Shown here: piece by piece, positions 1-64,000 of the stretch | Layout: every line of letters starts with the position of its first letter | Numbering within the stretch: the first letter of the stretch is position 1 | Source of the DNA: a phage | Direction: 5' to 3' (one strand) | Sequence record: PX423614.1 | Length of the DNA: 64,000 nt | Notes under the pieces: generated by a model | Told to the model about the DNA's origin: nothing | Database searches by the model: none | The model's input: only the letters and a program-made list of their open reading frames with translations | Made by a program: the position numbers and the translations under genes

Positions 1-186
1 AGCCTCTGTTAAGGGGCTATAATAGTGACTATGATCAGGCTAATGATAACCTATGATAACTACTAGTAACACTATGCAACTATACCATTGATGACCATCC
101 CCCATAGTTTGAATGTAATAACTTATGTGATTATTCATGAGTGGATTATTGATGTATGTATCATTAGACTGGTAGTTGTTTACTTT

Positions 187-261
187 AGTTATTATTTTTA
201 TTCTTTCTTTTAATCTTTTTCTTTTATTCTTTTCTTTTTCAGCGTTTCTTTTTTCTTTTGA
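187..261. repeat. T/C-rich polypyrimidine tract near the window's left end
   Basis: ~75 nt composed almost entirely of T and C on the + strand; no ORF. Confidence 0.5.
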
Positions 262-330
262 TGAGTAGATTTTTGACTGGTAATTTACTACCGCATGGTC
301 TGACCTGTTACCTGTAACTAACTTACATTA

Positions 331-430
331 TATCCTACCCGTTTCCCCTTCCTCGTTAGGCTTCTTACCCATTGGCTAACCTATGCGGCACGTCTTACCC
401 ATCTATCTATCCCGTTGGTCTACTACCCGT
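331..430. repeat. iteron-like direct repeats YTACCC(A/G)T at ~30-bp spacing
   Basis: CTACCC/TTACCC copies ending at 340, 370, 400 and 428. Confidence 0.5.
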
Positions 431-547
431 TCTATAAGTGTTATAAAATTGTAAACTGTATCTCTGAATAAGAAAGTTTAGTAAATTAAATTCCTTTTAT
501 ATTCAGTGAGTTAGGATTATAAATCTAAATAGTTTGAAAATAAGTGG

Positions 548-575
548 TTGACATGTTTTTCCTTTAATGTATAGT
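548..575 (+). promoter_or_regulatory. sigma70-like early promoter
   Basis: TTGACA (548-553), 16-bp spacer, TATAGT (570-575) with TG immediately upstream; ~135 bp before the first gene. Confidence 0.5.
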
Positions 576-709
576 TGCAATCGTAGTTTGAATTATCGTT
601 AATGAAGCAGTGATGTAAAGTAGTTAGCGGTGATAGTGAGTAGTGAAGGTTGATCAGCCTAAGTAACTACACACAACAAACAATCTTTCATCTATCAGGA
701 GTAGTAATA

Positions 710-1210
710 ATGGCTATCAAAGCAATGCAGGCTATCAATCTAGCGTCTTATGCACTGGTTGCAGCTATCGGTGTTAGTGTTATCGCTACCAATGTTCAGG
801 CTAAAGATGATAAAGCGTTATCCGCTCCTACAGGTCTGCAATCCTTTGTTAGCACGTTTAAGAATGCTCCTGATATGGTCTGCCGTGACGTTGGTAGTGA
901 TGGTAATGATGCCTTCTGGAAGGTGCATTTTAACTCTGTAACCGTAAAAGATGTGCGTGTCACTCTTACCCCGTTGGACGAGAAATCTGGCACTCAATCA
1001 GTTATTAAATTGAAACGTGCTGATAGTGATCGTGATATGGTGACGTATTCTCTGTATCAGAAGATTGAGAAAGAGAAATTACAGTTTGTAACTAATCTCG
1101 TTAGTTATGGTGATGTAAGTGAAACCGTACTCGCTACTACTGCTTATCATGACGGTGTAGCAGTTTATACAACCTTTATTAACTTTGCTAATTGTGAGGC
1201 TATTCAATGA
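710..1210 (+). CDS. secreted/periplasmic early protein
   Basis: AGGAG RBS 8 nt before ATG 710; hydrophobic N-terminal signal-peptide-like segment ending VQA; ORF track frame. Confidence 0.55.
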   Translation: MAIKAMQAINLASYALVAAIGVSVIATNVQAKDDKALSAPTGLQSFVSTFKNAPDMVCRDVGSDGNDAFWKVHFNSVTVKDVRVTLTPLDEKSGTQSVIKLKRADSDRDMVTYSLYQKIEKEKLQFVTNLVSYGDVSETVLATTAYHDGVAVYTTFINFANCEAIQ

Positions 1211-1455
1211 ACGAATCATTTGCAACCGTGATAAACGCCTACATGTGCATCCAGCATGGTGATTTGGTTATCAGTGGCAAGTATGGGCTTGTATTGATTC
1301 CTATCCGTGCATTAGTAACCTTGTCTTCATTACGTGCACGCATGACCATTGCTCAGTTGTCCGGCCTTGACCCGATGGATGCTAGCGAGTATCGTGATTT
1401 GCTGGTTAAGTCTGGTTTATCGCTGGAAGAACTGTTAACCGTCGAGGATAATTAA
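1207..1455 (+). CDS. hypothetical early protein
   Basis: ORF with ATGA start/stop overlap to upstream gene. Confidence 0.5.
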   Translation: MNESFATVINAYMCIQHGDLVISGKYGLVLIPIRALVTLSSLRARMTIAQLSGLDPMDASEYRDLLVKSGLSLEELLTVEDN

Positions 1456-1457
1456 CG

Positions 1458-1730
1458 ATGGAAACTATTGCCATTATTGAAACACATAATTACGGTGTAG
1501 GCGTTACGCTGAATTATGACGCTATGGCTGACGTTGGTAATTTGTTATTGATCACCCCTAGCGATATGAAAATTATTGCCTTCACTGGTATTATGCTTAT
1601 TGGTGCGGATTATCTTGAGCTAGCCCAGTTCTTTGCCCGTAATGGCCTACTATTGGACATTGACGAGGTGCAAGCCATTTGTGAAACCTTTGATAACCAT
1701 CTAGATAAGGTAGTAAGTGGTGACTCATAA
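1458..1730 (+). CDS. hypothetical early protein
   Basis: ORF tightly packed after previous gene. Confidence 0.5.
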   Translation: METIAIIETHNYGVGVTLNYDAMADVGNLLLITPSDMKIIAFTGIMLIGADYLELAQFFARNGLLLDIDEVQAICETFDNHLDKVVSGDS

Positions 1731-1821
1731 GTATTTCTTGCATTGCCTGATTGCTTTCTGTATCATGTTATTTATCTATGACATGTTTTTCTTTGTTGCA
1801 CATTCTTCTTGAGGTTGAATC

Positions 1822-2148
1822 ATGAAAACTAAGTTAGCTGTATGTGCTGCCTTGTTCGCTATTTCTTCCGTGTCCTATGCTGCCGTATTCAATGAGTCTA
1901 GCCTTGATGGTCTGCAATGCACCTATCTAATGGAAAACTATGACACTGGCAAGAAGTCCAGCAAGGTAGTATTGATTGACCTGAATGACTATGATCATCG
2001 TGTCGTTGATGGCAAGTATGCGATGCTTGTTAATGAAACTACAGGCAAACAAATCACCATAGATCACATGATGCGGTCTAGTATGACGTTGTTCGACGAG
2101 TCGATGAACGAAATAGCATCAGGTAATGGCACTTGCACCAATCCGTAA
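1822..2148 (+). CDS. secreted early protein
   Basis: N-terminal signal peptide MKTKLAVCAALFAISSVSYA; RBS-like GAGG upstream. Confidence 0.55.
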   Translation: MKTKLAVCAALFAISSVSYAAVFNESSLDGLQCTYLMENYDTGKKSSKVVLIDLNDYDHRVVDGKYAMLVNETTGKQITIDHMMRSSMTLFDESMNEIASGNGTCTNP

Positions 2149-2167
2149 CTAATCCGTAAGACTTCCT

Positions 2168-2193
2168 AAGCGCCCTTTTGAGGCGCTTTTTTC
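2168..2193 (+). terminator. rho-independent terminator
   Basis: hairpin AAGCGCC...GGCGCTT followed by T-run. Confidence 0.6.
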
Positions 2194-2354
2194 ATTTCTA
2201 AGGTGATTGCACATCTTGCCCCTGTTTAGCTCGTTAGAACGCCTCCTGTATGCCTTATTTTCGATTATAGGGCTTGTTTTCTTCCTCCCCTGATGTTATT
2301 CGTGTGCGCGTTCCTCTGTACACAAAAGAAAGTGAAATTATTTTAGAAAAAGGC

Positions 2355-2382
2355 TTGCAACGGTTTTATAATAGTGTATATT
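2355..2382 (+). promoter_or_regulatory. sigma70-like early promoter
   Basis: TTGCAA (2355-2360), 16-bp spacer, TG + TATATT (2377-2382). Confidence 0.45.
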
Positions 2383-2422
2383 GAATCTTGTCAGGACGTG
2401 ATGCATTAAGTTACCTCCTGAT

Positions 2423-2455
2423 AGGCTAGATGTTTAGCCTTGCTCTTTAATAATT
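2423..2455 (+). promoter_or_regulatory. rrn-type antiterminator element (boxB-like hairpin + boxA-like TGCTCTTTAATAATT)
   Basis: hairpin AGGCTA...TAGCCT immediately followed by TGCTCTTTAATAATT, near-identical to the E. coli rrn boxA TGCTCTTTAACAATTTA. Confidence 0.5.
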
Positions 2456-2507
2456 CGATTAGTGTATCTTGATAAACTCCCAACCATGCCATAATGAGGA
2501 TTTATCA

Positions 2508-2708
2508 ATGAACGTGTATACCTTCTCAAGCAAAGACACGCAAATCACTTGCACTAGCATTAACGTTACTAACATGATTATGAGAATAGTCGGTAGTACG
2601 CTACAGCAAGCTAAAGAGATGATAGCCGATGCCGATAAAGGCAAATCTATCGCAGTGTTATCGCTGGTAAGTACGGATAAAGATTTAACCTTTAAGCGTA
2701 TGAACTAA
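2508..2708 (+). CDS. hypothetical small early protein (66 aa)
   Basis: GAGGA RBS before ATG 2508; in-frame within track ORF 2469-2708. Confidence 0.5.
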   Translation: MNVYTFSSKDTQITCTSINVTNMIMRIVGSTLQQAKEMIADADKGKSIAVLSLVSTDKDLTFKRMN

Positions 2709-2780
2709 GGTAAGGTAAGGTAAGGTTAGCGGCCTTAATGGTCGCTAGTTTATCAAGATGCATTAATCGAAAAATAGTTG

Positions 2781-2808
2781 TTGACACATCGAATCACTAT
2801 GATAAGAT
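2781..2808 (+). promoter_or_regulatory. sigma70-like early promoter with AT-rich upstream element
   Basis: TTGACA (2781-2786), 16-bp spacer, TGa + TAAGAT (2803-2808). Confidence 0.55.
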
Positions 2809-2840
2809 GTTCACACGGTCAGCGATGACATAAAACATCC

Positions 2841-2874
2841 GGCACTAAGTGCCCCGCTCTTTAATAATTTATCA
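2841..2874 (+). promoter_or_regulatory. rrn-type antiterminator element (hairpin + boxA-like CGCTCTTTAATAATTTATCA)
   Basis: hairpin GGCAC-taa-GTGCC then CGCTCTTTAATAATTTATCA; 18/20 identical to the rrn boxA region GCTCTTTAACAATTTATCA. Confidence 0.55.
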
Positions 2875-2939
2875 TCTTGCCCTTTCGCAAAGATTCACGC
2901 GAGATAAGGGAAAGAATTAAAAGAAGATGATAAAAAGAG

Positions 2940-2967
2940 TTGACAAGCTAACACGATGTGTTAAGCT
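2940..2967 (+). promoter_or_regulatory. sigma70-like early promoter with A-rich UP-like element
   Basis: TTGACA (2940-2945), 16-bp spacer, TGt + TAAGCT (2962-2967); A-rich tract upstream. Confidence 0.55.
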
Positions 2968-2981
2968 GAAAGTGTAGTAAC

Positions 2982-2997
2982 CGCTCTTTAAAAATAT
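2982..2997 (+). promoter_or_regulatory. boxA-like element CGCTCTTTAAAAATAT
   Basis: third copy of the CGCTCTTTAA core about 10 nt downstream of the predicted start site. Confidence 0.45.
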
Positions 2998-3097
2998 GAA
3001 TCAGAAAGTTAAGCGCAACCGCTTACAATCTTGTTAATCCAATACGCGATTAACTGGTCATTCGAAAGAATAGACGAGAAAAAGATTTAAAAAGTGG

Positions 3098-3126
3098 TTG
3101 ACACGCTAAACAGGATGATTCATAAT
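3098..3126 (+). promoter_or_regulatory. strong sigma70 consensus-like early promoter
   Basis: TTGACA (3098-3103), 17-bp spacer, CATAAT (3121-3126); A/T-rich upstream. Confidence 0.6.
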
Positions 3127-3207
3127 GAGCACTCACTAGGCAACTAGTGAAACGTGAAACCACGGCGAACGGTGGCGGGAAGTGAGAAAGCACTTCGATA
3201 GATTTAC

Positions 3208-3227
3208 CGCTCTTTAACAATTTAAAC
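3208..3227 (+). promoter_or_regulatory. rrn-type boxA-like element CGCTCTTTAACAATTTAAAC
   Basis: matches the rrn boxA core GCTCTTTAACAATTT exactly; preceded by hairpin CCACGGCGAACGGTGG. Confidence 0.55.
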
Positions 3228-3229
3228 TT

Positions 3230-4039
3230 CTTCCTATATCGGTTGAACATGGTGAGCAATAATAACCATTGCAAGCTATGCCAGATAAAACGATGTAAGG
3301 CGCTCTAGAGTATCAGAGGAAACCGCTTTACAATCCCTTACTGGAAACGACACCACTGATAAATGAAGTTATTGAGTACATGCAAGGCTTAAGCTAATCG
3401 CCTACGGTTAAAGGGTAGCGGCGGCGGTGCTAGTAAAGTGCTACAATAATAGACGTTTATCGGGGTAGTTAAGTCCGACGAATTAACGCTCAATAGCGAG
3501 CGGCGGGAGGGGGTTAAAGAATGGCAAATTGCTATTTAACAATAAGGTTTAAGCGTGAGTATTTACTAAGTGAGTGTTTTGATACACATCAATAGCGATG
3601 TGAGTACATAAACATGTAGTGTAGTAAATCGTGAGAGAGATAATCAAACGCCAAAGTATCAGGCGGTCAATGACTCTTTACCATATGCTTTCCCATAGTA
3701 GGCGATAAGCAGGTTTAGAGAGTTGATATAAAAGGGTATCACGAAGCGAAAGCAAAGTAAATAGTAATGCCATCGGCTAGAAATTTAGCTAATTAGAGAT
3801 GGACGCGCTTGCCTTATTGTGATGATTGATCATCGCTGGCAAATCGGCTTTGTTTATAGCGATTAGTTAAATCCACCAGATGAAACATCACGGCAAGTTA
3901 GGCGGCAAGGTTAACTCCTGATAAGACCGCCTGATTTACCACTGGTTACTAGTAGTTAGTGATTAGTGTTAAGTCATTGTGACTTGAATAGCTCATAGAG
4001 AGCGGCGCATAGTGCGTTTACAATTGAAAGGTGAATATC
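3230..4039 (+). other. ~800-nt untranslated leader / candidate non-coding RNA region downstream of tandem promoter-boxA modules
   Basis: no ORF of 60 aa or more on either strand in the track; recurring motif GC(G/T)TTTACAAT at about 3019, 3339 and 4011; GCGGCGG-rich segments. Confidence 0.35.
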
Positions 4040-4942
4040 ATGGCTAAAGTTTTTAATCTGGTTAACGAATCCGGCTTTAATGCACTGGCAAACAACATTC
4101 GTAGTAACAACGCGGCAATCAAACAAGATGTTTCTAACTTCTTGTTAGGCCATTTGCAGCACTTCCGCACTAACGGTAAGAAACTGGATGTATTGCAGTC
4201 GGCGGTTGATTTTCTGTTAACTGAACGTTACCGTGATTTAGATGTAATTTCGGTTGCAATCTCTTTCCTTACTCCTATCAAATATAACACTGACGGGGCG
4301 AACGGTAAGAAGAAATGGATTAATCTGGAAGGTGAAGCGAAAGCTAAAGAAGATGCTAAACCGGAACAGGTTAAATCTAAAATGGAACAAAACCGCGCCC
4401 GCTGGTCGAACTCCTTTGAACGCTTTGCTAAAGGTGAAGACGTGCAGGTTGATAACCCAGCATTCTACAAAGGTTGTAATGACAACGTTCCGGTAGCAAA
4501 TCAAATCAACCAGAAGGTTAACGAAAACTTTAATCAGGATATTTATGCACTGGTTGACCGTCTGGCTGCAATCCGTATTGAAGCGGCACTACTGGCAGAT
4601 GAACGCAATGGCGCATCTTCTGACAATACCATCGCGTTGAGTGAAGAGGTTGGCAAAGTTAAGAAAACTTTTGATTCACTCCTTAAGAAAGTAACCGCGT
4701 CAACCGTATCAATCAGCGATGACTACCTGATCAATGCGTCAATGAAAGAGCTTGAGTCGCTGGACTCTTACGCTGATGAAATGGAAAAGGCGATCAACGA
4801 AATGACTGAGAAATTATCTAACCTTCGCGGTCGTATCTCAAACGCCTCAACTGTTAAAGCTAACGAGAAAGCTGCGCAGGAAGAGGAAGAAGTATTGCGC
4901 AAGGCCGCTGAGATTATGGCAGCGCGTCAACTGGCAGCATAA
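4040..4942 (+). CDS. abundant early protein of unknown function (300 aa)
   Basis: AAAGGTG RBS before ATG 4040; long ORF; followed by strong terminator. Confidence 0.6.
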   Translation: MAKVFNLVNESGFNALANNIRSNNAAIKQDVSNFLLGHLQHFRTNGKKLDVLQSAVDFLLTERYRDLDVISVAISFLTPIKYNTDGANGKKKWINLEGEAKAKEDAKPEQVKSKMEQNRARWSNSFERFAKGEDVQVDNPAFYKGCNDNVPVANQINQKVNENFNQDIYALVDRLAAIRIEAALLADERNGASSDNTIALSEEVGKVKKTFDSLLKKVTASTVSISDDYLINASMKELESLDSYADEMEKAINEMTEKLSNLRGRISNASTVKANEKAAQEEEEVLRKAAEIMAARQLAA

Positions 4943-4961
4943 CCAACAATAAAACACATGA

Positions 4962-4994
4962 GGCGCTATTCGAAAGGGTAGCGCCTTTTTCTTT
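4962..4994 (+). terminator. rho-independent terminator
   Basis: hairpin GGCGCTA...TAGCGCC followed by TTTTTCTTTT. Confidence 0.65.
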
Positions 4995-5049
4995 TACTAG
5001 TGCATTGATTCAGTGTGCTAATCAAAGAAACTAAAAAGAGATAAACACC

Positions 5050-5274
5050 ATGCCAAAACTGAAAACAGAAGTTAAGATGTATCGTAACATTCTCAACAAC
5101 ATGACCTATCGTAAAACCGATAAATACGGAATCGAATGCAAATGCATTCTTACTGGCGAGTGGTATCCGTCGCCGATTCAAGAACAAGCATTGATTGAAA
5201 ACTCTGTTACTTACACTATCACGCAGGAAACTAAGCTAGGCCGATTCCTTCGTAAGCTGGGGTTACGCAAATGA
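5050..5274 (+). CDS. hypothetical early protein
   Basis: ORF track; AAGAG upstream. Confidence 0.45.
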   Translation: MPKLKTEVKMYRNILNNMTYRKTDKYGIECKCILTGEWYPSPIQEQALIENSVTYTITQETKLGRFLRKLGLRK

Positions 5275-5492
5275 TCTTAACTCAATCCCATTTGTGCCCT
5301 ATCTGTAAGAAAGCACGTGCTAATAACAACCATCGCAAATGTAGCAGAATACTACAGCGTCGTCGTAATGATGCCGAGATGGATAAGATTAAAAAGAATC
5401 AGCATGAGCACGAAAGAAAACAAGCGGCGATTAGTGCATCAACTGTTATGTATCGTCGTGTAAGATCACTCCAATATAAAGGGGCTATTTAA
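5271..5492 (+). CDS. hypothetical basic protein with CxxC motif
   Basis: ORF with 4-nt overlap to neighbour; CPIC motif. Confidence 0.45.
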   Translation: MILTQSHLCPICKKARANNNHRKCSRILQRRRNDAEMDKIKKNQHEHERKQAAISASTVMYRRVRSLQYKGAI

Positions 5493-5701
5493 TGACCAGC
5501 TTAAGCACGTTAGAGAAGAAAGCTACTCGTTTGTTAGGACGTCGTGTCCGCTATCACTACCTGAATAAAGGTAAGGCATTAACCGGACGTATTACCACGG
5601 TATCTAGTTGTCGTGGTAAACTGATCTCTGTAAGTGTTCTCTTTGATGGCGAAAAGGTAGCAATTACACGTAGTTGGAAGTCATTTAGTTTAATTGATTA
5701 A
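5492..5701 (+). CDS. hypothetical protein
   Basis: ORF track; start overlaps upstream stop. Confidence 0.45.
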   Translation: MTSLSTLEKKATRLLGRRVRYHYLNKGKALTGRITTVSSCRGKLISVSVLFDGEKVAITRSWKSFSLID

Positions 5702-5771
5702 GTTATTTGGTTAAGCCTTGCTGTGTGGTAAGGCTTGCACGATATAATTTATCAGCGAAAGGAATAAAGAA

Positions 5772-6215
5772 ATGGCTAAATCTAAAATCAGCATGAAAGG
5801 CGGACGAGTGTTCTCTATGAGTGAGCTGGAAAAAGAAAAGCCAGCCGCTGTTAACCATATTAGCAAACGTAGCCTTAAACGAAGAGCTATCAAACAAGCC
5901 GCTCAAGAACATAAGCCTTCTACCGTAGCGAAGGTGTTAGGTCGTCGTGTTCATCGTGCTGATGCGCTTCTTCTTGCTGATCACAAGCGTTCTCTGTTAA
6001 CCAACGGTGCAGCAAAAACAGAACAAGAAAAACGTTTAGAAATCTTTTGTAACGGTCGCACTAAAGGTAAGCAGAAGAATAAAGGTAGCACTAAGCCACC
6101 GAAAGCATTTCCTACTACTAGCCAATGTGCACCAGATGTTTTCTACGCTGATAGTAAACATAAGTGGGGAGTTGAAAAATATATTGACCCAATCAAAACA
6201 GCAAGAGTTAAGTAA
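5772..6215 (+). CDS. hypothetical highly basic protein
   Basis: GGAATAAAGAA RBS region; Lys/Arg-rich ORF. Confidence 0.5.
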   Translation: MAKSKISMKGGRVFSMSELEKEKPAAVNHISKRSLKRRAIKQAAQEHKPSTVAKVLGRRVHRADALLLADHKRSLLTNGAAKTEQEKRLEIFCNGRTKGKQKNKGSTKPPKAFPTTSQCAPDVFYADSKHKWGVEKYIDPIKTARVK

Positions 6216-6245
6216 GCCCCTTCTGTACCAGTAGTCAACTACTAT

Positions 6246-6293
6246 GACGCTCTTCTTGAGCGTCTTTGTCTGCCGCCTTTGTGCGGCTTTTTG
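6246..6293 (+). terminator. tandem terminator hairpins
   Basis: GACGCTC...GAGCGTC then GCCGCC...GCGGC followed by TTTTTG. Confidence 0.5.
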
Positions 6294-6452
6294 CGTAGCT
6301 AGTGATGCCTAAAGGGAACCCCCTTTGTGAATCATTGGCATGGTTCAATCCCTATTGGATGGTCATTTGACCGGGCCTTTAACGAGGCCTCTTTTTTAAG
6401 AGTCTTTACGAGGATTCTTAAATGAGTGAGGTCATGTTCACTCTTTCAGGTC

Positions 6453-6479
6453 GCCCCGTCTTCGGATGGGGCTTTTTTA
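6453..6479 (+). terminator. rho-independent terminator
   Basis: GCCCCgtcttcggatGGGGC followed by TTTTTT. Confidence 0.65.
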
Positions 6480-6530
6480 TGCCCGTAAAACAGGGGGTAG
6501 TAAGTTCTGATAACGACAGCCCAGCTACTT

Positions 6531-6917
6531 TTGACATTGACTATTTATTATGAGGCAGGGAATCAGCCAACCGCTTGCAAAGCATTAGTAGCGGATACCG
6601 TAATAAACAGAATGTCACAACGAAAACTGACTGCCGAGCAGGTTATAAATCAACGAAACCAGTTCGAGTGGATACCCGTCCTATTAAAGAAGGAGAAACC
6701 TTTTAAGCGTTATGTAAAGCTGATTCGTGATGATAATCCTCTGACGAAGAAGTCAATCAGAGAGAGCGAGTGGCTTGCAAGGCGTGCACTGAAGAAAGGT
6801 TATGTGCCTTTGTACAGCGGTACATACTTTCAGAGTAAGAGCGAAGGGGTGCCAAAGTGGTATACCAATCCGATGTATTGTGGTGATTTAGTGTTCAATA
6901 ATAGCTCCCGCGATTGA
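6531..6917 (+). CDS. CwlJ/SleB-like cell-wall hydrolase domain protein
   Basis: motifs IYYEAGNQ, VINRM, NQFEWI, WLARRALKKG and YF...WY resemble the CwlJ/SleB hydrolase family; only in-frame start is TTG 6531. Confidence 0.45.
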   Translation: MTLTIYYEAGNQPTACKALVADTVINRMSQRKLTAEQVINQRNQFEWIPVLLKKEKPFKRYVKLIRDDNPLTKKSIRESEWLARRALKKGYVPLYSGTYFQSKSEGVPKWYTNPMYCGDLVFNNSSRD

Positions 6918-7118
6918 TTCATAGGTGCCAAGATTGACAAACTAAATTTCCTTATAAATCACACACTTATGATTTTCTCTGTAAAAAGTGGAAGTGATTT
7001 GGGACCAGAGGTAATGACTGTATATAGACCTCTGAAAATTATTGATAGAAATTAAGTTTAGAAATAATAAATTCTAAATAATATTTCTTATAATATCTTA
7101 CTTTAAGAGGATAAAGAT

Positions 7119-7424
7119 ATGACTTTAGAGGTTTATAAATTCCTTCTCGTACTCACTGTAACGATCTCTACTCTGGGATTTATTGCTTTAAGTAATAAGT
7201 CAGCAAGCTGGAAGCGTCGTTATGAGTTCCTTCTTAAGCAAGAGGAAGTCTTTAATGCTGATGTTCGTTCCAAACTGTTCAAAATGCAGGAGCAAATTGA
7301 AGCACGTAACGATCGTTTGGCTTCTTTGGGTTGGGAGATTAAGCGTATTCAAGATCTCAATAAGCAACTCACTGAAGAAATTAAACGCCAGAATGAGGAA
7401 ACAGAGGATGCGCTCAAAGGTTAA
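7119..7424 (+). CDS. membrane-anchored coiled-coil protein
   Basis: N-terminal hydrophobic helix then charged coiled-coil-like sequence; RBS AAGAGG. Confidence 0.5.
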   Translation: MTLEVYKFLLVLTVTISTLGFIALSNKSASWKRRYEFLLKQEEVFNADVRSKLFKMQEQIEARNDRLASLGWEIKRIQDLNKQLTEEIKRQNEETEDALKG

Positions 7425-7584
7425 GTTTACCACTGGTAACACTGTCCGCCTTGTTGGCGGTACTCAAACAGGTGTTATTCGTCGGAGAACAACGATTGAT
7501 GGTGTTCTCTGTTATCTTGTTCAGTGGAATGGTGAGTCTTCTCCTTCCTTCGAACGTCGTACTGATTTGGTGCTAGTCAAATGA
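7408..7584 (+). CDS. small protein (58 aa)
   Basis: ATG 7408 in frame of track ORF 7222-7584; GAGGA RBS; overlaps previous gene end. Confidence 0.4.
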   Translation: MRSKVKFTTGNTVRLVGGTQTGVIRRRTTIDGVLCYLVQWNGESSPSFERRTDLVLVK

Positions 7585-7814
7585 AGATGAACTTCGAAAT
7601 CATCCCAAAGGTTAAAGAAAAGCAGCTAATCTTCAGTGATCTCTCTAACGGGGATATTTTTAAATTTAAGAATGTTGATGCTGATACTTATCTTTGGATG
7701 AAAATTGACAAACGGTCTGCCATGAAGTTAAGTGACACTTCTGACATCACTGATGTATTTATCCATTCTGAAGTCTCTAAGTACAAATACAAAATTATCA
7801 TTGAGGGTAAGTGA
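7581..7814 (+). CDS. small early protein, member of GDxF paralog family
   Basis: shares a conserved L..G[DE].F motif (here LSNGDIF) with six other ORFs in 7.8-13.1 kb. Confidence 0.5.
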   Translation: MKMNFEIIPKVKEKQLIFSDLSNGDIFKFKNVDADTYLWMKIDKRSAMKLSDTSDITDVFIHSEVSKYKYKIIIEGK

Positions 7815-8044
7815 TGAAAATTAATCTCTTCTCTGTAGTTGTTACTAAAAAGCTCAGTGAGTTACGTCCGGGTGATGTATTCCGTTTACCGACTAACTCT
7901 GAAAATGTCTACCTAAAGACAGACACTAGCCTTAACGATATGCATCGTGTGGTTGGTCTTAGTCAGGGGACACTGTTCCAATTACAGGAAGACCATGAAG
8001 TTATCCCTGTACCTGATGTTCAAGTAACTCATATTGGTGGTTAA
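7811..8044 (+). CDS. small early protein, GDxF paralog family
   Basis: LRPGDVFRL...VIPVP motif pattern shared with paralogs. Confidence 0.55.
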   Translation: MMKINLFSVVVTKKLSELRPGDVFRLPTNSENVYLKTDTSLNDMHRVVGLSQGTLFQLQEDHEVIPVPDVQVTHIGG

Positions 8045-8269
8045 ATGAAGATTGATATTGATAATACCCCAGCGGTTGTAACTCTCGGTGATCTGAATTC
8101 GGGTGAAGTCTTCCAGTTTAACTACAACGAAACTCAATATTACATGCGTACTGCCTGTTATGGGGAAAACAAAAACTACTTTGTTAACCTCTCCACAGGT
8201 AAACGTGACTCTGAGTGTAAATCAACAGTGGTGCAGCGTGTACCTAATGTTCGACTGACCAATAAGTAA
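8045..8269 (+). CDS. small early protein, GDxF paralog family
   Basis: LNSGEVFQF pattern. Confidence 0.5.
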   Translation: MKIDIDNTPAVVTLGDLNSGEVFQFNYNETQYYMRTACYGENKNYFVNLSTGKRDSECKSTVVQRVPNVRLTNK

Positions 8270-8278
8270 CATCGACTT

Positions 8279-8306
8279 ATAGCCCTTGTGTTTATCAGAG
8301 GGCTAT
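8279..8306 (+). repeat. conserved hairpin ATAGCCCT...AGGGCTAT (copy 1 of a duplicated intergenic module)
   Basis: 8-bp stem; same hairpin at 13084-13111; both followed ~80 nt later by AACATCCG..GATAG. Confidence 0.5.
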
Positions 8307-8571
8307 GTGAGGATGTTCCTCAATTAACTATACTCTCAACGCCATATGGCTCACCGCTAGGGCGAGACTTGTCTCAAACATCCGGTGATAGACTAAAACC
8401 TGTTAATTTTCGAACAGCTTTCCGATATGTAGGGGTATGTATCGGTTTGGGATAGAGAACAATCTAGGGGTAGAGAGTTCTCGACAGTTAGTACAAGCGG
8501 AAGCCTTAACGTGTAGGGCTTCCCTTTATATTAACTGGCAAACCTGCCTCCACCAACAAAGAGAGAACGAT

Positions 8572-8712
8572 ATGAAGAAGACAACCAAACGTATGAACCG
8601 TCCTGAACGTATGGATGCAGTAGCAAATGGTGCTCTGAAGATTGAGTCTGCCATGCTTCGTCTGACAACTAACATCCGTAAGCGTCAAGGTGATTGGTTC
8701 TACGGTGGATAA
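8572..8712 (+). CDS. small basic protein (46 aa)
   Basis: AGAGAG RBS-like before ATG 8572; in frame of track ORF. Confidence 0.35.
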   Translation: MKKTTKRMNRPERMDAVANGALKIESAMLRLTTNIRKRQGDWFYGG

Positions 8713-8721
8713 TTAATAATG

Positions 8722-8754
8722 GGCTGCCCTTCGGGGTGGCCTTTGTTGTTTTAA
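8722..8754 (+). terminator. terminator-like hairpin with ttcg loop
   Basis: GGCTGCCCttcgGGGTGGCC followed by TTTGTTGTTTT. Confidence 0.5.
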
Positions 8755-8795
8755 TTAAGGGACAACTCTTACTTAAACTAACAAGAGAGGTTGAT

Positions 8796-9047
8796 ATGTT
8801 CAATCGTTTATTTGACCGTAAAGGTCGCACTGACATACTGATACCTTCTATCGGTGTGCCAGCTAAGTTCGGTGAGATACGTGCTGGTGATTTCTTCATG
8901 GAATCAGGTCGTCTTCATCTGAAGATCAACCTCGATCACGCTGTTGAAATCCTCAGTGATGATAAGCCAATCATCGGCACTTCGGTGTACAGTGCAAACC
9001 ATACTGTATTTGTTGTCAATGTTCAGATTGAGATTAAATCACCATGA
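8796..9047 (+). CDS. small early protein, GDxF paralog family
   Basis: AGAGAGG RBS; IRAGDFFM pattern. Confidence 0.5.
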   Translation: MFNRLFDRKGRTDILIPSIGVPAKFGEIRAGDFFMESGRLHLKINLDHAVEILSDDKPIIGTSVYSANHTVFVVNVQIEIKSP

Positions 9048-9301
9048 AGACAAACTTCCGAGCAGCAGTTATTACGAAAGTAATAGCAGTTGGTGATGTA
9101 ATGATGCAAGTTCCTCTGAACACTCGTTACATTGCCATTGACCGAATGGGTTATGTGTGGGCTTGGAAGTGGAAGCCTACTTACAATAAACTGTTCGACG
9201 AATACCAGTGCGCTGGGCCTTACATGCCAACGTTGGTTGGTGTGTATGAAGACGGTCCTTGTCGTACTCCTCAGTTAATTGAACTACCGGCGTGTGCTTA
9301 G
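9044..9301 (+). CDS. hypothetical protein
   Basis: ORF track; overlapping start/stop with neighbour. Confidence 0.45.
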   Translation: MKTNFRAAVITKVIAVGDVMMQVPLNTRYIAIDRMGYVWAWKWKPTYNKLFDEYQCAGPYMPTLVGVYEDGPCRTPQLIELPACA

Positions 9302-9302
9302 T

Positions 9303-9467
9303 ATGATTAAATGGTTCAAGCGTCTTGTGCATCTGCATGATTGGGTAATCCTTGAAAAATATACGCTGAAGATTACTGACGATCACGGTGGGACAAAGCA
9401 CAAAGGTCTTCGCTATATTATGCAGTGTAAAGTGTGTGGTCATGTTACCAAGCGTGACATGATCTAA
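9303..9467 (+). CDS. small Cys-containing protein, tandem paralog 1 (MIKWFKRL...)
   Basis: N-terminus MIKWFKRL and C-terminal CKVCGH shared with the next gene. Confidence 0.5.
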   Translation: MIKWFKRLVHLHDWVILEKYTLKITDDHGGTKHKGLRYIMQCKVCGHVTKRDMI

Positions 9468-9476
9468 GGGATCATT

Positions 9477-9641
9477 ATGATTAAATGGTTCAAGCGTCTC
9501 TTTCATTTCCATGAGTGGGAAGATCTTTCTACTTATGAATTGACGATCACAAATAAACTTACTGACAGAGAGCGACAAGGGTTGCGTATCTACTCTCGCT
9601 GTAAAGTGTGTGGTCTGCACAAGAAAACAGATCTGATCTAA
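9477..9641 (+). CDS. small Cys-containing protein, tandem paralog 2
   Basis: MIKWFKRLFHFHEW...CKVCGLHKKTDLI, paralog of 9303-9467. Confidence 0.5.
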   Translation: MIKWFKRLFHFHEWEDLSTYELTITNKLTDRERQGLRIYSRCKVCGLHKKTDLI

Positions 9642-9649
9642 GGGGTGTT

Positions 9650-9859
9650 ATGTTCTTTCGTAAGAAAAAGCCCGAAGATTCTGGATGTAAACACGAGTGG
9701 GTGATCACTGAAAACCTACACATCACTCACGCTAAAGATACTCCAGTAGAGAGAAAAGAGTCTCGTGTATCTCGTGTCTGTAAGCGCTGTTTGAAAATAG
9801 AACAGCATAAAGTTCCCGGTCATATCGGTCATGATGTGGCCTTGCGTATTTTCACTTAA
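9650..9859 (+). CDS. small Cys-containing protein, distant paralog 3
   Basis: CKHEWVITE...CKRCL pattern; ATG 9650. Confidence 0.4.
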   Translation: MFFRKKKPEDSGCKHEWVITENLHITHAKDTPVERKESRVSRVCKRCLKIEQHKVPGHIGHDVALRIFT

Positions 9860-9868
9860 ACAAATCCA

Positions 9869-9944
9869 GCACCCTTAGCTCAATGGACAGAGCAGCGACC
9901 TTCTAAGTCGTTGGTTACAGGTTCGAATCCTGTAGGGTGCACCA
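9869..9944 (+). tRNA. tRNA-Arg (anticodon UCU)
   Basis: cloverleaf: acceptor GCACCCT/AGGGTGC, D-stem GCTC/GAGC, anticodon stem-loop with TCT at positions 34-36, T-arm ACAGG-TTCGAAT-CCTGT, encoded 3' CCA. Confidence 0.85.
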
Positions 9945-9962
9945 ATCAACGTAGGAGGGTTT

Positions 9963-10103
9963 ATGACCTCTGAGTTTAATGAGTGGTTCGATGATATCTT
10001 TACTTCTCCTTTGTTCAGCGAAGAAGAAAGAGAAGAACTTAAAACCTACCTATGGATGGCTTGGCGAGATAGCCGCCGTAAGGCGCTTCAGGAGGGATCA
10101 TGA
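9963..10103 (+). CDS. small acidic protein (46 aa)
   Basis: strong AGGAGG RBS before ATG 9963; stop overlaps next start. Confidence 0.45.
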   Translation: MTSEFNEWFDDIFTSPLFSEEEREELKTYLWMAWRDSRRKALQEGS

Positions 10104-10426
10104 GCTGGGGTGGTGTAATTACCTTAACCTGTATCTTTATCGCCTGTGTAGCTCTTACAGGCTGTGTACAGCATCGTCCTGATGGATGGTGTGCATTATC
10201 TGTAGAAGGTGTCTGTGTTTCCCGTTGGCATAGTGGGGAGAAGGTTCCTAGCGGTGAAATTGATATGCGTTATGCTGGCGCTTCTTGTTCAAATGGCGGT
10301 GCTGTTGATGAGAAGGCTTATGCAGGGCGTGATATGGAGACACAAGGTGATTGGTCGCGTTATGACTTTATCTCCCGTGGTGTACAGTGTAGTGGCTCTG
10401 TGACAACAACAGGTAAGGAGTGGTGA
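10100..10426 (+). CDS. putative lipoprotein
   Basis: signal peptide with lipobox-like LTGC; Cys-rich mature part. Confidence 0.5.
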   Translation: MSWGGVITLTCIFIACVALTGCVQHRPDGWCALSVEGVCVSRWHSGEKVPSGEIDMRYAGASCSNGGAVDEKAYAGRDMETQGDWSRYDFISRGVQCSGSVTTTGKEW

Positions 10427-10427
10427 T

Positions 10428-10682
10428 ATGTCTGGTCATTATTCTGATACGAAAGCATTGCTTGAAACAGCAGCTAAGACTTCATGCCAACAGCAAGTAA
10501 AAATGTTGTTGGTTGATATTAACAATCTGCGCTGGCTTATTAAAGAAGGTCATCTTGGAAACGCTGCCTATTACAACGTTAAAGATATCCTTCGCCGCCA
10601 GCACTTCCTTATCCACGGAAACGTGGTCACTCGCAACTACCAATGGAACGGTCAATGGTTACAGCAGCGTATGTCCTCCTGA
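10428..10682 (+). CDS. hypothetical protein
   Basis: ORF track; AGGAG RBS. Confidence 0.5.
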   Translation: MSGHYSDTKALLETAAKTSCQQQVKMLLVDINNLRWLIKEGHLGNAAYYNVKDILRRQHFLIHGNVVTRNYQWNGQWLQQRMSS

Positions 10683-10909
10683 TTTATGTTATTGGTTGGT
10701 GGTTGGCAGCCATTGTAGTTAAATGGTGCTTCAAAACCAATACACTCTACAACTTCTTCCATTCCTCATGGAGTGGTAAGCCTGATGAATACTCTATTTG
10801 GACGGTGATATTCTTCTGGCCTTTTATGCTGATCTTTATCCTCTTCTTACCTTTACTTATGTTGATAGGTTGGGTAATGGATAAGGTGACAATCTTTGTT
10901 ACTAAGTAA
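10643..10909 (+). CDS. small integral membrane protein
   Basis: two to three hydrophobic helices; true start uncertain. Confidence 0.4.
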   Translation: MERSMVTAAYVLLIYVIGWWLAAIVVKWCFKTNTLYNFFHSSWSGKPDEYSIWTVIFFWPFMLIFILFLPLLMLIGWVMDKVTIFVTK

Positions 10910-11185
10910 TATCGTGAAGGATTCTTACGAGAGTCCTTTGAGATAGGACTTCAGATCTCCTATCAACTAACCGCTCAATGTTGAGCATTTTATTCACATA
11001 AGCCCCTCATGGGCTGGGTTTAATGCCGGTAAGCGTTTTACGCTATCCACTACAGCATCGGATTGTTAGGTCTTACATGCAATATTAATTAATAGGATAT
11101 GGGAGGATTCGTCCCCTCCCCCTATTTATGAAAGCATTCTTCCGAGAGTTCTCTCATAAATTGGTCCATAACTAAAGGTGGTAAA

Positions 11186-11440
11186 ATGAAAGTTAACAAA
11201 CCAGCCAGTAAGAACGCAATACCACTCAGCGCTCTGCGTCTTGGGGATTGCTTCATGTACCCTAACAGTGAAGATGGTGATTTGTACATCTTACTGTCTA
11301 CCGAGTTCTCAACTCGACTCTGCATCAAGGGCGCGGACGAGCATAGACTTGTAGCCTGTCTTAACACAGGCCGAGCGACAGCTCCTCGTAAAGATGTTGC
11401 TGTTATTCCTATTAAAGCTGAAGCAACTATTAAGGAGTAA
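11186..11440 (+). CDS. small early protein, GDxF paralog family
   Basis: LRLGDCFMY pattern; AAAGGTGG RBS. Confidence 0.55.
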   Translation: MKVNKPASKNAIPLSALRLGDCFMYPNSEDGDLYILLSTEFSTRLCIKGADEHRLVACLNTGRATAPRKDVAVIPIKAEATIKE

Positions 11441-11443
11441 GCA

Positions 11444-11707
11444 ATGGCTCTGACCATTAACAAAACTCGTATTGCGGATATTCCTCTAATGGTGGCAGGT
11501 GTTTCTATCGGTTCTTTCTTTACTTTGAAAGAAGATAAAGAACAAACCATTTACATGAAAGTGAACAAAAGCTCTAATGGTTGTGAATACCACCGAGCTG
11601 TGTCTATGCAGAGTGGATACGTTCGTAATATGGCATCCAATATGCCAGTTGGTGTTGTGTTTGAATCAGCAACTCTGGATTTAGTGGAGAAGATCAGTGA
11701 AACATAA
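11444..11707 (+). CDS. small early protein, divergent GDxF-family paralog
   Basis: similar length and hydrophobic pattern; AAGGAG RBS. Confidence 0.45.
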   Translation: MALTINKTRIADIPLMVAGVSIGSFFTLKEDKEQTIYMKVNKSSNGCEYHRAVSMQSGYVRNMASNMPVGVVFESATLDLVEKISET

Positions 11708-11954
11708 AGACCATCCAAAGTATGTATCGCTATTGGATGCAGCCCTTCTCTGCACGTACTGGCTCCTTATTGTTATTGGGGTTGTGCTAATGATATGTGG
11801 TGTCGTACAGTTCTTTATGTATCTGCAAAGCGTGTTAGATATCACATTAGCTAACACTATAATCCTTGCAATTCTCGGTATTATTGCTTTCTGTGTGATT
11901 GTCTTCTTCGTTTGGTTATCTATGAACGACGACTCTACACACACCTTCTATTGA
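11697..11954 (+). CDS. small integral membrane protein
   Basis: two long hydrophobic helices. Confidence 0.45.
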   Translation: MKHKDHPKYVSLLDAALLCTYWLLIVIGVVLMICGVVQFFMYLQSVLDITLANTIILAILGIIAFCVIVFFVWLSMNDDSTHTFY

Positions 11955-11967
11955 CAGGAGAGAATCA

Positions 11968-12084
11968 GTGAGAAAACGTGCCTACTCTGAAGAAGAAATG
12001 GTTAACCTGAAAGGATTCGGTCAACGACAGCCCGATGGTTCAGTTATCTGGTACATTAACGGACAGAAAAAGGCAAGTAAATAA
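11968..12084 (+). CDS. small protein (38 aa), GTG start
   Basis: AGGAG RBS before GTG 11968; followed by terminator-like hairpin. Confidence 0.3.
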   Translation: MRKRAYSEEEMVNLKGFGQRQPDGSVIWYINGQKKASK

Positions 12085-12152
12085 GCCCTCTTCTCTCCTC
12101 CTTTTAACTACTATGACGCCTCTCTTTTCGGCGCTGTTTTGGAGCTTCAAAA

Positions 12153-12566
12153 ATGTCTGGGAAATTCCCTAACGTAAGCAAGAAATTGGCTTACTTAACG
12201 TATAAAGAAAACATTGACCTTCTGGTCAAGCTATATCCGGCTTCATTCAACAAGCAATTCCCTCTTCCTTTGGAGCCTAATGTCCACAAGGAAATCGCCC
12301 GCAAGACTGGTTGGTCAGCGGAGAAAACAAGCATGGTGCTCAACATCTGGACTACTCGTATGGAGTATGTGATGATGGCCTGTAGCACTGGTAAACGCTT
12401 CAAGCTGCACTCTGTAGCTATGAAGATTCGTAGCCCTATTGACCCTGAGCCGATGGCTGGCTTTATTAGCCGTCTGAAATCTTTCCGTGATCGTGGTCGT
12501 GTAGTGAAATTCAAGCATGACTTCTCTTACAAGTTTGGATACGAAGCGTTCCAATTTGTTGTTTAA
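12153..12566 (+). CDS. ProQ/FinO-domain-like RNA-binding protein
   Basis: N-terminal region aligns by eye with the ProQ/FinO domain (LYPASF, PLPL, WTTRMEYVMMACSTGKRFKLHS versus ProQ FPHCF, PLKIGI, YTSSWRYL...G.RVDL). Confidence 0.4.
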   Translation: MSGKFPNVSKKLAYLTYKENIDLLVKLYPASFNKQFPLPLEPNVHKEIARKTGWSAEKTSMVLNIWTTRMEYVMMACSTGKRFKLHSVAMKIRSPIDPEPMAGFISRLKSFRDRGRVVKFKHDFSYKFGYEAFQFVV

Positions 12567-12593
12567 TCTCTCTTTAATGTAAGGTAATAAAGC

Positions 12594-12827
12594 ATGTCTA
12601 AAGTTAGCGCAATTGATGCCATCCGTCAGCCGTTCCAGTTCCAGTCTAAATCAACTCAGACCCACAGCGAACCTAAACAGATTCGTCTGGGCGGTACAGA
12701 GAAGACTGTATTCGATATTGCGAAAAATAAAAGCGTAACCATCGTCGAAGGCGGCGAACTGGTTAATGTTTCCCACCGTATTCGCACTGGCAAGACTGCC
12801 AAAGATCGTGCTAAGAAAGGTTTGTAA
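12594..12827 (+). CDS. hypothetical protein
   Basis: ORF track; RBS-like AAGG. Confidence 0.45.
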   Translation: MSKVSAIDAIRQPFQFQSKSTQTHSEPKQIRLGGTEKTVFDIAKNKSVTIVEGGELVNVSHRIRTGKTAKDRAKKGL

Positions 12828-13078
12828 TGCAAATTTCCAATAAAACACCTCCTGAGCCTACTGTTCAAGTAAAAGATATGACACCGGGAGATGTGTTTCG
12901 TTCGGTTGAATATCCGGGGGAATTCTTTATCCGAATCCCTTCTGCCTCTGTTGCTGGTATCGCTAAGCCGGTAACAGCAGTTCAGTTGAGCACAGGTCAT
13001 CTCTTCCGTTTAGAGATTGACATGGCAGTTATTCCTGTTCCGACAGCAATCCTCCGCTTCGACGGAGATACAGAGTAA
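12827..13078 (+). CDS. small early protein, GDxF paralog family
   Basis: MTPGDVFRS...VIPVP; closest paralog of 7811-8044. Confidence 0.55.
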   Translation: MQISNKTPPEPTVQVKDMTPGDVFRSVEYPGEFFIRIPSASVAGIAKPVTAVQLSTGHLFRLEIDMAVIPVPTAILRFDGDTE

Positions 13079-13083
13079 CATCT

Positions 13084-13111
13084 ATAGCCCTCGTGAGTAT
13101 CAGAGGGCTAT
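13084..13111 (+). repeat. conserved hairpin ATAGCCCTC...GAGGGCTAT (copy 2 of duplicated intergenic module)
   Basis: 9-bp stem; homologous to 8279-8306; followed by GCTAGGGAGAG and GAACATCCG..GATAG as in copy 1. Confidence 0.5.
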
Positions 13112-13319
13112 GTGAGCTATTCTGGCTCAACTAACCTAATCTTAATTTAATCTTTCCCGTATGGGGCCGATGCTAGGGAGAGGAATAATCCTCGAACATC
13201 CGTCGGATAGAATATTTTAAGAGCAGGTTATCCACAGATATTGGGTGATATCTATTTAATTGGCCTTAAAGCTTGGCTCTCTTATGAGAGTCCTTTTTTA
13301 AGTTCAAAGAAGAGGTTGT

Positions 13320-13487
13320 ATGGATAATAAGTTGAAAGCTAAATTCTTATTGGCAGCAATCTTTATTTGCTTAGCCACTGTGGGGTTTGTCAGGATGTAC
13401 TCTTTTGCATCTTGCGAGTTAAGCAAGAATAACAGAGGGTCTTACAACTGGCTAACCAATCAATGTGACAAACAGGAGAAGTTATGA
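13320..13487 (+). CDS. small membrane/secreted protein (55 aa)
   Basis: AAGAGG RBS; hydrophobic N-terminus; stop overlaps next ATG. Confidence 0.4.
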   Translation: MDNKLKAKFLLAAIFICLATVGFVRMYSFASCELSKNNRGSYNWLTNQCDKQEKL

Positions 13488-13846
13488 ACCTACGCCCCAT
13501 TAAAGGCCATGTGAACCTGTCTACGCTTCATAAAGTAGCAAATGATTTAGGTGGTATGGATGAGGAAGATCTGAAACAGCAACTGCTTTGGATTTCTCAT
13601 GGTATCAAGGCGGCAAAGGCCAAAATGGCTCGTGCACAAGGTAAACTAAAAGCGAATAAATATCTTATTCGCCGTCGTAATACCTTACCTCAGGATGTGG
13701 TAAGTTTAGCTTTATCAGGATATAAAGCAGCAGAGGTAGAGCTTCAGGAAGCAGAGTTTGAAAAAATGCGCTTCCAAGAGAACTATCGAAACTTCCGTAG
13801 TATTGACTACATTCGCAAATCTCTGAGCCTTTTGGTAGCAGAGTAA
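13484..13846 (+). CDS. hypothetical protein
   Basis: ORF track; AGGAG RBS. Confidence 0.5.
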   Translation: MNLRPIKGHVNLSTLHKVANDLGGMDEEDLKQQLLWISHGIKAAKAKMARAQGKLKANKYLIRRRNTLPQDVVSLALSGYKAAEVELQEAEFEKMRFQENYRNFRSIDYIRKSLSLLVAE

Positions 13847-13856
13847 AGAGGTAAAA

Positions 13857-15074
13857 ATGTTCCCTGTAACACTTCAAAGCTGGAAAGAATCAGAAGACGT
13901 TGTAACTGTTTGGCCTCCTTGTTATGGTTTCCTGAAAGCAGGTTACTATCAGGGTGGTGATTATGGTGAAGATGAAGACGGTGATCCTGACTACTACTGC
14001 ACATACGACAGCAACTACGGCTGGAATATCCGCATTAAGGTGTGGAGTAAAAATATGATGGTTCGTCAAGGCACTGCCGAAGAGAACGTTCTCGAAAACA
14101 TGATGCCTATGTCCGAAATCAAGTACATCTGGAACTCTGGTACACACCTTCCCGCTTATGGTGTAAAACGCTATGGTGATAAAGAGCCTATTGCCACTCA
14201 ATATTTCCGTGAAGGGGTGGAGAATGGAGACCCTCGTCCACCTTCCCACGTAGAAACATGGGCAGAAGAAAACAACCGTCCTGATATTACTGATCGCGCT
14301 GTAATGGAAGCTTTTGAAGCATTCATGGATAAAGATTCTGACTCATGTCTGGTGTGGCATGAAGCAGGATTCATGGGTGTTTGTACTGATGGTTGTCCTG
14401 CTGATCGCGCTCTGTTCTATCTGATGCTGAATCGCACATTCTATACAGATGATGAAAAATCTGCTGTGTATGAAATGTTGAACAAGATGTATAAGAAGGG
14501 CTGGTCTCCTTTAGCCTCTCTTGCATTCAGCCGACTGATCAACTCTTCAGTGGATGTGTTCGGTAACGAACGTGTTGCTTTAACAGGGAATGATTATGAT
14601 TCCTGTATCTTCCAAGCATCTCTGTATACAGTGGGTGTTGGCAGTACAATGGTTGAACCTCGCCAGACCAAGTGGCGACAGTGTGAATACACCGAAGGTG
14701 AAGGGCATCTTCGTGATGAAGACTTCCCCAGTCTGCTCTACCGTAGTGAAGGTGTGCGAGACTGTCGAGTGAATAACTCAATGTTCTTACCAATCCTTCT
14801 TCCTCAGTATTGCAATCTGCCGAATGGTGAACGTCCGGTCATCACAGAGAAGTCACTCTTGGTTGAATTTATCCGAGAAGTGGCTGAATCTGAAACATCT
14901 TTTGATAAAATTGTGTTCGGTTATAACTGGAACAATGAAACAGCTTCAGCTCGAAGCTACAACACGTATAACATTATCAGTAGTATGTCCAATGGACTGA
15001 CAGGTAGTAATTATACAGTACGTCCCTCAGAAGAGTGGGAAACCATTATGGAAAAATTATTCTTTAATAAATAG
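13857..15074 (+). CDS. hypothetical protein (405 aa), first gene of ligase cluster
   Basis: long ORF with no motif I recognise; acidic Gly-rich N-terminus; co-oriented and tightly linked with the ligase genes. Confidence 0.55.
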   Translation: MFPVTLQSWKESEDVVTVWPPCYGFLKAGYYQGGDYGEDEDGDPDYYCTYDSNYGWNIRIKVWSKNMMVRQGTAEENVLENMMPMSEIKYIWNSGTHLPAYGVKRYGDKEPIATQYFREGVENGDPRPPSHVETWAEENNRPDITDRAVMEAFEAFMDKDSDSCLVWHEAGFMGVCTDGCPADRALFYLMLNRTFYTDDEKSAVYEMLNKMYKKGWSPLASLAFSRLINSSVDVFGNERVALTGNDYDSCIFQASLYTVGVGSTMVEPRQTKWRQCEYTEGEGHLRDEDFPSLLYRSEGVRDCRVNNSMFLPILLPQYCNLPNGERPVITEKSLLVEFIREVAESETSFDKIVFGYNWNNETASARSYNTYNIISSMSNGLTGSNYTVRPSEEWETIMEKLFFNK

Positions 15075-15082
15075 AGGCGAAT

Positions 15083-16033
15083 ATGTCAATCTCCGCATCG
15101 ATTGCTCCGGTAACACCGGCAGAGGATTTCGGTGAGTCAGTGTTCAAAGGAAGAGCTTGCTTTGGTACTTTTAACTGTATGCACATGTATTCTGTTACAG
15201 ACATTAACGGTGAAAGTCGTAACCGAACAAGCCTTCGTGATAGAACTTCAGAAATTGAAGTTATTAACTTCTGGCCTCACAATTTTTATGGCGTACCAGC
15301 TAAAGATATCGAAAGAGCTTTGGTTGAAGCAACAGACATTTTTAACTCAATGTCTTGCTATAAAGATATGTTCTCTGTCACTTCGGTGAACTCTATTGCC
15401 GTGAACCTTCGAAACCATCCAGCAGACAAGGTGTTTACTGGACTAATGACCATCCGTAGCTATTTGGATGGTGATTTTAATGGAATGGAGTTCCTTCAGG
15501 AAGGCGTACAAGACAAGGAAGAGTTGCTTAAGCGACAACGAATCGGTTTAGCTCTACGCCTAGCTGGTTTAAGTCGTAACTTCTTTGGTCGCTGGTGTTA
15601 TAGTAATGACGTAGACTCAACTGATGAGTCAGCAGCGACTTATTTTGATGGTGACATGAGTGCAATTGCATTTCTGCCACTAATTTGCACCACTGATGAA
15701 TTTTCTGAAAACGTATGGGTTCAGAATGTGTTCGGTGTTGATGATAACCGAGATGGTTATGTACGAAACCATAATGATGGAGTTCTCCGTCGTATGGCAC
15801 GTCGTCGTGACCAAGACCCTGACCATTACGAGAGTATGAGTGAATGGTTACGTCTCTGGTCAACTTGTGCAGGTCACAAGAGAGAAGTATTAGATCAGCG
15901 TATGGATAGAATTACTGTTCGTAGTTTTATTGAACGTCTGATGCAAGCAGTACCTTCCTCAATGACACCAGAAGAAGCTGGTGCCCGTGTTGTTTCCCTT
16001 TTTGATGAACTCGTGGAGTATTACAATGACTAA
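15083..16033 (+). CDS. hypothetical protein (316 aa), ligase cluster
   Basis: long ORF; no recognisable motif. Confidence 0.55.
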   Translation: MSISASIAPVTPAEDFGESVFKGRACFGTFNCMHMYSVTDINGESRNRTSLRDRTSEIEVINFWPHNFYGVPAKDIERALVEATDIFNSMSCYKDMFSVTSVNSIAVNLRNHPADKVFTGLMTIRSYLDGDFNGMEFLQEGVQDKEELLKRQRIGLALRLAGLSRNFFGRWCYSNDVDSTDESAATYFDGDMSAIAFLPLICTTDEFSENVWVQNVFGVDDNRDGYVRNHNDGVLRRMARRRDQDPDHYESMSEWLRLWSTCAGHKREVLDQRMDRITVRSFIERLMQAVPSSMTPEEAGARVVSLFDELVEYYND

Positions 16034-16832
16034 GCGCGCTTTCCTTATTGGCTCTGACCCTGAAATGTTTGTTCGTACTGCTTCCGGTATTATCACCTCT
16101 GTGGCTGGTAAGCTGGGCTGTTCTAAAGATAATAAAATTGATCTGGCTCCTGATGTTCGTCTTCAAGAAGACAACGTTCTGGCTGAGTTTGATATTAACC
16201 CACAGAAAGGGTTTGAAGCGTTTGATGATAATATTCAGCGTGGTATTGATCTGACTAACAAAGTTCTCAATGAACGTGGCATGGAGGCAGCACTTGGGAT
16301 TAGCTCTCATGTGTTCACTTCAGAAGAACTTGAATCATTCCACCCGTCAGCTTTTGTATTTGGCTGTACTCCTGATTTCAATGCCTTCACTGGACAAAAG
16401 AACCCTTCACCAGTCGCAACTGATAAGGGTTTGCGTACTGCTGGGGGTCATGTGCACCTTGGTGTCTCCGGGACTTTAGAGATTACTCGACAAACTCAAA
16501 TGATGTTGGGTGTGTTGTGTGATTACTTCCTGTCCTTGCCAGCTGTGATCATGGATAAAGACACTCGTCGTAAAGAGTTGTACGGAAAGGCTTCTGCCAT
16601 TCGCTACAAAGATTACGGTATTGAATATCGTTCTCTTTCTAACTTCTGGATTGGTGATAAGTCCACTCGCAAGTTTGTTTATGAGCAAGTGGATAAGGTT
16701 GTTCAGGGTTGTGATATGGAAGTGTTGATGTCACTTCACTCTCGCCTTCCAATTGAAAAGCTTCACAACATCATCAACAGCAACGATGTTAAAGAAGCGG
16801 ATAAATTCTCCTCTAAACTCCAGATTGTATAA
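16026..16832 (+). CDS. amidoligase-like protein, paralog A
   Basis: shares four ordered motifs with the 17465-18565 product: GSDPEMF/GIELEVEG, LAEFxxxP/CELVxxxP, GGHVH/STHVH, YGIEYRS/GSVEFRIS; start 16026 has a GGAG RBS. Confidence 0.4.
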   Translation: MTKRAFLIGSDPEMFVRTASGIITSVAGKLGCSKDNKIDLAPDVRLQEDNVLAEFDINPQKGFEAFDDNIQRGIDLTNKVLNERGMEAALGISSHVFTSEELESFHPSAFVFGCTPDFNAFTGQKNPSPVATDKGLRTAGGHVHLGVSGTLEITRQTQMMLGVLCDYFLSLPAVIMDKDTRRKELYGKASAIRYKDYGIEYRSLSNFWIGDKSTRKFVYEQVDKVVQGCDMEVLMSLHSRLPIEKLHNIINSNDVKEADKFSSKLQIV

Positions 16833-16841
16833 GGTGATATT

Positions 16842-17468
16842 GTGAGCTTGTTAAGAGATTTTCAACACTATTATTGTGGAACATGGATTGCTCAGCGATC
16901 ACCTGATGGTAAAAACCTCCCTCTATATGTGCTTGATGTTCGTCAGCAAGGTAACTTTGATATCGACGACTATTCACACGACGCTGAAATGTCTTTAGTG
17001 TTTGAGGCGGAACGCTGGACTAAAAACTCTGAAGGTCAGTTTGAACGTCAGGTTGTTAGTAATATCCCAGTGTTTGATCACAGCCTCATTCTGGAGTCTC
17101 CAGATGTAGGATACCTTCAGCATGGTAATAACATGGTGAGCTGGACCCATATCAACCCTGTTCGTCAGCGAGCTAAAGGCTTGATGGGGAATAAACTTCG
17201 TGGTGCTCCGCCTTCTCTCGGACGTTCGATTCCGGGTGATTTGGTGTACAACCTGTTTAATCCAGAGTTTGAAGGGTTGGTTACTCGTTTCATCTATATC
17301 AATCCTGTCGATGGAAAAGTTTATTACAAAGGAGCTTACGTTGGAAACGTGCTTCTTGAAGCTGGTTATGGCGACAATGGTCGTCAATCTTTAAACCTTC
17401 TGGAGAAGTTCAAGCATATTTCTTCAGACCTGTCATCATATAATGTAGAGTTGGTGGAATCATTATGA
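16842..17468 (+). CDS. hypothetical protein (208 aa), ligase cluster
   Basis: ORF track; between the two amidoligase-like paralogs. Confidence 0.5.
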   Translation: MSLLRDFQHYYCGTWIAQRSPDGKNLPLYVLDVRQQGNFDIDDYSHDAEMSLVFEAERWTKNSEGQFERQVVSNIPVFDHSLILESPDVGYLQHGNNMVSWTHINPVRQRAKGLMGNKLRGAPPSLGRSIPGDLVYNLFNPEFEGLVTRFIYINPVDGKVYYKGAYVGNVLLEAGYGDNGRQSLNLLEKFKHISSDLSSYNVELVESL

Positions 17469-18565
17469 CAACCGTAGCACAAGTTTTTGGATACCGTAAC
17501 CCTCGCTTATCTGAACCGCATCCAAGTATTGCTTTTCAGTGTGGTGTTGGTATTGAGTTAGAAGTCGAAGGTACAACTGACATTGACGCTGATATGTGGG
17601 TTTGTACTGAAGATGGCTCTCTTCGTGATGGTTGTGAATTAGTATGTGCACGACCTTACAACGGTGAAGAACTACTTCGTGCTATTAACAATCTGAGTGA
17701 AGCAGTACAGGATTCCGGAGCCGAGGGAACTTGGCGCTGCTCCACTCACGTTCATATGGATATGCGTGACGCTGATAGTAATATCCTTAAGAAAGTTATT
17801 CTTGGATGGACGTTCTATGAAAAGATGATGTTCAAATGTTCTGGATACCATCGCTATCGTAGCAACTTCTGTCCAGCTTTTGCTGTCGTTCAAGCACAAG
17901 TTATGAATGCTTCGTCAGCGTTCAACCGAGACGGGGAAGCTTTCTTCCACTCTCTTGTTAATAGCTGGGATAAATATACCTCCCTTAATCTTTTGCCTCT
18001 ATCTCAATTTGGTTCTGTTGAGTTCCGTATCTCAGAGCCGAAGTGGAAAAAGAGCCAACTTCTGAATCTGGTCAACCGCTTCTTGGTTCTCAAGAAACTG
18101 GCTGTTGAATATGCAGATTTAGACAATGAAGCTTATGTTGAGAAGTTGAATGAGCTGCGCTTCGCTCCTATGATTCAACATCTACCCCTAGACTATACTC
18201 CAAGAGACAGCGATCTCACTGAAGGGTATCGTCTTGCTCGTGATATTCTCTTCTGTCGTGAGCAATCTGTAACTTTGGTTGGTCGTGTTCGTGTGCAACA
18301 GACTGGCCCTGATGGTGAAGTCCTTATCAACTTACGTGATATGAATGACTTCTATGGTTTCTTGGGATATGTGCGCGGTAATGCCAACAGTGTCTACGAA
18401 GAGATCATGACCTACTACACCCCTCAGATTGAAAGCACTCGAATCGCAACGGTTCGTGAAATTCGTCACATATTTGCATTGATGCGTGAATCAGGTAGCA
18501 GTGATGATAACGTCACTGGTTATATTCCAGACCATCTGGAAATGCAATTAGAACGACTGCTGTAA
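17465..18565 (+). CDS. amidoligase-like protein, paralog B
   Basis: E-x-E, E, H-x-H and E-x-R motif series shared with paralog A; this pattern is typical of glutamine-synthetase-like carboxylate-amine ligases. Confidence 0.4.
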   Translation: MTTVAQVFGYRNPRLSEPHPSIAFQCGVGIELEVEGTTDIDADMWVCTEDGSLRDGCELVCARPYNGEELLRAINNLSEAVQDSGAEGTWRCSTHVHMDMRDADSNILKKVILGWTFYEKMMFKCSGYHRYRSNFCPAFAVVQAQVMNASSAFNRDGEAFFHSLVNSWDKYTSLNLLPLSQFGSVEFRISEPKWKKSQLLNLVNRFLVLKKLAVEYADLDNEAYVEKLNELRFAPMIQHLPLDYTPRDSDLTEGYRLARDILFCREQSVTLVGRVRVQQTGPDGEVLINLRDMNDFYGFLGYVRGNANSVYEEIMTYYTPQIESTRIATVREIRHIFALMRESGSSDDNVTGYIPDHLEMQLERLL

Positions 18566-18642
18566 CACAACGGGCGCTCTTATACAGGGCGCATTTAAAG
18601 GTTAATTAGATGAAAGGGTTTACCCTTCAGGTGGATTAGAAA

Positions 18643-20676
18643 ATTTGTGGTATCGTATTAGCTGGCGGCAACATGACCTCAGCAGATTTGGACATTTTCA
18701 ACCAACTTCTGTATGCTGGTGTTTTCCGTGGACAGCACTCAACTGGTGTGTTTGGTCAGCGTAAAGGTGAAAAGCAAGTCTTCTCTTATAAAGAAGCTCT
18801 TCCTTCTTATGCTTTTATGCTCCAGACAGAATATACAAATATTACCAAAGGGCTTACGAACTACGTAGTTCCTCCTTCGTGGATTGTTGGTCACAGCCGA
18901 CATGCCACTCGTGGGGCTGTCAATGCTCGAAATGCTCACCCATTTACTCACGGGGATATTACTCTGGTTCATAATGGAACCCTGTTAGATCAAGATCTCC
19001 TTCCTGACAGTAAGCGTTTCGAAGTTGATAGTGAAAACATCTGCCACTCAATTAACACCATTGGAGCAGCAGAGACTATCCAAAAACTGGATGGTGCATT
19101 CACTTTGATTTGGCATGATGCTAAAGACAACACGCTTCACATTATCCGTAATGATGAGCGTCCTTTCCACCTAGCCCGCTGTGGTTTGGATTGGTTTGGA
19201 GCTTCTGAAGAAGCTATGCTTATGTGGATTTTAGAGCGTTCTAAGTCCCATAAGAACCGTATCAATGACCACTTCGAATGTAAAGTGGGAACTGAGTATA
19301 TCTTTGATGTGTCTAACAGTCGTATGACTCTGGTTCAAGAGGTGGAGCACACGCTTCCGGTTTTTACGGTAACGAGTCGCTGGGGCGGCTATTACTCGAA
19401 CTCCTCTCTTTATCAGAACCAACAGACAAACAAATCAAGCAGCAGCACAAGCGACATTTACGGAAACAAAGACGACAAGCCCGGCGTGACAAGCGGAGAC
19501 ATTCGTCGTCGTAAAGCGATTGAAGACCAGAACAAACTGGCTGCCGATCGTGGTCTTCCTTATCGTCGTGATGGTCGTGTGGATATTATTCCTCATGAGT
19601 TCCATGCTTATAACAACACAGATCGTGGTAAGATGGTTGGTTACATCTACGATGATAAAGCTCAAGAGTATGTCGAAGGGGATGTTCACAACGTAGCCAA
19701 AGATGAATATCTTAAGGCTCTTGAAAACCCAAAGGTAGTATATCGCGGGACGATTGCTTGTATCTCCGAAGTGGACAGTATGATTCGCCTCGTACTAACT
19801 TCAGGGCTGTTTGTTGATGCTACAGATAAGGAGCCTCAAAGCACTACTGCTGATTTTGATGATGATATCCCTTTTGATGCAGAGGACTCCTTCATCACTA
19901 AGAATGGTGTAGAAGTCACTCGTAAGTTCTGGGAATCTCACTCTCATGGTGACTGTGGTGGTTGTGATAAGCACATTGACTGGAAAGATGCTCGTAAGGC
20001 TGTGTTTGCTTATCAGGCATACTGGCATCCAGAATGCTTCGAAGCGTTATCTAAAACCTCTGAAGAGGAAGAAGATGTGCCTTTGGGTGTATGTGCTATC
20101 TGTGGTGAAGTCAAGACTGATTTCGAGTTTGACAACGAAATGAGTAAACTTCGTGGTGAAGACGTTTGTTATATCTGCTCCAAAGAAATCAAAGATAAAG
20201 TAAAGAATGTTACTCTATCTGAAGGTTATATTTGGACTAAAGCAGTAGACACAACCAACCCACGTCGTCCTGAAGTAGCTGTTCGTGTTGATGAACGTAT
20301 GCTTAGCCGTATGATTGTAATGGTCAGCTCAGCAAAACGTTCAGGGGATATTACACTTGCAGATGTTCCTAATTCGTATTTGGAAAAACGTGGTGGTGAT
20401 ACTTATGCCATCTCTGTTTATGGTCCAAAGAATTCCCCAAAGGAGGTACCCGCTGAGAAAGCGGAGACATTTCCAGAAAAGTCAACCTCTCTCCGAAAAA
20501 CAGTTGTCAGTTATGATGGACAACGAACAGCTGAGTTTACAAAAGCCCTCTGGACTTCAATTGGGTTTTGTGCAGTCTGTTATAAACAAATTCCGTGGCG
20601 TGATGCAGAAACTTGCTCACTGAACAAAGAAAACAGGGTGATCTGTAATTCAGATTACTGTAAAGGTAAACACTAA
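18643..20676 (+). CDS. class-II glutamine amidotransferase-like domain fused to Cys-rich zinc-ribbon-like C-terminal region
   Basis: in-frame upstream extension encodes CGIVLAGG, matching the N-terminal nucleophile block (M)CGIVG of PurF/GlmS/AsnB; RG..STG, GHSRHATRG, NAHPF and VHNG motifs; C-terminal CGGC, CAICGE, CYICSKE, CAVCYKQ clusters; first in-frame ATG is at 18673. Confidence 0.55.
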   Translation: MCGIVLAGGNMTSADLDIFNQLLYAGVFRGQHSTGVFGQRKGEKQVFSYKEALPSYAFMLQTEYTNITKGLTNYVVPPSWIVGHSRHATRGAVNARNAHPFTHGDITLVHNGTLLDQDLLPDSKRFEVDSENICHSINTIGAAETIQKLDGAFTLIWHDAKDNTLHIIRNDERPFHLARCGLDWFGASEEAMLMWILERSKSHKNRINDHFECKVGTEYIFDVSNSRMTLVQEVEHTLPVFTVTSRWGGYYSNSSLYQNQQTNKSSSSTSDIYGNKDDKPGVTSGDIRRRKAIEDQNKLAADRGLPYRRDGRVDIIPHEFHAYNNTDRGKMVGYIYDDKAQEYVEGDVHNVAKDEYLKALENPKVVYRGTIACISEVDSMIRLVLTSGLFVDATDKEPQSTTADFDDDIPFDAEDSFITKNGVEVTRKFWESHSHGDCGGCDKHIDWKDARKAVFAYQAYWHPECFEALSKTSEEEEDVPLGVCAICGEVKTDFEFDNEMSKLRGEDVCYICSKEIKDKVKNVTLSEGYIWTKAVDTTNPRRPEVAVRVDERMLSRMIVMVSSAKRSGDITLADVPNSYLEKRGGDTYAISVYGPKNSPKEVPAEKAETFPEKSTSLRKTVVSYDGQRTAEFTKALWTSIGFCAVCYKQIPWRDAETCSLNKENRVICNSDYCKGKH

Positions 20677-20687
20677 GAGGTATAGTT

Positions 20688-20921
20688 ATGGAAGTTCGTA
20701 AACTGATGTTGGATAACGTGGTAACTACCCGCCGTATTCCGATGACAAGCACAGGATGTGATAACCTCCGAGCAATTCAGAAGTGGATGCAAGAAGGTAT
20801 TGGGAAGCTGGTTGACTCTCCAGTAGAAATCCCTTTTCCAACCGTTATCAATAACGTGTTGGCTGACTATGTTAAAATGAAGGGGATTAAAGTTGAGCCT
20901 CATGTCAAGCAAGGGAGCTAA
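20688..20921 (+). CDS. hypothetical protein
   Basis: ORF track; GAGG RBS. Confidence 0.45.
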   Translation: MEVRKLMLDNVVTTRRIPMTSTGCDNLRAIQKWMQEGIGKLVDSPVEIPFPTVINNVLADYVKMKGIKVEPHVKQGS

Positions 20922-21123
20922 GCCTCACCTGACAATGCTGGAGTATCAACAACTCCGACTTCAACAACTGGTAACGGAGCAGCGAAAGCTGTATCCGTTT
21001 GCTTTTAACTTAATCGACTCTCCAAGCGATGCCCAAGAAGACGAAATGTTCGCTGAGTATTGGGCAATCGAAGCTAAAATTCAATCCTGTCGTAACGAAA
21101 TTCTTAAACTAAAAGGTATCTAA
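20893..21123 (+). CDS. hypothetical protein
   Basis: ORF track. Confidence 0.4.
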   Translation: MSLMSSKGAKPHLTMLEYQQLRLQQLVTEQRKLYPFAFNLIDSPSDAQEDEMFAEYWAIEAKIQSCRNEILKLKGI

Positions 21124-21125
21124 AA

Positions 21126-22361
21126 ATGACTACTCGTATCCGTGTTCTTCCGTATGGCCCGTCTGATTCTGTTAACGCTCTGGTATCTGCTATCAGTGAT
21201 ACTATCCGTGATGAACGCATCAATGCTAACGTGATGGGGCTTCTTTCAGAGAATAGCCGCTGGCGTTCTCGTGAAGGTGATGTGGTTGTTAACTACGGGA
21301 ACCGTCGCTATCCTGAATCATTCTTTGGTTCTGCAACCGTCCTTAACCGTACCGCAGCCTTATATATGGCAGCGAACAAACGTCGTGCTTTCAGTGTGAT
21401 GGACCAAGCAGGTGTTAAAACTGTGGAATACACAGATGTTCAAGAGACTGCTCAGGAGTGGTCAAACACTGGTAATATTGTGTATGAGCGCCATGAGCTG
21501 ACTGGTCACTCTGGTTCGGGCATTGTTGTTGTAGAACCGGGTGATTCAATTGGTCAAGCTGAACTGTACACCAAAGGTATTCAAGGCCCACGTCGTGAAT
21601 GGCGTGTCCATGTGTTCAAAGGTGTAATCACCTATGTTCAGAAGAAGATTCGTCGCAATGGTTATCGCGAAGACCCTAACTATCGTGAAGATATTCGTAA
21701 TCACCACACTGGCTGGGTTTACTCAAGCTCCTTCACAGATGCTCCGAATGACGCCTCTCTGATCAATGCAGTGAAAGCTGTTGAATCAATGGGTCTGGAT
21801 TTCGGTGCAGTTGATATTATCACCAAAGGTCAAGAAGCGTGGGTACTGGAAGTTAATACAGCACCGGGCCTGACTGGTACAACTCTGGATACTTACCGTC
21901 ATAACATTCTTGAGTTTGTTAAAGCTCAAAACCCTCTCTATACTCCTCAGTATAAAGTGGTTTACCAGACTCCGATTGAAGATGGAGACGGTGAGTTGGT
22001 GGATGATATTGAAAGTGCTGATGATGAAAACTTTGCACTGGAAGGACAAGTAGCACAGCCGATTGATTCAGTTGATGTGGTTCCTGAAGAAATGCAACTG
22101 GAAGGTCAGATGAATACTCAAACTATTCGTAATGCACCTACTGGCTACACTTTGTCTCGTGGCTACTGGATTGCAAATATCCGTCATGTCCACAACAACC
22201 TGCAACCGAATGCAATGTCTGCCAATGTCATCCTGTTCTGTGATGGTCGTAACTTCTACCGCAGTGGTTGGAACGTTCCGGTCAATCCAGTCCAGATTCA
22301 TAACCCTCGCAAGTTAGAGTCTGTCAATGTTGAAGGTAGCGAAGTAGCAGTAACTCTGTAA
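21126..22361 (+). CDS. ATP-grasp family ligase (RimK-like)
   Basis: GSGIVVV, E-W-R-VHVF and the DFGAVDII...VLEVNTAPGL block typical of ATP-grasp enzymes such as RimK, glutathione synthetase and D-Ala-D-Ala ligase. Confidence 0.6.
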   Translation: MTTRIRVLPYGPSDSVNALVSAISDTIRDERINANVMGLLSENSRWRSREGDVVVNYGNRRYPESFFGSATVLNRTAALYMAANKRRAFSVMDQAGVKTVEYTDVQETAQEWSNTGNIVYERHELTGHSGSGIVVVEPGDSIGQAELYTKGIQGPRREWRVHVFKGVITYVQKKIRRNGYREDPNYREDIRNHHTGWVYSSSFTDAPNDASLINAVKAVESMGLDFGAVDIITKGQEAWVLEVNTAPGLTGTTLDTYRHNILEFVKAQNPLYTPQYKVVYQTPIEDGDGELVDDIESADDENFALEGQVAQPIDSVDVVPEEMQLEGQMNTQTIRNAPTGYTLSRGYWIANIRHVHNNLQPNAMSANVILFCDGRNFYRSGWNVPVNPVQIHNPRKLESVNVEGSEVAVTL

Positions 22362-22387
22362 TTAAATTAAACAAAAAGGAATTTGTA

Positions 22388-22630
22388 ATGTTGTCTATCG
22401 AAGATTTGATCAGCCGTGGAATGACCGAAGAAAAAGAGCCTCTGATTGTAGGCTCTCGTAAAGCTATCAACCAACTCTGTGAAGAGTTCGGTATCACAAA
22501 TAAGAGAATGATTGGTAATCAGTTCTCTGCAATCATCACCTTCCTCAAACGAGGTGATAAATGTTCAATGGAATGTGCTGAGCGTATCATCGCAATTGCA
22601 CAAGCAGATAAGGGAGTAACAAGTCTGTGA
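22388..22630 (+). CDS. hypothetical protein
   Basis: ORF track; AAAGGAA RBS. Confidence 0.45.
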   Translation: MLSIEDLISRGMTEEKEPLIVGSRKAINQLCEEFGITNKRMIGNQFSAIITFLKRGDKCSMECAERIIAIAQADKGVTSL

Positions 22631-22812
22631 ATAAATACACAATCATGTTTCGTACAATGTCAGCAGAAGGAAATATTCAATCTCTGGACATTCAAGCAGA
22701 TCGCTTTGAATCACTTGGAACAAGTGTTAACTTCTTCCGAGGTACAGAGCTAGTGGGTACATTCCAATCTGATGTGTTGACTGGTGTGATCAAACACTTC
22801 GAAGTAGAATAA
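22627..22812 (+). CDS. hypothetical protein
   Basis: ORF track. Confidence 0.4.
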   Translation: MNKYTIMFRTMSAEGNIQSLDIQADRFESLGTSVNFFRGTELVGTFQSDVLTGVIKHFEVE

Positions 22813-22869
22813 TTTGCTTTAGCCTCTTCGAAAGAGGAGGCTAGTTCGAATTTAACTAGAGGTTGTAAA

Positions 22870-23286
22870 ATGGTTAATAATAAACTGGATATGTTTAAAA
22901 GTCGTATCTTAGATGTAGAGTATTCCAAAAACCTCTTTGAGAAGCACAAGAAAGAGGCAAAGGAAGAGTTAGAAAGTCTTCTGAAAGATGAAGAGATTCC
23001 TCTCTTTGATCGTTGGTGCTTGTTTCTGGAACACGGTGACTTATTTCCTGTAGCTTCAAGTGTAATTAGTAGAGCTGTTACAAGTGCAGTGGAAGGTTTT
23101 TATGACTTGGAAAGATACCGAACTTATATCTTCTCTGATATTTTTGAAGAATACTGGTTTGGTGAAAAAGAGTCAATTTCTGATGAAACCAAGAAAGCCA
23201 TTAAGGGATGTTTTGAAGAATTCCCTGAAAAGCCAATCCGATCAATCATCTTCTCTGGATATTCTGGTTTCCAACATGATTGGTAA
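22870..23286 (+). CDS. hypothetical protein
   Basis: ORF track; GAGG RBS. Confidence 0.5.
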   Translation: MVNNKLDMFKSRILDVEYSKNLFEKHKKEAKEELESLLKDEEIPLFDRWCLFLEHGDLFPVASSVISRAVTSAVEGFYDLERYRTYIFSDIFEEYWFGEKESISDETKKAIKGCFEEFPEKPIRSIIFSGYSGFQHDW

Positions 23287-23292
23287 GCAGCC

Positions 23293-23490
23293 ATGAAAAA
23301 GATTCTATTTTTCCTCTCCTTATTCAGTGTGTCAGCGATCGCCGCTGATGAATGCATCTCTAAAGATTCAGGGAGAGGTCAAATCATAACTCAATGCGGC
23401 AGCCATGTAACAGTTGTCGATTCTATAACTCAAACAGTTCTCGTGTGTAACGGGACTTCTTGTACAAAAGAAATTTTAAACAAAAGGTAA
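23293..23490 (+). CDS. small secreted protein
   Basis: signal peptide MKKILFFLSLFSVSAIA. Confidence 0.45.
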   Translation: MKKILFFLSLFSVSAIAADECISKDSGRGQIITQCGSHVTVVDSITQTVLVCNGTSCTKEILNKR

Positions 23491-23494
23491 TGTA

Positions 23495-23926
23495 ATGTCT
23501 GATAAAGTATTAGTTGCAACGTATGGTTCTCTTCGTAAAGGTCAACACAACCACGCTATCAATGCTCGTGCAGGTGGTGTGTCTATTGGTGAAGGGTGGA
23601 CAGTAAACAACTGTAACCTGTATCAGTATTGCACAGCATACTTCCCAAGTGTATCTTTGGAGCATGACAGCAATGGTAAGCCTGTTCGTGTAGAAGTCTT
23701 TGAAACAACCCAAGCTGGTCTGGAAGGTCCGTATGACGGTCTGGAAGGTCATCGTGGTAATGATAACCCATACACCTTTTACAAGCGTACACTGATTCCA
23801 GTATTATTGGACAGCGGTGAAACTGTGGAAGCGTGGATTTATCACATCGACGAAGAACAAGATGTTCTGGTTGAATCTGGTGACTGGACAGCATATCTGG
23901 CAGGTGAGAAGGATGACAGTAACTGA
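23495..23926 (+). CDS. gamma-glutamyl cyclotransferase-like (AIG2/GGCT family) protein
   Basis: N-terminal YGSLRKG motif, LEGPYDGLEGH...Y.R and C-terminal AWIY match the AIG2/GGCT fold signature. Confidence 0.6.
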   Translation: MSDKVLVATYGSLRKGQHNHAINARAGGVSIGEGWTVNNCNLYQYCTAYFPSVSLEHDSNGKPVRVEVFETTQAGLEGPYDGLEGHRGNDNPYTFYKRTLIPVLLDSGETVEAWIYHIDEEQDVLVESGDWTAYLAGEKDDSN

Positions 23927-24119
23927 CAGGCAGAAGTTAAGAAAGCTGGAATCTGACTACTTGAAGATGCGGTGGAAGATTAATCGTTATGAAAAGTTTG
24001 TCAGTATGCTCACACCTGATAAGCACTCTGAAGAATTTATTCACAGAACAAAGCAAACCTTGCAGGGTTTTAGAAACTTGCAAGATGATGTGTGGGAAGA
24101 AATACGATCGTTTTACTAA
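23913..24119 (+). CDS. hypothetical protein
   Basis: ATG 23913 within track ORF; AAGG RBS. Confidence 0.35.
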   Translation: MTVTDRQKLRKLESDYLKMRWKINRYEKFVSMLTPDKHSEEFIHRTKQTLQGFRNLQDDVWEEIRSFY

Positions 24120-24154
24120 GAAGATTGCTCAAGGAATTCCAAGGAGGATAGAGC

Positions 24155-25945
24155 ATGTCAAAGATCATTTTGGGAGACACAGGCTGTAAAGAGTGTATCT
24201 CTCATGGTCGTGATAAGACCCGCAATCACATGATTCTCTTCCGAAATGAAGAGTCCGGTGAGGAGTGGGGTTCATGTAACAGATGTGGTGCGTATGAAAT
24301 CTTCGAGAAAGGAATGACGCCCACTCCTAATGAAAAGAAAGAGCTGTCCCCTGAAGAACTCCGAGAAGTCTTAGACGATTGCTTAGAGCTTCCTCAGGGA
24401 GAGTTGACCCGTCGCTTAATTCCTAAAGCTGTATCTGAACGCTATGGATGCCGTATTGGTTTAAGTCAAACAGACGGTCAAACTCCTGACAGCTACTTCT
24501 TCCCTCGCGAACGTGATGGGAATATTGTTGGATATGAAGTAAAACTTCTAGACAGCAAGAAATTCTATTATGTAGGTAATGTGAAAGAAGCCGACTTATT
24601 TGGTATGGCTCAAGCACAACGTGGCGATGTTTACAATAAGAAGCTCTTCATCTTTGAAGACCCACTCTCTTGTATGTCTGGATTCCACGTACTTACTGCG
24701 TTCACAAACGCAACTAATATCAAACCTGCTTGTGTCTCTCTTCCGTTCGGTGCAGGTTCAATCTCTTCTGTGTTGTCAAGAAATCGTGATTTTATTAATG
24801 GTTTCGAGGAGATTGTACTCTGCATGGACAATGATGATGCAGGCGAGATTGCATTGACTAAAGGTCGTTCTCTGTACCCACATGTCAAGTTTGCAAGAAT
24901 TCCAAAAGGTACGTTTACTTACAACGGACAGGAAAAGGAAATCAAAGATGCAAACGACATGTTACTGGCAGGGAGAGGTCAAGAGCTTTTCAATAATCTG
25001 AAGTATTCAGCTAAGCGGGAATCTCCTGCTGGAGCTGTTACAGTTTTTGATTGTCTTGAAGACGCTCTGAAGAAAGCGGAATGGGGTATCCCTTATCCGT
25101 GGAAAACTCTCAATGACATGACCTTTGGTATTCGTTGGGGGGAGATGGTTGCAATCGGCGGTGGTGTTGGTTCAGGTAAAACCTTAATCGCACACGAACT
25201 GGTAGCATGGCTTTGCCTTGAGCATGGTTTTAATGGTGGTGGCTTCTTCTTGGAAGAGAAGGTAGGCATGTCTGTTAAGAACATTGCTGGCAAGTCTGCA
25301 TCTGTTCCATTTCACCGACCGGATGTTGAGTATGAAGAAAGTCAGCTACGAGATGAAGCACTTCGATACGCTGATAAGTTTTTCTTGTACGACAACTTTG
25401 GACAGAATGAGTGGGAAGACATTAAGCAGTGTATTCGCTTTTGGGTAGTTGAGAATCAATGTAAGTTTATCATCCTTGATAACATCACTGCATTGGTATC
25501 TCACTTAACTCCATCCGAAGTGAATACAGAAATCAGTAAGATTGCTTCAGAGCTTGCTGGTATGTGTAAGGAATTAGACTTCACTGCTTTTGTGTTATCT
25601 CACTTGAATGCTCCGGCGGGCGGTGCCCCTCACGAAGAAGGTGGTCAGGTTAAAGAAGTACAGTTTACTGGCTCACGTTCATTAATGCGCTGGTGTCAAT
25701 GTATTATCGGTTTCGAACGTAATAAACAAGCGGATGGGTTAGGTAAAAACTTGTCAATCATACGTCTGCTCAAAGAGCGTAACTATGGACAGACGGGGGT
25801 TTGCTATACCAAATATATTAACGAAACAGGTCGTCTTGTAGAACGAGAAGATCATGAAGTTGATGAAGATAATCCGTTTACAGTCACCAACGGAGAAGAT
25901 GCAGCTTCCTTACTTTCACAAGAAGGGGAGGCACGTCCGTGGTAA
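24155..25945 (+). CDS. bifunctional DNA primase/helicase (T7 gp4-like)
   Basis: N-terminal Cys4 zinc ribbon (CKEC...CNRC), primase-type acidic motif MDNDDAGE, Walker [10 protein letters not shown], Walker B IILDN. Confidence 0.8.
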
Positions 25946-26487
25946 AGAAACTGTATGCGTTTGATATTGAAGGTGATAACCTCTATGACGGTATTCAGAA
26001 TGTCTGGTGTATATGGATATTTGATGTACTGTCTGGAGAACGGTGGGGGTATCGCCCTCACCAAATTGAAGAAGCACTACACAAACTGAAAGAAGCTGAT
26101 GTAGTAATAGGTCACAATATTATTGATTTTGACCTTCCTGCTTTGTTTAAATTCTACTCTCATGTGATACCTTTTCGTTTTAATGTCTTTGATACCCTGT
26201 GCCTGAGTCGATACCTCAAGCCTGACCGTATTGGTGACAGTCCAGAATACCCCAAAGGCGACCCTAGACATGGCCCTCGCGGTCATGGCCTCAAGCAATG
26301 GGGCGAATTTCTGGGAGAGCTGAAGGGTGATTATGGCGAACAGGAAGAAGCATGGGATGCATTCACTGAAGACATGTTCACATATTGTGAGCAAGACGTT
26401 AACTTGACAGTTAAGGTTTACATGTGTCTTTGCCAAATGGCAGGATTTGATTATAGAAATCCCCCATCTCTCAACTGGAAAATGTAG
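25939..26487 (+). CDS. DNA polymerase family A 3'-5' exonuclease domain, encoded as a separate gene
   Basis: Exo I FDIEGD, Exo [10 protein letters not shown], Exo III YCEQDV; aligns with T7 DNA polymerase residues ~1-190; GTG start overlapping helicase stop; TAG stop at 26485. Confidence 0.75.
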
Positions 26488-26489
26488 AA

Positions 26490-27962
26490 ATGATTAAGAT
26501 TCCATTGTCTGAATTGAACCTTCAAGAAGGAGAAGCCCTCAGTGTAGGGCTTGACCTGATTCGTAATTTGATCAGAGATAACGTAGTCCCTGATGGCATC
26601 TATCCTGTTATTGCAGGTGGTGCTATCCGTGATACGTTCTTCCAAAATAGAACTCCGAATGATGTTGATATCTTCCTAGTTCAAGGAGGGTTTCGTTGGA
26701 ACACTCGTCAGGAAAACAGCCCTGCTAACGTAGGTAATGCTGCACTTTTCCTTGACAACTTCTTATCTTGGACAGAAAGTAAGGGGCTTCAGGTTACATC
26801 TCGACTAATTCAGCCTGTTAACGGGACAACCTATGCTGAAGCGCTTTTCACTTTCCAAGAGATTCTGGAAATTGAGATTGATCAAGTTAAAATCCAGATG
26901 ATGATTAATCTACCTTTGGATATGGATACTTTAAGCCGTCGCTTCCCTATGATCTGTCAAGGGTTTATGACTCTTGGTAATCTGTATGTGTCAAACGAAG
27001 GTTTGTTTGCAATGTCATACACTCGTGACATTCCTGTGGTATCTAGTCGTGAAATGAAGTACGTTCACAAGAAGTGGCCTGAAGCAACTGTTGCAGTTTA
27101 TAGCAGTTCTACCGAATATATGCACCTTGCAATGGGAGCTTTCGGTGAGCCAGAAGTTCACCTGATTAGTGATTTAGTTGGACCTATGGCTGGTGTAAAT
27201 TTATATCAGAATCAGCGTCGTCATTATACCCTGAAGATGATGGAAACTATATTAAACATTCCTCAGGAAAGGGGTCGTAGTTATCTGGACGAGGAAGTTA
27301 ACCTACAGACAGAATGGTCTAGTGGATTAACCACTATAGGTGCTGAAGCAATCACGCAGCCTTGGACTCCGGGAACTAACAGACGAGATCTTCAAGCTTT
27401 TAATGAAGAAACTTCTCGAACAGTTCGAGGAGGTGTTGTAGGGTATAACGTACAACCTCATGAAAGACCTCGTGACACTTTCACTGGCAGTTTTGGTAGT
27501 GCACGCTCTTCTGGAGTGGATACTCGTACATGGCATGTCCAAGGAGGAACTGCTCGTCCTATTCCCTCTCCGTCAATGGATGATTTGCAGCGTTCTCGTC
27601 GTTCATGGGAAACAGTAAGCTCTGTTGTTCAGGGTCTACGTGCTAGAGATATTGAACGTGTAGAAGTTGGTGATTTGCCAACCCCTACAGAAGATCGAGT
27701 ATCAGCTATAGCGGCTCGTGAAGCTGCTCATATTGGTTTTGCATCATTAACTAATGACGCTAACGAAGCTCCTCGACCTGTTGGTCGTCGTAATGGTCTA
27801 GCTCACTCTGACACTGCACTTGGTGCAGAACTACGAGCAGCAGCTCGTGAGCTATCTGGTGAGCTTCACAACAACCTAGCAGGTGTTACACTATCTCGTG
27901 AAACAGCTCGTAATATGATTAATAATTTGGCATCATCTGTACAAGGAAACAGAAACTCATGA
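26490..27962 (+). CDS. polymerase-beta superfamily nucleotidyltransferase with disordered Arg/Ser/Thr-rich C-terminal half
   Basis: VIAGGAIRD...NDVDIF matches the GG...DxD head-domain signature of CCA-adding/poly(A) polymerase-type nucleotidyltransferases. Confidence 0.45.
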   Translation: MIKIPLSELNLQEGEALSVGLDLIRNLIRDNVVPDGIYPVIAGGAIRDTFFQNRTPNDVDIFLVQGGFRWNTRQENSPANVGNAALFLDNFLSWTESKGLQVTSRLIQPVNGTTYAEALFTFQEILEIEIDQVKIQMMINLPLDMDTLSRRFPMICQGFMTLGNLYVSNEGLFAMSYTRDIPVVSSREMKYVHKKWPEATVAVYSSSTEYMHLAMGAFGEPEVHLISDLVGPMAGVNLYQNQRRHYTLKMMETILNIPQERGRSYLDEEVNLQTEWSSGLTTIGAEAITQPWTPGTNRRDLQAFNEETSRTVRGGVVGYNVQPHERPRDTFTGSFGSARSSGVDTRTWHVQGGTARPIPSPSMDDLQRSRRSWETVSSVVQGLRARDIERVEVGDLPTPTEDRVSAIAAREAAHIGFASLTNDANEAPRPVGRRNGLAHSDTALGAELRAAARELSGELHNNLAGVTLSRETARNMINNLASSVQGNRNS

Positions 27963-28492
27963 GTCTTTTAGGTTCTCAAGAATTACACAGCGTTATCGAT
28001 AATGGCTTTTTAGATGCGGAGCATAAATATGTTAACGCTGCTAGCGTGGATATCCGTATTGGTGATACTATCCTTGTTGAAGAACAGGCTGATGGTATTG
28101 TTGACATTGATGCTAAAGAAAACCTCAAGTGGAAAGAAGTGAAAATCCCTGAAGATGGCATTGTCATTACTCCGGGACAGTTCTTCTTAGCTCACTCTAT
28201 GGAAGAATTTAACCTTCCAGACAATATTTCAAGTCTGTTTGTACTCCGCTCCTCAATGGCTCGTTGTGGTTTAAACCACTTACATGCTGGGTGGGCTGAT
28301 GCAGGGTTTAACAGCAGTAAGCTAACCTTTGAGTTCCATAACGTTACCCACAATCACAGCTTACGAGTTCGTGCTGGGATGCGTGTTGGTCAAATGGTTA
28401 TGTTTGAACACTCTCACGCTGGTGATGATTCCTATGCAGTGAAGGGTCGTTATAATAACTCTGATGGGGTTGTTGCTTCTAAAGGCGTATAA
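27959..28492 (+). CDS. dcd: dCTP deaminase (Dcd)/dUTPase superfamily protein
   Basis: aligns with E. coli Dcd: ASVDIRIG, ITPGQFFLAHS, RSSMARCGL, AGWADAGF, catalytic-Glu block TFEF, GMRVGQMV. Confidence 0.65.
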   Translation: MSLLGSQELHSVIDNGFLDAEHKYVNAASVDIRIGDTILVEEQADGIVDIDAKENLKWKEVKIPEDGIVITPGQFFLAHSMEEFNLPDNISSLFVLRSSMARCGLNHLHAGWADAGFNSSKLTFEFHNVTHNHSLRVRAGMRVGQMVMFEHSHAGDDSYAVKGRYNNSDGVVASKGV

Positions 28493-28708
28493 TTGATGGA
28501 GTTTGGAACAATGAAAAGACGTTGGGTAGTCCGCGTTCACTGGAGCAGTGGTACAGAATCAATGGGTATCAGAAACACTCGTCAAGAAGCTCGCGCTCAT
28601 AAGAAGTTCTTATTAAGCTGCGAAAGTACTATTGACAAGATCACTATCCACAAAGCTCAGGACTTTAAATCAGGTCGTTTCTATATCAGCGGAAAGGTAC
28701 ATTACTAA
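28493..28708 (+). CDS. small protein, KVHY-tail family copy 1
   Basis: W.VRV.W...TRQEAR...I.IHK...KVHY pattern shared by four ORFs. Confidence 0.5.
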   Translation: MMEFGTMKRRWVVRVHWSSGTESMGIRNTRQEARAHKKFLLSCESTIDKITIHKAQDFKSGRFYISGKVHY

Positions 28709-28914
28709 TGGCTAAATTATGGGCAGTTCGTGTTAAATGGGCTAACAAAGATCTTGGTGGTGATTGTCTTAAACTGTTTGACACACGACAAGAAGCTCGT
28801 CTTGCTAAGAAAGCTACAAAAGCTTTAGGTCTCGCTGAAAAAGTAGAGATTCATCGTTGGTTTCAAAATGATAATAACAGTGCAGGATCCTTGACTAGCA
28901 AGGTTCATTACTAG
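28708..28914 (+). CDS. small protein, KVHY-tail family copy 2
   Basis: LWAVRVKW...TRQEARLAKKA...SKVHY. Confidence 0.5.
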   Translation: MAKLWAVRVKWANKDLGGDCLKLFDTRQEARLAKKATKALGLAEKVEIHRWFQNDNNSAGSLTSKVHY

Positions 28915-28966
28915 TTGGTAGTAGATATGATAACTCTCAAATGTATATACAGTATAAGAATATTGT

Positions 28967-29314
28967 ATGAAACAGGAGAGAGTTATGTTAGATTTGAGTA
29001 AAGTGGCCCCGCCATCTGAAGAGATTAGCAAAGCTAAAGTTATGCAGCAGTTCTATCATCGTGATATGCTTGGTCGTTATATCAAGAATCGTGATGTTGT
29101 TGCATGGTCTATTGGAAATCAAGGTTATCTTCTCAAAGTGTTGCAAGTTACTGGCTCAACAGCCAAGCGAGTCAAAGTCTATGACCCTGAAATGGGGCGT
29201 TCTAAATCAGTAGACCCTCAGAATTGCATTGTTATCACACAACAGGTCATGGATAACATTGCTCGTAATGTAGCTAATTCAACTAACTTAGAAGGGGATG
29301 CACCTAATGCATAA
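28967..29314 (+). CDS. hypothetical protein
   Basis: ORF track; AAATGTATATA motif about 25 bp upstream. Confidence 0.45.
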   Translation: MKQERVMLDLSKVAPPSEEISKAKVMQQFYHRDMLGRYIKNRDVVAWSIGNQGYLLKVLQVTGSTAKRVKVYDPEMGRSKSVDPQNCIVITQQVMDNIARNVANSTNLEGDAPNA

Positions 29315-29873
29315 TAATGTCTTCGACTTACCTGAACTAACACGAGTGGGTTCTAGCAACCCATTCTCTACTACTGACTCTTCTATCTCTCGTCTTGAGG
29401 GAATGAATAAACTGATTAGCGGTAACAGCTTAGAACACATCTTGTGTGGTGTGCAAGCTAACCTTGAACTTCTACACATCAAAGCAAAGAACTACCACTG
29501 GAACGTCTCTGGAGCTGGTTTCCAAGGTGTTCATGGTATGTTCGATGAGTTAGAAGATTATGCTCGTGAGGCAGGCGACCGAATAGCAGAGCGTATGCGC
29601 TTTCACTGTGTTAAAGTGGATGCTACTGCTAGTAACTATTTAGGTCATGCTTGGTTCCGAGAAGGTAACGCTGATCTCGACATGGACGGTATGCTTTCCG
29701 ACATGTGCATGACTCTGATGTGTATCATTGAAAAGATGGACGAGTTTGATTCAGACTTGTGCACTTATCCAGTTGACCAGAGTATGCTTCAAGAAATTAA
29801 TGAAGGTCTTGGCAAGTTCTGCTACTTCGTCAAGAGCAACATGTCCCACTCCAGTGGTGACGTGTCTTACTAA
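29298..29873 (+). CDS. Dps-like ferritin-superfamily protein
   Basis: HWNVSGAGFQGVHGMFDELEDYAREAGDRIAER matches the Dps signature H-W-N-V-x-G...H...F.E...E; alternative internal start at 29403 possible. Confidence 0.55.
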   Translation: MHLMHNNVFDLPELTRVGSSNPFSTTDSSISRLEGMNKLISGNSLEHILCGVQANLELLHIKAKNYHWNVSGAGFQGVHGMFDELEDYAREAGDRIAERMRFHCVKVDATASNYLGHAWFREGNADLDMDGMLSDMCMTLMCIIEKMDEFDSDLCTYPVDQSMLQEINEGLGKFCYFVKSNMSHSSGDVSY

Positions 29874-29930
29874 TCAAACCTCCGCCCTGTCTCTTTGTTT
29901 AAGAGGTGGGGCGAACTTCTTTATAAGGAT

Positions 29931-30116
29931 ATGAGTATGTTTTCAGCAATCGTATGGTCTGTATGGGCAATTCTTGTTGGTGGTATCGTTTATCTGGCTC
30001 AGAAGCAGATGCTTAAAGAGAATCCGAATGATGCTAAACCTATTAAACATGGCAGCATTGCTCTGGTAATTTTCTCTGTTGTTATTCCTTTCCTTCTCCA
30101 CCTGTTGACTGCATAA
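29931..30116 (+). CDS. small membrane protein (two helices), tandem paralog 1
   Basis: AAGGA RBS; hydrophobic helices; paralog of the following interrupted gene. Confidence 0.5.
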   Translation: MSMFSAIVWSVWAILVGGIVYLAQKQMLKENPNDAKPIKHGSIALVIFSVVIPFLLHLLTA

Positions 30117-30125
30117 GGGTTTGAT

Positions 30126-30315
30126 ATGATTTCACTGATTGTGTGGGCCGTGTGGTCGTTAATAGTTGGTACTGTTATATATATATAAAGCTCGAAATTT
30201 AGCAATTAAAGAAAACCCAGCAGAAGAGGATGTTAAAGCTATCAAGCTAGGTAGTGTTGTTCTGGTACATTTTGCTATAACACTACCTCTTGTTATTATT
30301 CTTTGTATGCTATAA
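30126..30315 (+). pseudogene. frameshifted tandem paralog of 29931-30116 (interrupted at an (AT)5 tract)
   Basis: frame 0 stops after 20 codons within ATATATATATA (30177-30187); a +1 shift restores a C-terminal half similar to the upstream paralog. Confidence 0.4.
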
Positions 30316-30505
30316 GGAATCCAAAGAGTGAAACTAAACCTACCTGAAGAATTACAAGCACATGCCATTATCGTTAGTGGCTGTGTGATGGGTCTTGGTC
30401 AGACAAAGAAGATTGCTCATGACTTAGCAAAAGGTCAGTATAAATCTTTTATTGTTGTTCCTGCTACCCAGCGTCATATCAACCTGTTTATTAACAAGGA
30501 ATAGA

Positions 30506-30781
30506 ATGAGTAAAGTAATTAAGTTTTATAGTAATTCATGTGCTCCGTGTGCAGCTATGGCTCCTGTGTTTAAGAAGGTTGTGGCTGACTATAGTGTAGA
30601 AGTTGAAGAAGTAAATATCTCTGAAGGTGATGGTCGAGAGCGAGCCGTTGAATATGGTGTTCGCAGTATCCCAGCCTTTGTCGTCCCTGATAAGAACAGT
30701 GGTGCTCATTATAGTTTATCAGGTATGCAAACTGAATCTAATCTCCGTGCATTTTTAGACACGGCTCTGAAAGGTATTTAA
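30506..30781 (+). CDS. thioredoxin/glutaredoxin-like protein (CxxC active site)
   Basis: KFYSNSCAPCAAMAP CxxC motif in thioredoxin-fold position; downstream IPAFVV cis-Pro-like motif. Confidence 0.5.
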   Translation: MSKVIKFYSNSCAPCAAMAPVFKKVVADYSVEVEEVNISEGDGRERAVEYGVRSIPAFVVPDKNSGAHYSLSGMQTESNLRAFLDTALKGI

Positions 30782-30782
30782 T

Positions 30783-30998
30783 ATGGAAAAGAAACCTTGG
30801 ATTACTTTTTGGGTAGTTAAGTGGTTTAATTTTGATAGCACAATCCCTAGCCTCTCCTCGTACACAACACGGAGAGAGGCTCGCCGCTTTAAGCGAGCTT
30901 TAAAAATTGCTAACACTGGTGCTTCTAAGATCACAATCCAGAAAGGGATTGAAACAGAAAGTGGAAGCAATCTGATTTATAAAAAGATTTACTATTAA
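30783..30998 (+). CDS. small protein, KVHY-tail family copy 3
   Basis: WVVKW...TRREARRFKRALK...ITIQK...KKIYY. Confidence 0.5.
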   Translation: MEKKPWITFWVVKWFNFDSTIPSLSSYTTRREARRFKRALKIANTGASKITIQKGIETESGSNLIYKKIYY

Positions 30999-31013
30999 AG
31001 AATAGGTGCTATT

Positions 31014-31226
31014 ATGACTCAAGGAAAAGATGTGTATTTTTGGGCTGTTGTTTCTGAATATCCAGAGATGGAGTATCCAAGGGTTAACACGTGTGCTACT
31101 CGTAAAACTGCACGATGCACTAAACGTGCCCTCAAGAAGATGGGTCGTGATTCGAAGATTTCAATCCACCGTGCATATATGACAGCAGCGGGTTTCATTG
31201 TAGTAACACCAAAAGTTTATTATTAA
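31014..31226 (+). CDS. small protein, KVHY-tail family copy 4
   Basis: FWAVV...TRKTARCTKRALK...ISIHR...PKVYY. Confidence 0.5.
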   Translation: MTQGKDVYFWAVVSEYPEMEYPRVNTCATRKTARCTKRALKKMGRDSKISIHRAYMTAAGFIVVTPKVYY

Positions 31227-31240
31227 GGAAGAGTTCAAGG

Positions 31241-31891
31241 ATGAATGAACAATTACAAGCAACACTAATTGAAGCAATGGGAAATGACAAAACCGTTGTT
31301 AACGCAGCTCGGGTTTCTTTTGGAGTCACTCGTGAAGGAGAGTTAAATGAACGTGATGAACGCCTTATCAAATTCCTTGCCAGAGAAAAACACTGTACAC
31401 CATTCCGTCATCCGACAATTAGCTTCCGATGCAAAGCGCCAATCGCAATTGCGAGGCAGCTGGGCAAGCATCAAGTTGGATTCTCGTGGAACGAAATGTC
31501 CCGGCGGTATAAAGATGGAGCAGTTGAACTCTTCATCCCTAAAGAGATTTTTGAAAGACCTTCGGACCTCCATGCAGGTGCGGGGAATCTCCTCACCACA
31601 GGAGCACAAAACTCTGCACTAGTCCTGATTAATCGGGCATATGAAACAGCTCTTGAGTCATATGATGAGTTGATTAAGTTCATCGCTCCAGAGCAAGCTC
31701 GATTCGTACTACCTCAGGGAATGATCACTGAGTGGGTGTGGACAGGCTCTTTATATGGTTGGTCAGAGTTGTGTCGTCAGCGACTGTCCGACCATGCTCA
31801 GTATGAAGTACGAGTGTTCGCATCAACGGTCGATGAAGAGCTTCGTAAACTTTTCCCAATCTCATGGGACGCACTACGTGAAGCCCACTAA
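31241..31891 (+). CDS. thyX: ThyX-like flavin-dependent thymidylate synthase homolog with divergent RHR motif
   Basis: KHQVGFSWNEMSRRY resembles the ThyX signature RHR-x-x-S-xxxx-S-x-RY but RHR is replaced by KHQ. Confidence 0.5.
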   Translation: MNEQLQATLIEAMGNDKTVVNAARVSFGVTREGELNERDERLIKFLAREKHCTPFRHPTISFRCKAPIAIARQLGKHQVGFSWNEMSRRYKDGAVELFIPKEIFERPSDLHAGAGNLLTTGAQNSALVLINRAYETALESYDELIKFIAPEQARFVLPQGMITEWVWTGSLYGWSELCRQRLSDHAQYEVRVFASTVDEELRKLFPISWDALREAH

Positions 31892-32063
31892 AGTGTGTAG
31901 CTTCTGTCAAAAGCAGAAGCTTCTTATCAATTTCAAGCTGAACGAGGAAACAGGTTTGGGTCATGCTTTTTGTCATGATTGCAGGTACTACCTTGAACAG
32001 AAGCAACACATAAACTGGTTGCATTACTACAAACCTAACACCTACAAGCACAAGGTTATCTAA

Positions 32064-32543
32064 ATGAAAGCTATTTTTGAAGGAAGAGAATATGATGTTC
32101 CTGAGTGGACCAAATACATAGCCCGCGATTGTGATAATCAGGTTTGGGCATATGGAAATACACGACCTATGTTTAATGAAAACACTGGCAGTTGGTCTAA
32201 TATGTCAAAACTACCGGGATATATTCGGTTGCTTGGTTCTTCTAGGCGTCCTGTAGGTTTCGCTGCTGACTCTCTTGTTGAGGTCGGTGTTGAAAAAGGG
32301 GTAGACAAGCCAGAAACAATTTGGGTATTGTCTTCGAGTACTCCAATCAAAGGGAGTCGTGGGATTTCCTTCTACGTTGAGCCTGTCGCTTACTTCAAAA
32401 AGAAGCCAACCACCAACTCTCTGATGTTAAAGAACATTCCTTATTCCCAAGTTGCTACTCTGTTAGATAATGGAACAGTGCTTGTTGAGAATAATGGGAC
32501 AAATCAAATCTTTTATGATTTAGAAGAAAGGGTTTTGGAATGA
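32064..32543 (+). CDS. hypothetical protein
   Basis: ORF track. Confidence 0.5.
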   Translation: MKAIFEGREYDVPEWTKYIARDCDNQVWAYGNTRPMFNENTGSWSNMSKLPGYIRLLGSSRRPVGFAADSLVEVGVEKGVDKPETIWVLSSSTPIKGSRGISFYVEPVAYFKKKPTTNSLMLKNIPYSQVATLLDNGTVLVENNGTNQIFYDLEERVLE

Positions 32544-32860
32544 TCAACAATAATACATTTAGGACTGGTAACGGAAATGAAATCAGTCCTGCTGAAGTGA
32601 TTAAACGACACAGAACACAGATGCTTATCCACTCCTATTTGTATTATTGGTTGGATGACCCAATCTGGTCTGACGATAAGTGGCAACAAGTGGCTGATGA
32701 CTTAACCACCTTGCAAGAGATGTATCCTGAGCCTATTGGATTCTTCGATTCAGAGTTCAATGGATGGAATGGCTCCACTGGTATGCATCTTCCTCATGAC
32801 GAGCGTATAGCTTGTATGGCTACTGAAGTATACCGTTTACATAAGGACAAATCAATCTGA
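32540..32860 (+). CDS. hypothetical protein
   Basis: ORF track; overlapping start/stop. Confidence 0.5.
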   Translation: MINNNTFRTGNGNEISPAEVIKRHRTQMLIHSYLYYWLDDPIWSDDKWQQVADDLTTLQEMYPEPIGFFDSEFNGWNGSTGMHLPHDERIACMATEVYRLHKDKSI

Positions 32861-33038
32861 AATGTTTTAAATGTGAATCAACTCTTCTCCATTTGGACTC
32901 GAAAGTAATACGGGAGCTTGCCAAAGGCTCCCCGACTAAAGGGAAGAATAAGAAGTTTGTCGAAATTAAGGTTATAGGTATCCATTGCTCAGAGTGTAAA
33001 TCCTGTAGCTTCTTATATGAAGAACACGGAGGTAGGAA

Positions 33039-33776
33039 ATGAGTCGTAGAGAATCTCGGAAAGCATCACGGAGAGAATTACGTCGTGAAGCTCTCGTCAC
33101 CAAGAAAGGAAAGCGGGAATTTGAAGAAGTAGTTCTTGCTAAGCCGGTAGTACCTCAGAACCAATTCCAGAGTGAGCTGCTTGATGCAATTAAAACCAAA
33201 CAGGTTGTATTCACAGATGCTCCTGCTGGTTGTGGTAAGACCTTCGTAATTACTTCTACAGTAATTGATGCTCTGAAGAGTGGGAAGATTGAGAAGATTA
33301 TCCTAAGCCGGCCTGCTGTTGGTATGGGTAATAGTCTTGGATTACTTCCCGGTGGGCTTCGTGAGAAGTTTGAACCATACCTAATGCCAATCGTTGATGT
33401 TATTACTCAGCGCTACGGTAAAGGTTTCTACGAATGTCAAGTAGGTAATGGTAATATTGAGTTCGTACCTCTGGAATATCTACGTGGTCGCTCGTTCAAC
33501 GATGCTGTCGTGATTGTTGATGAGTTCCAGAACACTACTCCTGATGAAGCATATTCAATCATGACACGTCTTGGTGAAACCTCTCAGATGTTCTGCATGG
33601 GGGACACTAACCAGCACGACATGCGTGGTGAGAGCGGTCTTGATTGGGCTACTGATTTCATCTACCGTCACCAGTTATTTGAGTTTGCCGCTCTAGTAGA
33701 TGGCGAATCAGATGATATTGTTCGTTCAGGTTTCTGTAAAGCTATTGTTAAAGCAATGGAATCTGAAAAATCATAA
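33039..33776 (+). CDS. phoH: PhoH-like ATPase
   Basis: Walker A DAPAGCGKTF, Walker B VIVDEFQN and overall PhoH-family pattern. Confidence 0.7.
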   Translation: MSRRESRKASRRELRREALVTKKGKREFEEVVLAKPVVPQNQFQSELLDAIKTKQVVFTDAPAGCGKTFVITSTVIDALKSGKIEKIILSRPAVGMGNSLGLLPGGLREKFEPYLMPIVDVITQRYGKGFYECQVGNGNIEFVPLEYLRGRSFNDAVVIVDEFQNTTPDEAYSIMTRLGETSQMFCMGDTNQHDMRGESGLDWATDFIYRHQLFEFAALVDGESDDIVRSGFCKAIVKAMESEKS

Positions 33777-33823
33777 ACATAATGTATACTCCTTAGTGTA
33801 CACTGATATGTTAAGGAGTTGTG

Positions 33824-34138
33824 ATGACCGATAAGGCGAAACGTGATTATGCACAAGAACGAAGAACTGCAATCGCAAGGGGTGAGACCGGCGTTGGTAG
33901 CAAGAGCGGAGATGCTCAGCGCCACCGTGCACGTCGCATCGTTGAAAAGCGCGATGGAAAAGCTGCTGTCCGAGGTAAAGATGTTGGACACAAACGATCA
34001 ATCAAGTCGGGAGGTTCTAATGCGTCAAGTAACTTACGTGTTGAATCAGTCTCTCGAAATCGCTCGAACGGCGGCAAAAGTGGAGATCGTGCTGGAAAAT
34101 CAGCAGGCGGTCGCAAAGGAGCTTTAAGCTCAAGTTGA
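33824..34138 (+). CDS. highly basic Arg/Lys/Gly-rich protein
   Basis: AAGGAG RBS 9 nt before ATG; TAATGTATA motif 36 bp upstream; an alternative overlapping frame (33843-34127) also stays open. Confidence 0.45.
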   Translation: MTDKAKRDYAQERRTAIARGETGVGSKSGDAQRHRARRIVEKRDGKAAVRGKDVGHKRSIKSGGSNASSNLRVESVSRNRSNGGKSGDRAGKSAGGRKGALSSS

Positions 34139-34143
34139 TATAA

Positions 34144-34174
34144 GGCTACCCATTTCGGGTGGCCTTTTCTTTTA
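34144..34174 (+). terminator. rho-independent terminator
   Basis: GGCTACCC-atttc-GGGTGGCC followed by TTTTCTTTT. Confidence 0.6.
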
Positions 34175-34194
34175 TAGAACCTAAGGTAATAAAT

Positions 34195-34446
34195 ATGTCT
34201 AAAGTAACTTATATCACTGTAACTGATTTCCTCCCTTCTCTGAACACAACTGAGAGCTATACTTTTCCTGTAGAAAATGTTACAAGCTCTGTTGAAATGA
34301 TTAAGTTTAATCAAACAACAGCTCGTACTAACGTGGCTCTTCGTGGTCCTGATGGCAAGTTCATCTCCTTCCGTGATAAGGTTGTTCCTAAGCGTATTGC
34401 TAAATCTATTGAAAATCTGAAACCTTTCCCTAACTTTGGTGCATAA
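34195..34446 (+). CDS. small protein, tandem paralog 1 (TARTNV...GKF...NLKPFP)
   Basis: shares TARTNVALRGPDGKFISFRD and NLKPFP with the next gene. Confidence 0.5.
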   Translation: MSKVTYITVTDFLPSLNTTESYTFPVENVTSSVEMIKFNQTTARTNVALRGPDGKFISFRDKVVPKRIAKSIENLKPFPNFGA

Positions 34447-34447
34447 T

Positions 34448-34705
34448 ATGAAGATTAGCTTAATCCAAATTCGTGATCATCTCTTTAATGGTGACGCTCA
34501 GACTCATGACTACAAGGTTAATCAAGGACAACACCCTACCAATCACCTGATTGGAGGGATTTCTTTATTACCTAATAAAACAGCACGGACTAATGTAATG
34601 ATTCGTGGTAAGGATGGTAAATTCCTCTCTTATCGTGACCCTGAAATCTGTGCTATTGTTCGTACAGCCATGAACAACCTAAAACCATTCCCGACAGTGG
34701 AGTAA
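34448..34705 (+). CDS. small protein, tandem paralog 2
   Basis: TARTNVMIRGKDGKFLSYRD...NLKPFP. Confidence 0.5.
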   Translation: MKISLIQIRDHLFNGDAQTHDYKVNQGQHPTNHLIGGISLLPNKTARTNVMIRGKDGKFLSYRDPEICAIVRTAMNNLKPFPTVE

Positions 34706-34708
34706 GTT

Positions 34709-35062
34709 ATGCCAGTACCTCAACGCCTAGAACGTCACTGCGTTCTCAAATGGGATAATATTCATGATAACCTCTCTATTCAAGAGTTTCGTCAGTTTAT
34801 CGAATTGACAGCGAAGATTAACCGAAACCAACCAGCTCGAAACTTTGTGGTGGTTAGCGATAAGTATCCAGAGCTGTATGAGCAGGTGTGGGGGATGAAA
34901 CTAGCACAGGTTCAGAGGAATAGTAATGAACGGAGAGAAGCTCGTAGACAGCGAGCAGAAGATGTTCCAGCAGTCTTTTATGTGGATGAATTGGCTGATT
35001 CATATGAAGCTTTAGATATTGTTGAAGACAACCAAGCATTCACAGATTTAATATACCAATAA
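34709..35062 (+). CDS. hypothetical protein
   Basis: ORF track. Confidence 0.5.
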   Translation: MPVPQRLERHCVLKWDNIHDNLSIQEFRQFIELTAKINRNQPARNFVVVSDKYPELYEQVWGMKLAQVQRNSNERREARRQRAEDVPAVFYVDELADSYEALDIVEDNQAFTDLIYQ

Positions 35063-35075
35063 CTATAAGGAGTGG

Positions 35076-36770
35076 GTGATGGATAACCCTGATAAGTTAC
35101 CTTTCATAACGGAGATGACAGTCGCTGATATAATCTCAAAACAGGCGAAGCATGGAGTCAACTTCAACAGAAGAAACGCTCGGTGGTTTGTTCACCTTCT
35201 CAAAGAGATTATTGTCAATATTGATAAAGAACTGATTCCTCTCCTCCCCAAAATGCGGGTGGATGGTTCAACTTATTCCAAACCTTTTAAGAAGTCCGGT
35301 GCTTTACAGAAGTGGCCTCAACTCTATTGTGATAGGGTTGGTCTTAAAAGAGAAGATATCGGTGGGGCGTTTACTTGCGTTGAGTATGTAGACTTTGACC
35401 CATCAAAAGATGCACGTATCAAAGAAGCCTTGATGGATGAAGGTTTTATACCTCCAGAGTGGAATTATTCTAAGAAACCTTGGAATACTTTTGAAATTCG
35501 TAAAGCTATGAAGAAGTATGGTACATACTCTGCATGGTATTCTGCTTGGATTCGAGGTAACGCTAAAGAGAAACAGACAGCAGAGATGATAGATGCTGAT
35601 ATCCGAAGGTTTTTGGATAAACACTTCCGTTATCATACTGTCAATTATATGAAAGCCTATGTCAGCGGTTTAGGTCTTAACCCTAACAGGAAGAAGCCTG
35701 TAACCTTTGATGAAATCAAAAAAGTTTTGGCTACATCAAACAAGTGGCCTACAGCCCCTACAAACCTTGAGGAGACTCTTGAAGAGGGGCTTGGGGGTGA
35801 GCTAGGGGGTGTAGGAAGTTTGCTTAAGAGACGCGTTGTAGCGGCTCACAGGCTAGGTTTGATTAGCGGGCTTATCGACAAGGAACGTAAAGATGGTAAG
35901 TTGTCCGCCGAAGCTAATAGCTGCGCTACTCCGACATTTCGTTTTAAACATCGCATTGTTGTTAATATTCCTTCTCGCGGTTTGTTTGGTCACGAGTGCC
36001 GCAGTCTTTTTCAATCTGACTATTCCTCAGACGATAGTCATAACCATCCTTTCATCATTACCAACCATATCCCTGATGGGTGTTACGTACGAAAGGGTAC
36101 TAACATTATCTATGAAATGGGAAAACCGGGCAAGAAAGACAAACCAATAGGTGCTTATAAATTTTATGTACCTGCTGGTCGTGAAGTCTTCTTAGGTTAT
36201 GATGGCTCTGGTCTTGAGCTGAGGATGCTCGCTCACTACCTTATCAAAGAGTGTCGTGAGATGCTCGCTGAAGCAGAGCGGGAAAACAACCCAGCTAAGA
36301 AACGGGAAGCTGAACGCGGTCTAGCTTCTGCTGTTATGTACAGAGATATTCTTTTAGAAGGAGATATTCACTCACATAACCAAAAACTTGCTGGCCTTCC
36401 TACTCGTGATAATGCTAAAACATTTATCTACGCATTCAACTACGGAGCTGGTGACGCTAAGTTAGGAAGCATCGTAGGTGGTGGCTCTGACGAAGGGGCT
36501 ATCATGAGAGCAAGATTCTTAGCAGAGAATCCTTGTATTGCAATCCTTATTGAACGTATGACAGAGAAAGCACAAAGTGGATATATCTACGGTGTGGATG
36601 GACGTCGTATTACAATGAGAAGAGATGCAACTGGAAAGGTTATGGTCCATAAAGCCTTAAATACGCTCCTACAGAGCGCTGGGGCGATTGTTATGAAGTA
36701 TGCAATGCTATTCCTCAATAAATGGATTGAGCGTGATGGTGTTCGTTGTGCGAAGGTTATCGACATGCAT
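35076..36770 (+). CDS. DNA polymerase family A polymerase domain, exon 1 (thumb, palm, fingers through motif-C His)
   Basis: aligns with T7 DNA polymerase and Klenow: motif A DGSGLELR, motif B RDNAKTFIYAFNYGAG, KALNTLLQSAGA; exon ends at the motif-C His codon CAT at 36768-36770. Confidence 0.8.
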
Positions 36771-37378
36771 AAACTTTCATTGTGCATGTAAAAGTTGGTG
36801 AACTCGGTGAAACCCTACCATTAAGTTGGGGGCAATACCGAGCTAAGCTATTAGGAGATGATATGGCTAAGAAAACTCTTGTTTTGGAAACAACCGAAAC
36901 AGGGTGTATCATCCCTATCTCACACAAACTTAACAAAGATGGTTATTTCAGAAAAGTAATAGATGGCAAATGGGTCATGTATCATAGATATGTTTGGGAA
37001 GAATCTTTTGGTTCTATTCCTGATGGTTATGAAATAAATCACAAATGCAAGAATAGGGCTTGTTCCAATCTTGAGCACTTAGAAATGATTGAAGGTTCAG
37101 AACATGCAATAGAATCAAACACTGGAAGAAATGGAGATAGACAAGAAGCTGCAAGGCTTTATTGGCTAGAAACAGAATGCTCTGGTGTACATCTTGCAGA
37201 GAAGTTTGGTGTGAGCTTCGGAATCGGTTGTAGATGGATTCGGAAGTGGAAAGTGTAGAGACTATCCTAAGGGAGTAGGGGGTTAACAGGGAAACCCTCG
37301 AAGCGCCAACAACAGCAAATTAGCTATGCTGTTATGATATAGTCCGATACCCGAAGTAATTTGGGAATAACATAAATG
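36771..37378 (+). mobile_element. group I intron interrupting the polymerase gene at motif C
   Basis: 5' exon ends in U that can pair with intron GUGCAU to form P1 with a U-G wobble; intron ends in G; R-like AGACTA and S-like GATATAGTCC core elements; exon 2 resumes with DEGQFTVHRDDV matching Klenow DELVFEVHKDDV. Confidence 0.65.
36864..37258 (+). CDS. intron-encoded HNH homing endonuclease
   Basis: GYEINHKCKNRACSNLEHLE HNH motif; TAGGAG RBS; located inside the intron. Confidence 0.65.
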
Positions 37379-37531
37379 GATGAAGGCCAGTTCACTGTAC
37401 ATCGTGATGATGTTAATATTCTGCGCACTCTCACTGAAGAGTGTGTCCGTAAAGCAGGGGAATACCTCAAGATGGAATGTCCTCTTGCATCAGATTGTAA
37501 GATTGGGCTTAACTGGAATCATACTCACTAA
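37379..37531 (+). CDS. DNA polymerase family A, exon 2 (C-terminal 50 aa)
   Basis: DEGQFTVHRDDVNIL...GLNWNHTH aligns with the polymerase C-terminus (T7 ...GPNWAICH). Confidence 0.65.
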   Translation, partial: DEGQFTVHRDDVNILRTLTEECVRKAGEYLKMECPLASDCKIGLNWNHTH

Positions 37532-37842
37532 TGATTGATATCAAAACTGAAGTTAAATATAATCCCAAGCTCAATTTTGATGCTTGGGCAAAACTGATTC
37601 TTGATATACCTCTCCAAGATGTGGGTTACACACAAGTAACCTGCACAGCAGAAATTCCTACTCATGGGTTACGTCCGTGGAAAGGCGTATCAGTTGTAGA
37701 TGTGATAAAAGAGATGGTTAAAAGATGTGCCACTCAGTACGGAGGTGCATTAGAAGGTCGTCATTTCTACTACACCCGTAAGCAGGAGTCAACACAATAC
37801 GAAACTTTCATTGAAGTTAACCTCTTTGTGGTGGAGAAGTAG
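37531..37842 (+). CDS. hypothetical protein
   Basis: ORF track; start overlaps polymerase stop. Confidence 0.45.
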   Translation: MIDIKTEVKYNPKLNFDAWAKLILDIPLQDVGYTQVTCTAEIPTHGLRPWKGVSVVDVIKEMVKRCATQYGGALEGRHFYYTRKQESTQYETFIEVNLFVVEK

Positions 37843-37882
37843 TGACTAGTTCAGTGGAAGAGTTGAATGGTATTACGAAATG

Positions 37883-37909
37883 AACTAGTCTTATTGATTA
37901 GTTCTTTTT
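37883..37909 (+). terminator. rho-independent terminator
   Basis: GAACTA...TAGTTC followed by TTTTT. Confidence 0.5.
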
Positions 37910-38224
37910 AAGGAGACAAGGAAGTGGAAGAAGTAAAAAGTTCTGAATGGTGCTTGAAGCAACAAAAGCTCGCACAGGATGAAGGTCGTTTTGAAGACGC
38001 TAAAGCTTATGGTGAATTATTTCAAACATGGGTAGAACGAGAGGAGAAAGCTAAATGATGGACCTGATTCGTAAACCCGCCCCAAAGTGGAACATCTATT
38101 ACCAAGATTCCACTGGTAAATTTCATAACCAACTGGTTTATACTGATGAAGAGCGCGATGAAGTCGTTGCTCAGATTGAAGCAGATGGTGGTACAGTTCT
38201 CAAAATCTACGAAAGGAATTAATA

Positions 38225-38467
38225 GTGACTCTAACCTCTAAAGAATTAAAAGAAACTCTGGAAACAACCGAAGGTAAACAACATCTCCTTGCACAGATTC
38301 ACTCTATGGGTAAGGATACCTTACGTCAAGCTTTGTATGAACTGACTACTGCTGTTATCCAGATTGAAGCTAACGCTGAAGAAAGTTTGATTAAGTTAGA
38401 AGCTGCTAATGCAGAAATCAATGGATTGAAGGTTCGTATTATCGAGCTGGAAACACAAAATAAATAA
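38225..38467 (+). CDS. coiled-coil protein
   Basis: ORF track; heptad-like sequence. Confidence 0.45.
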   Translation: MTLTSKELKETLETTEGKQHLLAQIHSMGKDTLRQALYELTTAVIQIEANAEESLIKLEAANAEINGLKVRIIELETQNK

Positions 38468-38490
38468 GCTACCTTCGGGTGGCTTTTCTT
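38468..38490 (+). terminator. terminator with ttcg tetraloop
   Basis: GCTACC-ttcg-GGTGGC followed by TTTTCTT. Confidence 0.55.
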
Positions 38491-38505
38491 GTCTAAGGAG
38501 CTGGT

Positions 38506-38898
38506 ATGAAGATTGGCTTAGATTATGACGACACTTTTACAGCGGACAAAGAGATGTGGACACATATCATAGGACTTATGAAGTCCCGTGGTCATGATGT
38601 TCGTATCGTGACTTACCGATTCGCTGAACCTAATGGGTATACAAATGAAGAACTACTGGCAGATGCAGCAAGTCTAGATATTCCTGTTATCTTTTGCAAC
38701 GGTGTTCAGAAGGATTCCGTCACTCAGAGCTTGGGTTTCTTTGTGGATGTTTGGATTGATGACTTCCCTGTAGGTATCCCTAAAATGGACCACCTAGATG
38801 GTATGCTGAAGGGCGTAAGGCTTAATGACCTTAGAGCAGCACCTCCGGTAGAAATAGCCTCTCCTGTATACTCTGAAGAGCCTCTGGTGATACGATGA
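38506..38898 (+). CDS. HAD-like phosphatase candidate
   Basis: N-terminal GLDYDDTFT resembles HAD motif I DxDxT; weak. Confidence 0.3.
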   Translation: MKIGLDYDDTFTADKEMWTHIIGLMKSRGHDVRIVTYRFAEPNGYTNEELLADAASLDIPVIFCNGVQKDSVTQSLGFFVDVWIDDFPVGIPKMDHLDGMLKGVRLNDLRAAPPVEIASPVYSEEPLVIR

Positions 38899-39085
38899 AG
38901 AAGTTTCTAATCTGGTCTATTGTAATTGCTCTGTTTCTTTGGGTGATGGATGCTCTTGGAGATTACAGTAAAGAAGATTGCGAGACTCGAATCTCAAAAG
39001 AGTTTAAATCAGAGACCAAGTGGGTTGATGGTCGCTGTTATGTTGAAGGTTGGAGTCGTACTACAACTCGTTAATAAGGATTAAA

Positions 39086-39310
39086 ATGATTTACGTTCAC
39101 ACCTATAAGATTGGAAAGAAAATAGTTGACCGAATTCACTATGATGAAGCGGAAGCTCAGGCTTCTCTAGCGGTTCTTGGTGGCAAGGTTAAGAATTACA
39201 TAGAGGCTGATAAACCGACTAAGGGCGTCCCTATTCTAGAGTATCTCGGGACAAACAACCCAGTAACAGCGATGACTGTTATCAACAGTAAACAAAGGGA
39301 GTTGCTATAA
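39086..39310 (+). CDS. hypothetical protein
   Basis: AAGGA RBS before ATG 39086. Confidence 0.45.
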   Translation: MIYVHTYKIGKKIVDRIHYDEAEAQASLAVLGGKVKNYIEADKPTKGVPILEYLGTNNPVTAMTVINSKQRELL

Positions 39311-39513
39311 TGTCTAATGAATATATTATTAAAAATGATGCGACAGGTTTGTTTCAATTTATCACAGATGCGACAGATTATGGGCAACTTATCAACTTTG
39401 TAGAGCTTGCAAAGCTCAAGGAAGAAATTGATGCTTTATATGCCGATGAGCAATCTCGTCTCTTACAAGAATCCTTGAGTGGAGATTATATCTGCGATGG
39501 TTGCACTATCTAA
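39310..39513 (+). CDS. hypothetical protein
   Basis: ORF track. Confidence 0.45.
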   Translation: MSNEYIIKNDATGLFQFITDATDYGQLINFVELAKLKEEIDALYADEQSRLLQESLSGDYICDGCTI

Positions 39514-39656
39514 ACGGTATAAAGTCTGGCTAGACGAAGGGGCTGAGTATTCTGAGGGTTTTGGCTGGAGAGTTATTTTAGAAACAGACGATAGGGAGGA
39601 GGCTGAAACGAAAGCTGAATCCTTCAACTACTCATATTACGAGGACACATACGAGA

Positions 39657-40277
39657 ATGGCTGAAGTTTATTTTGCAGGTGATGGTCACCTAGGCCATCG
39701 TAACATCTGTAAATTTAGGAAGAAGTTTAGTAGTATTGAAGAACATGATAAAGCTATCTTAGCAGCGTTTGATCATGTTACTAAACGCGATAAAACTTTC
39801 TTTACAGGTGACTGGGTGTTTGAGAAGTATGCACTTGATATTATCGCTGAAGTAAAGGGAGAGAAACATCTTGTCTTAGGGAACCATGACAGATTAGAAC
39901 TTCTCCCTGATATGATGAAAGTCTTTAGACACATCAGTGGTGATTATAAATACAAAGAATTTTGGGTAACTCATATTCCTATTCACTCTGATGAAATGAG
40001 AGGGAAGTATAATATCTATGCTCATACTCATAATTCTACTATTAGAGATTGGAGATACTTTTGTACTTCAATGGAACAAATTGATTACAGAGCTGTGTCT
40101 CTGCAAGAAATTAGAAAAGAATTAGAAAGTAGGAAAGATTGGGTAGCTTCTTTATTACAAAAAGATTATCCAGTTACTGATAAAGTACAAGAGATGTTAA
40201 GCAAACAAGCAGAATCTAACTTACCTTATCAGAGAACAGTAGAACAAACCAGTTTTAAAGGTCTTTTAGAATGGTAG
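39657..40277 (+). CDS. calcineurin-like metallophosphoesterase
   Basis: GDGHLGH and LGNHD motifs match the GDxHG / GNH[DE] phosphoesterase signature. Confidence 0.55.
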   Translation: MAEVYFAGDGHLGHRNICKFRKKFSSIEEHDKAILAAFDHVTKRDKTFFTGDWVFEKYALDIIAEVKGEKHLVLGNHDRLELLPDMMKVFRHISGDYKYKEFWVTHIPIHSDEMRGKYNIYAHTHNSTIRDWRYFCTSMEQIDYRAVSLQEIRKELESRKDWVASLLQKDYPVTDKVQEMLSKQAESNLPYQRTVEQTSFKGLLEW

Positions 40278-40610
40278 AAGTTATTGTTTTAAGTTAAGTT
40301 TTCTTTTGATTTTAATAGAGAATCAAAGTCCTAGGAGTCCTCAACCTAAATCAAGGATTTCCTTAATTCTCTATTTTTATCTCGCAGGTGTCTCCTGCCC
40401 TTCGGTACTTGCAAGGGTTACAATGATTGCCCAATATACAAGCCTGCAATAGCTTTACTAGCTATACCATATATACATTACTACTTGTCATTATCTACTA
40501 CCAAAAAGGTTATAGTATAATAGAACCTTATCTGTATAAGTGTAATGTATATAGTATACAAACCGCTCAAAGAGAGCAACAATCTTAAATCTATATAAGG
40601 AAATATTAAT

Positions 40611-41351
40611 ATGTCTATGATCCCTGAACTGTCTGTATCCCGTAAATCCAACTACGATGTAATCCCTGATGGTGAGTACGAAGCACGTATTGTTCGTGTT
40701 GTAGGTTTGGGTGTTCACAATCGTGACCCTTGGATTGACCCTAAAACCAAAGCAGTTACTCCTAAGAACCCAGCTTTCCGTATGGACTTAGCTTTTGAGC
40801 TGATTGGCGTAGATGCAACAGGGACTGATAATGAAGGCAAACCTCTGGACCCTCGTCCTGCTTGCCAGTTTAAATCTTTTGATGTAAACCCACGAGCTAA
40901 GAACTCTGGTATTCTAAATCTGATTAAAATGATCGACCCAAGTGTTCAAGCACTGAAAGGTGATTTGGGTTGGTTTAAAGATATGCTGTTAGGTCAGCCT
41001 GTTAACATTCTGGTTAACTCTTACACCAATAAAGCTGGTGAGAAGAAAAACTCCATTAAAAGCATCACTCCAATCCCGACTAAATATCGTGACGCGGTAG
41101 GTGCTCCTCGTAGTGAGTTGATCTTCTTCGAACCATATGCTGAGACTGATGCTAACTTAGCTGCTTATCAAGCAATCTTCCCATTCCAACGTAACCTCTT
41201 GACTCAAGCTAATGATGCTAAGAACATTCCTCTGGCTGGTCGTGAAGTTACCAAAGCTTCTGACACTGAACAGAAGGACGCAACTCCGAGTATCCCTACT
41301 ATTAATGAAGAGCCGCAGTCTACCTTTGAAGAGGACGACTCTCCATTCTAA
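40611..41351 (+). CDS. putative single-stranded DNA-binding protein (T7 gp2.5-like architecture)
   Basis: acidic C-terminal tail ending in Phe (EEDDSPF); strong RBS, upstream TAATGTATA motifs and strong terminator downstream; assignment by architecture only. Confidence 0.35.
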   Translation: MSMIPELSVSRKSNYDVIPDGEYEARIVRVVGLGVHNRDPWIDPKTKAVTPKNPAFRMDLAFELIGVDATGTDNEGKPLDPRPACQFKSFDVNPRAKNSGILNLIKMIDPSVQALKGDLGWFKDMLLGQPVNILVNSYTNKAGEKKNSIKSITPIPTKYRDAVGAPRSELIFFEPYAETDANLAAYQAIFPFQRNLLTQANDAKNIPLAGREVTKASDTEQKDATPSIPTINEEPQSTFEEDDSPF

Positions 41352-41373
41352 GAATCTCTCCTTGTAATAGCTT

Positions 41374-41397
41374 AGCCACCTTCGGGTGGCTTTTTTC
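41374..41397 (+). terminator. rho-independent terminator
   Basis: AGCCACC-ttcg-GGTGGCT followed by TTTTTT. Confidence 0.7.
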
Positions 41398-41409
41398 GTT
41401 GGAGTTAAA

Positions 41410-41757
41410 ATGGAAAACCTTAAACACACTATAGGTTTTATAGTCTTCATAGCTCTTGTTTTCTTTGGAGGTGTTAGGTTCGAGCAACTTCGAAATGACA
41501 GTAAAGCTCTTGACCAAGAGAAGAAACAACAAGAGATAGAGATTGAGAGAGCTAAGGCTGCTGATGAAGTGGCTCAGAGAGTTCTGACTGGTTTATCAAA
41601 CTGGAAGAAGAACACGGAAACTATTTACAAAGAGATGCATTATGAAAAAACTAAGCCAGTTTTTTACAATGTGTGTGCTAGCGATGAGTATGTCAGCTTG
41701 TTCAACGAGCGACAACAGCAGGCAGTTAGTGCCCTTACCAACAAACCTAAAAACTGA
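41410..41757 (+). CDS. i-spanin-like protein (N-terminal TM helix, periplasmic coiled coil)
   Basis: hydrophobic helix IGFIVFIALVFFGGV then charged helical region; an embedded out-of-frame lipoprotein ORF begins inside it. Confidence 0.5.
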   Translation: MENLKHTIGFIVFIALVFFGGVRFEQLRNDSKALDQEKKQQEIEIERAKAADEVAQRVLTGLSNWKKNTETIYKEMHYEKTKPVFYNVCASDEYVSLFNERQQQAVSALTNKPKN

Positions 41758-41902
41758 GTGTGATGTAGACCTCCCTTTACTTCAGAGTGGACAGGGAGTA
41801 GCACTTGCAACAACACTTGAGTGGTATCAGGATAATTATATAACCTGTGCTGCTAATCACAATGGTTTACTTAAAGCTCTCAAAGAGAGAGGGATACAAT
41901 GA
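41642..41902 (+). CDS. o-spanin-like lipoprotein, overlapping i-spanin in another frame
   Basis: signal peptide with lipobox MSACS; overlaps 3' end of previous gene. Confidence 0.5.
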   Translation: MKKLSQFFTMCVLAMSMSACSTSDNSRQLVPLPTNLKTECDVDLPLLQSGQGVALATTLEWYQDNYITCAANHNGLLKALKERGIQ

Positions 41903-42123
41903 TAAGAGCAGAACTTACAATACCAGAAGGCGTTACTCAACTTCATGCAGTATGGGAATACAACAATCAAGTTTGGGGACGAACCTTTAAGTTCTTTGTA
42001 GATGGAGATCAATCCTATTGGGCCTATTATGACTCTGAAGAAGATATGTGGATTAAGGTAAGTGGTATTCAGACAGCCATTCCTTGTCCTGACACAGCAA
42101 TGTATCTATTCTGTGTAGCCTAA
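41899..42123 (+). CDS. hypothetical protein
   Basis: ORF track. Confidence 0.45.
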   Translation: MIRAELTIPEGVTQLHAVWEYNNQVWGRTFKFFVDGDQSYWAYYDSEEDMWIKVSGIQTAIPCPDTAMYLFCVA

Positions 42124-42147
42124 CATAAAGTAAGTTAAGGACGACTT

Positions 42148-42798
42148 ATGAAGAAGAAGACAACACCCACACGCTATCGTATTCATGGCATTCCTATTAA
42201 ATATTATCCAACCTTCGATGAATTTTATCGAGAGAACTGGAAAGTTGTGCATAAGTATTTTATGTATGACATTAAAGATTATCACGAGGCAGAGGATGTT
42301 GCTCAGGAAGTGTTACTGAACGCTTGGCGTTTTGTATTTGCAAAGCAAGAAGAACTTCTGCTCACTGATGAAAAAGATATTGAGCACATGACTTATCGTG
42401 TCAAGAATATCATCTGGTCGATTCGTTCTAATCGTCAGACAGTTGGAGACCGACGTATCTACTCTATTCCAGAAGCTGATATGTTTAGACCTCCTGAGAT
42501 GAATTCATGGGAAAGTCCTTTAGAGATTGCGATGGATAAGCATGATTCTACTGGAGACCCGTTCTTGGAATCTAGAATCTTTTTCTTCTTCCAAGACCTG
42601 AGTGACATTATGGAAAACCGTAAGATGGCAAGCATGTTCTCAATGCTCTTTCTCGGCATCCCACATGATCACATCCAGCAAGAGTTGGGAATTTCACACG
42701 GAACCTTCTATCGTCGTTATTCAGAGAATCGTGATCTGTATGAAGCGGTAGTAGAGAAGCACTTTGATAAAGAAGATCTTCAAGGGATGATTCAATAA
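42148..42798 (+). CDS. phage-encoded ECF-like sigma factor
   Basis: region-2-like [15 protein letters not shown] and C-terminal region-4-like helix-turn-helix [20 protein letters not shown]. Confidence 0.55.
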
Positions 42799-43394
42799 TG
42801 AGTAAACCATTAGTAGTAATTCTGAATGGACCACCGGGTTGTGGTAAAGATACAATCGCTAATTCTTGGTTAGAGAAAACACTTGGTAACACCGAGTTTA
42901 GGCCGCATGTAAAGGCTTTTAAGGAGCCTATGTATCGAGTGGCTGCTGCTGCATTAGGTCTACCTCTTTATGAGTTCATGGAGCTGTACAACGACCGTGA
43001 GTGGAAAGAACATAGCCGTCCTGAATGGGACGGTAAGTCAGTTCGAGACTTGATGATTGCAACTAGTGAGAACTATCTGAAGCCCATGTTTGGTGAGACC
43101 TGCATGGGTAAACTTGCTGTTAGCAGTATTCAACAACGCACCCCAACACAGAATGATGTTATTGTATTCTCTGACGGTGGGTTTAAAGCAGAAGTTGAAG
43201 AACTGGAAAAACATTTCCATGTTCGAGTAGTTCAGATTCTCCGAGATGGATGCTCCTTTGAAGGGGACTCCCGTTCTTATATCGAAGGAATAAACCTACC
43301 AACCTACCTCCTCTTTAATGACCGTTCTGTAGAAGAGGCAGTGGAGGATTTGGAGTGGATTATTGAGGGGACACGGAGAGGTCTCTATGTCTGA
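42798..43394 (+). CDS. P-loop nucleotide kinase (dNMP kinase-like)
   Basis: Walker A LNGPPGCGKDT at N-terminus; size and pattern like phage dNMP kinases. Confidence 0.45.
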   Translation: MSKPLVVILNGPPGCGKDTIANSWLEKTLGNTEFRPHVKAFKEPMYRVAAAALGLPLYEFMELYNDREWKEHSRPEWDGKSVRDLMIATSENYLKPMFGETCMGKLAVSSIQQRTPTQNDVIVFSDGGFKAEVEELEKHFHVRVVQILRDGCSFEGDSRSYIEGINLPTYLLFNDRSVEEAVEDLEWIIEGTRRGLYV

Positions 43395-44208
43395 TGTAGT
43401 CTATCCTGAAGTAGCAATTGTGGATGCAGATGTTCTACGGTATGAAGTTGGTGCTCTTACACAAGAGCATCCATTCCTAGATACAGGTCGTGTTCCGGTT
43501 GATTATGGATTCTTAATTGAACGTCTCCAACACAAAATTGATGTAATCATTGCAAGGTCAGGTTGTGAGAAAATAATCTTTTACTTCAGTGAAGGTGGTA
43601 ATTTTCGGTTTGATATTGCTAAGCAGCAAGGTTATAAAGCTAATCGACCACCGGGAGAAAGACCTCACCACTGGCAAAATGTTAGTGACTACATTAAAGA
43701 GAATTACGAATACGTAGAAGTTTTTGGGAGAGAGGCAGATGATGCCTTAGCTGAAAGACAGAGACGTGATAAGAACACTATCATTTGCACCCGTGATAAA
43801 GACTTGTTAATCACTCCCGGATGGCATTACCGTTGGGCTTGCGGGGAGAGACAGAAAGAGGTACCTCCTCATTATGTATCAGAGGAAGTAGCATGGCAGA
43901 ACTTCTTCTACCAGATGCTGATCGGGGATAGCACAGATAATATTCCCGGATGTGGTGAGAAGGTTGAAATGATGTGGGGTGGCAATCTAGTAATGCGTCG
44001 TAAAGGCATTGGTAGTAAGGCTGCAATCAAACTTATTGAGAAGGTATTCGATAAGTGGACTCTTTATCATATTATACGAATGGAATACTATAAAAGGTTC
44101 GAGGAAGAAGCAGAAGATAAGATGTTAGAAAACGCTCGATTGCTCTTCGTTGGACAAGCTGAAGGTGACCTCTTTGATTGGTCATGGTTAGATAAAACTT
44201 GGGAATAA
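43387..44208 (+). CDS. 5'-3' exonuclease (FEN family, T7 gp6-like)
   Basis: GYKANR, EADD, TRDKDL and GDSTDNIPG motifs align with T7 gene 6 exonuclease; track ORF begins at 43363. Confidence 0.65.
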   Translation: MSDVVYPEVAIVDADVLRYEVGALTQEHPFLDTGRVPVDYGFLIERLQHKIDVIIARSGCEKIIFYFSEGGNFRFDIAKQQGYKANRPPGERPHHWQNVSDYIKENYEYVEVFGREADDALAERQRRDKNTIICTRDKDLLITPGWHYRWACGERQKEVPPHYVSEEVAWQNFFYQMLIGDSTDNIPGCGEKVEMMWGGNLVMRRKGIGSKAAIKLIEKVFDKWTLYHIIRMEYYKRFEEEAEDKMLENARLLFVGQAEGDLFDWSWLDKTWE

Positions 44209-44218
44209 GGATATTATA

Positions 44219-44410
44219 ATGGGTAAATTTGACTATCGTTCGTATGATGAAAACTCCTCTACTCGTGAATCTCGTAAAGATCAAAAGATTAAGCACCAAG
44301 CATTTGATCGTCGCACAGGTCGTATCCCTCGTGCTGATAAAGAATCACACCGAGTCAATAAACGCATTTGGGAAGACGCTGATATGGATGTAGGTTATGG
44401 CGAAAGCTGA
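44219..44410 (+). CDS. hypothetical basic protein
   Basis: ORF track. Confidence 0.4.
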   Translation: MGKFDYRSYDENSSTRESRKDQKIKHQAFDRRTGRIPRADKESHRVNKRIWEDADMDVGYGES

Positions 44411-44801
44411 GAAGACAAGATGCTCTGGTCAGTGGACTGAAGCACGTTATAACTCCTTCATTAAGTCAGGGATTCGTTCTCTGACTAGGAAATGGAAACC
44501 TATGTTTGATTCTCTCAAAGAAGCTCAGACAGAACGTAAAATCAACCCTAAAACTGGCAAACTGGCAATGCACTATAAGTGTGCTATGTGTGGTAATGAT
44601 TCTCCTCTTAAAGACGTAGCAGTAGACCATATAGAGCCTATTGTTCCAGTGGACCATGAAGCTACTTGGGATGAAATCATCGAGAGGGCTTTAGTTGAGA
44701 AAGATGGTTTTCAAGTCTTATGCAAAGAGCCTTGCCATAAGATAAAAACTAAGGAAGAGAATGATGCAAGACGCGAATTTAAAAAATCTAGAGACTCCTG
44801 A
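44397..44801 (+). CDS. HNH endonuclease
   Basis: CAMCG...VDHIEP...CKEPCH HNH/zinc motif. Confidence 0.55.
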   Translation: MAKAEKTRCSGQWTEARYNSFIKSGIRSLTRKWKPMFDSLKEAQTERKINPKTGKLAMHYKCAMCGNDSPLKDVAVDHIEPIVPVDHEATWDEIIERALVEKDGFQVLCKEPCHKIKTKEENDARREFKKSRDS

Positions 44802-45063
44802 AGAAAGAGAAGTCTTTGAATCTATGAACAAGGAAAACACACATGATCAAGTATCTACGAAACAAGTTCTTCGCTTTAGCTATCGTAATTGGAGAGGCGA
44901 AGTTGCAGACCGCTCCGTTATTCCTTTACGAACCTCAGTTGCTTCTTCCCGTTATCATAATGGGGGCAAACCTTGTTGGATAATGACCGCTTGGGACAAC
45001 GACAAGAACGACATTCGAGAGTTCAAACTCTCTGATATTATTAAGTATTATGATTTAATCTAG
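44761..45063 (+). CDS. hypothetical protein
   Basis: ORF track. Confidence 0.45.
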   Translation: MMQDANLKNLETPEEREVFESMNKENTHDQVSTKQVLRFSYRNWRGEVADRSVIPLRTSVASSRYHNGGKPCWIMTAWDNDKNDIREFKLSDIIKYYDLI

Positions 45064-45253
45064 GAGATTTTATGATTGAAGAAGAAAATTGGGATGTATG
45101 ACGAATTTGATGGATTCTAGTAGCCTTGGGTTTTCTCTTTGTTCTAATAGTTCCTATTAAGAGTAAGGACACACCCCTACTGTACAGTAGATATGGCAAG
45201 AGAAGTGATAAAGGTTTGATATAAAACGTCGAACCTGTATCTAGAAATAAAGA

Positions 45254-45289
45254 AGCCCCCTTCCTTTTTACAGGTTGGGGGCTTTTCTT
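45254..45289. terminator. bidirectional terminator between convergent + and - strand modules
   Basis: AGCCCCC...GGGGGCT hairpin flanked by an A-run upstream and T-run downstream. Confidence 0.6.
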
Positions 45290-45291
45290 GT

Positions 45292-48200
45292 TTACTCCTT
45301 AGCTCGAACTCTAACACGAAGTTTAGCTTGACGCTTACTTCTCTCCAACTTGTCAGACAGAGAACCACGTTTGACTTTCAACTCTCCCTCGTCATTATAC
45401 TTCTCCAAGAACTGTAAATACTCTTGTCGAGTAGTTGTCTTGTAAGAAGGAATCTTAGCATTAGGATTCGCTTCAATCACACGTCTAATCTTAGCTACAT
45501 CATCCCTCCCTAAAAGTTTCCCTTTAGCTTGTTCTGCTGTAGAACCAAAGATTTTCTCAAGTGCTCGAGATTTGTTACCACCTGCTGAAGCAGCACCAAG
45601 TTTCGCAATAGCAGAATAATCATCAGCACTAAACCAAGCCACTGGATTATCTCCATAACGTTTCTTGTTCTCAGCAGCAGTCTGTAGAGCACGCACAAAT
45701 CGACGGTTGTTACCAGCCTTATCTGCACCATGAACCCTATCTAGAACCTCTGCAACACTCGCCAACTCCTGCAAGTCTTTCCCTTCAATAAAAGCTTTCT
45801 CTGCTTTGTTAGCAAAGTCATCTTCCTGCTTCTTAATACTTTCAAGAATATCAGAGTTAGCCTGAGATCTTTCATCCTCAGGTAGAGCCGAACGAATCTT
45901 CTCCATTTCTTTCTCTTCATCTAAAAGTTTCTTAAAGTCAGAATCAACTTTACGAGCATCTTCGATAGCTTTTGATGTTTCTGCATCAAGGTCAGAAGCT
46001 TTCCCATCTGCATCACCAGTTGCCTTAGCAATCTCTCTTTCGATTGGAGTAGCTGTTTCATACTTCTTAACAAACTTCTCTACGTCAGATTCGATACGAG
46101 CACGAGCATTCTGATGTTCCACTGGAGTCATAGGTTTCTCTAACAAAGCATACCGATTGTCCATATAAGAACCAGCATACGCTTCAGCATCCTCCCTAGA
46201 AACCCCCTTCTCTTCCAGAGTATTGACTAAACGCTTATGAATGTCATCACGTTGACGTTGAACTGCCATTAGGTCATTCTCTCGTTCCTGAGCTTCTTTC
46301 AGAGCCTTATCTCTCTTCACTCTAGAATCAATATCAAACCTACGGTTCATTTCCTCAGCCTGTTCATACATCCTATTCCACTTAGCCTCACGAGCATCTT
46401 CCTCTGCTTCGGTCAAACGACGTTTGCGATCGAGATAATCACTCTCAGCGTTGTGAATACGTTCAATAATACTACGGAAACGCTCTGGTGGTACTGGAGA
46501 GTTTTTATCGTGGTGAGCAGCAAGCTGTTTCAAAGTACGACCTTCCTGAGCTTCTCTGACACTTTCAGGCAATTCTTTGAACATCTTCTCCATCTCGGAT
46601 TTCTGAGCCGCTATAGCTTCCAAGGACTGCTTTTCAGCTTCCATAGCTGCCTTGGCATCATTACGAGCCTTAGCTCTGTTACGGAGCGTCTCAAGACGTT
46701 CTTGACGTGCTTGCAAGTGTTTAGCCGCTGCTTCGTATTGAGAGTTCTTGTTAGCCTTGTTGAACATGTTAACTTCTCGGTTATAGGTATTAATAAACCC
46801 ATCCCACACATCCTTCATTTGACCAACTTCCAAAGCCTCAACCCTTCCAGCTTTCTCTGAAGATTTAAACTTACTCTCCACAAAGTCTTCCATGATCTTA
46901 CGCATAGCATCTTTCTGAGCAGGACGTAAAGGTTCTGCATCAAGCAGTGTACCAATTTCATCCTGAAGCTCTTTCTTCTGATCTACCAGTTTAGGAGCAT
47001 CTTTCTTGTCAAACGCTTTATTCTCTTCCAGAGCCTCTCGATAGAGACGGTCAAATTCATCATCTCTCTGTTTCTGATATAAACGTTCAGCTCTTCGTTT
47101 CAGTGAATCTAGGCTTGTGACGTTTCCACCCAAACCCTTCTCTTCAGCACGTAAAGCCTTAGTAGCAATATCAGAAGGCAATCCACGCTCTTTTACCCAA
47201 TCAGCAAAAGAAGAACGAACATGTTGAGACTTAGCAGAAGCAATACCTTGCTGTGAAGCTAGCTGGTTTCTAGCCATCTCTTCATGACGCTGTGTGTTGT
47301 TTGCTTGGTCTTCCTGACGGATACGACGCATAAGCTCTTTAGGGTCTCCTTTATAAGAAAGGAAGTTTTCCGCAGTAGCTTTAGCTTTAGCAGCAGCCGA
47401 ATACAAAGAACGAGCAAATCGGTCAGCACGATCTTTTGTTGCCTGACGGGCAGCAGTTGACATGGAAGCCAGACGCTCTACACCGAGTGATGGTTTAACA
47501 GGCTCAGGAGCCTTCTCAGGAGCTTTAGGCGCACGAGCAGGTAATGGCTCAGGTTTCTCTTGAGGTTCCTCTACGGTCTTCTCAGGAGCTTCTTTGGCAC
47601 GTTCTGCTTCCTCTGCTTCTTGACGTTTCTTCGCTTCTGCTACAGCCCTGCGCTGAGCTACTAGCTCTCTCGCTGTCAATGCTTCTTGCTGTGGTTCAGG
47701 TTCTGGAGTAGTGCTTTCTTGAGCCTGAGCAGCTTCCGCTTCTTGACGTCTAAGTTCTGCTTGTTGTAGAGCACGTCTTTGAGCAACTAAATCTCTTGCC
47801 GTAAGAGGTGTTTCAGTAGGAGCTGGAGAGGAAGGAATTTCTTCCGTCACAGTAGTAGCAGAAGGCTCCTCACGAACCGGTTCGGAAGGGGCATCATTTT
47901 GGGTACGGAATTTGATGTCTTCTGTGGTTGGTTCTTCTTCCATTTTTGCTCTTGCTTCTTCGGCTTGAGTTCTAGCTCGTTGTACTTCTAAATCCGCTCT
48001 AGCCAAAGAACGAATAGCTTCACTATTAGCTGACTGTTGTTTCTCTCGTTGAGCACGAGCACGGTCAGAAGTGAAACGATTAAGCACATACTTAGCCGCA
48101 CCAAGAGGATTCTTAACCAAGACAGGAGCTGGAGCTTCACGGAAACCATCATCAGTCAGAGAGGTCCAACCGCGATCTTGGTTGCTCATGAACTTAGCCG

Positions 48201-49737
48201 TGTTATTTAAAGTGAAAGCATCTTGAATAGGATTAAACCCTTCAGGCATACCTTTCAGTTTCTTCAACCCACCAATAGCCTTCTTCATCTCTGGAGAAAC
48301 ATTCTCAGAGAGTTTTTGCAACTGAGTAGCTTTATCAATAAAGTTATTTAGATCTTCACCATCACGAGCTTTGAAACGATTTGCTTCACTGTAGAAGGTC
48401 TTGTAGGCATCAATAAAGTCACGGTCAGCTTGTGTACGATTCTTAATGTCAATAGCACTACCGGTAAAGTCACCACTCGCTCGGAGAGCTACTAACTCTC
48501 GGTCTAGGTTGTCTAGAACATCAGTAAGAGCTTTGGTGTTGTCTTTAGTGTAGTCAGCCATCGCATCTTTCATTGCTACAGCTTGTTTCTGGTTATACTC
48601 ATTGTCAGCAAAAGCTTTACCTTGAGTCTTCTTAGGAGAAGCTAAAGGATTGAGACCGGGAACGTTAGAACTGTCTTTCTGAACAGTAGCAGCCTTCTCT
48701 GCACGACTTTGGTCTGTATTTAAGATGCGCTGAACAGCAGGAGAATCCATAGCAACTGCATCAGTGATACGGAAACCGTTTTCATCTAGAAGATTTAAAG
48801 CAGAAGCAGCATTAGCATTCTCAGCTTTAGAGTAGGCTTCACGAAGTTCATCAGCATTAGCAGCTTTACGAATCACTTCATCTTCAGCAGCAATGTCAGT
48901 TTTAACATGCTCAGGAGTACGGTCAAATACTTGAGGGCTAGAACGACTTATCAATCCATGAACCCCACCAATTGCCCCACCATAAGCAGCACCAAGTGCA
49001 CCCTCTTCAATAGCCCCTTCTAAGACATTAGCGAGAGTAGTATCATCCCCATGTTTGTTCTGAGCTTCAGCAGCACCTACAATAGCACCACCCTTAGCAC
49101 CCGCAACTGCGTTGGAAGCTACGCTCTGTCCTACACGACCAAGAGTCGTAGAAGCTGTACCAGTCATACCCGGAAGGATTTTCTGAGCAGCGTAGTTAGC
49201 GCCACCAACAAGAGCAGCATCCAGAACTGATTTGTCTTCATCTTCTTTTGGAGTTTGGTCAGCATATGCACGACCTGTTTCACGAGCCGCAATAACAGCA
49301 GCAGCAACAGCAGGGTTTGCAACTGTCAAACCAATATCAGCAGCAACTCCAGCATACTGACCAGCTGTTTTACCAAAACCATCTTCTATCTTAGATAAGC
49401 GCTCTTCCAACAATTGCTTGGAGTTCTCTTGAATACGCTTACCGTAGCTTGTTTCTGAACCAGTTAAGTTTTCACCAATCTCTACCAGCCCACCTATACC
49501 TCTAGCAGCACTAGCTGCAATGTTAGCACCACCAGATTGAAGAGCGTTAGACACACCTTGAGCAAACTCCCCAATAGCACCTCGTTCTTCTTGTTGTGGT
49601 TGCTCTTGTGGTTGAGTCTCAGGAATAGTGCCCCCTGCTGCCTTGTATTGTTCTCTCATTTGAGCCTGTTGCTCTGGAGAGGCATTCAGATACGCAGGAG
49701 CTTTGGAAGCTTCTTCCCACGATTTTAAATTAGCCAT
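45292..49737 (-). CDS. large internal virion protein (1481 aa)
   Basis: very long ORF with Ala/Gly-rich N-terminal region and extensive charged helical segments; TAATGTATA motif about 50 bp upstream on the - strand. Confidence 0.6.
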   Translation of the reverse strand: MANLKSWEEASKAPAYLNASPEQQAQMREQYKAAGGTIPETQPQEQPQQEERGAIGEFAQGVSNALQSGGANIAASAARGIGGLVEIGENLTGSETSYGKRIQENSKQLLEERLSKIEDGFGKTAGQYAGVAADIGLTVANPAVAAAVIAARETGRAYADQTPKEDEDKSVLDAALVGGANYAAQKILPGMTGTASTTLGRVGQSVASNAVAGAKGGAIVGAAEAQNKHGDDTTLANVLEGAIEEGALGAAYGGAIGGVHGLISRSSPQVFDRTPEHVKTDIAAEDEVIRKAANADELREAYSKAENANAASALNLLDENGFRITDAVAMDSPAVQRILNTDQSRAEKAATVQKDSSNVPGLNPLASPKKTQGKAFADNEYNQKQAVAMKDAMADYTKDNTKALTDVLDNLDRELVALRASGDFTGSAIDIKNRTQADRDFIDAYKTFYSEANRFKARDGEDLNNFIDKATQLQKLSENVSPEMKKAIGGLKKLKGMPEGFNPIQDAFTLNNTAKFMSNQDRGWTSLTDDGFREAPAPVLVKNPLGAAKYVLNRFTSDRARAQREKQQSANSEAIRSLARADLEVQRARTQAEEARAKMEEEPTTEDIKFRTQNDAPSEPVREEPSATTVTEEIPSSPAPTETPLTARDLVAQRRALQQAELRRQEAEAAQAQESTTPEPEPQQEALTARELVAQRRAVAEAKKRQEAEEAERAKEAPEKTVEEPQEKPEPLPARAPKAPEKAPEPVKPSLGVERLASMSTAARQATKDRADRFARSLYSAAAKAKATAENFLSYKGDPKELMRRIRQEDQANNTQRHEEMARNQLASQQGIASAKSQHVRSSFADWVKERGLPSDIATKALRAEEKGLGGNVTSLDSLKRRAERLYQKQRDDEFDRLYREALEENKAFDKKDAPKLVDQKKELQDEIGTLLDAEPLRPAQKDAMRKIMEDFVESKFKSSEKAGRVEALEVGQMKDVWDGFINTYNREVNMFNKANKNSQYEAAAKHLQARQERLETLRNRAKARNDAKAAMEAEKQSLEAIAAQKSEMEKMFKELPESVREAQEGRTLKQLAAHHDKNSPVPPERFRSIIERIHNAESDYLDRKRRLTEAEEDAREAKWNRMYEQAEEMNRRFDIDSRVKRDKALKEAQERENDLMAVQRQRDDIHKRLVNTLEEKGVSREDAEAYAGSYMDNRYALLEKPMTPVEHQNARARIESDVEKFVKKYETATPIEREIAKATGDADGKASDLDAETSKAIEDARKVDSDFKKLLDEEKEMEKIRSALPEDERSQANSDILESIKKQEDDFANKAEKAFIEGKDLQELASVAEVLDRVHGADKAGNNRRFVRALQTAAENKKRYGDNPVAWFSADDYSAIAKLGAASAGGNKSRALEKIFGSTAEQAKGKLLGRDDVAKIRRVIEANPNAKIPSYKTTTRQEYLQFLEKYNDEGELKVKRGSLSDKLERSKRQAKLRVRVRAKE

Positions 49738-49807
49738 AACGTCTCCTTATAAATAAAAATGTCCTACCTCCTATATACATTATAAGAGATAGGACTTAGG
49801 TCTTAGA

Positions 49808-51475
49808 TTACTGGAACATCCAACTCGTATCTGCCGCTGAAGAAGAAAGAGCACCTGTTAAGCGAGGATTTGTAGTATCTCCACCAACAGCTGCTTCGGC
49901 TTCATTCTCAAACGTACCGAATGGGTCATAGAAACCAGCAGAGGGGATAGCACGGTTGACAAGAGCTGTAGCTCTTTTCTTATCCATACCAGAACCGATA
50001 TATGCCTCAATTGTTGCTTTCTTAGCATCCTTCACACCTTTCTCAGCGGAAGTAGCACCAACAGTTGCCTGCTTACGAGCATACGACAGAGCAGCATCAG
50101 AAGGACGATAGCCTGCTTTAAGGGACCAAGTATTACCAACCTTAACAAAGATTGACGGGTCTTCTGCAAAGTGAGCCAAGTCATCAGCTTGGAGAGAGCG
50201 GTTAGCACCAATTTCTGCCCTTGCGGAGTTCATGATAGCCTGCATGTAAGCAGAACGAGCAGTTTGATAATCCTTATCTTTAACAGCTTTGTCAGCTAAA
50301 TCCAAGTCTTTATGAGACTGATTAAACAGACCCGCTTTTTCTGCCCACTGCTTAGCAACGGTACCTTCTGCTGTGTTCTGAGCCAGACGAACTTCTTTAG
50401 GGTTGAAAGTAAAGCTCTGAGCAGCTTTCTCTGCACGCTCTGCTTTAACTTGATCACGATATCCAATAAGTTCTTTCTGTTTCTCGAACTGAGCATTAGC
50501 ACGTTCTTCAGCAGCACGACGAGTTTCAGCAGCACGTTCCCGCATCGAATTCTCTTGAATCTGTTGACGTCTATCCCACTCACGATTGGCACGTTCTTCA
50601 TCCTGAGCAGCAAGAGCCATTTTCTCCTGAGGACTCATCTGACGCATCTTGAGAAGAGAAGGATCTCCCGAAGCAATTGCAGCAGCAACTGAATCTTGAG
50701 AGTAGCCTTGTTCTAACAGAGCATCACGGTTGGCTTCTAGTTGTTGTTTAGTTTCATCCTGAGCAGCTAAGCCAGAACCAATCTGGAAAGCTTCAATAGG
50801 GGATTTACCTGACATAATAGAAAGACCAACACCCATTAAGCCAGTGTAGAAACTAGACTTCTGGTAGAACGGTTGCTTCTGAAGCTCATTCCAAGCTTGT
50901 GCTGGATCTTTAGCTTTAGCTACTTCCATAATATCATTATTAATACGTTCTTGGTCTTTAGCACGAGTTGCACCAGCCATACCTTCAGGAGCTGGATTAC
51001 TATTAGCTAGAGTGTTAATAACATTCTGAGCCTGTTCCACTTGAACTGGAGAGAACTCTTTATCTGTTTCTTCCAGAGGTTTACGAGGAGGAGTAACAGG
51101 AAGCGGGTCACTAGGCATCAACCCAGCAGCTTGTAGACCCTCATCAGAGGATAGATCTGGGTTATTTATAGCAGGAGCTGGTTCGCCAATATCAATACCC
51201 TGAAGGCTTGTAGGAGTCCCTTGATTCTCTGCTTCCATAAGGCGCTGTCTAAATCCCGGATTTAACATAGCTTCTTGGTCTTCTTGAGCATTGGCAACAA
51301 GAGAAGACAAACCTACAGGAGAAGCAGGAGGTCTCCGGTTATACATAGAAACATCAGCAGCTGGATAAGCAGGTCTTGCCATGTATGGAGAGGCCGAAGC
51401 GGCCCCTTGTTTAACACCATAAATCTGATTTCTTGGGTCTTGACTGCGAAGATACGCATAAGAAGTTTGTTGCAT
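49808..51475 (-). CDS. virion internal protein (555 aa)
   Basis: ORF track; part of co-directional late operon. Confidence 0.55.
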   Translation of the reverse strand: MQQTSYAYLRSQDPRNQIYGVKQGAASASPYMARPAYPAADVSMYNRRPPASPVGLSSLVANAQEDQEAMLNPGFRQRLMEAENQGTPTSLQGIDIGEPAPAINNPDLSSDEGLQAAGLMPSDPLPVTPPRKPLEETDKEFSPVQVEQAQNVINTLANSNPAPEGMAGATRAKDQERINNDIMEVAKAKDPAQAWNELQKQPFYQKSSFYTGLMGVGLSIMSGKSPIEAFQIGSGLAAQDETKQQLEANRDALLEQGYSQDSVAAAIASGDPSLLKMRQMSPQEKMALAAQDEERANREWDRRQQIQENSMRERAAETRRAAEERANAQFEKQKELIGYRDQVKAERAEKAAQSFTFNPKEVRLAQNTAEGTVAKQWAEKAGLFNQSHKDLDLADKAVKDKDYQTARSAYMQAIMNSARAEIGANRSLQADDLAHFAEDPSIFVKVGNTWSLKAGYRPSDAALSYARKQATVGATSAEKGVKDAKKATIEAYIGSGMDKKRATALVNRAIPSAGFYDPFGTFENEAEAAVGGDTTNPRLTGALSSSAADTSWMFQ

Positions 51476-51489
51476 AATTATTCTCCTAA

Positions 51490-52458
51490 TTAAGAGCTAG
51501 CTAAGCCACCGATAACACCGCCAGCTAAAGCACCCCAAGGGCCAAAAGCTGAACCAGCAGCAGCACCACTAGCAGCACCACCTAGGAAGCCTCCGCTACC
51601 ACCAGATGTTTTAGTAGTTGTGGTTGTCCCTAAAGCTCCATTAAGAACCCCGGCAGCACCTAGTTGATTGTTAATATCCTGCCAACCCCAATTAGCAGCA
51701 TTCTGAGCATTCTCATAAGCATTGTTCAAATCAGACTGCTGTTGTTGCTGCTGTTGCAGTCCTGCATTCCACTGATTCATCATTTGCTGTTGTGATAACT
51801 GACCAGCTTGGTTTCCTAGATTAGCAAGATTGGAGCCAATGTTAGATAAACCACCCAAAGCAGATGCTTGTGTTTGTCTATTACCAGAAAGAATGTTCTG
51901 TGCTTGAGTTAGAGCGGAGTCATAAGCACTATTAGTAATATTGGTTGCTGTGTTCTGCATCTGGTTCAGAGCATCACCTTGAGCAAAAGATTTAGCCATA
52001 CGTGCACCAGAACCTTGCTGACCAGCAAACTGCTGAGAAATTTGAGGAAGTGCATTCCTAGCCAAACTCTGTTGGGTTTGTTCATTATTCGCTGCAATAG
52101 CTGCTTGCACAGCCTCATCGTCATAGAGCTGGCCTGCAAGAGCACCAATCTGTTCTCCAGTGATTTGACCAGAGTTTGCAAGGTTGTTGTATCCAGAGTA
52201 TGCGTTATCTAGATACCCTAAACCAGATTGGGCAGCATCCATGTATTGAGAAGAAAGTGCACCTAATGCACCAGATTGTGATAGATTGTTCAGAGCCTCT
52301 TGCTGGTTTTGATTAAGTCCAACATTTTCTCGATACACATAATCGCCTGAACTAGTGTTATTAACCTGATTGACCAACTGATCAATATAGGATTGAATGT
52401 AGTCAGGTCTTGTCATTTTAGAAGTAGTCTTGCTACTCCCACCACCAAATAAAGCCAT
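51490..52458 (-). CDS. Gln/Asn/Gly-rich virion protein, paralog 1
   Basis: N-terminus MALFGGGSSKTT and Q/N-rich repeats shared with the next gene. Confidence 0.55.
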   Translation of the reverse strand: MALFGGGSSKTTSKMTRPDYIQSYIDQLVNQVNNTSSGDYVYRENVGLNQNQQEALNNLSQSGALGALSSQYMDAAQSGLGYLDNAYSGYNNLANSGQITGEQIGALAGQLYDDEAVQAAIAANNEQTQQSLARNALPQISQQFAGQQGSGARMAKSFAQGDALNQMQNTATNITNSAYDSALTQAQNILSGNRQTQASALGGLSNIGSNLANLGNQAGQLSQQQMMNQWNAGLQQQQQQQSDLNNAYENAQNAANWGWQDINNQLGAAGVLNGALGTTTTTKTSGGSGGFLGGAASGAAAGSAFGPWGALAGGVIGGLASS

Positions 52459-52467
52459 AGCTCCTCC

Positions 52468-53520
52468 TTAATTTGCTCCAAAGGCTCCTAGAACACCACC
52501 TAAGATATTACTCCCTGCGGTAGATAACCAGTTGCTCTGACCGTTCTGTTGAGACAGGTTTGAGCCACCAATCATAGGACCAGCCATCCCAGCTTGACCT
52601 CCAGAAGCATTGTACGAATTCCAAGCATTAGTAGTTTGCTGGTTAGGGGTAAAAGCACCTAGACGACCAGCAATACCAAGACCAGTAACCCCAGCACCAA
52701 GGATTTGTTGTGAAGCATTAGGGGCAGCACCTCTATTAGTAATAGTGTACCCAGCCATTGGACTTACTGAGTTTAATACATTAAGCTGATTGTTAAGCTG
52801 ATTCCAACCATACTGCTGACTGCCAATATCATTCTCCCAATTGTTGTTAGCTTGGAGTTGATCTTGCTGCTGTTGAAGGTTTCCAGCAGTGAGCTGATTC
52901 TGTATTGCCTGTTGACCAGCTTGCACCCCAGCAGCTCCTAGGTTCAGATTCTGATTTGCTAAACCAGACTGAGCATTGAGCAAACCTTGCTGATAAGAGT
53001 TGTTATTCAGAAGATTACTAACACCCATATTTTTACCCTGAATAGAGCGAGAGAGGTTAGTATTCGCTGAAGAAAGAGCAGCACCTTGAGCAGCAGCGCG
53101 TCTCAGAGAGCCTGAGTCAGAGCCATTGCCAAGAGATACATTAGCAGCAGCTTTGCCTGTAGACTTAGCTAGTGCAGAGTTATTTAATCCAGAACTAAAG
53201 TTATTAACATCTTGAGCAGAGATACCACCTTTATTGACTAGGTTTTGGTATTTCTGAGCCAACTCATTCATCTGGTCTAGCCCTTGTTGAGTCCGAGGGG
53301 TATACATCTGACTGAGTTGGTTAAGTGTGTTAGAGTTTGCTAAATTAGAAAGAGCTGCCGTTTGGCCTTCATTGAAGCCCGCTATATTGCGACTGATGAA
53401 CCCTTGGTCATTTTGATTCATAGCTTGGGCATTGGCTACAATCTGTTTCAGAAGAGCATCAACCTGAGAAGACGGAGCTACCGTAGTCTTAGATTTAGGA
53501 GCAGAACCGAAAAGAGACAT
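52468..53520 (-). CDS. Gln/Asn/Gly-rich virion protein, paralog 2
   Basis: N-terminus MSLFGSAPKSKTT; Q/N-rich. Confidence 0.55.
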   Translation of the reverse strand: MSLFGSAPKSKTTVAPSSQVDALLKQIVANAQAMNQNDQGFISRNIAGFNEGQTAALSNLANSNTLNQLSQMYTPRTQQGLDQMNELAQKYQNLVNKGGISAQDVNNFSSGLNNSALAKSTGKAAANVSLGNGSDSGSLRRAAAQGAALSSANTNLSRSIQGKNMGVSNLLNNNSYQQGLLNAQSGLANQNLNLGAAGVQAGQQAIQNQLTAGNLQQQQDQLQANNNWENDIGSQQYGWNQLNNQLNVLNSVSPMAGYTITNRGAAPNASQQILGAGVTGLGIAGRLGAFTPNQQTTNAWNSYNASGGQAGMAGPMIGGSNLSQQNGQSNWLSTAGSNILGGVLGAFGAN

Positions 53521-53529
53521 ATGTCCTCC

Positions 53530-54327
53530 TTATCTGTAAATGTCAGTACCTATGCTAGACAGACGTCTCAGCACAGCTTGTGTTTGTGGACTATATCGAG
53601 AACCTGCTTGAGTAGGGGCATGTGCTCTCTGTACAGTTTGAGAGTTAGGCTGTTTTCCTGCAAGCATAGAAGCAGCTGCCAACACAGCATTACCAAAGTT
53701 CTGTTGAGGTTTTTGATCTTCTCCAGACTGTTGTTCATCAGAGTAAAACTCAACAGGACGACCACCCAAAGCCCCAGCCTTGCTTGCAGCCATCTCTGCT
53801 TGAGTGGGAGCATTTGCAGCACCTTCTCTGGCCAATGTGTTAGGGTCAAACTGGTCCACAGGTTGTACTGCTTTCAAAGCACCTACAGGATTAGCCACTT
53901 GTGCCGCTGCTGTGTTCTTATCAAAGAATGGTAGGAACAGCTTATTATTCATTGAATCTAAAGCTTGAGGTGTAAACCCTTTCTTACCAGCAAACATTTG
54001 CTTAGCACCACCAGTCCCTTCTGAATATCCCACCAAAGCCTTCCTCACATCACCGTCAAAAGCTTTCAGGTTATCTCTTAAATATCTAGCACCCATGTCA
54101 ATATTCTTTGCAGGGTCTAACCTATCTTCAAGTTTATATCCATAATCTTTAGCCAACCCCTTACTGATTTGCATTAAACCTACTGGCCCTGTACCAGATT
54201 CAGCAGAAGGTCTTCCACTAGACTCTCTCTGAATAACTGCGTGAATGAGAGCAGCAGGAATGCCATATTTCTTAGAAGCTTGCTGAACCAAAGGGTCAAG
54301 CTCCGACACTCCTAGTATCTTTGTCAT
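53530..54327 (-). CDS. virion-associated lytic transglycosylase (SLT domain)
   Basis: QRESSGRP...GPVGLMQISKGLAKDYGY matches the SLT catalytic E-S...GLMQ motif. Confidence 0.7.
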   Translation of the reverse strand: MTKILGVSELDPLVQQASKKYGIPAALIHAVIQRESSGRPSAESGTGPVGLMQISKGLAKDYGYKLEDRLDPAKNIDMGARYLRDNLKAFDGDVRKALVGYSEGTGGAKQMFAGKKGFTPQALDSMNNKLFLPFFDKNTAAAQVANPVGALKAVQPVDQFDPNTLAREGAANAPTQAEMAASKAGALGGRPVEFYSDEQQSGEDQKPQQNFGNAVLAAASMLAGKQPNSQTVQRAHAPTQAGSRYSPQTQAVLRRLSSIGTDIYR

Positions 54328-54339
54328 AAAAACTCCTTA

Positions 54340-55371
54340 TCATAAACCTGCAAAAATCTTAGCAGCGTTGATTACAGGGATGGAGATATTAACAGCAGCA
54401 TTAGAACCTAAGTCATAGCTGTTAGACCATTGGAACATATATCTACCATATCCAGTTCCTATTGAAGATCCTGACATGGTATGAGAACGCATTTGTTGAT
54501 AATACCAACCACCCCCACTTCCTCTAATAGCTCCAACTCCAGAAGACAGAGGAATCATAGGATAAGCTAAGCCAGTATCTCCACCTGCTGAGCCTACGAA
54601 AGTGTCTACTGTAAAAGGAGACCTATAAGTAGAGAATACGCACTGAGTAGTTCCGGGAGAGTATATATTTAAACCGCCGTTGTGTTCAGGAACCCCAGCA
54701 CCATTACAAAATACAGCAACCCTAGCAAACACAGAACCACCTTCATTAGTGTTGCCGTTGTTATAAGACCTGTTTTGATAAACTCGAATCACCCTATCTC
54801 CTGATGTATAAGATAAACCAACACCACCATCAGACCAGTTAGCAAAAACTACAGCATTAGGCATATAGAAACCACCAATATCAGGTATCTGTAGAGCGTT
54901 GTTTATAGTTCCTTGCCAAGCCCAGATACATTGACCCACAACCCCAGCATCTGAGATAGAGAAGTAGTCAGCTGTATTAGAGAAGGTTATTCCATAGTTC
55001 CTATCAGCTCTTGGGTAGATTTGATATATATTGAAACCACAGTCAAACAAGGGGTTGCTTCCCGGATTTTGATTTAATGTAACCCTGAACGATGTGTTAT
55101 TCTCTACATAAATATTGTTGACACAATATACATCAGGAATTAAGTTAGGAGGAACCTCCCATTGCCAACAAAGAGATCCTGTTGGTACAATCACTATCTG
55201 ACCACTCCCATCCCACCCGCTAATAGGAAAAGACCTTCCAGCCCCATTAAAGTTAAAACTCCCACTTATTGAATTTTTTATTTGAGGAAAAGTACTTCCG
55301 CTATCAATAAAGAGAGGAGCCGGGGAAGCTGGTCCCGGTCCTACAGGTTGACACCATATTCCATAAGCCAT
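54340..55371 (-). CDS. tail-associated protein
   Basis: ORF track; Gly/Ser/Asn-rich. Confidence 0.5.
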   Translation of the reverse strand: MAYGIWCQPVGPGPASPAPLFIDSGSTFPQIKNSISGSFNFNGAGRSFPISGWDGSGQIVIVPTGSLCWQWEVPPNLIPDVYCVNNIYVENNTSFRVTLNQNPGSNPLFDCGFNIYQIYPRADRNYGITFSNTADYFSISDAGVVGQCIWAWQGTINNALQIPDIGGFYMPNAVVFANWSDGGVGLSYTSGDRVIRVYQNRSYNNGNTNEGGSVFARVAVFCNGAGVPEHNGGLNIYSPGTTQCVFSTYRSPFTVDTFVGSAGGDTGLAYPMIPLSSGVGAIRGSGGGWYYQQMRSHTMSGSSIGTGYGRYMFQWSNSYDLGSNAAVNISIPVINAAKIFAGL

Positions 55372-55372
55372 A

Positions 55373-56353
55373 TTACCAACTCCCTATCCTGATTCTCAGT
55401 GCACCACTCCCGTCATAGAAATCGATTCTGTTCCCATTCATCCAGAGCTGTGCTCCACCTGTACCACCCATCACAAAATCCCCACCAACAGTAAGTCTCC
55501 AGTTTGAACCACTCATAGAGCCAGCAGTGATCTTGTTAGCTGTAAGATTGGCAATCTGACCATCAGTAATCCACACGTTATCTATCTGAGCAAACTGGAT
55601 ACGAGCATTAGCAATCTGAGCAGTTGTGATATTGACGTTCTTAATATCAGCAAACTCTATCTTAGCTCGACCTCCTTCAAATACAAAAGGTGTATTACCC
55701 GAGTTACCATCACCTACAACAAACTTATCAGCTGTAACTTGGAACTGACTATTCGTGCCGTTGTTAGTTAGTTTGACACCAGCATACCTACCGTTGACAT
55801 TTGAGTTAATTCCCCACGTAGCTTCGTAGTCAGATAGCTTCATATAAGAAGATAGACTGCTGTTAATGTTGGAGATCTCTGTTTGAACTAAGCCAATTTC
55901 CTCTCCCTGCTGGTTTACGATTCCCTCAACAGATTGTATCTTAACCTCATTACCTTCTATAGAAGTTTTAAACCCTGCCATAGAACTTTCTAGCTTAACT
56001 GGCGGTTGTACTGAATTATCCCAAATATCTTCAGTGGACAGATTGCCCATCTGTGTTTGAATATCAGCAATAGCTGTTTCGATCTCTGTAGTAATTCTGT
56101 TTTCAAGTTCATCAAATTGAAGATTCATTGCATTAAGAGCTTTAATCCTAACATCAATTTCTTCATGTATTTCATCAATGGCTTGAAACATCTGATTAGT
56201 TGCTGTACTAACTTTTTGTAGTTCATCATAGACGGCAACGTTGTAAGTTTCTGTATCCTGCACATTGTTTAGAAAACCAACATTGTACGGAAGTGTGGTG
56301 TTGTTTCTACCAGTATTCTTTCGAAAACCTCCAGCACCCATAAGTACCTCCAA
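55373..56353 (-). CDS. tail-associated protein
   Basis: ORF track; N-terminal helical region then beta-rich. Confidence 0.5.
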   Translation of the reverse strand: MEVLMGAGGFRKNTGRNNTTLPYNVGFLNNVQDTETYNVAVYDELQKVSTATNQMFQAIDEIHEEIDVRIKALNAMNLQFDELENRITTEIETAIADIQTQMGNLSTEDIWDNSVQPPVKLESSMAGFKTSIEGNEVKIQSVEGIVNQQGEEIGLVQTEISNINSSLSSYMKLSDYEATWGINSNVNGRYAGVKLTNNGTNSQFQVTADKFVVGDGNSGNTPFVFEGGRAKIEFADIKNVNITTAQIANARIQFAQIDNVWITDGQIANLTANKITAGSMSGSNWRLTVGGDFVMGGTGGAQLWMNGNRIDFYDGSGALRIRIGSW

Positions 56354-56355
56354 TT

Positions 56356-56383
56356 AAAAACAATAAAAGGGGCCGAAGCCCCT
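56356..56383 (-). terminator. intra-operon terminator/attenuator hairpin on - strand
   Basis: on - strand GGGGC-ttcg-GCCCC followed by TTTTATTGTTTTT, between two late genes. Confidence 0.45.
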
Positions 56384-56388
56384 ATTTG

Positions 56389-59300
56389 TTATCTTCGACC
56401 GCCAACACTAAACTCTATGGTTAAACCATTCATAGAAGCATTACTGTTAACATCATTATCTATAACATTATAGAATAGGTATGGATGGTTCAGTCTCACG
56501 GATACATGACGATCTGAGCCTACCCTAAACTCTTTAGTTGAGTGATTGTGTCCATACTCGTTTGAGAATTGACTTCCACCGACTTCAAAAGTATAAGTAC
56601 CTGTACCAGTAACTTGAGGTCTAAATCTATTAATATGTTTTTGATTCCACTCATTAGTGACATTATCAAAATCAATACCAGTTCTTTCTAACCTCATTTC
56701 TAAAGGTTTTTCTATAATCCTATCATTGGTTCTATCATAGATGTAGTCCAGAGCACCAACATCCACTTGATAGAATCCCTTCAGGAAAGAGCCAACTATT
56801 GTAATCCTTTGACGGAAGTTATTAGCATCCTTTCTCCAGACTAATTGGTTAATAGAGGGATCATCCCAAGTGATCTCTTGAAAATCTGCCCAGATTGGAC
56901 CTCTCTCAAGAACTGGTGGATCGACTAACCCAATACACTGAGCATATGGTATTGTACGGAAAGACCAAGTGTCAAACTCATAATTCCAAACAGCGGCTTT
57001 ATTACAAGCAAAACTCTCTTTAGGCTCTCCCGGACCTACATATAAAACCCAAACCTCTTTCTTGTCTTGGTGTAGGTGAACTCTAGTAGCTAGAGGGTTT
57101 ACTAGACAGATCTCATTAATGAGAAGATTCTTGACTCGGTTAGATGCTATAGATTTTTTAGATGCACCATTATGTAAGATCACATCATTTTGAGTTACTA
57201 CGAAGTGTCCACCTTCGACTTCAACTGCACACTCAGGAGCAAGTATGCCAGAGTCATTAAACAGTTTCTTAAACATAAGGGGCTGATATGTGTTATTGGT
57301 TGGAGAACCAATGTAGGTTTCGAACTCCGTGTAAACAAAAAGGTAATCTTTCAGAGGAAGTACATCAATCAAGCTTCCGTTAGAATCTGCTAAATCTATA
57401 TACCCAGCGTACCCATTTTCCAAAGCCTCAGTTTGACCAACAATGTTTGCTGATAGGTCTGAAGTTGTTAAACGATCATAAGCATAATCATCCCAAAGAG
57501 ATGGAGCTTTGTTTTCGTTAGCGAAATTCGACCACCGAAGTCTTAGAGGGTAGTGAGTAGTTACACCAGATGCATTAGATTCCCTCATATTCAGAGCAAA
57601 AAGTCTGTTGTTGAATGCACGAATACGCTCACACTTCCAGTTAAATTTCTTAACAGAAGGGTTGCCATCATTATCAACGACTGTTTGCTCACCCCATCCC
57701 GGAAGATCTACGAAATACTCAGATTCAAACTCTTTGACCTGTGGTGTTTCATAATGAGTGGTAGCCACTGCACAGTTAGAGATTATGGTGTGATACCAAG
57801 GATAGTCGTCAAAAGCATCATAATCTTTCTGAGTCATTTGACTAGCAGTACAAGTAACTTTGATCTCACCTTTACGAATAGCTGTCAGTTTTAGAGATTT
57901 CCCGGTAGTAGATGTGGTTGAAACATATCCTGCTTTGTCCACTGTCCACTGATAGAAATACTCTCCCTCAGGCAAAGCATTGGCTGTAATTACAATATCT
58001 TCCCCAACATCAAGAGAGGCATCGATGATATCTAGTGATAAAGATTGCAACGGAGTATCGCTGGACATGAGTGCAGCTCGTGCAAAACCTTCCATATCAT
58101 TGACGTTTGAGTAATCATAGAAGTTGTTACCTTCATACATTCCTGAGGTATCAACTCCAGATGGCTCATTAACAAAATATAAAACCTCTTCTGATTCGAT
58201 AGGAACATTATTGGTTTCTTCTCGTATAGAATCTACTACAGGTTCTGATAAGGTCATTGCAGAAGTTCGCATCATTCTCCCAGCTAAATCAACCCTCACT
58301 GTACAGGTTGCTGATCTATCACCCTCTTGAGTAACAGCTGTGATTTCAGTAAACCCAGCTAGTAACCCTGTTATTACCGCTTCTGTACTATTTCCAGAAA
58401 CTGTGGCAATGGTAGGATTAGAGGAAGTCCAAGTTATGCTTTTATTGGGAGCATCTGAAGGATTAACCGTAGCAGTTAAAACATACTGAGTACCTCTGCT
58501 CATTTGAACGCTTGTCTGACTCAGAGTGATACTGTCTATCTGAGGTATAACAGTAACTTGACAAGAAGCACTCTTAGTTCCGTTATCAGCAGTTATTGTT
58601 ACAGTACCCTCACCATTAGCAGACAAAGTAGCTGTCAGTGTATTAGCATTAGGTGTTACAGACACAACAGAAGCATTACTAGAGACCCAAGTTACAGGAG
58701 TTTTTCCAGTAACAGCAGTTAGCGTTGTGTTACCACCTTTGCGGACAGTTATTGTATCCTGACTTAAGAAGATACCAGAATCACCATCTATGATGTTTAC
58801 TGCAATCTGAGTACTAATAGATTTATCAGCTGTTGATACAGTAACTACTAAATTCCCTTCTTTTTCATAAGACGTCAAGGTTGCAGTTTTAGAGTTCTCG
58901 GTGTCAGCTTCTACTTTACCATAAGAAGAATTACTAACCTCCCAAACTAAAGCTGTGTTATTAGCATCTTCAGGAAGAATAGAAACTTCCAAGGTTTTAG
59001 TTTGATTGAAATTCATTGAAATAGAAGTTTCTTTAGGAACAATCTGAGAAACAACCGGATATATCTTAATAGAAGCGGAAGCTCTTTTTGTGACAGTAGC
59101 AACCTTTCGGCTAATATCTGTCAAACTTTCATCTGTTAGCTTGTATAGCTTTTTGTCTGTACCAACAATCAGAAAGCTATTACCTGCACTATAGTAGTCA
59201 AAAGGCATTGATATAAAAGAAAGTGGTGTAATCTCTTTATCTTCTTCTACATAAGAAAGAGGGGCATTGCCCCCCGTCTTAAAAACTCTTTGCTCTACAA

Positions 59301-59406
59301 AGCGGGCATTGATAGCATTAGTGAAAGCATTAGGTGCTAAATCAGTTGGAGCTTGGTCAGCAATAACCCCTACAGCCCCTAAAGATTTTATTGGATAAAG
59401 CGCCAT
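56389..59406 (-). CDS. large tail protein with bacterial Ig-like (Big_2-type) domains
   Basis: two segments with the Big_2 pattern (TVTITADNGTKSASCQVTV; EITAVTQEGDRSATCTVRV). Confidence 0.55.
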   Translation of the reverse strand: MALYPIKSLGAVGVIADQAPTDLAPNAFTNAINARFVEQRVFKTGGNAPLSYVEEDKEITPLSFISMPFDYYSAGNSFLIVGTDKKLYKLTDESLTDISRKVATVTKRASASIKIYPVVSQIVPKETSISMNFNQTKTLEVSILPEDANNTALVWEVSNSSYGKVEADTENSKTATLTSYEKEGNLVVTVSTADKSISTQIAVNIIDGDSGIFLSQDTITVRKGGNTTLTAVTGKTPVTWVSSNASVVSVTPNANTLTATLSANGEGTVTITADNGTKSASCQVTVIPQIDSITLSQTSVQMSRGTQYVLTATVNPSDAPNKSITWTSSNPTIATVSGNSTEAVITGLLAGFTEITAVTQEGDRSATCTVRVDLAGRMMRTSAMTLSEPVVDSIREETNNVPIESEEVLYFVNEPSGVDTSGMYEGNNFYDYSNVNDMEGFARAALMSSDTPLQSLSLDIIDASLDVGEDIVITANALPEGEYFYQWTVDKAGYVSTTSTTGKSLKLTAIRKGEIKVTCTASQMTQKDYDAFDDYPWYHTIISNCAVATTHYETPQVKEFESEYFVDLPGWGEQTVVDNDGNPSVKKFNWKCERIRAFNNRLFALNMRESNASGVTTHYPLRLRWSNFANENKAPSLWDDYAYDRLTTSDLSANIVGQTEALENGYAGYIDLADSNGSLIDVLPLKDYLFVYTEFETYIGSPTNNTYQPLMFKKLFNDSGILAPECAVEVEGGHFVVTQNDVILHNGASKKSIASNRVKNLLINEICLVNPLATRVHLHQDKKEVWVLYVGPGEPKESFACNKAAVWNYEFDTWSFRTIPYAQCIGLVDPPVLERGPIWADFQEITWDDPSINQLVWRKDANNFRQRITIVGSFLKGFYQVDVGALDYIYDRTNDRIIEKPLEMRLERTGIDFDNVTNEWNQKHINRFRPQVTGTGTYTFEVGGSQFSNEYGHNHSTKEFRVGSDRHVSVRLNHPYLFYNVIDNDVNSNASMNGLTIEFSVGGRR

Positions 59407-59415
59407 AGTTCCTCC

Positions 59416-60219
59416 TTAGCTAATACGTCTCCAGATATGCGCTGCTCTGAAAGGCGGCAAAGTGTTGATAGGTTGTCTCGATACATCATCACGTCCAAAA
59501 CTAACAGAACCTGTAATCGAGTGAGAGTGAGTGTTAGTATCAGTTACCTGAGTATAACCACCACCCGGACTATACCAATTAGGACTGCTGTTGTGACCGC
59601 TAGCATCCCCACGACCCATCGTGATATTATGTGAGTGAGAATAAGAACTAACTTGAAAACTGGAACCATTGATTGTAGTAAGAGGCATATTGTCAGCACG
59701 GATTGTGTTGAATACTCGACCTCCTGTGCCACCTGCTTGGAATTCCACACGCTGGGCGTTAGGAACCGAACCGTCAGGGTTAACAACACCAGTACCCATA
59801 ACAACACCAGTTACTTTAGCCCAAGAACCGAAGCCAAGAGAGCTGGAGTCTCCCGGATTAATATCTTCTTCAGTGATGTAATAAGAACCAATACGGTATA
59901 GTTTATTTTGCATCCAATTCAACATGAAAGCTTCCATCTGACCTTTGGTTACAGCATCTTTATCACCAGTTCCCGGAGTTAAGTTTTTGATCATCAAACC
60001 TCCAACATCCATAGAATCTCCAGTAAAGGAGACCTTGTTTGCTAGGATGTTGAAAGAATCTGAGTCAAGTTGAACCGGCTCTGTGATGTTAGGGAAAGTG
60101 TTAATTAAGACTTGTTTGACCAGTCGTATCTGGGCAGCCCCTTCATAAAGATAGTCCCTATCCCGTGGGTATAGGGGGTTTAAATCGGTAGTAACTACCG
60201 CAGTTGTTTCGATAGCCAA
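59416..60219 (-). CDS. tail fibre-like protein
   Basis: DAVTKGQMEAF motif resembling tail-fibre N-terminal attachment region; Gly/Ser/Thr-rich distal part. Confidence 0.45.
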   Translation of the reverse strand: MAIETTAVVTTDLNPLYPRDRDYLYEGAAQIRLVKQVLINTFPNITEPVQLDSDSFNILANKVSFTGDSMDVGGLMIKNLTPGTGDKDAVTKGQMEAFMLNWMQNKLYRIGSYYITEEDINPGDSSSLGFGSWAKVTGVVMGTGVVNPDGSVPNAQRVEFQAGGTGGRVFNTIRADNMPLTTINGSSFQVSSYSHSHNITMGRGDASGHNSSPNWYSPGGGYTQVTDTNTHSHSITGSVSFGRDDVSRQPINTLPPFRAAHIWRRIS

Positions 60220-60231
60220 AAGGCACCTCCA

Positions 60232-60723
60232 TTAATATTTTCCTGTAGTGTATAGATTTGCTTCTGCAACCCTGCGATTGTGAAGTCCCGGACTCCGCTG
60301 CTTTACACCTTTAACAGTTATCTTATCCCAACGTAAGAACTCTGAGTAAACATCACCCTTCACATCTCCGTTGATCACTTTCCTAAGTTTTGAAGCTGAC
60401 AAAGCACCACCACCAACATTAAAGTTGAAAGAAGTGACAGCATCAAATTCATGAGCTAGCATAGGAACTCTTATGTTTTTCTGAGTAGCACGAACAGAGT
60501 CTTGTGTGTCTCTATCTAGCAGAGCTAGACAATCCTCTATAGAATACGTTAATCCCTGTCTAACTGGATACCCATTCATATCGCGCGTAGCCCCAACACA
60601 TATCGTCCAGATACCTGCGGAATCTTGGTAAGCACGAGTTCTCATACCTTCATGCTTCATGATGAATTCCATCCCTTCTGGGCTTAAGCTCAGTTGTATC
60701 GGTGGCAATGCGACATTATCCAT
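60232..60723 (-). CDS. lysozyme (glycoside hydrolase family 24-like)
   Basis: EGMRTRAYQDSAGIWTICVG matches the T4/lambda-type lysozyme catalytic block EGxxxxAYxDxxGxWTIGxG. Confidence 0.7.
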   Translation of the reverse strand: MDNVALPPIQLSLSPEGMEFIMKHEGMRTRAYQDSAGIWTICVGATRDMNGYPVRQGLTYSIEDCLALLDRDTQDSVRATQKNIRVPMLAHEFDAVTSFNFNVGGGALSASKLRKVINGDVKGDVYSEFLRWDKITVKGVKQRSPGLHNRRVAEANLYTTGKY

Positions 60724-60753
60724 TTTTCACCTCCCTTTCTAGTTAGCCCTAAG

Positions 60754-60972
60754 TTACTGAAGCATGTTTCTCAGAGCACTAGAATCAGAGTCCGGACAAA
60801 TAACCACAAGATTATTTTGAATTGTACGCTGCTTACATGATGCACTTAACTTCTCAATTGGTGCAGGTTGTGTTACCAGAGGATGCACTGCGTTAACAGG
60901 AACAGCCACTGACACAGCAAAACCGGTAGCAACACAAGCTAACCCATAACTGATTTGTTTCATCATTTTCAT
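60754..60972 (-). CDS. small lipoprotein
   Basis: signal peptide with lipobox-like GLAC. Confidence 0.45.
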   Translation of the reverse strand: MKMMKQISYGLACVATGFAVSVAVPVNAVHPLVTQPAPIEKLSASCKQRTIQNNLVVICPDSDSSALRNMLQ

Positions 60973-61066
60973 CTTCGTATCTCCTATGTGTATTCCTTTT
61001 GTGATATAGTAGTTTCATTACTTCTTGAACATACTTACTACTAAAGCCCCCAAAGGGGCTATTAGA

Positions 61067-63256
61067 CTACTTACTAGACTTAAGCTCTGACACCTCTTTC
61101 TTAAGATCTTCAACCTGCTTCATAAGTTCAAGAATAGCTTCATGGTGCAACGCAGCAGCAACGCCCGTGGTGTTAACTGACTTTACGTTATCCAACACAG
61201 ATCCGTCTCGCAGAGTGACTGGTGAAGCCTTTGTTTCTGATACAGCTTCAGGAAAATCCTTCTCTACGTCCTGTGCGATGAATCCGTACCCTGTTGAGCC
61301 ATTGGTTTCCAGAACCCATGAAACCCCCTTGATATTCTTCATCTTAGAGAGTGGGTCACTGATGCGCTCAATATTGCTTTTAACTCGTTCATCAGATGTA
61401 CTTCTCCATTCTTGGCATCTTGCTATACCATCAGATCCAAATAAGTATGAGGCACTGCTACCAAGCCCATCATAGACGTTAATCTGCACGCGGTCCAATG
61501 CTGTTGTGCCACTTCTGACTCCGCCAAGTAACCAATTCCCGTCATACCAGTCGCCGCCAACGGAGTTTATATAACCTCCTTCCGGCACATTCGCGTAGTT
61601 TATCATCCTGATGGCGTTTCTTTCTGAAGCTGCGACCCCAACAGAGTTTAATGGTTGTACAATGACATCATTCGGTCTGACGTATGCGTCAATATGTAAT
61701 GCGCCATCAGGCCGTAGTGTGCCAATCTGAGTCTCTGCGCTTGGGAAGTACAAAGTACCAGCTTGGTTGAATGACCATTCTTGCACCCCATTGGATACCA
61801 CAGCGCCTTGTTCAGATGCCAACCCACCAATTCTCCCATATGCCTGAAGATATGCTTGATACCTTAGGCTTGTACCAATCTTATATTCAGATTTGACACT
61901 ACCACCCCTGACAACCGTTCCGGATGCAGGTTCTGTCGAGTCACTATTAATAACAGACCAAGAAGTATTAGCAGCAGTAAATCCACCGTGTGCACGGATA
62001 GTCCAAACACCAATAAAGTTACGAGGTATGGCATTTGCAGTAATACCGTATCTACCATATGTTAGATCAGATTGACTTGCATCAAATCTAATATTAGTAT
62101 ACAGCCCGGCACCACCAGAAACAGGCCACACACCTTGAGTTGAAGTTGTAGAGGTAAAAGCTCCATCAGTAGCTACTTGACCTTGAGAACTAGCTGCGGT
62201 AAGAAGAGTATGGGCAGTGTAGGCAACAATGTTAGGCAGTGCAGCATCATAAGCCAACCCATTATTAACAGAGTATCCTCCATCACCACGAGCAAACAAT
62301 TCTTTAAGAGAGCCAGCCTGAACACCATTTCGGTCAGGCACACGGAAGGTTGTCGTACCGTTCCCTGTAGAGTATTTCCCTCTTTGCTGAGCATCAGCCA
62401 ACCAAGCAGAATCGCTAATAGGTGTTAGTAATTGAGCATAAGCCCATAGGTCTGGATAGTCAGCACGATTGAGAAGCTGCCCGTCTGAAGGTACTTCAAA
62501 AGCTGGGATGAAAGCACGACTGTCACGTAGGTGAAAATCACCAATACCAAAGTTAGAAATACCACTCATGGTAGGACCACCAGAACCACCACCACTATTA
62601 CGAAGCTGTCTCAGTGTCACTGCATCATAATCACCAACTGCATCAGGGACAGTTACTGGTTGAGTGAAAGTAACTTTCTGTGTGAGCTGTTTGATATCAG
62701 AGTTAATACCAGTACGAGTTACACCAATGGTACGCCCTTTGGAATCTTTGACGTAGGAACCAATTGAAGCGAAAGGTAAATCCTCAACTTCTGGGCGATA
62801 TCTTTTGGAGTATACCGGGTATTTAGTTTCGACTCCAGAATCGTTCTGATCAACAACCTGAAGACGACCAGCAGAATGAATCTCAACCCCCTGAACAGAA
62901 GAAGCATAACTTCCAAGTTTGATGGTGTTCTCAGGGGTGACTTTAATCATATCTACCGATTCAACACCATTACCACCGCCAGAGCGAATAGGTGTGTCAT
63001 TATTAACAAAGGGGTCATCTTTAAAAAGAGCATTTGTCATAATGGGATTGATAGCGTCGGTTACATATTGCTTAGTAGCCCCTTCTGCTTTCGTTTGATA
63101 GGTTGCTTCAGCGTCAGACTTCTGAAGATATTTTTCTGTTAAGTTGATAGCACCAGCGGCCCCATCTACAGTAGATACACCCACAACTGCGGCATCTCTA
63201 GTAACTACCACGTGAGGCATCATTATCCCAGATTTGGGCATTAATTCTCTAGACAT
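61067..63256 (-). CDS. tail fibre/spike with C-terminal intramolecular chaperone (peptidase S74-like) domain
   Basis: C-terminal SDERVKSNIERI...GYGFIAQDVEKDFPEAV matches the self-cleaving chaperone domain of endosialidase-type tail fibres. Confidence 0.65.
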   Translation of the reverse strand: MSRELMPKSGIMMPHVVVTRDAAVVGVSTVDGAAGAINLTEKYLQKSDAEATYQTKAEGATKQYVTDAINPIMTNALFKDDPFVNNDTPIRSGGGNGVESVDMIKVTPENTIKLGSYASSVQGVEIHSAGRLQVVDQNDSGVETKYPVYSKRYRPEVEDLPFASIGSYVKDSKGRTIGVTRTGINSDIKQLTQKVTFTQPVTVPDAVGDYDAVTLRQLRNSGGGSGGPTMSGISNFGIGDFHLRDSRAFIPAFEVPSDGQLLNRADYPDLWAYAQLLTPISDSAWLADAQQRGKYSTGNGTTTFRVPDRNGVQAGSLKELFARGDGGYSVNNGLAYDAALPNIVAYTAHTLLTAASSQGQVATDGAFTSTTSTQGVWPVSGGAGLYTNIRFDASQSDLTYGRYGITANAIPRNFIGVWTIRAHGGFTAANTSWSVINSDSTEPASGTVVRGGSVKSEYKIGTSLRYQAYLQAYGRIGGLASEQGAVVSNGVQEWSFNQAGTLYFPSAETQIGTLRPDGALHIDAYVRPNDVIVQPLNSVGVAASERNAIRMINYANVPEGGYINSVGGDWYDGNWLLGGVRSGTTALDRVQINVYDGLGSSASYLFGSDGIARCQEWRSTSDERVKSNIERISDPLSKMKNIKGVSWVLETNGSTGYGFIAQDVEKDFPEAVSETKASPVTLRDGSVLDNVKSVNTTGVAAALHHEAILELMKQVEDLKKEVSELKSSK

Positions 63257-63296
63257 TTAAATCTCCTTAAAGCTCCCCGAAGGGAGCATTGTTAAA

Positions 63297-63932
63297 TTAC
63301 TCAGAAGGCATTTCAACACGAACTGAAATAAAAGCATCACTCGGGATATCAATAGGATCGCCGTCAGAGAAACCTTCTATCTCATTTCTAGCAAAAACCG
63401 GAGAGGTTGGATGGGTTCTGTGATAGGTTTTAACTAAAATAGAACCATCTTCTTTAATCTCATAGTCCAACCAAATCCTAGGTTGTTTGTTGCGGTCAGT
63501 AGGAATTTCAAAGCCGCCGTCAATGCCTCCCCATTTTGCATCTGCGTTTAAGCCAAGGCAACCGGTAATCAAGTACTCACCAACACTTTGCCGAATGACA
63601 TTAACCCCCTCAGATTCCTCGTTCGTCTCATATCGACCGTTGGAGTAAATATGAACTACCGGAGATGCCGCTTTGATAAATCCGTTTACATCAACAGTGG
63701 TGTTTTTGTTTGTAAAACAATGGACATATTTTGTTGTTCCGTCTGCAATCCTTATTGCGTAAGTTATACGACCATAGTCTGAGGCTTCGCCATTAGACCC
63801 TGCATATGATACACCGTGGGCAACCCAGAAGTTAGTATCCTCTGGCTGCATATACCAGTAGCAGTTAAACATGTCTAAAGTAAACAGTCCATTCCCGGAG
63901 GCATGTTGGACGCGATTACCAGAACCACCCAC
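63297..63932 (-). CDS. hypothetical virion-module protein
   Basis: ORF track. Confidence 0.5.
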   Translation of the reverse strand: MGGSGNRVQHASGNGLFTLDMFNCYWYMQPEDTNFWVAHGVSYAGSNGEASDYGRITYAIRIADGTTKYVHCFTNKNTTVDVNGFIKAASPVVHIYSNGRYETNEESEGVNVIRQSVGEYLITGCLGLNADAKWGGIDGGFEIPTDRNKQPRIWLDYEIKEDGSILVKTYHRTHPTSPVFARNEIEGFSDGDPIDIPSDAFISVRVEMPSE

Positions 63933-64000
63933 ACCTGTGTTTGATGGAGTGGTACTTAGCGCTCCAATATTGAACCTTGCACCAGCAGCATCCCCAGCAC

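Follow-up and report, generated by a model that had tools for sequence, protein, structure and literature searches.

Two related modules in the early region of a phiEco32-like phage

The window analyzed here, a stretch of 64,000 nucleotides (PX423614.1), belongs to a phiEco32-like coliphage (Gordonclarkvirinae). Two of its intergenic regions, 8270–8571 (module 1) and 13079–13319 (module 2), contain the same elements in the same order. Both follow genes of a family of about 75 amino acids with six copies in the window: module 1 starts 10 nt past the TAA stop codon (8267–8269, + strand) of the gene at 8045–8269, and module 2 lies behind the TAA codon (13076–13078, +) of the gene at 12827–13078. 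The initial annotation had described a repeated module after two paralogous genes, and each of the elements it listed was recovered where it had been placed. The upstream genes are indeed paralogs but distant ones, with E = 0.011 in direct comparison and a link via the neighboring ORF 7811–8044 (E = 3e-8 and 2e-7).

Pairwise alignment of the modules gave 75% column identity over about 130 nt. The unit of ~120 bp initially proposed proved too small: the entire intergenic region of 240–300 nt is conserved in about 100 phages, and the modules are more conserved than the flanking ORFs. Modules 1 and 2 are very probably paralogous copies of one structured RNA element. Module 2 is the ancestral copy.

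The annotation had also called for a motif search, which we carried out on the window. The ATAGCCCT-N12-AGGGCTAT hairpin matched only at 8279–8306 and 13084–13111 (0.01 matches expected), in both cases without a T-run behind it, as had been noticed before. GCTAGGG[C/A]GAG was found at 8356–8366 and 13172–13182 (0.06 expected). AACATCCG, at 8377–8384 and 13195–13202, is each time followed by ..GATAG and lies ~70–85 nt past the hairpin end, which corrects the earlier spacing of about 80 nt. It matched further at 2834, 8671 and 25320 (−), giving five matches in the window against 1.2 expected, with at least five in 2 of 100 shuffles. The occurrence of AACATCCGG at 2834 before a boxB-like hairpin is real, and GGCAC-TAA-GTGCC directly follows AACATCCG there, but the suggested link to the modules is weak, the 8-mer count being compatible with chance. 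In several relatives, AAACATCC adjoins a boxA element of the homologous leader, and AAACAUCC adjoins an rrn-type boxA in an early leader.

What had been listed as separate boxes are instead parts of one RNA secondary structure with covariation support. GCTAGGGnGAG comprises the end of helix P3, the 5' half of an internal loop and the start of helix H3; AACATCCG comprises the 3' half of that loop and the start of P3'.

Architecture of the modules

The fold runs, in order, through hairpins H1 and H1b, a G-poor linker, a small hairpin H2 and a long hairpin. The latter holds an invariant 7x7 internal loop, 5'-CUAGGGN / 5'-RAACAUC, between its helices P3 and H3. All features given below lie on the + strand.

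In module 1, H1 (8279–8306) pairs AUAGCCCUU with GAGGGCUAU in a 9-bp stem that includes one U·G pair, and no U-run follows it. Stem variants in relatives keep this pairing (TC/GA to AC/GU; AAUGCC/GGCAUU in CVT22), and their loops include UUCG and CUCC. H1b (8309–8321) is GAGGA-UGU-UCCUC, with equivalents GAGC/GCUC, GAGU/ACUC and GAGUUA/UAACUC in other copies. H2 (8341–8350), GCC-AUAU-GGC, is a helix that is 100% paired and shows compensatory changes in two of its three pairs (GCC/GGC, GGC/GCC, CCC/GGG). The long hairpin (8351–8388), supported by covariation and by covariance models, has P3 as UCACCG/CGGUGA, the internal loop as CUAGGGC (8357–8363) and AAACAUC (8376–8382), and H3 as GAGAC-UU-GUCUC (8364–8375). 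Covariance model R1 recognized module 1 at 8338–8392 with 60.9 bits (E = 4e-13) and model R2 at 8320–8412 (E = 1.7e-6). Further downstream are two hairpins with GGGG tetraloops, H4 (CCGAUAUGUA-GGGG-UAUGUAUCGG, 8422–8445; 10 pairs with GC, GU and AU exchanges) and H5 (GAGAACAAUCUA-GGGG-UAGAGAGUUCUC, 8455–8482; compensatory changes in 4 of 12 pairs). They are followed by the composite long hairpin H6 (8485–8537), in which CAGUU/AACUG closes a variable stem GGAAGCC/GGCUUCC (8499–8523). H6 shows many compensatory changes and a 56–59 nt insertion in phiEco32-type phages; it scored as terminator-like, yet its U-rich tail is partly paired. A small hairpin GCA-AACC-UGC (8538–8547) precedes a ribosome-binding site, AGAGAGA, and the following gene, whose ATG is at 8572.

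In module 2, H1 (13084–13111) pairs AUAGCCCUC with GAGGGCUAU, and H1b (13114–13128) is GAGC-UAUUCUG-GCUC. A three-way-junction domain (13132–13230) follows, in which P1 (UAACCU, 13132–13137 / AGGUUA, 13225–13230) and P2 (UCUUAA, 13140–13145 / UUAAGA, 13217–13222), both seen in the minimum-free-energy fold, enclose H2 and the long hairpin. Pairing in the P1/P2 helix reaches 92.8%, with changes on both sides in 12 of 12 pairs. H2 (13156–13165) reads CCC-GUAU-GGG. The long hairpin (13167–13206), again supported by covariation, contains P3 as CCGAUG/CGUCGG, the invariant loop as CUAGGGA (13173–13179) and GAACAUC (13194–13200), and H3 as GAGGA-AUAA-UCCUC (13180–13193). Models R1 and R2 scored 76.3 bits at 13153–13210 and 124.9 bits at 13127–13236, respectively. 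Where module 1 has its two GGGG-tetraloop hairpins and long variable hairpin, module 2 has a G-rich-loop hairpin, AGAUAU-UGGGUG-AUAUCU (13236–13253), and an intrinsic terminator, GGCUCUC-UUAU-GAGAGUC with U6 (13275–13299), 20 nt before the ATG at 13320. 7-11-like phages lack this G-rich-loop hairpin and carry AGGGU in their H1b loop instead. The terminator stem co-varies in relatives (GACUCUU/GAGAGUC, GGCUCUG/CAGAGUC), and the same terminator is annotated as such in SU7, 4E8 and 7-11.

Covariation, strand and the invariant loop

In H2, P3 and H3, 99.7% of the cells were paired on an unbiased MAFFT alignment of 23 copies, compared with 34–48% for slid partners, and six pairs showed compensatory double changes. 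For the whole three-way junction, taken from an alignment fitted to the model, 95.8% were paired against 30–46% when slid, with both sides changed in 20 of 26 pairs. As these covariation counts stem from about 6–7 lineages, common ancestry inflates them. Folded singly by minimum free energy, nine diverged homologues share the architecture of module 2, and pairing is also supported for the 3' half of module 1. Both modules are predicted, with high confidence, to be strongly folded RNAs with an invariant internal loop, which in module 2 is carried by a three-way junction.

The U·G pairs mark the + strand, since they would become A·C mismatches on the other strand; in P3, for instance, U·G is found in 14 sequences and C-G in 9. 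The terminator U-run and all genes have the same orientation, and the element is transcribed on the + strand within a long early polycistronic mRNA. Of the 14 internal-loop nucleotides, 13 are invariant. The loop positions N and R co-vary, with (A,G) seen 17 times, (C,A) 12 times, (A,A) twice and (C,G) never, and they switch within each clade. Judged from this pattern, the internal loop is constrained beyond base pairing.

Distribution among phages

Kuravirus and Suseptimavirus phages carry two copies of the element and 7-11-like Salmonella phages one, which is about 70% identical even though most proteins of both groups are highly diverged. A Citrovirus-like contig has one copy, with the same loop on a wholly different P3 (AUAGCG/CGCUAU), whereas in Klyazma and CVT22 the loop has diverged but the architecture is retained. 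By these matches, three tailed-phage families carry the element in their early operons.

In relatives, the module invariably begins directly past a stop codon, regardless of the upstream gene, and the gene content beside it varies while the module stays. The genes immediately downstream encode a small membrane protein, an endolysin or unknown ORFs; module 1 lies upstream of unrelated small genes, and a cluster of amidoligase, amidotransferase and COOH-NH2 ligase genes is found downstream in Kuravirus, Moazamivirus and Citrovirus phages. Gene order thus indicates that the element is independent of its flanking genes. No Rfam family matched it and no homologue was found in E. coli. It represents a previously undescribed structured RNA.

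Candidate functions

The preferred reading is that of an RNA-level binding or processing signal, which is plausible given the covariation-supported fold. The element probably governs the fate of the early transcript where it lies, most likely as a cis-acting signal that would bind a factor or RNA polymerase and so control terminator read-through or processing. The co-varying stems would present the invariant loop to a trans factor, for which the elongating polymerase, its Nus complex and an early protein of the phage are candidates. Recognition of the loop would decide what becomes of the transcript at this boundary between genes. The polymerase would then most likely read through the terminator immediately downstream, in the manner of lambda nutR or HK022 putR; a stable 3' end on the upstream message may be a second effect. 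Early transcripts of 7-11 start only upstream of gene 151 and extend through almost half of the genome (PMC8948821), and therefore the strong terminator after the module must be read through. However, since its last hairpin has a paired tail, module 1 lacks a convincing terminator, the other terminator-like hairpins of the operon (8721–8742, 11101–11120 and those annotated in SU7) lack a module, and boxA elements already present in early leaders could render the polymerase termination-resistant. We regard antitermination or termination control as a tentative assignment, somewhat short of an even chance.

The initial annotation had also considered promoters for the phage sigma factor, an option that found no support. 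The gp36 sigma factor of phiEco32-type phages recognizes a single element, tAATGTAtA (PMC8948821, PMC4281155), and its motif TAATGTATA has no match at ≤1 mismatch inside either module; no sigma70-like promoter was called there either. The element is not a promoter. A DNA-level signal of any such kind, gp36 or sigma70 promoter or an operator for a DNA-binding protein, is highly improbable. The palindromic ATAGCCCT-N12-AGGGCTAT, conserved boxes that might in theory serve as operator half-sites, and a TAGAnT past P3' that resembles a −10 element would suit such a signal. The stems, however, swap sequence yet stay paired, with U·G pairs that are meaningless in duplex DNA, and UUCG-type tetraloops substitute for hairpin loops. 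A stable non-coding RNA acting in trans appears unlikely. In that scenario, H1/H1b would shield the upstream message, the G-poor linker would be cleaved, and the domain, with the terminator or the last hairpin as its 3' end, would be excised from the early transcript as a small RNA, sponge or decoy targeting a host or phage factor. This would suit a compact, heavily structured domain flanked by hairpins, independent of neighboring genes and more conserved than they are. At its end, module 2 has a terminator with U6, as small RNAs derived from 3' UTRs usually do, and the G-free linkers of 25–33 nt (8322–8340, 13129–13155) resemble RNase E entry sites. Yet the domain showed no promoter of its own, its linker forms P1/P2 in the supported module 2 fold, module 1 has no clear 3' end, and there is neither a known complementary target nor an E. 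coli homologue.

Two further readings concern the RNA itself. A host nuclease could cut the long hairpin or the linker, splitting the polycistronic mRNA into fragments that keep protective hairpins, much as at the RNase III sites of T7. The intergenic position, the paralogous copies in an early operon transcribed by host RNA polymerase, a hairpin with a central internal loop and about 18 stacked layers, and H1 placed directly past stop codons without a U-run and with UUCG-type loops in relatives all fit such a processing or stability signal. We nevertheless consider it decidedly unlikely, as neither RNase III nor RNase E needs 13 invariant loop nucleotides, a co-varying non-canonical pair or an enclosing three-way junction, and P3 and H3 together offer only 10–11 Watson-Crick pairs. 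The GGGG loops and the three-way junction, conserved and tertiary-looking, fit a self-contained riboswitch- or ribozyme-type fold at least as well as a protein site. A ligand-sensing riboswitch or self-cleaving ribozyme of a new class, in which junction, invariant loop and G-rich loops form a tertiary pocket and module 2 with its terminator serves as expression platform for the amidoligase/amidotransferase/COOH-NH2 ligase cluster, is still improbable. The three-way junction followed by a terminator is a classic riboswitch layout, the most strongly conserved nucleotides sit in loops, and the same enzyme cluster lies downstream in the three genera named above. Against this, by-eye inspection found no conserved alternative (antiterminator) pairing between domain and terminator, the genes immediately downstream differ, those behind module 1 are unrelated, and none of the Rfam models for riboswitches or ribozymes matches, not even nadA, although the element has a ACANCCCC-like motif.

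Comparison with known systems

The signal proposed here, acting in cis on transcript fate, resembles two phage systems. Like the modules, lambda nutR and nutL (boxA plus boxB, N-dependent antitermination) are RNA signals of early operons transcribed by host RNA polymerase, present as two paralogous copies per genome, with conserved sequence on or beside a hairpin; nutR, like one module copy, lies between an early-gene stop codon and a terminator. Unlike nut, the modules contain neither boxA (GCTCTTTAA occurs only at 2442–3209) nor an N-type boxB, a 15-nt hairpin whose loop is GNRA-like, and no N-like protein is known for them. What is recognized would be the 7x7 internal loop within its three-way junction. 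HK022 putL and putR are likewise two sequence-related copies upstream of terminators in early operons, built from adjacent stem-loops with bulges or internal loops, and putR also sits between a stop codon and a terminator. The put RNAs need no dedicated protein for their action in cis on E. coli RNA polymerase (PMC9378689). They measure about 70 nt, with two V-shaped stems and a short triplex, whereas the element is a three-way junction of about 100 nt with extra flanking hairpins, no established sequence similarity to put and only putative RNA polymerase binding.

Among riboswitches, transcriptional ones such as three-way-junction aptamers and NAD+-I share a junction fold that is most conserved in its loops and is followed by an intrinsic terminator; the element differs in having no gene-specific association and no evident antiterminator alternative. 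AACAUCC superficially resembles the ACANCCCC bulge of the NAD+-I (nadA) motif (PMC7297122), but that bulge is one-sided, on the 5' strand, unlike the 7x7 loop.

The intergenic signals R0.3–R1.3 of T7, which serve as RNase III sites, are paralogous hairpins of an early polycistronic mRNA, each with an internal loop at its center. There too a hairpin remains at the 3' end of the upstream message, but the duplex of the modules is much shorter, and their loop, set inside a junction, stays invariant between phage families and includes a non-canonical pair that co-varies. Finally, the promoter-early stem-loop (PeSL) cassettes of T4-type phages are, like the modules, repeated intergenic regulatory cassettes bounding variable small early genes. 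PeSLs, found between ORFan genes, combine an early promoter with a simple stem-loop, whereas the modules are promoterless and consist of a complex fold with covariation support.

Two intergenic copies of one element

Module 1 (8270-8571) and module 2 (13079-13319) align with 75% identity over ~130 nt, which bears out the duplication described in the initial annotation, and the genes upstream of them are paralogous as proposed, though distant, belonging to a ~75-aa family with six copies in the window. The first hairpin, H1 (ATAGCCCT-N12-AGGGCTAT), was found at 8279-8306 and 13084-13111, the only two matches in the window where 0.01 were expected. As described, no T-run lies 3' of H1 in either copy, and H1 was therefore rejected as an intrinsic terminator. 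GCTAGGG(C/A)GAG is present at 8356 and 13172 (0.06 expected by chance) and AACATCCG at 8377 and 13195, one per module. All motifs occur as annotated; the latter two, however, are not separate boxes but parts of one long hairpin. The AACATCCG copy reported at 2834, ahead of a GGCAC-TAA-GTGCC hairpin, was likewise recovered. Further matches lie at 8671 (within a gene) and 25320 (minus strand), and the genome-wide search yielded 5 window matches against 1.2 expected, a number reached in 2 of 100 shuffles. In ~100 phage records, the two intergenic regions are retained over their full length with 80-99% identity, and parts of the element are currently called hypothetical proteins in ~100 phage genomes.

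Covariation and fold of the element

Comparison of the copies revealed that the sequence changes among them preserve base pairing. H1 occurs as AUAGCCCUC/GAGGGCUAU, AUAGCCUUC-UUCG-GAGGGCUAU, AUAGCCUUCC-CUCC-GGAGGGCUAU, AUAGCCUUCU/AGAAGGCUAU and AUAGCCUAC/GUGGGCUAU, and in phage CVT22 as AAUGCCUUC/GAGGGCAUU. The following hairpin H1b is found as GAGGA/UCCUC, GAGC/GCUC, GAGU/ACUC or GAGUUA/UAACUC, and the small hairpin H2 as CCC/GGG, GCC/GGC or GGC/GCC. The long hairpin consists of stem P3 (UCACCG/CGGUGA, CCGAUG/CGUCGG, UCGGUG/CGCCGA or ACACCG/CGGUGU) and stem H3 around a 7x7 internal loop, CUAGGGN/RAACAUC. Within GCUAGGG, the G is the end of P3 and CUAGGGN the 5' half of the internal loop, followed by GAG as the start of H3; on the 3' side, RAACAUC completes the loop and CG opens P3'.

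When 23 distinct copies were aligned with MAFFT, 99.7% of the cells in H2, P3 and H3 were paired, compared to 34-48% when the 3' partners were slid by 1-3 columns. Compensatory double changes were observed in 6 of the 14 pairs of these stems, and none of 500 shuffles matched the covariation score of the alignment. The minimum free energy fold of 13079-13305 (z = -3.9) contains, in order, H1, H1b, P1, P2, H2, the long hairpin, a G-rich-loop hairpin and a terminator, with P1 (UAACCU/AGGUUA) and P2 (UCUUAA/UUAAGA) closing H2 and the long hairpin into a three-way junction. Nine diverged module-2 homologues, each folded singly, reproduced this junction, P2 changing from UCUUAA/UUAAGA to UCUUUU/AAAAGA, UUCUUUU/AAAAGAA or UCUUU/GAAGA. 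When 31 distinct matches were realigned with R2, a covariance model of the whole domain, the junction domain was 95.8% paired against 30-46% after sliding, with both-side changes in 20 of 26 pairs and 92.8% pairing in P1/P2, in an alignment that leans towards structure. Cell counts overstate the number of independent events, since the covariation support comes from ~6-7 lineages; for such a small phylogenetic depth, the covariation seen in these alignments is unusually clear.

Many pairs are U.G or alternate with U.G, which would be A.C mismatches on the complementary strand, and it is the + strand that carries the U-run terminator and all genes. Folding energy by itself does not distinguish the strands. 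Taken together, the element is very probably a functional structured RNA on the + strand.

The internal loop is the most constant part: 13 of its 14 nucleotides are invariant across all copies. The N and R positions, which abut H3, co-vary in 31 distinct cores, with (A,G) in 17, (C,A) in 12, (A,A) in 2 and (C,G) in none, and switches took place within module 2 of Kuravirus, within the 7-11 group and from one module-1 clade to the other. Going by what is generally known of isosteric pairs, we take this to be the pattern expected of a non-Watson-Crick pair, e.g., a sheared one. An invariant loop carried by co-varying stems is a hallmark of specific recognition.

The 3' half of module 1 comprises two GGGG-tetraloop hairpins (8422-8445 and 8455-8482), followed by a long variable hairpin with CAGUU/AACUG as its closing stem and by a small GCA/UGC hairpin; 12 of its 59 predicted pairs are compensatory. 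The last long hairpin carries an insertion of 56-59 nt in phiEco32, SU10, Paul and KBNP1711 (genome L002 at 7720-7800, also L018, L019 and L008), which is lacking in the window, NJ01, MN05 and Bas93. Hairpins with GGGG tetraloops closed by UA/UA (UAGGGGUA) recur 3' of the core: they are seen in module 1, in L056 (3195-3225), a Citrovirus-like contig, and in Klebsiella phage Klyazma (L063, 2838-2868). Module 2 has a UGGGUG loop in place of GGGG, and 7-11 has AGGGU in the H1b loop. The GGGG-type hairpin loop may make a tertiary contact with the internal loop or else serve as a second site for binding.

Distribution among podophages

The segment from 7 to 14 kb of the window shows 91-97% identity to the E. 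coli phiEco32-like podophages PAS59, SU7, ECBP2 and Bas86-88 (subfamily Gordonclarkvirinae). Module 2 was also found, at ~70% identity, in the Salmonella phages 7-11, SE131, SeKF_80 and pSal-SNUABM-01 (family Grimontviridae), the proteins of which are mostly highly diverged from their phiEco32-type counterparts. With a covariance model of the core (R1), the 64-kb window gave two copies and no more (8338-8392 and 13153-13210), and the examined 18 kb of 7-11 gave one.

IMG/VR, metagenomes and GTDB genomes were scanned with the pattern CTAGGGNGAGN{3,14}CTCNAACATCC, which returned more phiEco32-like and 7-11-like contigs, chance matches and one informative outlier, L056. The chance matches (L005, L013, L015, L025, L030-L032, L039, L042, L043, L048-L050, L053-L055 and L057-L059) were judged as such because they are devoid of P3 complementarity or H1, and they score at most 22 bits with R1. 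L056 reaches 66.8 bits; this contig is 48.7 kb long and was binned with a Flavobacterium MAG. L056 contains H1- and H1b-like hairpins, an H2 of the form CCC-AUAU-GGG and, after the core, a GGGG-loop hairpin; its internal loop is identical (CUAGGGC/AAACAUC, with C/A at N/R), while P3 is wholly different (AUAGCG/CGCUAU). The proteins of L056 are closest to those of Citrobacter phage CVT22 and other Citrovirus phages (family Zobellviridae). Klyazma and CVT22 show the same architecture in the equivalent intergenic gap, with Klyazma retaining UAUAGC...GGGCUAUGUG and the GGGG-loop hairpin; their internal loops have diverged to CUAGGAA/UCUCCAUC in Klyazma and CUAC/CUC in CVT22. No element was seen in Aeromonas phage APT65, despite a phi32_92-like gene, and none was found in Erwinia phage Pecta. 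On the basis of these matches, the element spans three podophage families, Mtkvariviridae, Grimontviridae and Zobellviridae.

Genomic setting and early transcription

The phiEco32/7-11 group, which includes many therapy candidates, serves as a model of how phages control host RNA polymerase, in this case through their own sigma factor and the inhibitor gp79. Early genes of phiEco32-type phages are transcribed by host RNA polymerase with sigma70, and middle and late genes depend on the phage sigma factor gp36, whose promoter is a single conserved element, tAATGTAtA, located 6-8 nt upstream of the transcription start (PMC8948821, PMC4281155). The left genome end lies near the window start, and the modules sit in the rightward early gene cluster. 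In phiEco32 they are found between genes 113/112 and 91/90.

The ~75-aa early proteins, encoded at 7581-8269, 11186-11707 and 12827-13078, share the motif G-D/E-V-F ... L-S/T-G ... P, and homologues upstream of a module are phiEco32 gp113, 7-11 gp112 and pSal gp118. In PHROG and Pfam scans of the neighbouring genes, all PHROG matches of this family were to PHROGs of unknown function. The module starts directly after a stop codon in every case, and the identity of the upstream gene varies among phages: in Bas93 module 1 follows a phi32_116 homologue and in SU10 module 2 follows a phi32_92 homologue. Judged by this placement, the element is independent of its neighbouring genes. In all three families, a cluster of amidoligase, COOH-NH2 ligase and amidotransferase genes lies a few kb downstream. 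As seen in Kuravirus, Moazamivirus and Citrovirus phages, the cluster also includes an ATP-grasp gene, and its amidotransferase is a glutamine amidotransferase (from 13857 onward in the window; L003 12631-17743, L061 6795-13564 and L063 8327-15097).

Several other features were observed in the same region. The tRNA-Arg gene (anticodon TCT) at 9869-9944, between the modules, is kept in relatives. A 75-nt direct repeat of 72% identity (9302-9376 and 9476-9550) forms the 5' ends of two neighbouring small ORFs (MIKWFKRL...). Directly after the first gene 3' of module 1, at 8721-8742, lies a terminator-like hairpin with a UUCG loop, GGGCUGCCC-UUCG-GGGUGGCC, and a U-rich tail.

Further upstream, four strong sigma70-type early promoters are located at ~2355, 2782, 2940 and 3098 (region 2355-3230), with an rrn-type boxA, GCTCTTTAA, ~60-110 nt after each (2442, 2856, 2983 and 3209). 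SU7, phiEco32, SU10, Paul, MN05 and Bas93 share this layout, which suggests that early transcripts undergo antitermination through Nus factors. In phiEco32, SU10 and Paul, one boxA copy is immediately preceded by AAACATCC (L002 1345-1375, L018 1875-1905 and L019 1935-1965; 2834-2864 in the window), the Bas93 version being AAAAATCC; in the window and SU7 the GGCAC-TAA-GTGCC hairpin is inserted between AAACATCC and boxA. The ~800 nt 3' of the promoter cluster (3230-4030) are without a convincing ORF and could hold further non-coding RNA. Exact TAATGTATA matches at 565, 33780 and 40543 (+) and at 40472 and 49774 (-) are candidate gp36 middle or late promoters.

Comparison with known elements

The initial annotation had offered promoters for the phage sigma factor as one explanation of the module. 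This proposal did not hold, as tAATGTAtA with up to one mismatch is absent from 8270-8571 and 13079-13319. Similarly, none of the six sigma70 promoter-like sites (-35/-10, 16-18 nt spacer) between 7000 and 14000 falls inside either module. The segment 13275-13299 fits an intrinsic terminator, with a G+C-rich hairpin followed by a U-run, and 8499-8523 fits the definition weakly, its tail being paired. An antiterminator pairing of P2' with the 5' arm of the terminator would comprise 4-5 bp at most and, by eye, is not kept in 7-11 or pSal. With regard to a lambda-type nut site, boxA (CGCUCUUA / GCUCUUUAA) next to a hairpin was searched for; its only likenesses are the four leader copies of GCTCTTTAA, and because this rrn-type boxA is absent from the modules, the element is not a strict nut site. 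A lambda-type boxB, bound by an arginine-rich N, has a 5-bp stem and a 5-nt GNRA-like loop, whereas H2 and H3 have variable loops of 4 nt; no N-like protein was recognised in the PHROG and Pfam scans of the neighbouring genes.

A coding function (small ORF 8288-8455) was rejected in view of indels of 1, 2, 4 and 7 nt and paired-stem substitutions across the region; as the indels are not multiples of three, the region is non-coding. ARAGORN and Rfam RF00005 gave no tRNA- or tmRNA-like element in the modules, the sole tRNA of the window being tRNA-Arg(TCT), which was also the only match of Rfam 15 to the whole window at gathering threshold. Rfam searches that covered the window, both modules and the core gave, with E values up to 10, weak unrelated matches and none for the core, and the element thus belongs to no Rfam 15 family, known ribozymes and small RNAs included. 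The likeness of AACAUCC to ACANCCCC prompted a comparison with the nadA NAD+-I riboswitch, which was dropped because the Rfam model gave no match and the nadA bulge occupies one side only, on the opposite strand (PMC7297122). By inspection and reasoning, the strand arrangement is unsuited to a K-turn, a loop E or an 11-nt tetraloop receptor. A host origin was rejected as well: among 5,426 E. coli genomes, two showed similarity, over a stretch of 34 nt. The accessible literature yielded no description of the element. It is a new motif within a well-known general class, the cis-regulatory or processing RNAs of phage early operons.

Proposed function

Module 2, which we regard as the ancestral copy, is positioned between a stop codon and a strong intrinsic terminator that ends 20 nt before the next gene. 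In 7-11, early promoters lie upstream of gene 151 only and give rise to polycistronic RNAs that extend over nearly half the genome (PMC8948821), so that polymerase has to pass the post-module terminator between genes 112 and 111. From this arrangement, we tentatively favor a cis-acting RNA signal to which the elongation complex, or else a phage or host protein, would bind and which would set terminator read-through; it might in addition influence how stable the upstream message is. However, module 1 is without a convincing terminator, other terminators of the operon are without the element, and the early leaders already carry boxA sites. A more far-reaching proposal, which we consider possible but doubtful, is that the element founds a new class of structured phage RNAs whose tertiary fold is defined: a three-way junction in which the invariant CUAGGGN/RAACAUC loop would be a receptor or pocket, possibly docking the GGGG/GGG loops. 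The element would then either reprogram E. coli RNA polymerase without protein, as a second put-like mechanism, or sense a ligand or self-cleave.

Other roles for a structured RNA in this position appear less probable. A processed trans-acting RNA is an unlikely reading. A nuclease processing or stability site like the T7 RNase III sites, already named as a processing site in the initial annotation, is rather improbable. A T7-type RNase III site is an irregular ~20-bp hairpin with a central internal loop that is cleaved by RNase III; the long hairpin of the element, with its internal loop, has ~18 layers and 10-11 Watson-Crick pairs. A riboswitch or ribozyme we hold to be very unlikely, and a signal at the DNA level is highly improbable.

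To our knowledge, there is no existing explanation for the passage of the 30-40 kb early transcripts of the phiEco32/7-11 group through internal terminators. The element is a concrete candidate for this step, as a covariation-supported RNA placed exactly at such boundaries. Should it act on RNA polymerase or bind a ligand, it would be a new RNA class beside a very short list (nut, put, EAR); should it be only a processing or stability signal, it would still be a useful annotation for ~100 genomes.

HK022 put RNA acts independently of protein factors: it binds the beta' zinc-binding domain of RNA polymerase and suppresses termination. It consists of two adjacent bulged stem-loops of ~70 nt and occurs in two copies downstream of early promoters. 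The element has two copies and places H2 adjacent to the long hairpin, and its overall size and fold are those of a ~100-nt three-way junction. The read-through proposed here would follow the logic of lambda nutR and HK022 putR (PMC9378689).

Follow-up and report, generated by a model that had tools for sequence, protein, structure and literature searches.

Does the short ORF at 12153..12566 (+ strand) of this phage genome encode an RNA-binding protein of the ProQ/FinO family, and, if it does, which RNAs might such a protein serve? The ORF lies in a 64,000-nucleotide stretch of phage DNA (sequence record PX423614.1; the window, below), which has ~95-97% nucleotide identity to the Suseptimavirus-type phiEco32-like podophages of Escherichia coli (SU7, EK010, PAS59 and the BASEL phages Bas86 to Bas88).

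A small gene under purifying selection

The ORF comprises 137 codons and a stop, begins with ATG and is preceded by a Shine-Dalgarno GGAG at 12141..12144 (+ strand), which direct reading of the sequence places 8 nt before the start codon; a ribosome-binding site is annotated at the equivalent place in SU7. Its base composition is unremarkable. The encoded protein, with a mass of 16.0 kDa, a pI of 10.0 and a net charge of about +13 (+12.8), has the small size (14-27 kDa) and basic character described for members of the ProQ/FinO family (PMC9977716). It matches phrog_18901 (E 3e-60), and its orthologues SU7_91 and Bas87_0089 were both deposited as "hypothetical protein". Comparison of eight phage genomes gave pairwise dN/dS values of 0.04-0.18, with dS up to 0.32; residues 3-41 and 45-97 were invariant, and 10 of the 13 clade-variable positions fell at residue 98 or later. 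The ORF is a real gene under strong purifying selection.

Homology and fold

The original prediction had called a ProQ/FinO domain in this protein, and that call is upheld by family profiles that match only the solved FinO-domain proteins in the PDB. The single protein matches Pfam PF04352 (ProQ) at E 5.3e-5 over residues 18-87 with 23.6 bits, which falls short of the gathering score of 27 bits, and phmmer with the single protein found no match among PDB sequences, so that profiles were needed. The sub-threshold score reflects limited sensitivity toward a divergent member and does not speak against homology; a precomputed PF04352 match exists on the 97%-identical cluster representative, and PF04352 was matched by all five of the phage homologues tested (best E 5.4e-19). 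It was the sole notable match, no other Pfam domain being found beyond the FinO domain; weak Pfam/NCBIfam matches to ribosomal protein L31 and DUF7343 were treated as noise. A profile of 38 sequences, the kind of search that had been named as the check on the prediction, recovered from the PDB exactly seven solved FinO-domain sequences at E <0.01 and nothing else, with E-values running from 1.9e-14 for ProQ through 6e-12 (RocC), 1e-9 (FinO) and 1e-8 (Lpp1663) to 2.7e-6 for NMB1681. A profile of five sequences had the same outcome.

The fold gives the same answer. An AlphaFold2 model built on the 38-member family alignment (pLDDT 91.3, pTM 0.85) found FinO-domain chains as its best 26 Foldseek matches in the PDB, all at probability 1.00, with the next match at E 0.5. 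The model has the FinO fold of about five helices and a two-stranded antiparallel hairpin: helices at residues 10-27, 44-52, 56-66 and 70-79, a β-hairpin at 81-83/93-95, and a helix at 98-110. The domain is thus predicted to cover about residues 10-110 (12180..12482, + strand), ~100 residues and not the ~80 first proposed. We regard it as nearly certain that the 137-aa protein is a FinO-domain homologue; a second FinO-like gene was sought within the window and none was found. The opposing view, that the ORF arose by chance or is a decayed remnant with a superficial resemblance to ProQ, could appeal to the single-sequence Pfam score below threshold and to GenBank records that say hypothetical protein. 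Its probability is negligible, and we consider it refuted by the low dN/dS (0.04-0.18) and invariant core, by a homologous family of 41 clusters (below), and by profile and fold matches that are exclusive to FinO-domain proteins.

The domain is followed only by a 27-aa helix and tail, so the three-part ProQ architecture of FinO domain, basic linker and Tudor-like C-terminal domain is not found here. This subfamily-specific C-terminal extension (12483..12563, + strand) is modeled at pLDDT 96-97 with a helix at residues 114-128 and carries the motif F120..F124..F128-G129..A132-F133, a pattern common to ~24 of the 38 homologues and absent from ProQ, RocC and FinO; the helix could cover part of the RNA face. 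The β-hairpin holds an insertion, Lys91-Ile92-Arg93 (12423..12431, + strand), that is specific to and invariant within the Suseptimavirus clade and is a gap in 34-35 of the 38 family members.

RNA-contact residues

The crystal structure of RocC with RocR and mutagenesis of ProQ have defined two RNA-binding elements (PMC9674577, PMC10168233). In one, RocC Y87/R97 (equivalent to ProQ Y70/R80) form a pocket that receives the 3'-terminal nucleotide and is closed by a β-turn with a near-invariant Gly (RocC G52, ProQ G37). The other is a helix N-cap (RocC S70/K71/R75, equivalent to ProQ S53/K54/R58), which contacts successive phosphates at the foot of the terminator hairpin. The weight of the last of these residues, one helix turn beyond the N-cap serine, is considerable, since ProQ R58 was essential for all seven RNAs tested, RocC R75D lost more than 100-fold in affinity, and the position is Arg in ~80% of the family and Lys otherwise (PMC9674577, PMC10168233).

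The segment Ser55-Arg82 of the phage protein aligns gaplessly with ProQ S53-R80 and RocC S70-R97, with FinO also in register, and the register is therefore secure. Both residues of the 3'-nucleotide pocket are present (12366..12398, + strand): Tyr72 (12366-12368) and Arg82 (12396-12398), equivalent to ProQ Y70/R80 and RocC Y87/R97, are invariant in all 38 subfamily members. In the N-cap segment Ser55..Ser60 (12315..12332, + strand), Ser55 corresponds to ProQ S53 and RocC S70 and is Ser or Thr in 29 of the 38 members; Thr67 is likewise retained. The N-cap Arg is missing, its place (ProQ R58, RocC R75) being taken by Ser60, and just six of the 38 members have Arg or Lys at this position; the phage subfamily as a whole has lost the N-cap Arg. 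Other replacements are Ala56 for ProQ K54/RocC K71, Asn64 for ProQ R62 and Glu41 for ProQ K35. The subfamily has invariant residues of its own: Tyr17, Trp66, Arg69 (equivalent to RocC R84) and Glu71.

The pocket β-turn Gly is also replaced, by Asn43 (12279..12281, + strand), as seen in the alignment to ProQ G37/RocC G52. Gly is present in 33 of the 38 subfamily members, and Asn43 is fixed in all eight Suseptimavirus-type genomes; the preceding residue 42 is Pro here and Leu in the seven other clade genomes compared. Where Gly is replaced in such turns, it is usually by Asn, so the turn that closes the pocket may survive. The aligned Ser60 makes canonical terminator binding less certain but leaves homology untouched: with two highly conserved functional residues absent, functional equivalence to the ProQ/FinO family is not established, whereas homology and fold membership are.

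Distribution, subfamily and origin

A tblastn search of phage genomes found 22 copies that are nearly identical and, at 28-41% identity, 55 distant ones, which come from Salmonella 7-11-like phages, Erwinia and Salmonella Kolesnikvirus, Aeromonas Lahexavirus and Shewanella phage KASIA; several of these homologues are annotated as ProQ/FinO or RNA chaperone. Searched exhaustively with HMMER, a set of 1.84 billion cluster representatives yielded 41 clusters. A word-indexed homology search returned only the 97%-identity cluster, and a related-locus search with the single protein as query returned one locus. These searches place the 137-aa protein in a small, phage-only ProQ/FinO subfamily.

Suseptimavirus genomes carry the gene, and those of Kuravirus lack precisely this segment. 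Just upstream lies a conserved 38-aa ORF (11968..12084, + strand; phrog_14557, E 1e-27), the orthologue of Bas89_0091, and in the Kuravirus phage Bas89 this ORF is followed directly by the homologue of the window's gene at 12594. The insertion/deletion boundary is near 12126, shortly past the 38-aa ORF, and the segment of about 470 bp that Kuravirus lacks (~12126-12593) holds this CDS alone. A FinO-like gene also occurs in BUCT695, a phage of the Grimontviridae, where it precedes the shared COOH-NH2 ligase gene by a few kb, and we infer from this that loss in Kuravirus is at least as likely as gain in Suseptimavirus. Recent capture from a host or plasmid was considered and rejected: a nucleotide search of 5,426 complete E. 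coli genomes gave no match to the gene, and 72,556 plasmids yielded no significant homologue (best E 0.07). These results, together with the ordinary base composition, show it to be a phage-lineage gene and not a recent capture.

In relatives, the FinO-like gene of this subfamily repeatedly adjoins NAD+ salvage genes of different, partly non-homologous types. Genes for Prs and NAMPT lie beside it in SE131, in Erwinia phage Hena2 and in three metagenomic contigs (L014-L016); two further contigs (L018, L019) have overlapping genes in the order NMNAT/NUDIX, FinO, NAMPT, and another (L023) has NadR-like and PnuC genes beside it. Several of these contigs share a backbone of AAA ATPase ... FinO ... 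TerC, so that the NAD-gene events are not independent, and NAD genes may fill a variable slot beside the FinO-like gene. There are no NAD salvage genes within the window, and we found no mention of an association between FinO-like genes and NAD+ salvage in the papers searched.

Genomic context and transcription

The original prediction had also placed the gene in the early region, a location that fits synteny with phiEco32 (PMC8948821). The gene sits in a run of small + strand genes (11186-13078) whose members around it match only PHROGs of unknown function. Ahead of this block is a GC-rich hairpin with a weak T-tract (11101..11120, + strand; z -2.25), a possible upstream transcript boundary, and the first intrinsic-terminator-like hairpin with a T-tract downstream is at 13275..13300 (+ strand; -17.1 kcal/mol, z -2.5), where SU7 has a terminator annotated at the equivalent place; we take this site as the likely 3' end of the gene's transcription unit. 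The phage sigma-factor (phi32_gp36-type) promoter motif TAATGTATA occurs on the gene's strand only at 565, 33780 and 40543, leaving none on that strand between 565 and 33780. Synteny with phiEco32 (PMC8948821) and these promoter motifs suggest that the gene belongs to the early, host-takeover cluster, the variable early cluster being thought to serve host takeover (PMC8948821).

A partner RNA encoded in cis was sought in and beside the indel segment (~12126-12593) and none was found; a more distant partner may exist. The 5' leader of the gene folds no better than shuffled sequence (z 0.01), no minus-strand promoter was found in 9000-15000, and an Rfam scan of the window gave no family except a tRNA. 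A weak minus-strand hairpin at 12229-12214 was at chance level and was set aside.

The large untranslated early RNA region that had been proposed upstream of the gene has a counterpart in the sequence, an ORF-poor stretch of 1.9 kb at ~2148-4031 with near-consensus sigma-70 promoters at 2781 and 3098. The stretch lies 8 kb upstream of the gene, with more than 25 ORFs and many terminators between them, and Kuravirus phages without a FinO-like gene, phiEco32 among them, share it at ~77% identity. Being distant and kept where the gene is missing, it offers no support for a specific link to the gene, and a co-occurrence of the two is rejected. Terminator-like sites are enriched in the early region (18 versus 7.3 expected; 10 versus 4.5 expected) and would offer many potential ligands, but relatives lacking the gene should show the same enrichment, which therefore favours no one hypothesis.

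Proposed function and alternatives

The protein probably binds RNA, to judge by its fold, charge and retained contacts. As to what it binds, we lean, with moderate confidence, toward the 3' ends of terminated transcripts in early infection as its most likely function. Under this proposal this small, very basic, single-domain "minimal" ProQ/FinO protein would be made from the early host-takeover cluster, and its candidate ligands would be RNAs that end in a hairpin and a tail with a free 3'-OH, i.e., intrinsic terminators. The retained Tyr72/Arg82 pocket and the N-cap Ser55 would fit holding of the 3'-terminal nucleotide as in RocC and ProQ, and capping of 3' ends in this way would protect them against 3' exonucleases and against decay that depends on polyadenylation, just as ProQ protects the RNAs it binds. 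ProQ is known to protect RNA 3' ends (PMC9977716, PMC12086684), and in Neisseria the FinO domain by itself is enough for RNA binding on a global scale (PMC7272453). Since it has neither the ProQ linker and Tudor domain nor FinO's N-terminal arm, the protein would more likely bind and protect 3' ends than act as an RNA-RNA matchmaker. With no canonical Arg to hold the phosphates of the hairpin, it probably departs from the family members studied so far in affinity or in the range of its ligands. Counting against 3'-end binding are the replacement of RNA-contact or pocket residues by Ser60, Ala56, Asn64 and Asn43, the sub-threshold Pfam score and missing phmmer match of the single protein, a C-terminal helix that could cover part of the RNA face, and the absence of the gene from Kuravirus, which makes it dispensable for this type of phage.

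The same fold and pocket as in ProQ would also suit an RNA binder directed at the host, which would compete with host ProQ or Hfq for sRNAs and mRNA 3' ends during takeover, whether by stabilising labile antitoxin sRNAs (major ProQ ligands), allowing host shut-off without abortive infection, or by sequestering host regulatory RNAs. The place of the gene in a variable early cluster thought to serve takeover agrees with this, as does an accessory distribution (Suseptimavirus yes, Kuravirus no) typical of host-interaction genes, and the NAD+ salvage genes that adjoin it in relatives may act in counter-defence. We nonetheless consider host targets unlikely: the surface differs from that of ProQ at K54, R58 and R62, so that the same RNA set is not expected, and sequence does not distinguish host from phage targets. 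Still less probable is a matchmaker dedicated to a single pair of phage antisense RNA and target. On mobile elements, specialised FinO-domain proteins do typically act on one RNA pair, as FinO does on FinP/traJ, FopA on Inc/repZ and RocC on RocR (PMC9977716), and the early region, which terminators divide into many short intervals and which has a 1.9-kb stretch poor in ORFs with consensus sigma-70 promoters, would suit such specialisation. That stretch, however, is kept in phages without the gene; no partner RNA lies beside the gene, where the segment missing from Kuravirus is CDS only; neither the unstructured leader (z 0.01) nor the promoter search on the minus strand (9000-15000) points to one; and the protein lacks the flexible extensions that carry strand exchange in FinO and ProQ.

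A further alternative to 3'-end binding would be a FinO fold re-purposed to hold a ribose-phosphate nucleotide or an NAD-capped RNA end in the Tyr/Arg pocket, or to engage a protein partner. The subfamily has largely dropped the hairpin-gripping Arg/Lys (six of 38 keep it) with the pocket left invariant, has added the invariant W66, R69 and E71 and a C-terminal helix, and in several relatives its gene abuts non-homologous NAD+ salvage genes. Yet several of the NAD contigs have a backbone in common, so that adjacency may reflect only a slot for variable genes, the window has no NAD salvage genes, and the N-cap Ser and overall basic charge still suit binding to an RNA backbone; we know of no precedent for a FinO domain with a non-RNA ligand, and we find such re-purposing very unlikely. 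A wider version would have the FinO subfamily of virulent enterobacterial, Aeromonas and Shewanella phages recognise a ligand class unlike that of ProQ/FinO (e.g., NAD-capped or modified RNA ends), tied to phage NAD+ salvage or counter-defence, with the Suseptimavirus gene an orphan of the module; we regard this as a long shot.

Relation to known systems

The ProQ/FinO assignment is itself not new, because in UniProt/BFVD both the SU7 orthologue and the homologue from phage 7-11 already go by the name "ProQ/FinO domain-containing protein". The closest architecture is that of the minimal ProQ proteins NMB1681 (Neisseria meningitidis) and Lpp1663 (Legionella pneumophila), which share 16-18% identity with the phage protein and are chromosomal, whereas the present one is on a virulent phage and carries the subfamily C-terminal helix and motif as well as the 3-aa hairpin insertion. 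The closest structure is the FinO domain of RocC (7RGT, and 7RGU with the RocR terminator), whose K71, R75 and G52 are Ala56, Ser60 and Asn43 in the phage protein; beyond this domain RocC has a long C-terminal region, and it is devoted to one sRNA, a kind of partner that was not found for the phage protein. The best profile match (1.9e-14) is the host's own ProQ from E. coli, which shares the domain and pocket but has a linker and Tudor-like C-terminal domain that the phage protein lacks, and whose K35, K54, R58 and R62 are replaced by Glu41, Ala56, Ser60 and Asn64. Compared with plasmid FinO and FopA, the phage protein is without the long N-terminal helix or arm, and no cis-antisense partner was detected. 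Set against the aligned references (ProQ, RocC and FinO), it lacks both the N-cap Arg and the pocket Gly.

Within the phage subfamily, the SU7 protein (A0A8F3C9D8) is 97% identical, and those of Salmonella phage 7-11 (G0X555), Erwinia Kolesnikvirus, Aeromonas Lahexavirus and Shewanella KASIA (KASIA_p031) are 28-41% identical; the KASIA homologue is also reported to lie in an early region and was remarked on in the KASIA genome paper (PMC8541194). The combination of Asn43 with the K91-R93 insertion is found only in the Suseptimavirus clade, which differs from the 7-11-type forms of 227-250 aa in lacking their extra C-terminal domain and from several subfamily relatives in lacking neighbouring NAD+ salvage genes.

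Among the bacterial regulators that bind RNA, the ProQ/FinO proteins form a major class. A review of the family goes no further than noting that there are phage-encoded members (PMC9977716); in the literature searched we found no functional study or RNA-binding data for any phage member, and no characterised one from a virulent phage. The present gene is a tractable case, being carried by BASEL phages Bas86 to Bas88, for which E. coli K-12 is a host once its O-antigen has been restored; the related Kuravirus phages are a natural "minus" control, and the ligands of host ProQ and the assays for them are well established. The pattern of retained and lost contacts in this protein would test which of the RNA contacts of the FinO domain are truly indispensable.

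Promoters, terminators and RNA genes in the window

The strongest sigma-70-like promoter (548-575, + strand; TTGACA-16-TATAGT, 11/12 matches) overlaps an exact copy, at 565-573, of the phi32_gp36 promoter motif TAATGTATA, for which further exact + strand copies lie at 33780 and 40543. A 1.9-kb stretch poor in ORFs (2148-4031) carries near-consensus sigma-70 promoters at 2781 (TTGACA-16-TAAGAT, with TG) and 3098 (TTGACA-17-CATAAT). Its mostly unannotated part from ~2870 to 4031 shows ~77% identity among members of Gordonclarkvirinae, phiEco32 being one of them; the stretch returned no Rfam match. Four terminator-like hairpins in tandem on the + strand (at 6246, 6272, 6373 and 6453) span ~230 bp (6246-6472), occupying the gap that separates the ORFs at 5772..6215 and 6531..6917. 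Within the early gene cluster there is a tRNA-Arg gene with anticodon UCU (9869-9944, + strand); Rfam and ARAGORN searches over the whole 64 kb yielded nothing besides it.

Small ORFs flanking the FinO-like gene

One of these is a conserved ORF of 38 aa that begins with GTG (VRKRAYSEEEMVNLKGFGQRQPDGSVIWYINGQKKASK; 11968-12084, + strand) and matches phrog_14557 at E 1e-27. MLP3, IME267 and the BASEL collection phages Bas88 and Bas89 all have it annotated; the annotation of the close relative SU7 does not include it. Three proteins of ~85 aa are also encoded around the FinO-like gene, all on the + strand (11186-11440, 11444-11707 and 12827-13078). In a PHROG search each matched the others' families (phrog_7832, phrog_12612 and phrog_6570), and these sequence cross-matches suggest that the three are paralogues forming a small family, its function unknown.

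FinO-fold copy number and a substitution near the pocket

The window has a single FinO-like gene, whereas Salmonella phage 7-11 appears, from matches among the modelled structures of BFVD, to encode two FinO-fold proteins, G0X555 (234 aa) and G0X575 (125 aa). K4F7Y7 of Cronobacter phage GAP52, catalogued as uncharacterised, likewise has a FinO-fold match in BFVD. Codon 42 of the window's gene (12276-12278) specifies Pro, as against Leu in all seven of the other clade genomes compared (7/7); this position is the equivalent of Ile51 in RocC, a FinO-domain protein with a solved RNA complex, and adjoins the pocket turn.

Gene neighbourhoods in relatives

In relatives, genes of the phage-only FinO subfamily were found <1 kb from NAD+ salvage genes, the types of which differ between loci (L001, Salmonella phage SE131, 2983-6351; L002, 200-3462; the metagenomic contig L014, 5001-8197; L018, 3745-6897; and L023, 4801-6940). 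One neighbour type is Prs with NAMPT (L001 and L014 among the loci), while L023 has NadR-like and PnuC genes; in L018 NMNAT/NUDIX lies on one side of the FinO-subfamily gene and NAMPT on the other, with the genes overlapping. Given the backbone common to several of these contigs, the adjacency may represent a variable gene slot. The window itself contains no NAD+ salvage genes of these types.

A second conserved neighbour lies directly downstream of the FinO-like gene in SE131, where it encodes 213 aa (L001 3688-4329), and has a downstream homologue of 36% identity in Aeromonas phage LAh_8 (L003 3384-4040); the window has no homologue of it. In the window, a COOH-NH2 ligase gene (15981-16832, + strand) follows the FinO-like gene at a distance of 3.4 kb; in Aeromonas phage BUCT695 (Grimontviridae), a homologue 48% identical to this ligase (L025 10879-11688) follows that phage's FinO-like gene at 4.5 kb. 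Because the ligase is thus loosely syntenic in the window and BUCT695, gene order hints that the FinO-like gene is ancestral to the phiEco32-like and 7-11-like phages.

Follow-up and report, generated by a model that had tools for sequence, protein, structure and literature searches.

What does a bacteriophage build with a run of enzymes that make and break amide bonds, and on which acceptor? The question is raised by a 64,000-nucleotide stretch of phage DNA (sequence record PX423614.1; hereafter the window), 97.8% identical at the DNA level to deposited genomes (UKE3), whose source is a phiEco32-like Escherichia coli podophage (Gordonclarkvirinae). A preliminary description, made from the sequence alone, had recognized eight open reading frames as an amide-bond-forming cluster. 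All eight were recovered where it placed them, on the plus strand (as are all features below), and its enzyme identifications proved correct, with profile matches to PF14395, PF12224, GATase_6, RimK-like and AIG2/GGCT families.

The cluster is the phiEco32-type amide-ligase cassette, a genuine, intact gene set conserved in many phages; it has the same gene content and order as phi32_80-88 of phiEco32, with no essential difference. Contrary to the novelty that had been implied, the cassette is not new. Iyer, Abhiman, Burroughs and Aravind (2009, Mol Biosyst 5:1636) already described it computationally in phage phiEco32, and citing papers credit the same authors with proposing a role in peptidoglycan modification. 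Later papers, with reference to Hardies et al. 2013, speak of a “putative peptidoglycan modification cassette” or “module”, and such papers name phiEco32, 7-11, LUZ24, PaP3, tf, PA11, RIO-1 and CW02 as keeping it. Pfam PF14395 itself is titled “Phage phiEco32-like COOH.NH2 ligase-type 2”.

Conservation and Gene Order

The core of the cassette comprises two carboxylate-amine ligase genes (lig2 and amid), an accessory gene (Y), a glutamine amidotransferase-like gene (GAT) and an ATP-grasp ligase gene. The order lig2-Y-amid-GAT-ATP-grasp, beside primase/helicase, is almost invariant in the 41 loci compared, which represent at least four phage lineages; both lig2 and amid are present in all 41, GAT in 40, the ATP-grasp gene in 39 and Y in 34. 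Because this order recurs in different lineages, the clustering is not due to chance, and the co-conservation earlier proposed as a test is strong in related and distant phages alike. Synteny is seen in LUZ24, SE131, RIO-1 and Paul. GenBank phage records contain 310 lig2 and 294 amid homologs with nearly identical genus counts, and the named hosts of these phages are mostly Gram-negative Proteobacteria. The gamma-glutamyl cyclotransferase-like gene (GGCT) is found at variable positions in 27 of the 41 loci, some of which are truncated.

Comparison of individual loci reveals limited variation. In LUZ24, PaP3 and tf (Bruynoghevirus, gp14-gp22) and in the Salmonella 7-11-like phages (SE131), the core order lig2-Y-amidoligase-amidotransferase-DUF7195-ATP-grasp is that of the window and is likewise followed by GGCT and primase/helicase. 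However, LUZ24 carries two upstream proteins of ~320 aa without detectable homology to X1 and X2 of the window (see below), the LUZ24/7-11-like amidotransferase is shorter (~510 aa) and ATG-initiated, and the 7-11-like amidoligase has an N-terminal extension. Closer to the window, whose amid shares ~70% protein identity with its Kuravirus homologue, SU7 and Bas86 have an HNH-endonuclease insertion in lig2 that the window lacks, while the window and ECBP2, compared with SU7 and Bas86, contain an extra DUF7020 gene and a small signal-peptide ORF before GGCT. A consensus scan detected a terminator-like hairpin followed by a T run (13275-13292), which probably bounds the transcription unit on its upstream side; the SU7 annotation has a terminator at the corresponding place. 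No transmembrane segments or signal peptides are predicted in any cassette protein, and the cassette is best explained as a phage-specific operon of soluble cytoplasmic proteins, expressed early and placed beside the replication genes.

Three Ligases and a Cyclotransferase

The lig2 product (268 aa; 16026-16832), the phi32_86 homolog, matches PF14395 (COOH-NH2_lig; E 2.6e-8; 33.9 bits, cutoff 25) and PHROG 3815 (E 1.6e-112), with invariant residues D11-P-E13, E54, H142-x-H144 and E200-x-R202. The amid product (366 aa; 17465-18565), the phi32_84 homolog, matches PF12224 (Amidoligase_2; 34.2 bits, cutoff 22), and G29-x-E31-x-E33-x-E35, D50-G-S-L-R54, E58, H95-x-H97 and E186-x-R188 are invariant across five lineages. 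The two had been called paralogs sharing E-x-E, E, H-x-H and E-x-R in that order. H-x-H and E-x-R are indeed common to both, in the same order, but the first motif of lig2 is D-P-E, and neither BLASTP nor profile comparison with hhalign found any similarity between the two proteins, suggesting that “paralogs” overstates their relation. Sequence searches detect no solved relative of either, and their folds are therefore assigned from the Pfam families and from motif reading.

The ATP-grasp protein (411 aa; 21126-22361) is of the RimK/MptN-like alpha-L-glutamate ligase type and matches PHROG 2599 at E 2e-169. RimK, LysX, MptN and CofF are its best-scoring characterised relatives (NCBIfam MptN 3.9e-9, rimK_fam 1.8e-6), with the D...E-x-N metal motif in common: the VLEVNTAPGL block noticed previously lies at 240-249, and D230, E242 and N244 align to the EVN-motif region of RimK. 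The relationship is distant, since the MptN score of 36 bits falls far under the family cutoff of 350, the Pfam RimK score (19.7) is slightly below its threshold of 21, and the match to RimK in the PDB (E 2e-3) is limited to the C-terminal half; Ddl families are among the weak matches. Unlike those ligases, the phage protein has an additional C-terminal region of ~140 aa, and it is not accompanied in the window by any partner resembling S6 or LysW with a conserved acidic C-terminus. Profiles and motifs thus show lig2, amid and the ATP-grasp protein to be three putative ATP-dependent carboxylate-amine ligases with intact active-site motifs. The last enzyme gene, GGCT (143 aa; 23495-23926), encodes an AIG2/gamma-glutamyl cyclotransferase-like protein (PF06094, GGACT/AIG2; E 9e-16) with the expected YGSLRKG at residues 10-16.

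An Amidotransferase with an ATT Start

The amidotransferase had been described as a 667-aa protein beginning with CGIV. The ATG-started ORF of that length begins with MTSADL; CGIV is encoded ten codons upstream of the ATG, in frame (TAG AAA ATT TGT GGT ATC GTA), and becomes the N-terminus only if translation starts at the ATT at 18643. Phage Paul (Kuravirus) keeps this ATT-TGT start and lacks an ATG where the window has one, and the start in all other lineages is ATG-TGT. A GGTGGA Shine-Dalgarno sequence read upstream of the ATT (18630-18635) is identical in SU7, Paul, and ECBP2-like and KBNP1711-like loci. From the conserved start and Shine-Dalgarno sequence, therefore, the true product is 677 aa long (18643-20676), a length equal to that of the 2034-nt CDS of Bas86.

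GAT is a class-II (Ntn) glutamine amidotransferase-like protein with an N-terminal glutaminase domain of ~230 aa, a middle region without assignment and a C-terminal region containing four CxxC motifs. The 667-aa ORF matches GATase_6 (E 2.6e-14), and alignments to the GlmS NCBIfam profile and to PHROG 4736 begin at the Cys. Its R, HNG and D-S-E align with R-W-A-T, HNG and D-T-E of GlmS; as judged from these alignments, the Ntn domain is shown to keep Cys1 and the residues predicted to hold the free alpha-amino and alpha-carboxyl groups of Gln or of a gamma-glutamyl head group. The catalytic residues whose loss would have spoken against the cluster are thus intact, Cys1 by way of the ATT start and the D/E/N ligands in the ATP-grasp protein. 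The four C-terminal pairs previously noted are CGGC 438, CAIC 484, CYIC 509 and CAVC 643 (677-aa numbering), in a region with a weak LIM match of its own.

Accessory Genes

The block opens with a 120-aa protein (phrog_11370, E 8e-60; 13484-13846), found immediately 5' of X1 in 12 loci, all Gordonclarkvirinae-type. X1 (405 aa, phrog_13063; 13857-15074) and X2 (316 aa, phrog_13102; 15083-16033) are paralogs through a core of ~110 aa, and the X2 family reaches 7-11-like and Aeromonas phages. Structure prediction, as the preliminary description had recommended, gave a confident model for X1 with no match among solved structures, and predicted SH3-like beta-barrels, a non-enzymatic fold, for the GTG-started Y (208 aa, phrog_4877; 16842-17468).

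The 77-aa DUF7195 protein (PF23825, E 3e-19; 20688-20921) lies between the amidotransferase and ATP-grasp genes in 26 of 41 loci and includes LUZ24 gp20; its C-terminus is not conserved, ruling it out as a LysW- or Pup-like tag. A lineage-specific 76-aa protein (phrog_13464; 20893-21123) is found in 12 loci. An 80-aa homolog of the phiEco32 gp79 transcription regulator (22388-22630; identified from the phage Paul annotation), restricted to Gordonclarkvirinae-type loci, is interleaved in the block and probably stands outside the pathway. The nucleotide genes next to the cassette encode an ordinary dCTP deaminase and ThyX, and the Gordonclarkvirinae nucleotide block includes a thioredoxin gene.

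What the Cassette May Build

These families fit the earlier general reading that the enzymes together serve to make or edit amide or peptide bonds of the gamma-glutamyl type. We favor, with moderate confidence, a model where the cassette builds and trims a glutamyl-type peptide adduct on an acceptor in the cytoplasm early in infection. Support comes from the family matches, catalytic motifs, co-occurrence and order, synteny, the soluble character of the proteins and the Y barrel model, together with published work. Cassette genes of the RIO-1-like phage HP1 “were expressed immediately”, ahead of takeover and DNA genes (PMC7082346); in directed evolution of Pseudomonas phage FJK.R9 for 15 and 30 rounds, missense mutations affected both the amidoligase and the amidotransferase gene in each of the two lines (PMC11450229); and successive peptide ligation is an established role of linked ATP-grasp and COOH-NH2 ligases (PMC4431377). 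Such expression timing and parallel mutations are the only experimental data found in the literature, which, in agreement with the preliminary description, yielded no biochemical characterisation.

In this model the ligases would act one after another, giving one acceptor a short peptide or amide adduct that contains glutamate. The amidoligase and its always-adjacent amidotransferase may form a pair for glutamine-dependent amidation or gamma-glutamyl removal, with GAT either an ammonia donor or a gamma-glutamyl hydrolase; GGCT would trim off a gamma-glutamyl group, and Y, the DUF7195 protein and X1/X2 could provide acceptor recognition or extra chemistry. DNA would be a less likely acceptor than a macromolecule of the host cytoplasm or a precursor of the envelope (a protein, or the UDP-MurNAc-peptide proposed in the literature), and the purpose would be to take over the host or to protect the infected cell. 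Counting against adduct building, GAT and GGCT together look redundant if both merely cleave, the ATP-grasp Pfam score is sub-threshold with only the C-terminal half aligned to RimK, GGCT, X1 and X2 occupy 27, 12 and 18 of the 41 loci, and lig2 and amid are without a solved relative.

In butirosin, the ATP-grasp enzyme BtrJ and the GGCT BtrG offer a precedent, by analogy only, for gamma-glutamyl as a transient group. With MurT/GatD, PuuA/PuuD, the glutathione/gamma-glutamyl cycle and BtrJ/BtrG, the cassette may share the logic of an ATP-dependent ligase joined to a glutaminase or gamma-glutamyl-cleaving enzyme. No sequence-level membership in the MurT/GatD, PuuA/PuuD, glutathione or butirosin pathways was found, and the cassette differs from them in its three ligases and phage-only accessory proteins.

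The peptides of murein include a gamma-glutamyl link, and their D-Ala-D-Ala is the product of an ATP-grasp enzyme. Both facts, with the Ddl families among the weak ATP-grasp matches, lend some plausibility, by analogy only, to the literature's standing hypothesis (Iyer et al. 2009, as cited by later papers and repeated as “cassette” or “module”), which we consider possible but doubtful: the ligases would put unusual amino-acid linkages on cytoplasmic murein precursors, trimmed by the amidotransferase and GGCT, and the altered wall might block, for example, superinfection or untimely lysis. Immediate-early expression in HP1 and the mostly Gram-negative proteobacterial hosts agree with it. However, the cassette has no Mur-ligase, MurT/GatD, flippase or periplasmic component, all its proteins being cytoplasmic; the ATP-grasp protein matches alpha-L-glutamate ligases (RimK, MptN) better than Ddl; and a wall change below the outer membrane would not obviously exclude other phages.

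Equally tentative is RimK- or Pup-like tagging, in which a host protein (such as ribosomal protein S6 or RNA polymerase) or a phage protein would receive glutamate or short peptides, with Y as targeting adaptor and the amidotransferase and GGCT as erasers. The ATP-grasp protein has RimK, the S6 glutamate ligase, among its nearest relatives of solved structure and among its NCBIfam matches, Y is predicted to be a conserved non-enzymatic SH3/Tudor-like barrel protein, the four CxxC pairs of the E. coli lineage might be zinc-binding modules, expression is early in HP1, and host-protein modification by phage ATP-grasp enzymes has been proposed (PMC4431377). Yet none of the small cassette proteins ends in a conserved Glu, Gln or Gly usable as a tag.

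Glutathione synthesis and the gamma-glutamyl cycle employ a GCS-type ligase, an ATP-grasp synthetase and GGCT, and the PuuA/PuuD pathway is comparable. The cassette's enzymes parallel both sets, the RIO-1 cassette is followed, two genes downstream, by a glutaredoxin gene, and the Gordonclarkvirinae nucleotide block contains the thioredoxin gene. Synthesis or recycling of a gamma-glutamyl peptide or amine conjugate (a glutathione-like thiol or gamma-glutamyl-polyamine) is nevertheless somewhat less likely again: up to three or four conserved non-enzymatic or unassigned partners (Y, DUF7195 and, in some lineages, X1/X2) would be unexpected in a simple pathway, and no ribonucleotide reductase is annotated in the examined part of Bas86.

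An amino acid or glutamyl group on phage DNA or a nucleotide, guarding against restriction, toward which the preliminary description leaned, is very improbable. In its favor, the cassette always adjoins replication genes in the 41 loci, a placement that it shares with the phage DNA hypermodification clusters (thymidine hypermodification, 7-deazaguanine, Mom), the window's lineage (Bas86-93) has unexpected restriction-modification resistance, and the window keeps EcoRI (12), EcoRV (17) and EcoKI (6) sites, so that resistance to those enzymes is not explained by a lack of sites. Against it, neither a ThyA-type hydroxymethylase, a 5-HMUDK kinase or DpdA nor any other known hypermodification enzyme was seen with the cassette, the nucleotide genes are ordinary, the BASEL authors point to other genes, and two cassette-carrying relatives have restriction-sensitive DNA, that of tf being cut by RsaI, HpaI, EcoRV, SmaI and HaeIII, and cloned, and that of the LUZ24-like U17 being cut by 11 of 16 enzymes.

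A known cassette in a phiEco32-like phage

All of the open reading frames named in the preliminary description, which had proposed a cluster of amide-bond-forming enzymes at 13857-23926, were found on the + strand where it had placed them. The 10-kb region matches Escherichia phage vB_EcoP-101114UKE3 over its full length at 97.8% identity, SU7, EK010 and the BASEL phages Bas86/87 at ~97%, and ECBP2 at 89%. These DNA identities mark the window as a phiEco32-like podophage within the subfamily Gordonclarkvirinae. It is unremarkable in its phage group, which is well sampled.

The block encodes a PF14395 ligase, a PF12224 protein beside a class-II amidotransferase-like protein, and ATP-grasp and AIG2/GGCT proteins, and is syntenic with phiEco32, LUZ24 and RIO-1. 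Judged by this gene content, it is the phiEco32-type COOH-NH2 ligase cassette (Iyer 2009), of which the phiEco32 version is the founding example, since the Pfam family is named “Phage phiEco32-like COOH.NH2 ligase-type 2”. The cassette is already described and not new, and the general chemical reading of the preliminary description is sound.

As relayed by papers that cite them, Iyer, Abhiman, Burroughs and Aravind (2009) proposed that the phiEco32 amidoligase and amidotransferase alter the cell wall and thereby prevent superinfection. Duhaime et al. (2017) termed seven genes a “peptidoglycan modification cassette” and cited Hardies et al. (2013) for its retention in RIO-1, phiEco32, 7-11, PA11, tf, MR299-2, LUZ24, PaP3 and CW02, while a 2025 paper names it a “putative peptidoglycan modification module”. 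Peptidoglycan modification by the cassette is a hypothesis of the literature only; in that literature, with Iyer 2009, Hardies 2013 and Savalia 2008 represented by citing papers, no biochemical or genetic characterisation of the cassette was found.

The ligases and the gamma-glutamyl cyclotransferase

Profile searches place the 268-aa protein in the carboxylate-amine ligase family PF14395 (33.9 bits against a cutoff of 25; PHROG 3815, E 1.6e-112) and the 366-aa protein in PF12224, Amidoligase_2, as had been proposed. The two had also been described as paralogs sharing four ordered motifs. The order of the E, H-x-H and E-x-R motifs is indeed common to both, and these motifs are invariant within each family, the first motif being D-P-E in the 268-aa protein; the paralogy was not upheld, BLASTP giving no match between the two and hhalign of their family profiles an E-value of 0.89. 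The ligases belong to separate Pfam families, which the literature groups in one superfamily, and are not demonstrable paralogs. Sequence and profile searches of the PDB detected no relatives of either ligase, and their sole match, a designed protein, was treated as a chance hit.

The 411-aa protein matches PHROG 2599 (E 2e-169) and scores below the RimK-subfamily cutoffs (Pfam RimK, 19.7 bits against 21; NCBIfam rimK_fam, 27.5 against 143; MptN, 36 against 350). It aligns with solved RimK structures over the metal-binding motif D230...E242-V-N244, and on this profile and alignment evidence belongs to the ATP-grasp superfamily; the identity first read from a single sequence block is borne out, with the Mg-ATP ligands D230, E242 and N244 intact. 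Its C-terminal extension (21936-22361, residues about 270-411), an acidic linker followed by a small domain matching phrog_20552, is lineage-specific and is missing from the 294-aa LUZ24 enzyme. The 143-aa protein is a GGACT/AIG2 family member (PF06094, E 9e-16, 59 bits against a cutoff of 22.8) with the previously noted YGSLRKG, which holds the YGSL substrate-binding motif, at residues 10-16; its catalytic Glu, read by eye, is probably E84 in D-G-L-E-G.

The amidotransferase gene starts at ATT

The class-II amidotransferase domain attributed to the 667-aa protein was recovered (GATase_6, E 2.6e-14), as were its four CxxC motifs, but the protein does not start with CGIV: the ATG-started frame (ATG 18673) opens with MTSADL. 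CGIV is encoded ten codons before this ATG, in the same frame and immediately after a stop codon, in the sequence TAG AAA ATT TGT GGT ATC GTA, with a GGTGGA Shine-Dalgarno sequence seven bases ahead of the ATT (18643). In Kuravirus phage Paul, whose amidoligase is ~70% identical to that of the window at the protein level, the TAG-AAA-ATT-TGT layout is kept with synonymous changes, while the ATG used in the window has no counterpart. Both the ATT and the Shine-Dalgarno sequence are conserved in Paul, SU7 and other Gordonclarkvirinae, and in all other lineages the gene starts ATG-TGT-GG, encoding M-C-G. Because ATT-TGT is conserved, the alignments to PHROG and GlmS profiles begin at the Cys, and other lineages have M-C-G, we assign the gene to 18643-20676, with ATT initiation and a product of 677 aa, exactly the length of the coding sequence in the Bas86 record. 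Only translation from this ATT puts the catalytic Cys directly after the initiator.

In GlmS, glutamine binding and the oxyanion hole involve Arg73, Asn98-Gly99 and Asp123. Alignment of the phage protein with GlmS (1xff) pairs HSRHATRG with HTRWATHG, VHNG with VHNG and DSE with DTE, so that the glutamine-holding R, HNG and D-S-E are in register and, with Cys1 retained through the ATT start, the catalytic residues are intact. From residue ~230 to 677, profile searches returned no family match except a sub-threshold LIM hit, and no synthase (acceptor) domain of known type, fused or as a partner, was found; to act as a true amidotransferase, the protein would have to pair with one of the ligases. 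The weak ATT codon may keep the protein at a low level.

Two findings on this gene are new here: its ATT start, which is conserved and restores Cys1, and its mis-annotation in several public records. The records disagree: SU7 carries the internal ATG (667 aa), the annotators of Paul chose an ATG ~110 codons downstream (562 aa), and Bas86 has the full-length protein.

Conservation and gene order

The proposal that these genes are co-conserved in related phages is clearly confirmed and, with the fixed gene order, is quantified here as a new result. Searches with tblastn yielded 294 phage records for the amidoligase and 310 for the PF14395 ligase, and the counts by genus nearly coincide (amidoligase/PF14395 ligase: Pseudomonas 120/121, Escherichia 93/94, Aeromonas 11/11, Proteus 8/8, Salmonella 7/7, Cronobacter 6/6). 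Iterative HMM searches were then run over all open reading frames of 41 loci, comprising 34 amidoligase-bearing IMG/VR loci and GenBank loci. The PF14395 ligase was present in 41/41, the amidotransferase in 40/41, the ATP-grasp enzyme in 39/41 and the 208-aa protein Y in 34/41, with an unassigned frame of about 200 aa occupying the slot in most loci where Y was not recognised; GGCT (27/41) and a 77-aa DUF7195 protein (26/41) were detected in fewer. The order is near-invariant (ligase, Y, amidoligase, amidotransferase, sometimes DUF7195, ATP-grasp, and then primase/helicase), the amidoligase gene adjoins that of the amidotransferase in nearly all 41 loci, and the cassettes of LUZ24 (gp14-gp22), Salmonella phage SE131, RIO-1 and Paul are syntenic. 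A sigma-70 promoter scan gave fewer matches than in shuffled sequence and was uninformative.

The accessory proteins

X1 (405 aa) and X2 (316 aa) are paralogs over a core of ~110 residues. Their relationship, new here, was significant only after the X2 profile was broadened (Prob 90%, E 1.4e-6), a first hhalign comparison of narrow alignments having given E 0.075. Their family also includes the 303-aa protein encoded upstream in 7-11-like phages; gp14/gp15 of LUZ24-like phages and the upstream frames of marine phages have no detectable homology to X1/X2. Also new is a confident model of X1 that has no solved structural relative.

For the core protein Y a barrel-type model was obtained, likewise new. 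When X1, X2 and Y were compared pairwise by BLASTP with their positional counterparts in LUZ24 (gp14, gp15 and gp17), no significant match emerged; PHROG profiles link Y to gp17. A search of 1.84 billion representative proteins recovered only 84 clusters of the Y family, which showed no informative domain fusions, only low-complexity tails. No defence system was matched by PADLOC, and the unknown proteins had no NCBIfam hits. A role for the DUF7195 protein as a LysW- or Pup-like carrier was considered and rejected because its C-terminus is not conserved.

Proposed chemistry and acceptor

Judged from their motifs, the three ATP-dependent carboxylate-amine ligases, the glutaminase-type Ntn domain and the gamma-glutamyl cyclotransferase appear catalytically intact, and the Ntn domain is predicted to recognise free Gln or a gamma-glutamyl head group. 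No membrane segment or signal peptide was predicted in any cassette protein; the enzymes are taken to be cytoplasmic and, from their linkage, inherited as a unit. We propose that the ligases would form successive amide bonds on one acceptor, as is established for ATP-grasp and COOH-NH2 ligases that are linked (PMC4431377). The ATP-grasp enzyme would add glutamate, because its nearest characterised relatives are alpha-L-glutamate ligases, while the amidoligase and the always-adjacent amidotransferase would work as a pair, either amidating an activated carboxylate in a glutamine-dependent reaction or removing a gamma-glutamyl group. GGCT would trim gamma-glutamyl groups, and the barrel protein Y, the DUF7195 protein and X1/X2 could serve acceptor recognition or further chemistry.

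A murein precursor, in line with the published proposals, and a host protein are about equally likely acceptors, each put forward tentatively; a small gamma-glutamyl metabolite as the product is rated somewhat below both. Two experimental results bear on function. The cassette genes of HP1, a RIO-1-like phage, “were expressed immediately”, preceding those for host takeover and DNA (PMC7082346), and in the directed evolution of Pseudomonas phage FJK.R9 the genes for the amidoligase and the amidotransferase had missense mutations after 15 as well as after 30 rounds (PMC11450229).

The preliminary description had leaned towards an amino-acid adduct on DNA or nucleotides, for which it gave only the proximity of nucleotide-metabolism genes. 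A glutamyl or amino-acyl adduct on the DNA or nucleotide precursors of the E. coli Gordonclarkvirinae would account for the resistance to restriction-modification systems observed experimentally in this group, and the window does retain EcoRI, EcoRV and EcoKI sites, the latter two near expectation and EcoRI at about half. However, DNA of the cassette-bearing phage tf was cut by RsaI, HpaI, EcoRV, SmaI and HaeIII and was cloned, and that of the LUZ24-like phage U17 was cut by 11/16 enzymes; this literature evidence against general DNA modification is brought together here as new. The neighbouring nucleotide genes are moreover a standard dCTP deaminase (DCD) and ThyX, no known hypermodification enzyme is present (the window's other genes being checked through the Bas86 annotation), and the BASEL authors suggest instead that a nucleotidyltransferase and the dCTP deaminase might underlie DNA modification. 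The adduct is rated very improbable also for this lineage, where X1/X2, one of them with a fold that has no solved relative, and the CxxC-rich C-terminal region of the amidotransferase add to the cassette.

Identifying the acceptor would uncover either a new chemistry of host takeover, whether peptide tagging or the editing of wall precursors, or, with lower likelihood, a new nucleic-acid modification. Some 300 sequenced phages carry the cassette, among them the LUZ24-like phages of Pseudomonas and the phiEco32-like phages of E. coli employed in therapy work, and it occurs in marine phage metagenomes. Its function is now genetically tractable because phages Bas86-93 infect an E. coli K-12 derivative, making an old question testable seventeen years after the computational description.

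Neighbouring features

Some short palindromes are strongly and selectively avoided across the window (1-64000), an observation that bears on the reported restriction-modification resistance of the group: CCWGG (Dcm/EcoRII) is absent where 82 +/- 9 sites are expected, and the observed and expected counts of the others are CTGCAG 0 against 18, GGATCC 1 against 9.6, GATC 126 against 244 and GGCC 49 against 112. The 490-aa nucleotidyltransferase (26490-27962; phrog_12715, no Pfam match), which has a long low-complexity C-terminal half, and then the dCTP deaminase both come after the gene for the DNA polymerase exonuclease, which is split. The closely related phage Bas86 additionally has genes for ThyX and a thioredoxin.

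The PF14395 ligase gene of SU7 and Bas86 has an HNH homing-endonuclease gene inserted at its 5' end or close to it (compared loci L001, 8202-8672, and L006, 30216-30686), and the Bas86 ligase is annotated as two joined pieces; the window differs in lacking this insertion, with no counterpart near 16030. Ahead of the GGCT gene, an accessory insertion (22870-23490) found only in the window and an ECBP2-like locus (L007) encodes a 138-aa DUF7020 protein and a 65-aa frame with a signal-peptide-like N-terminus, MKKILFFLSLFSVSAIA, four cysteines and no PHROG match. Between the ATP-grasp and GGCT genes lies an 80-aa homolog of phiEco32 gp79 (22388-22630), a protein that the annotation of phage Paul describes as shown to be a transcriptional regulator.
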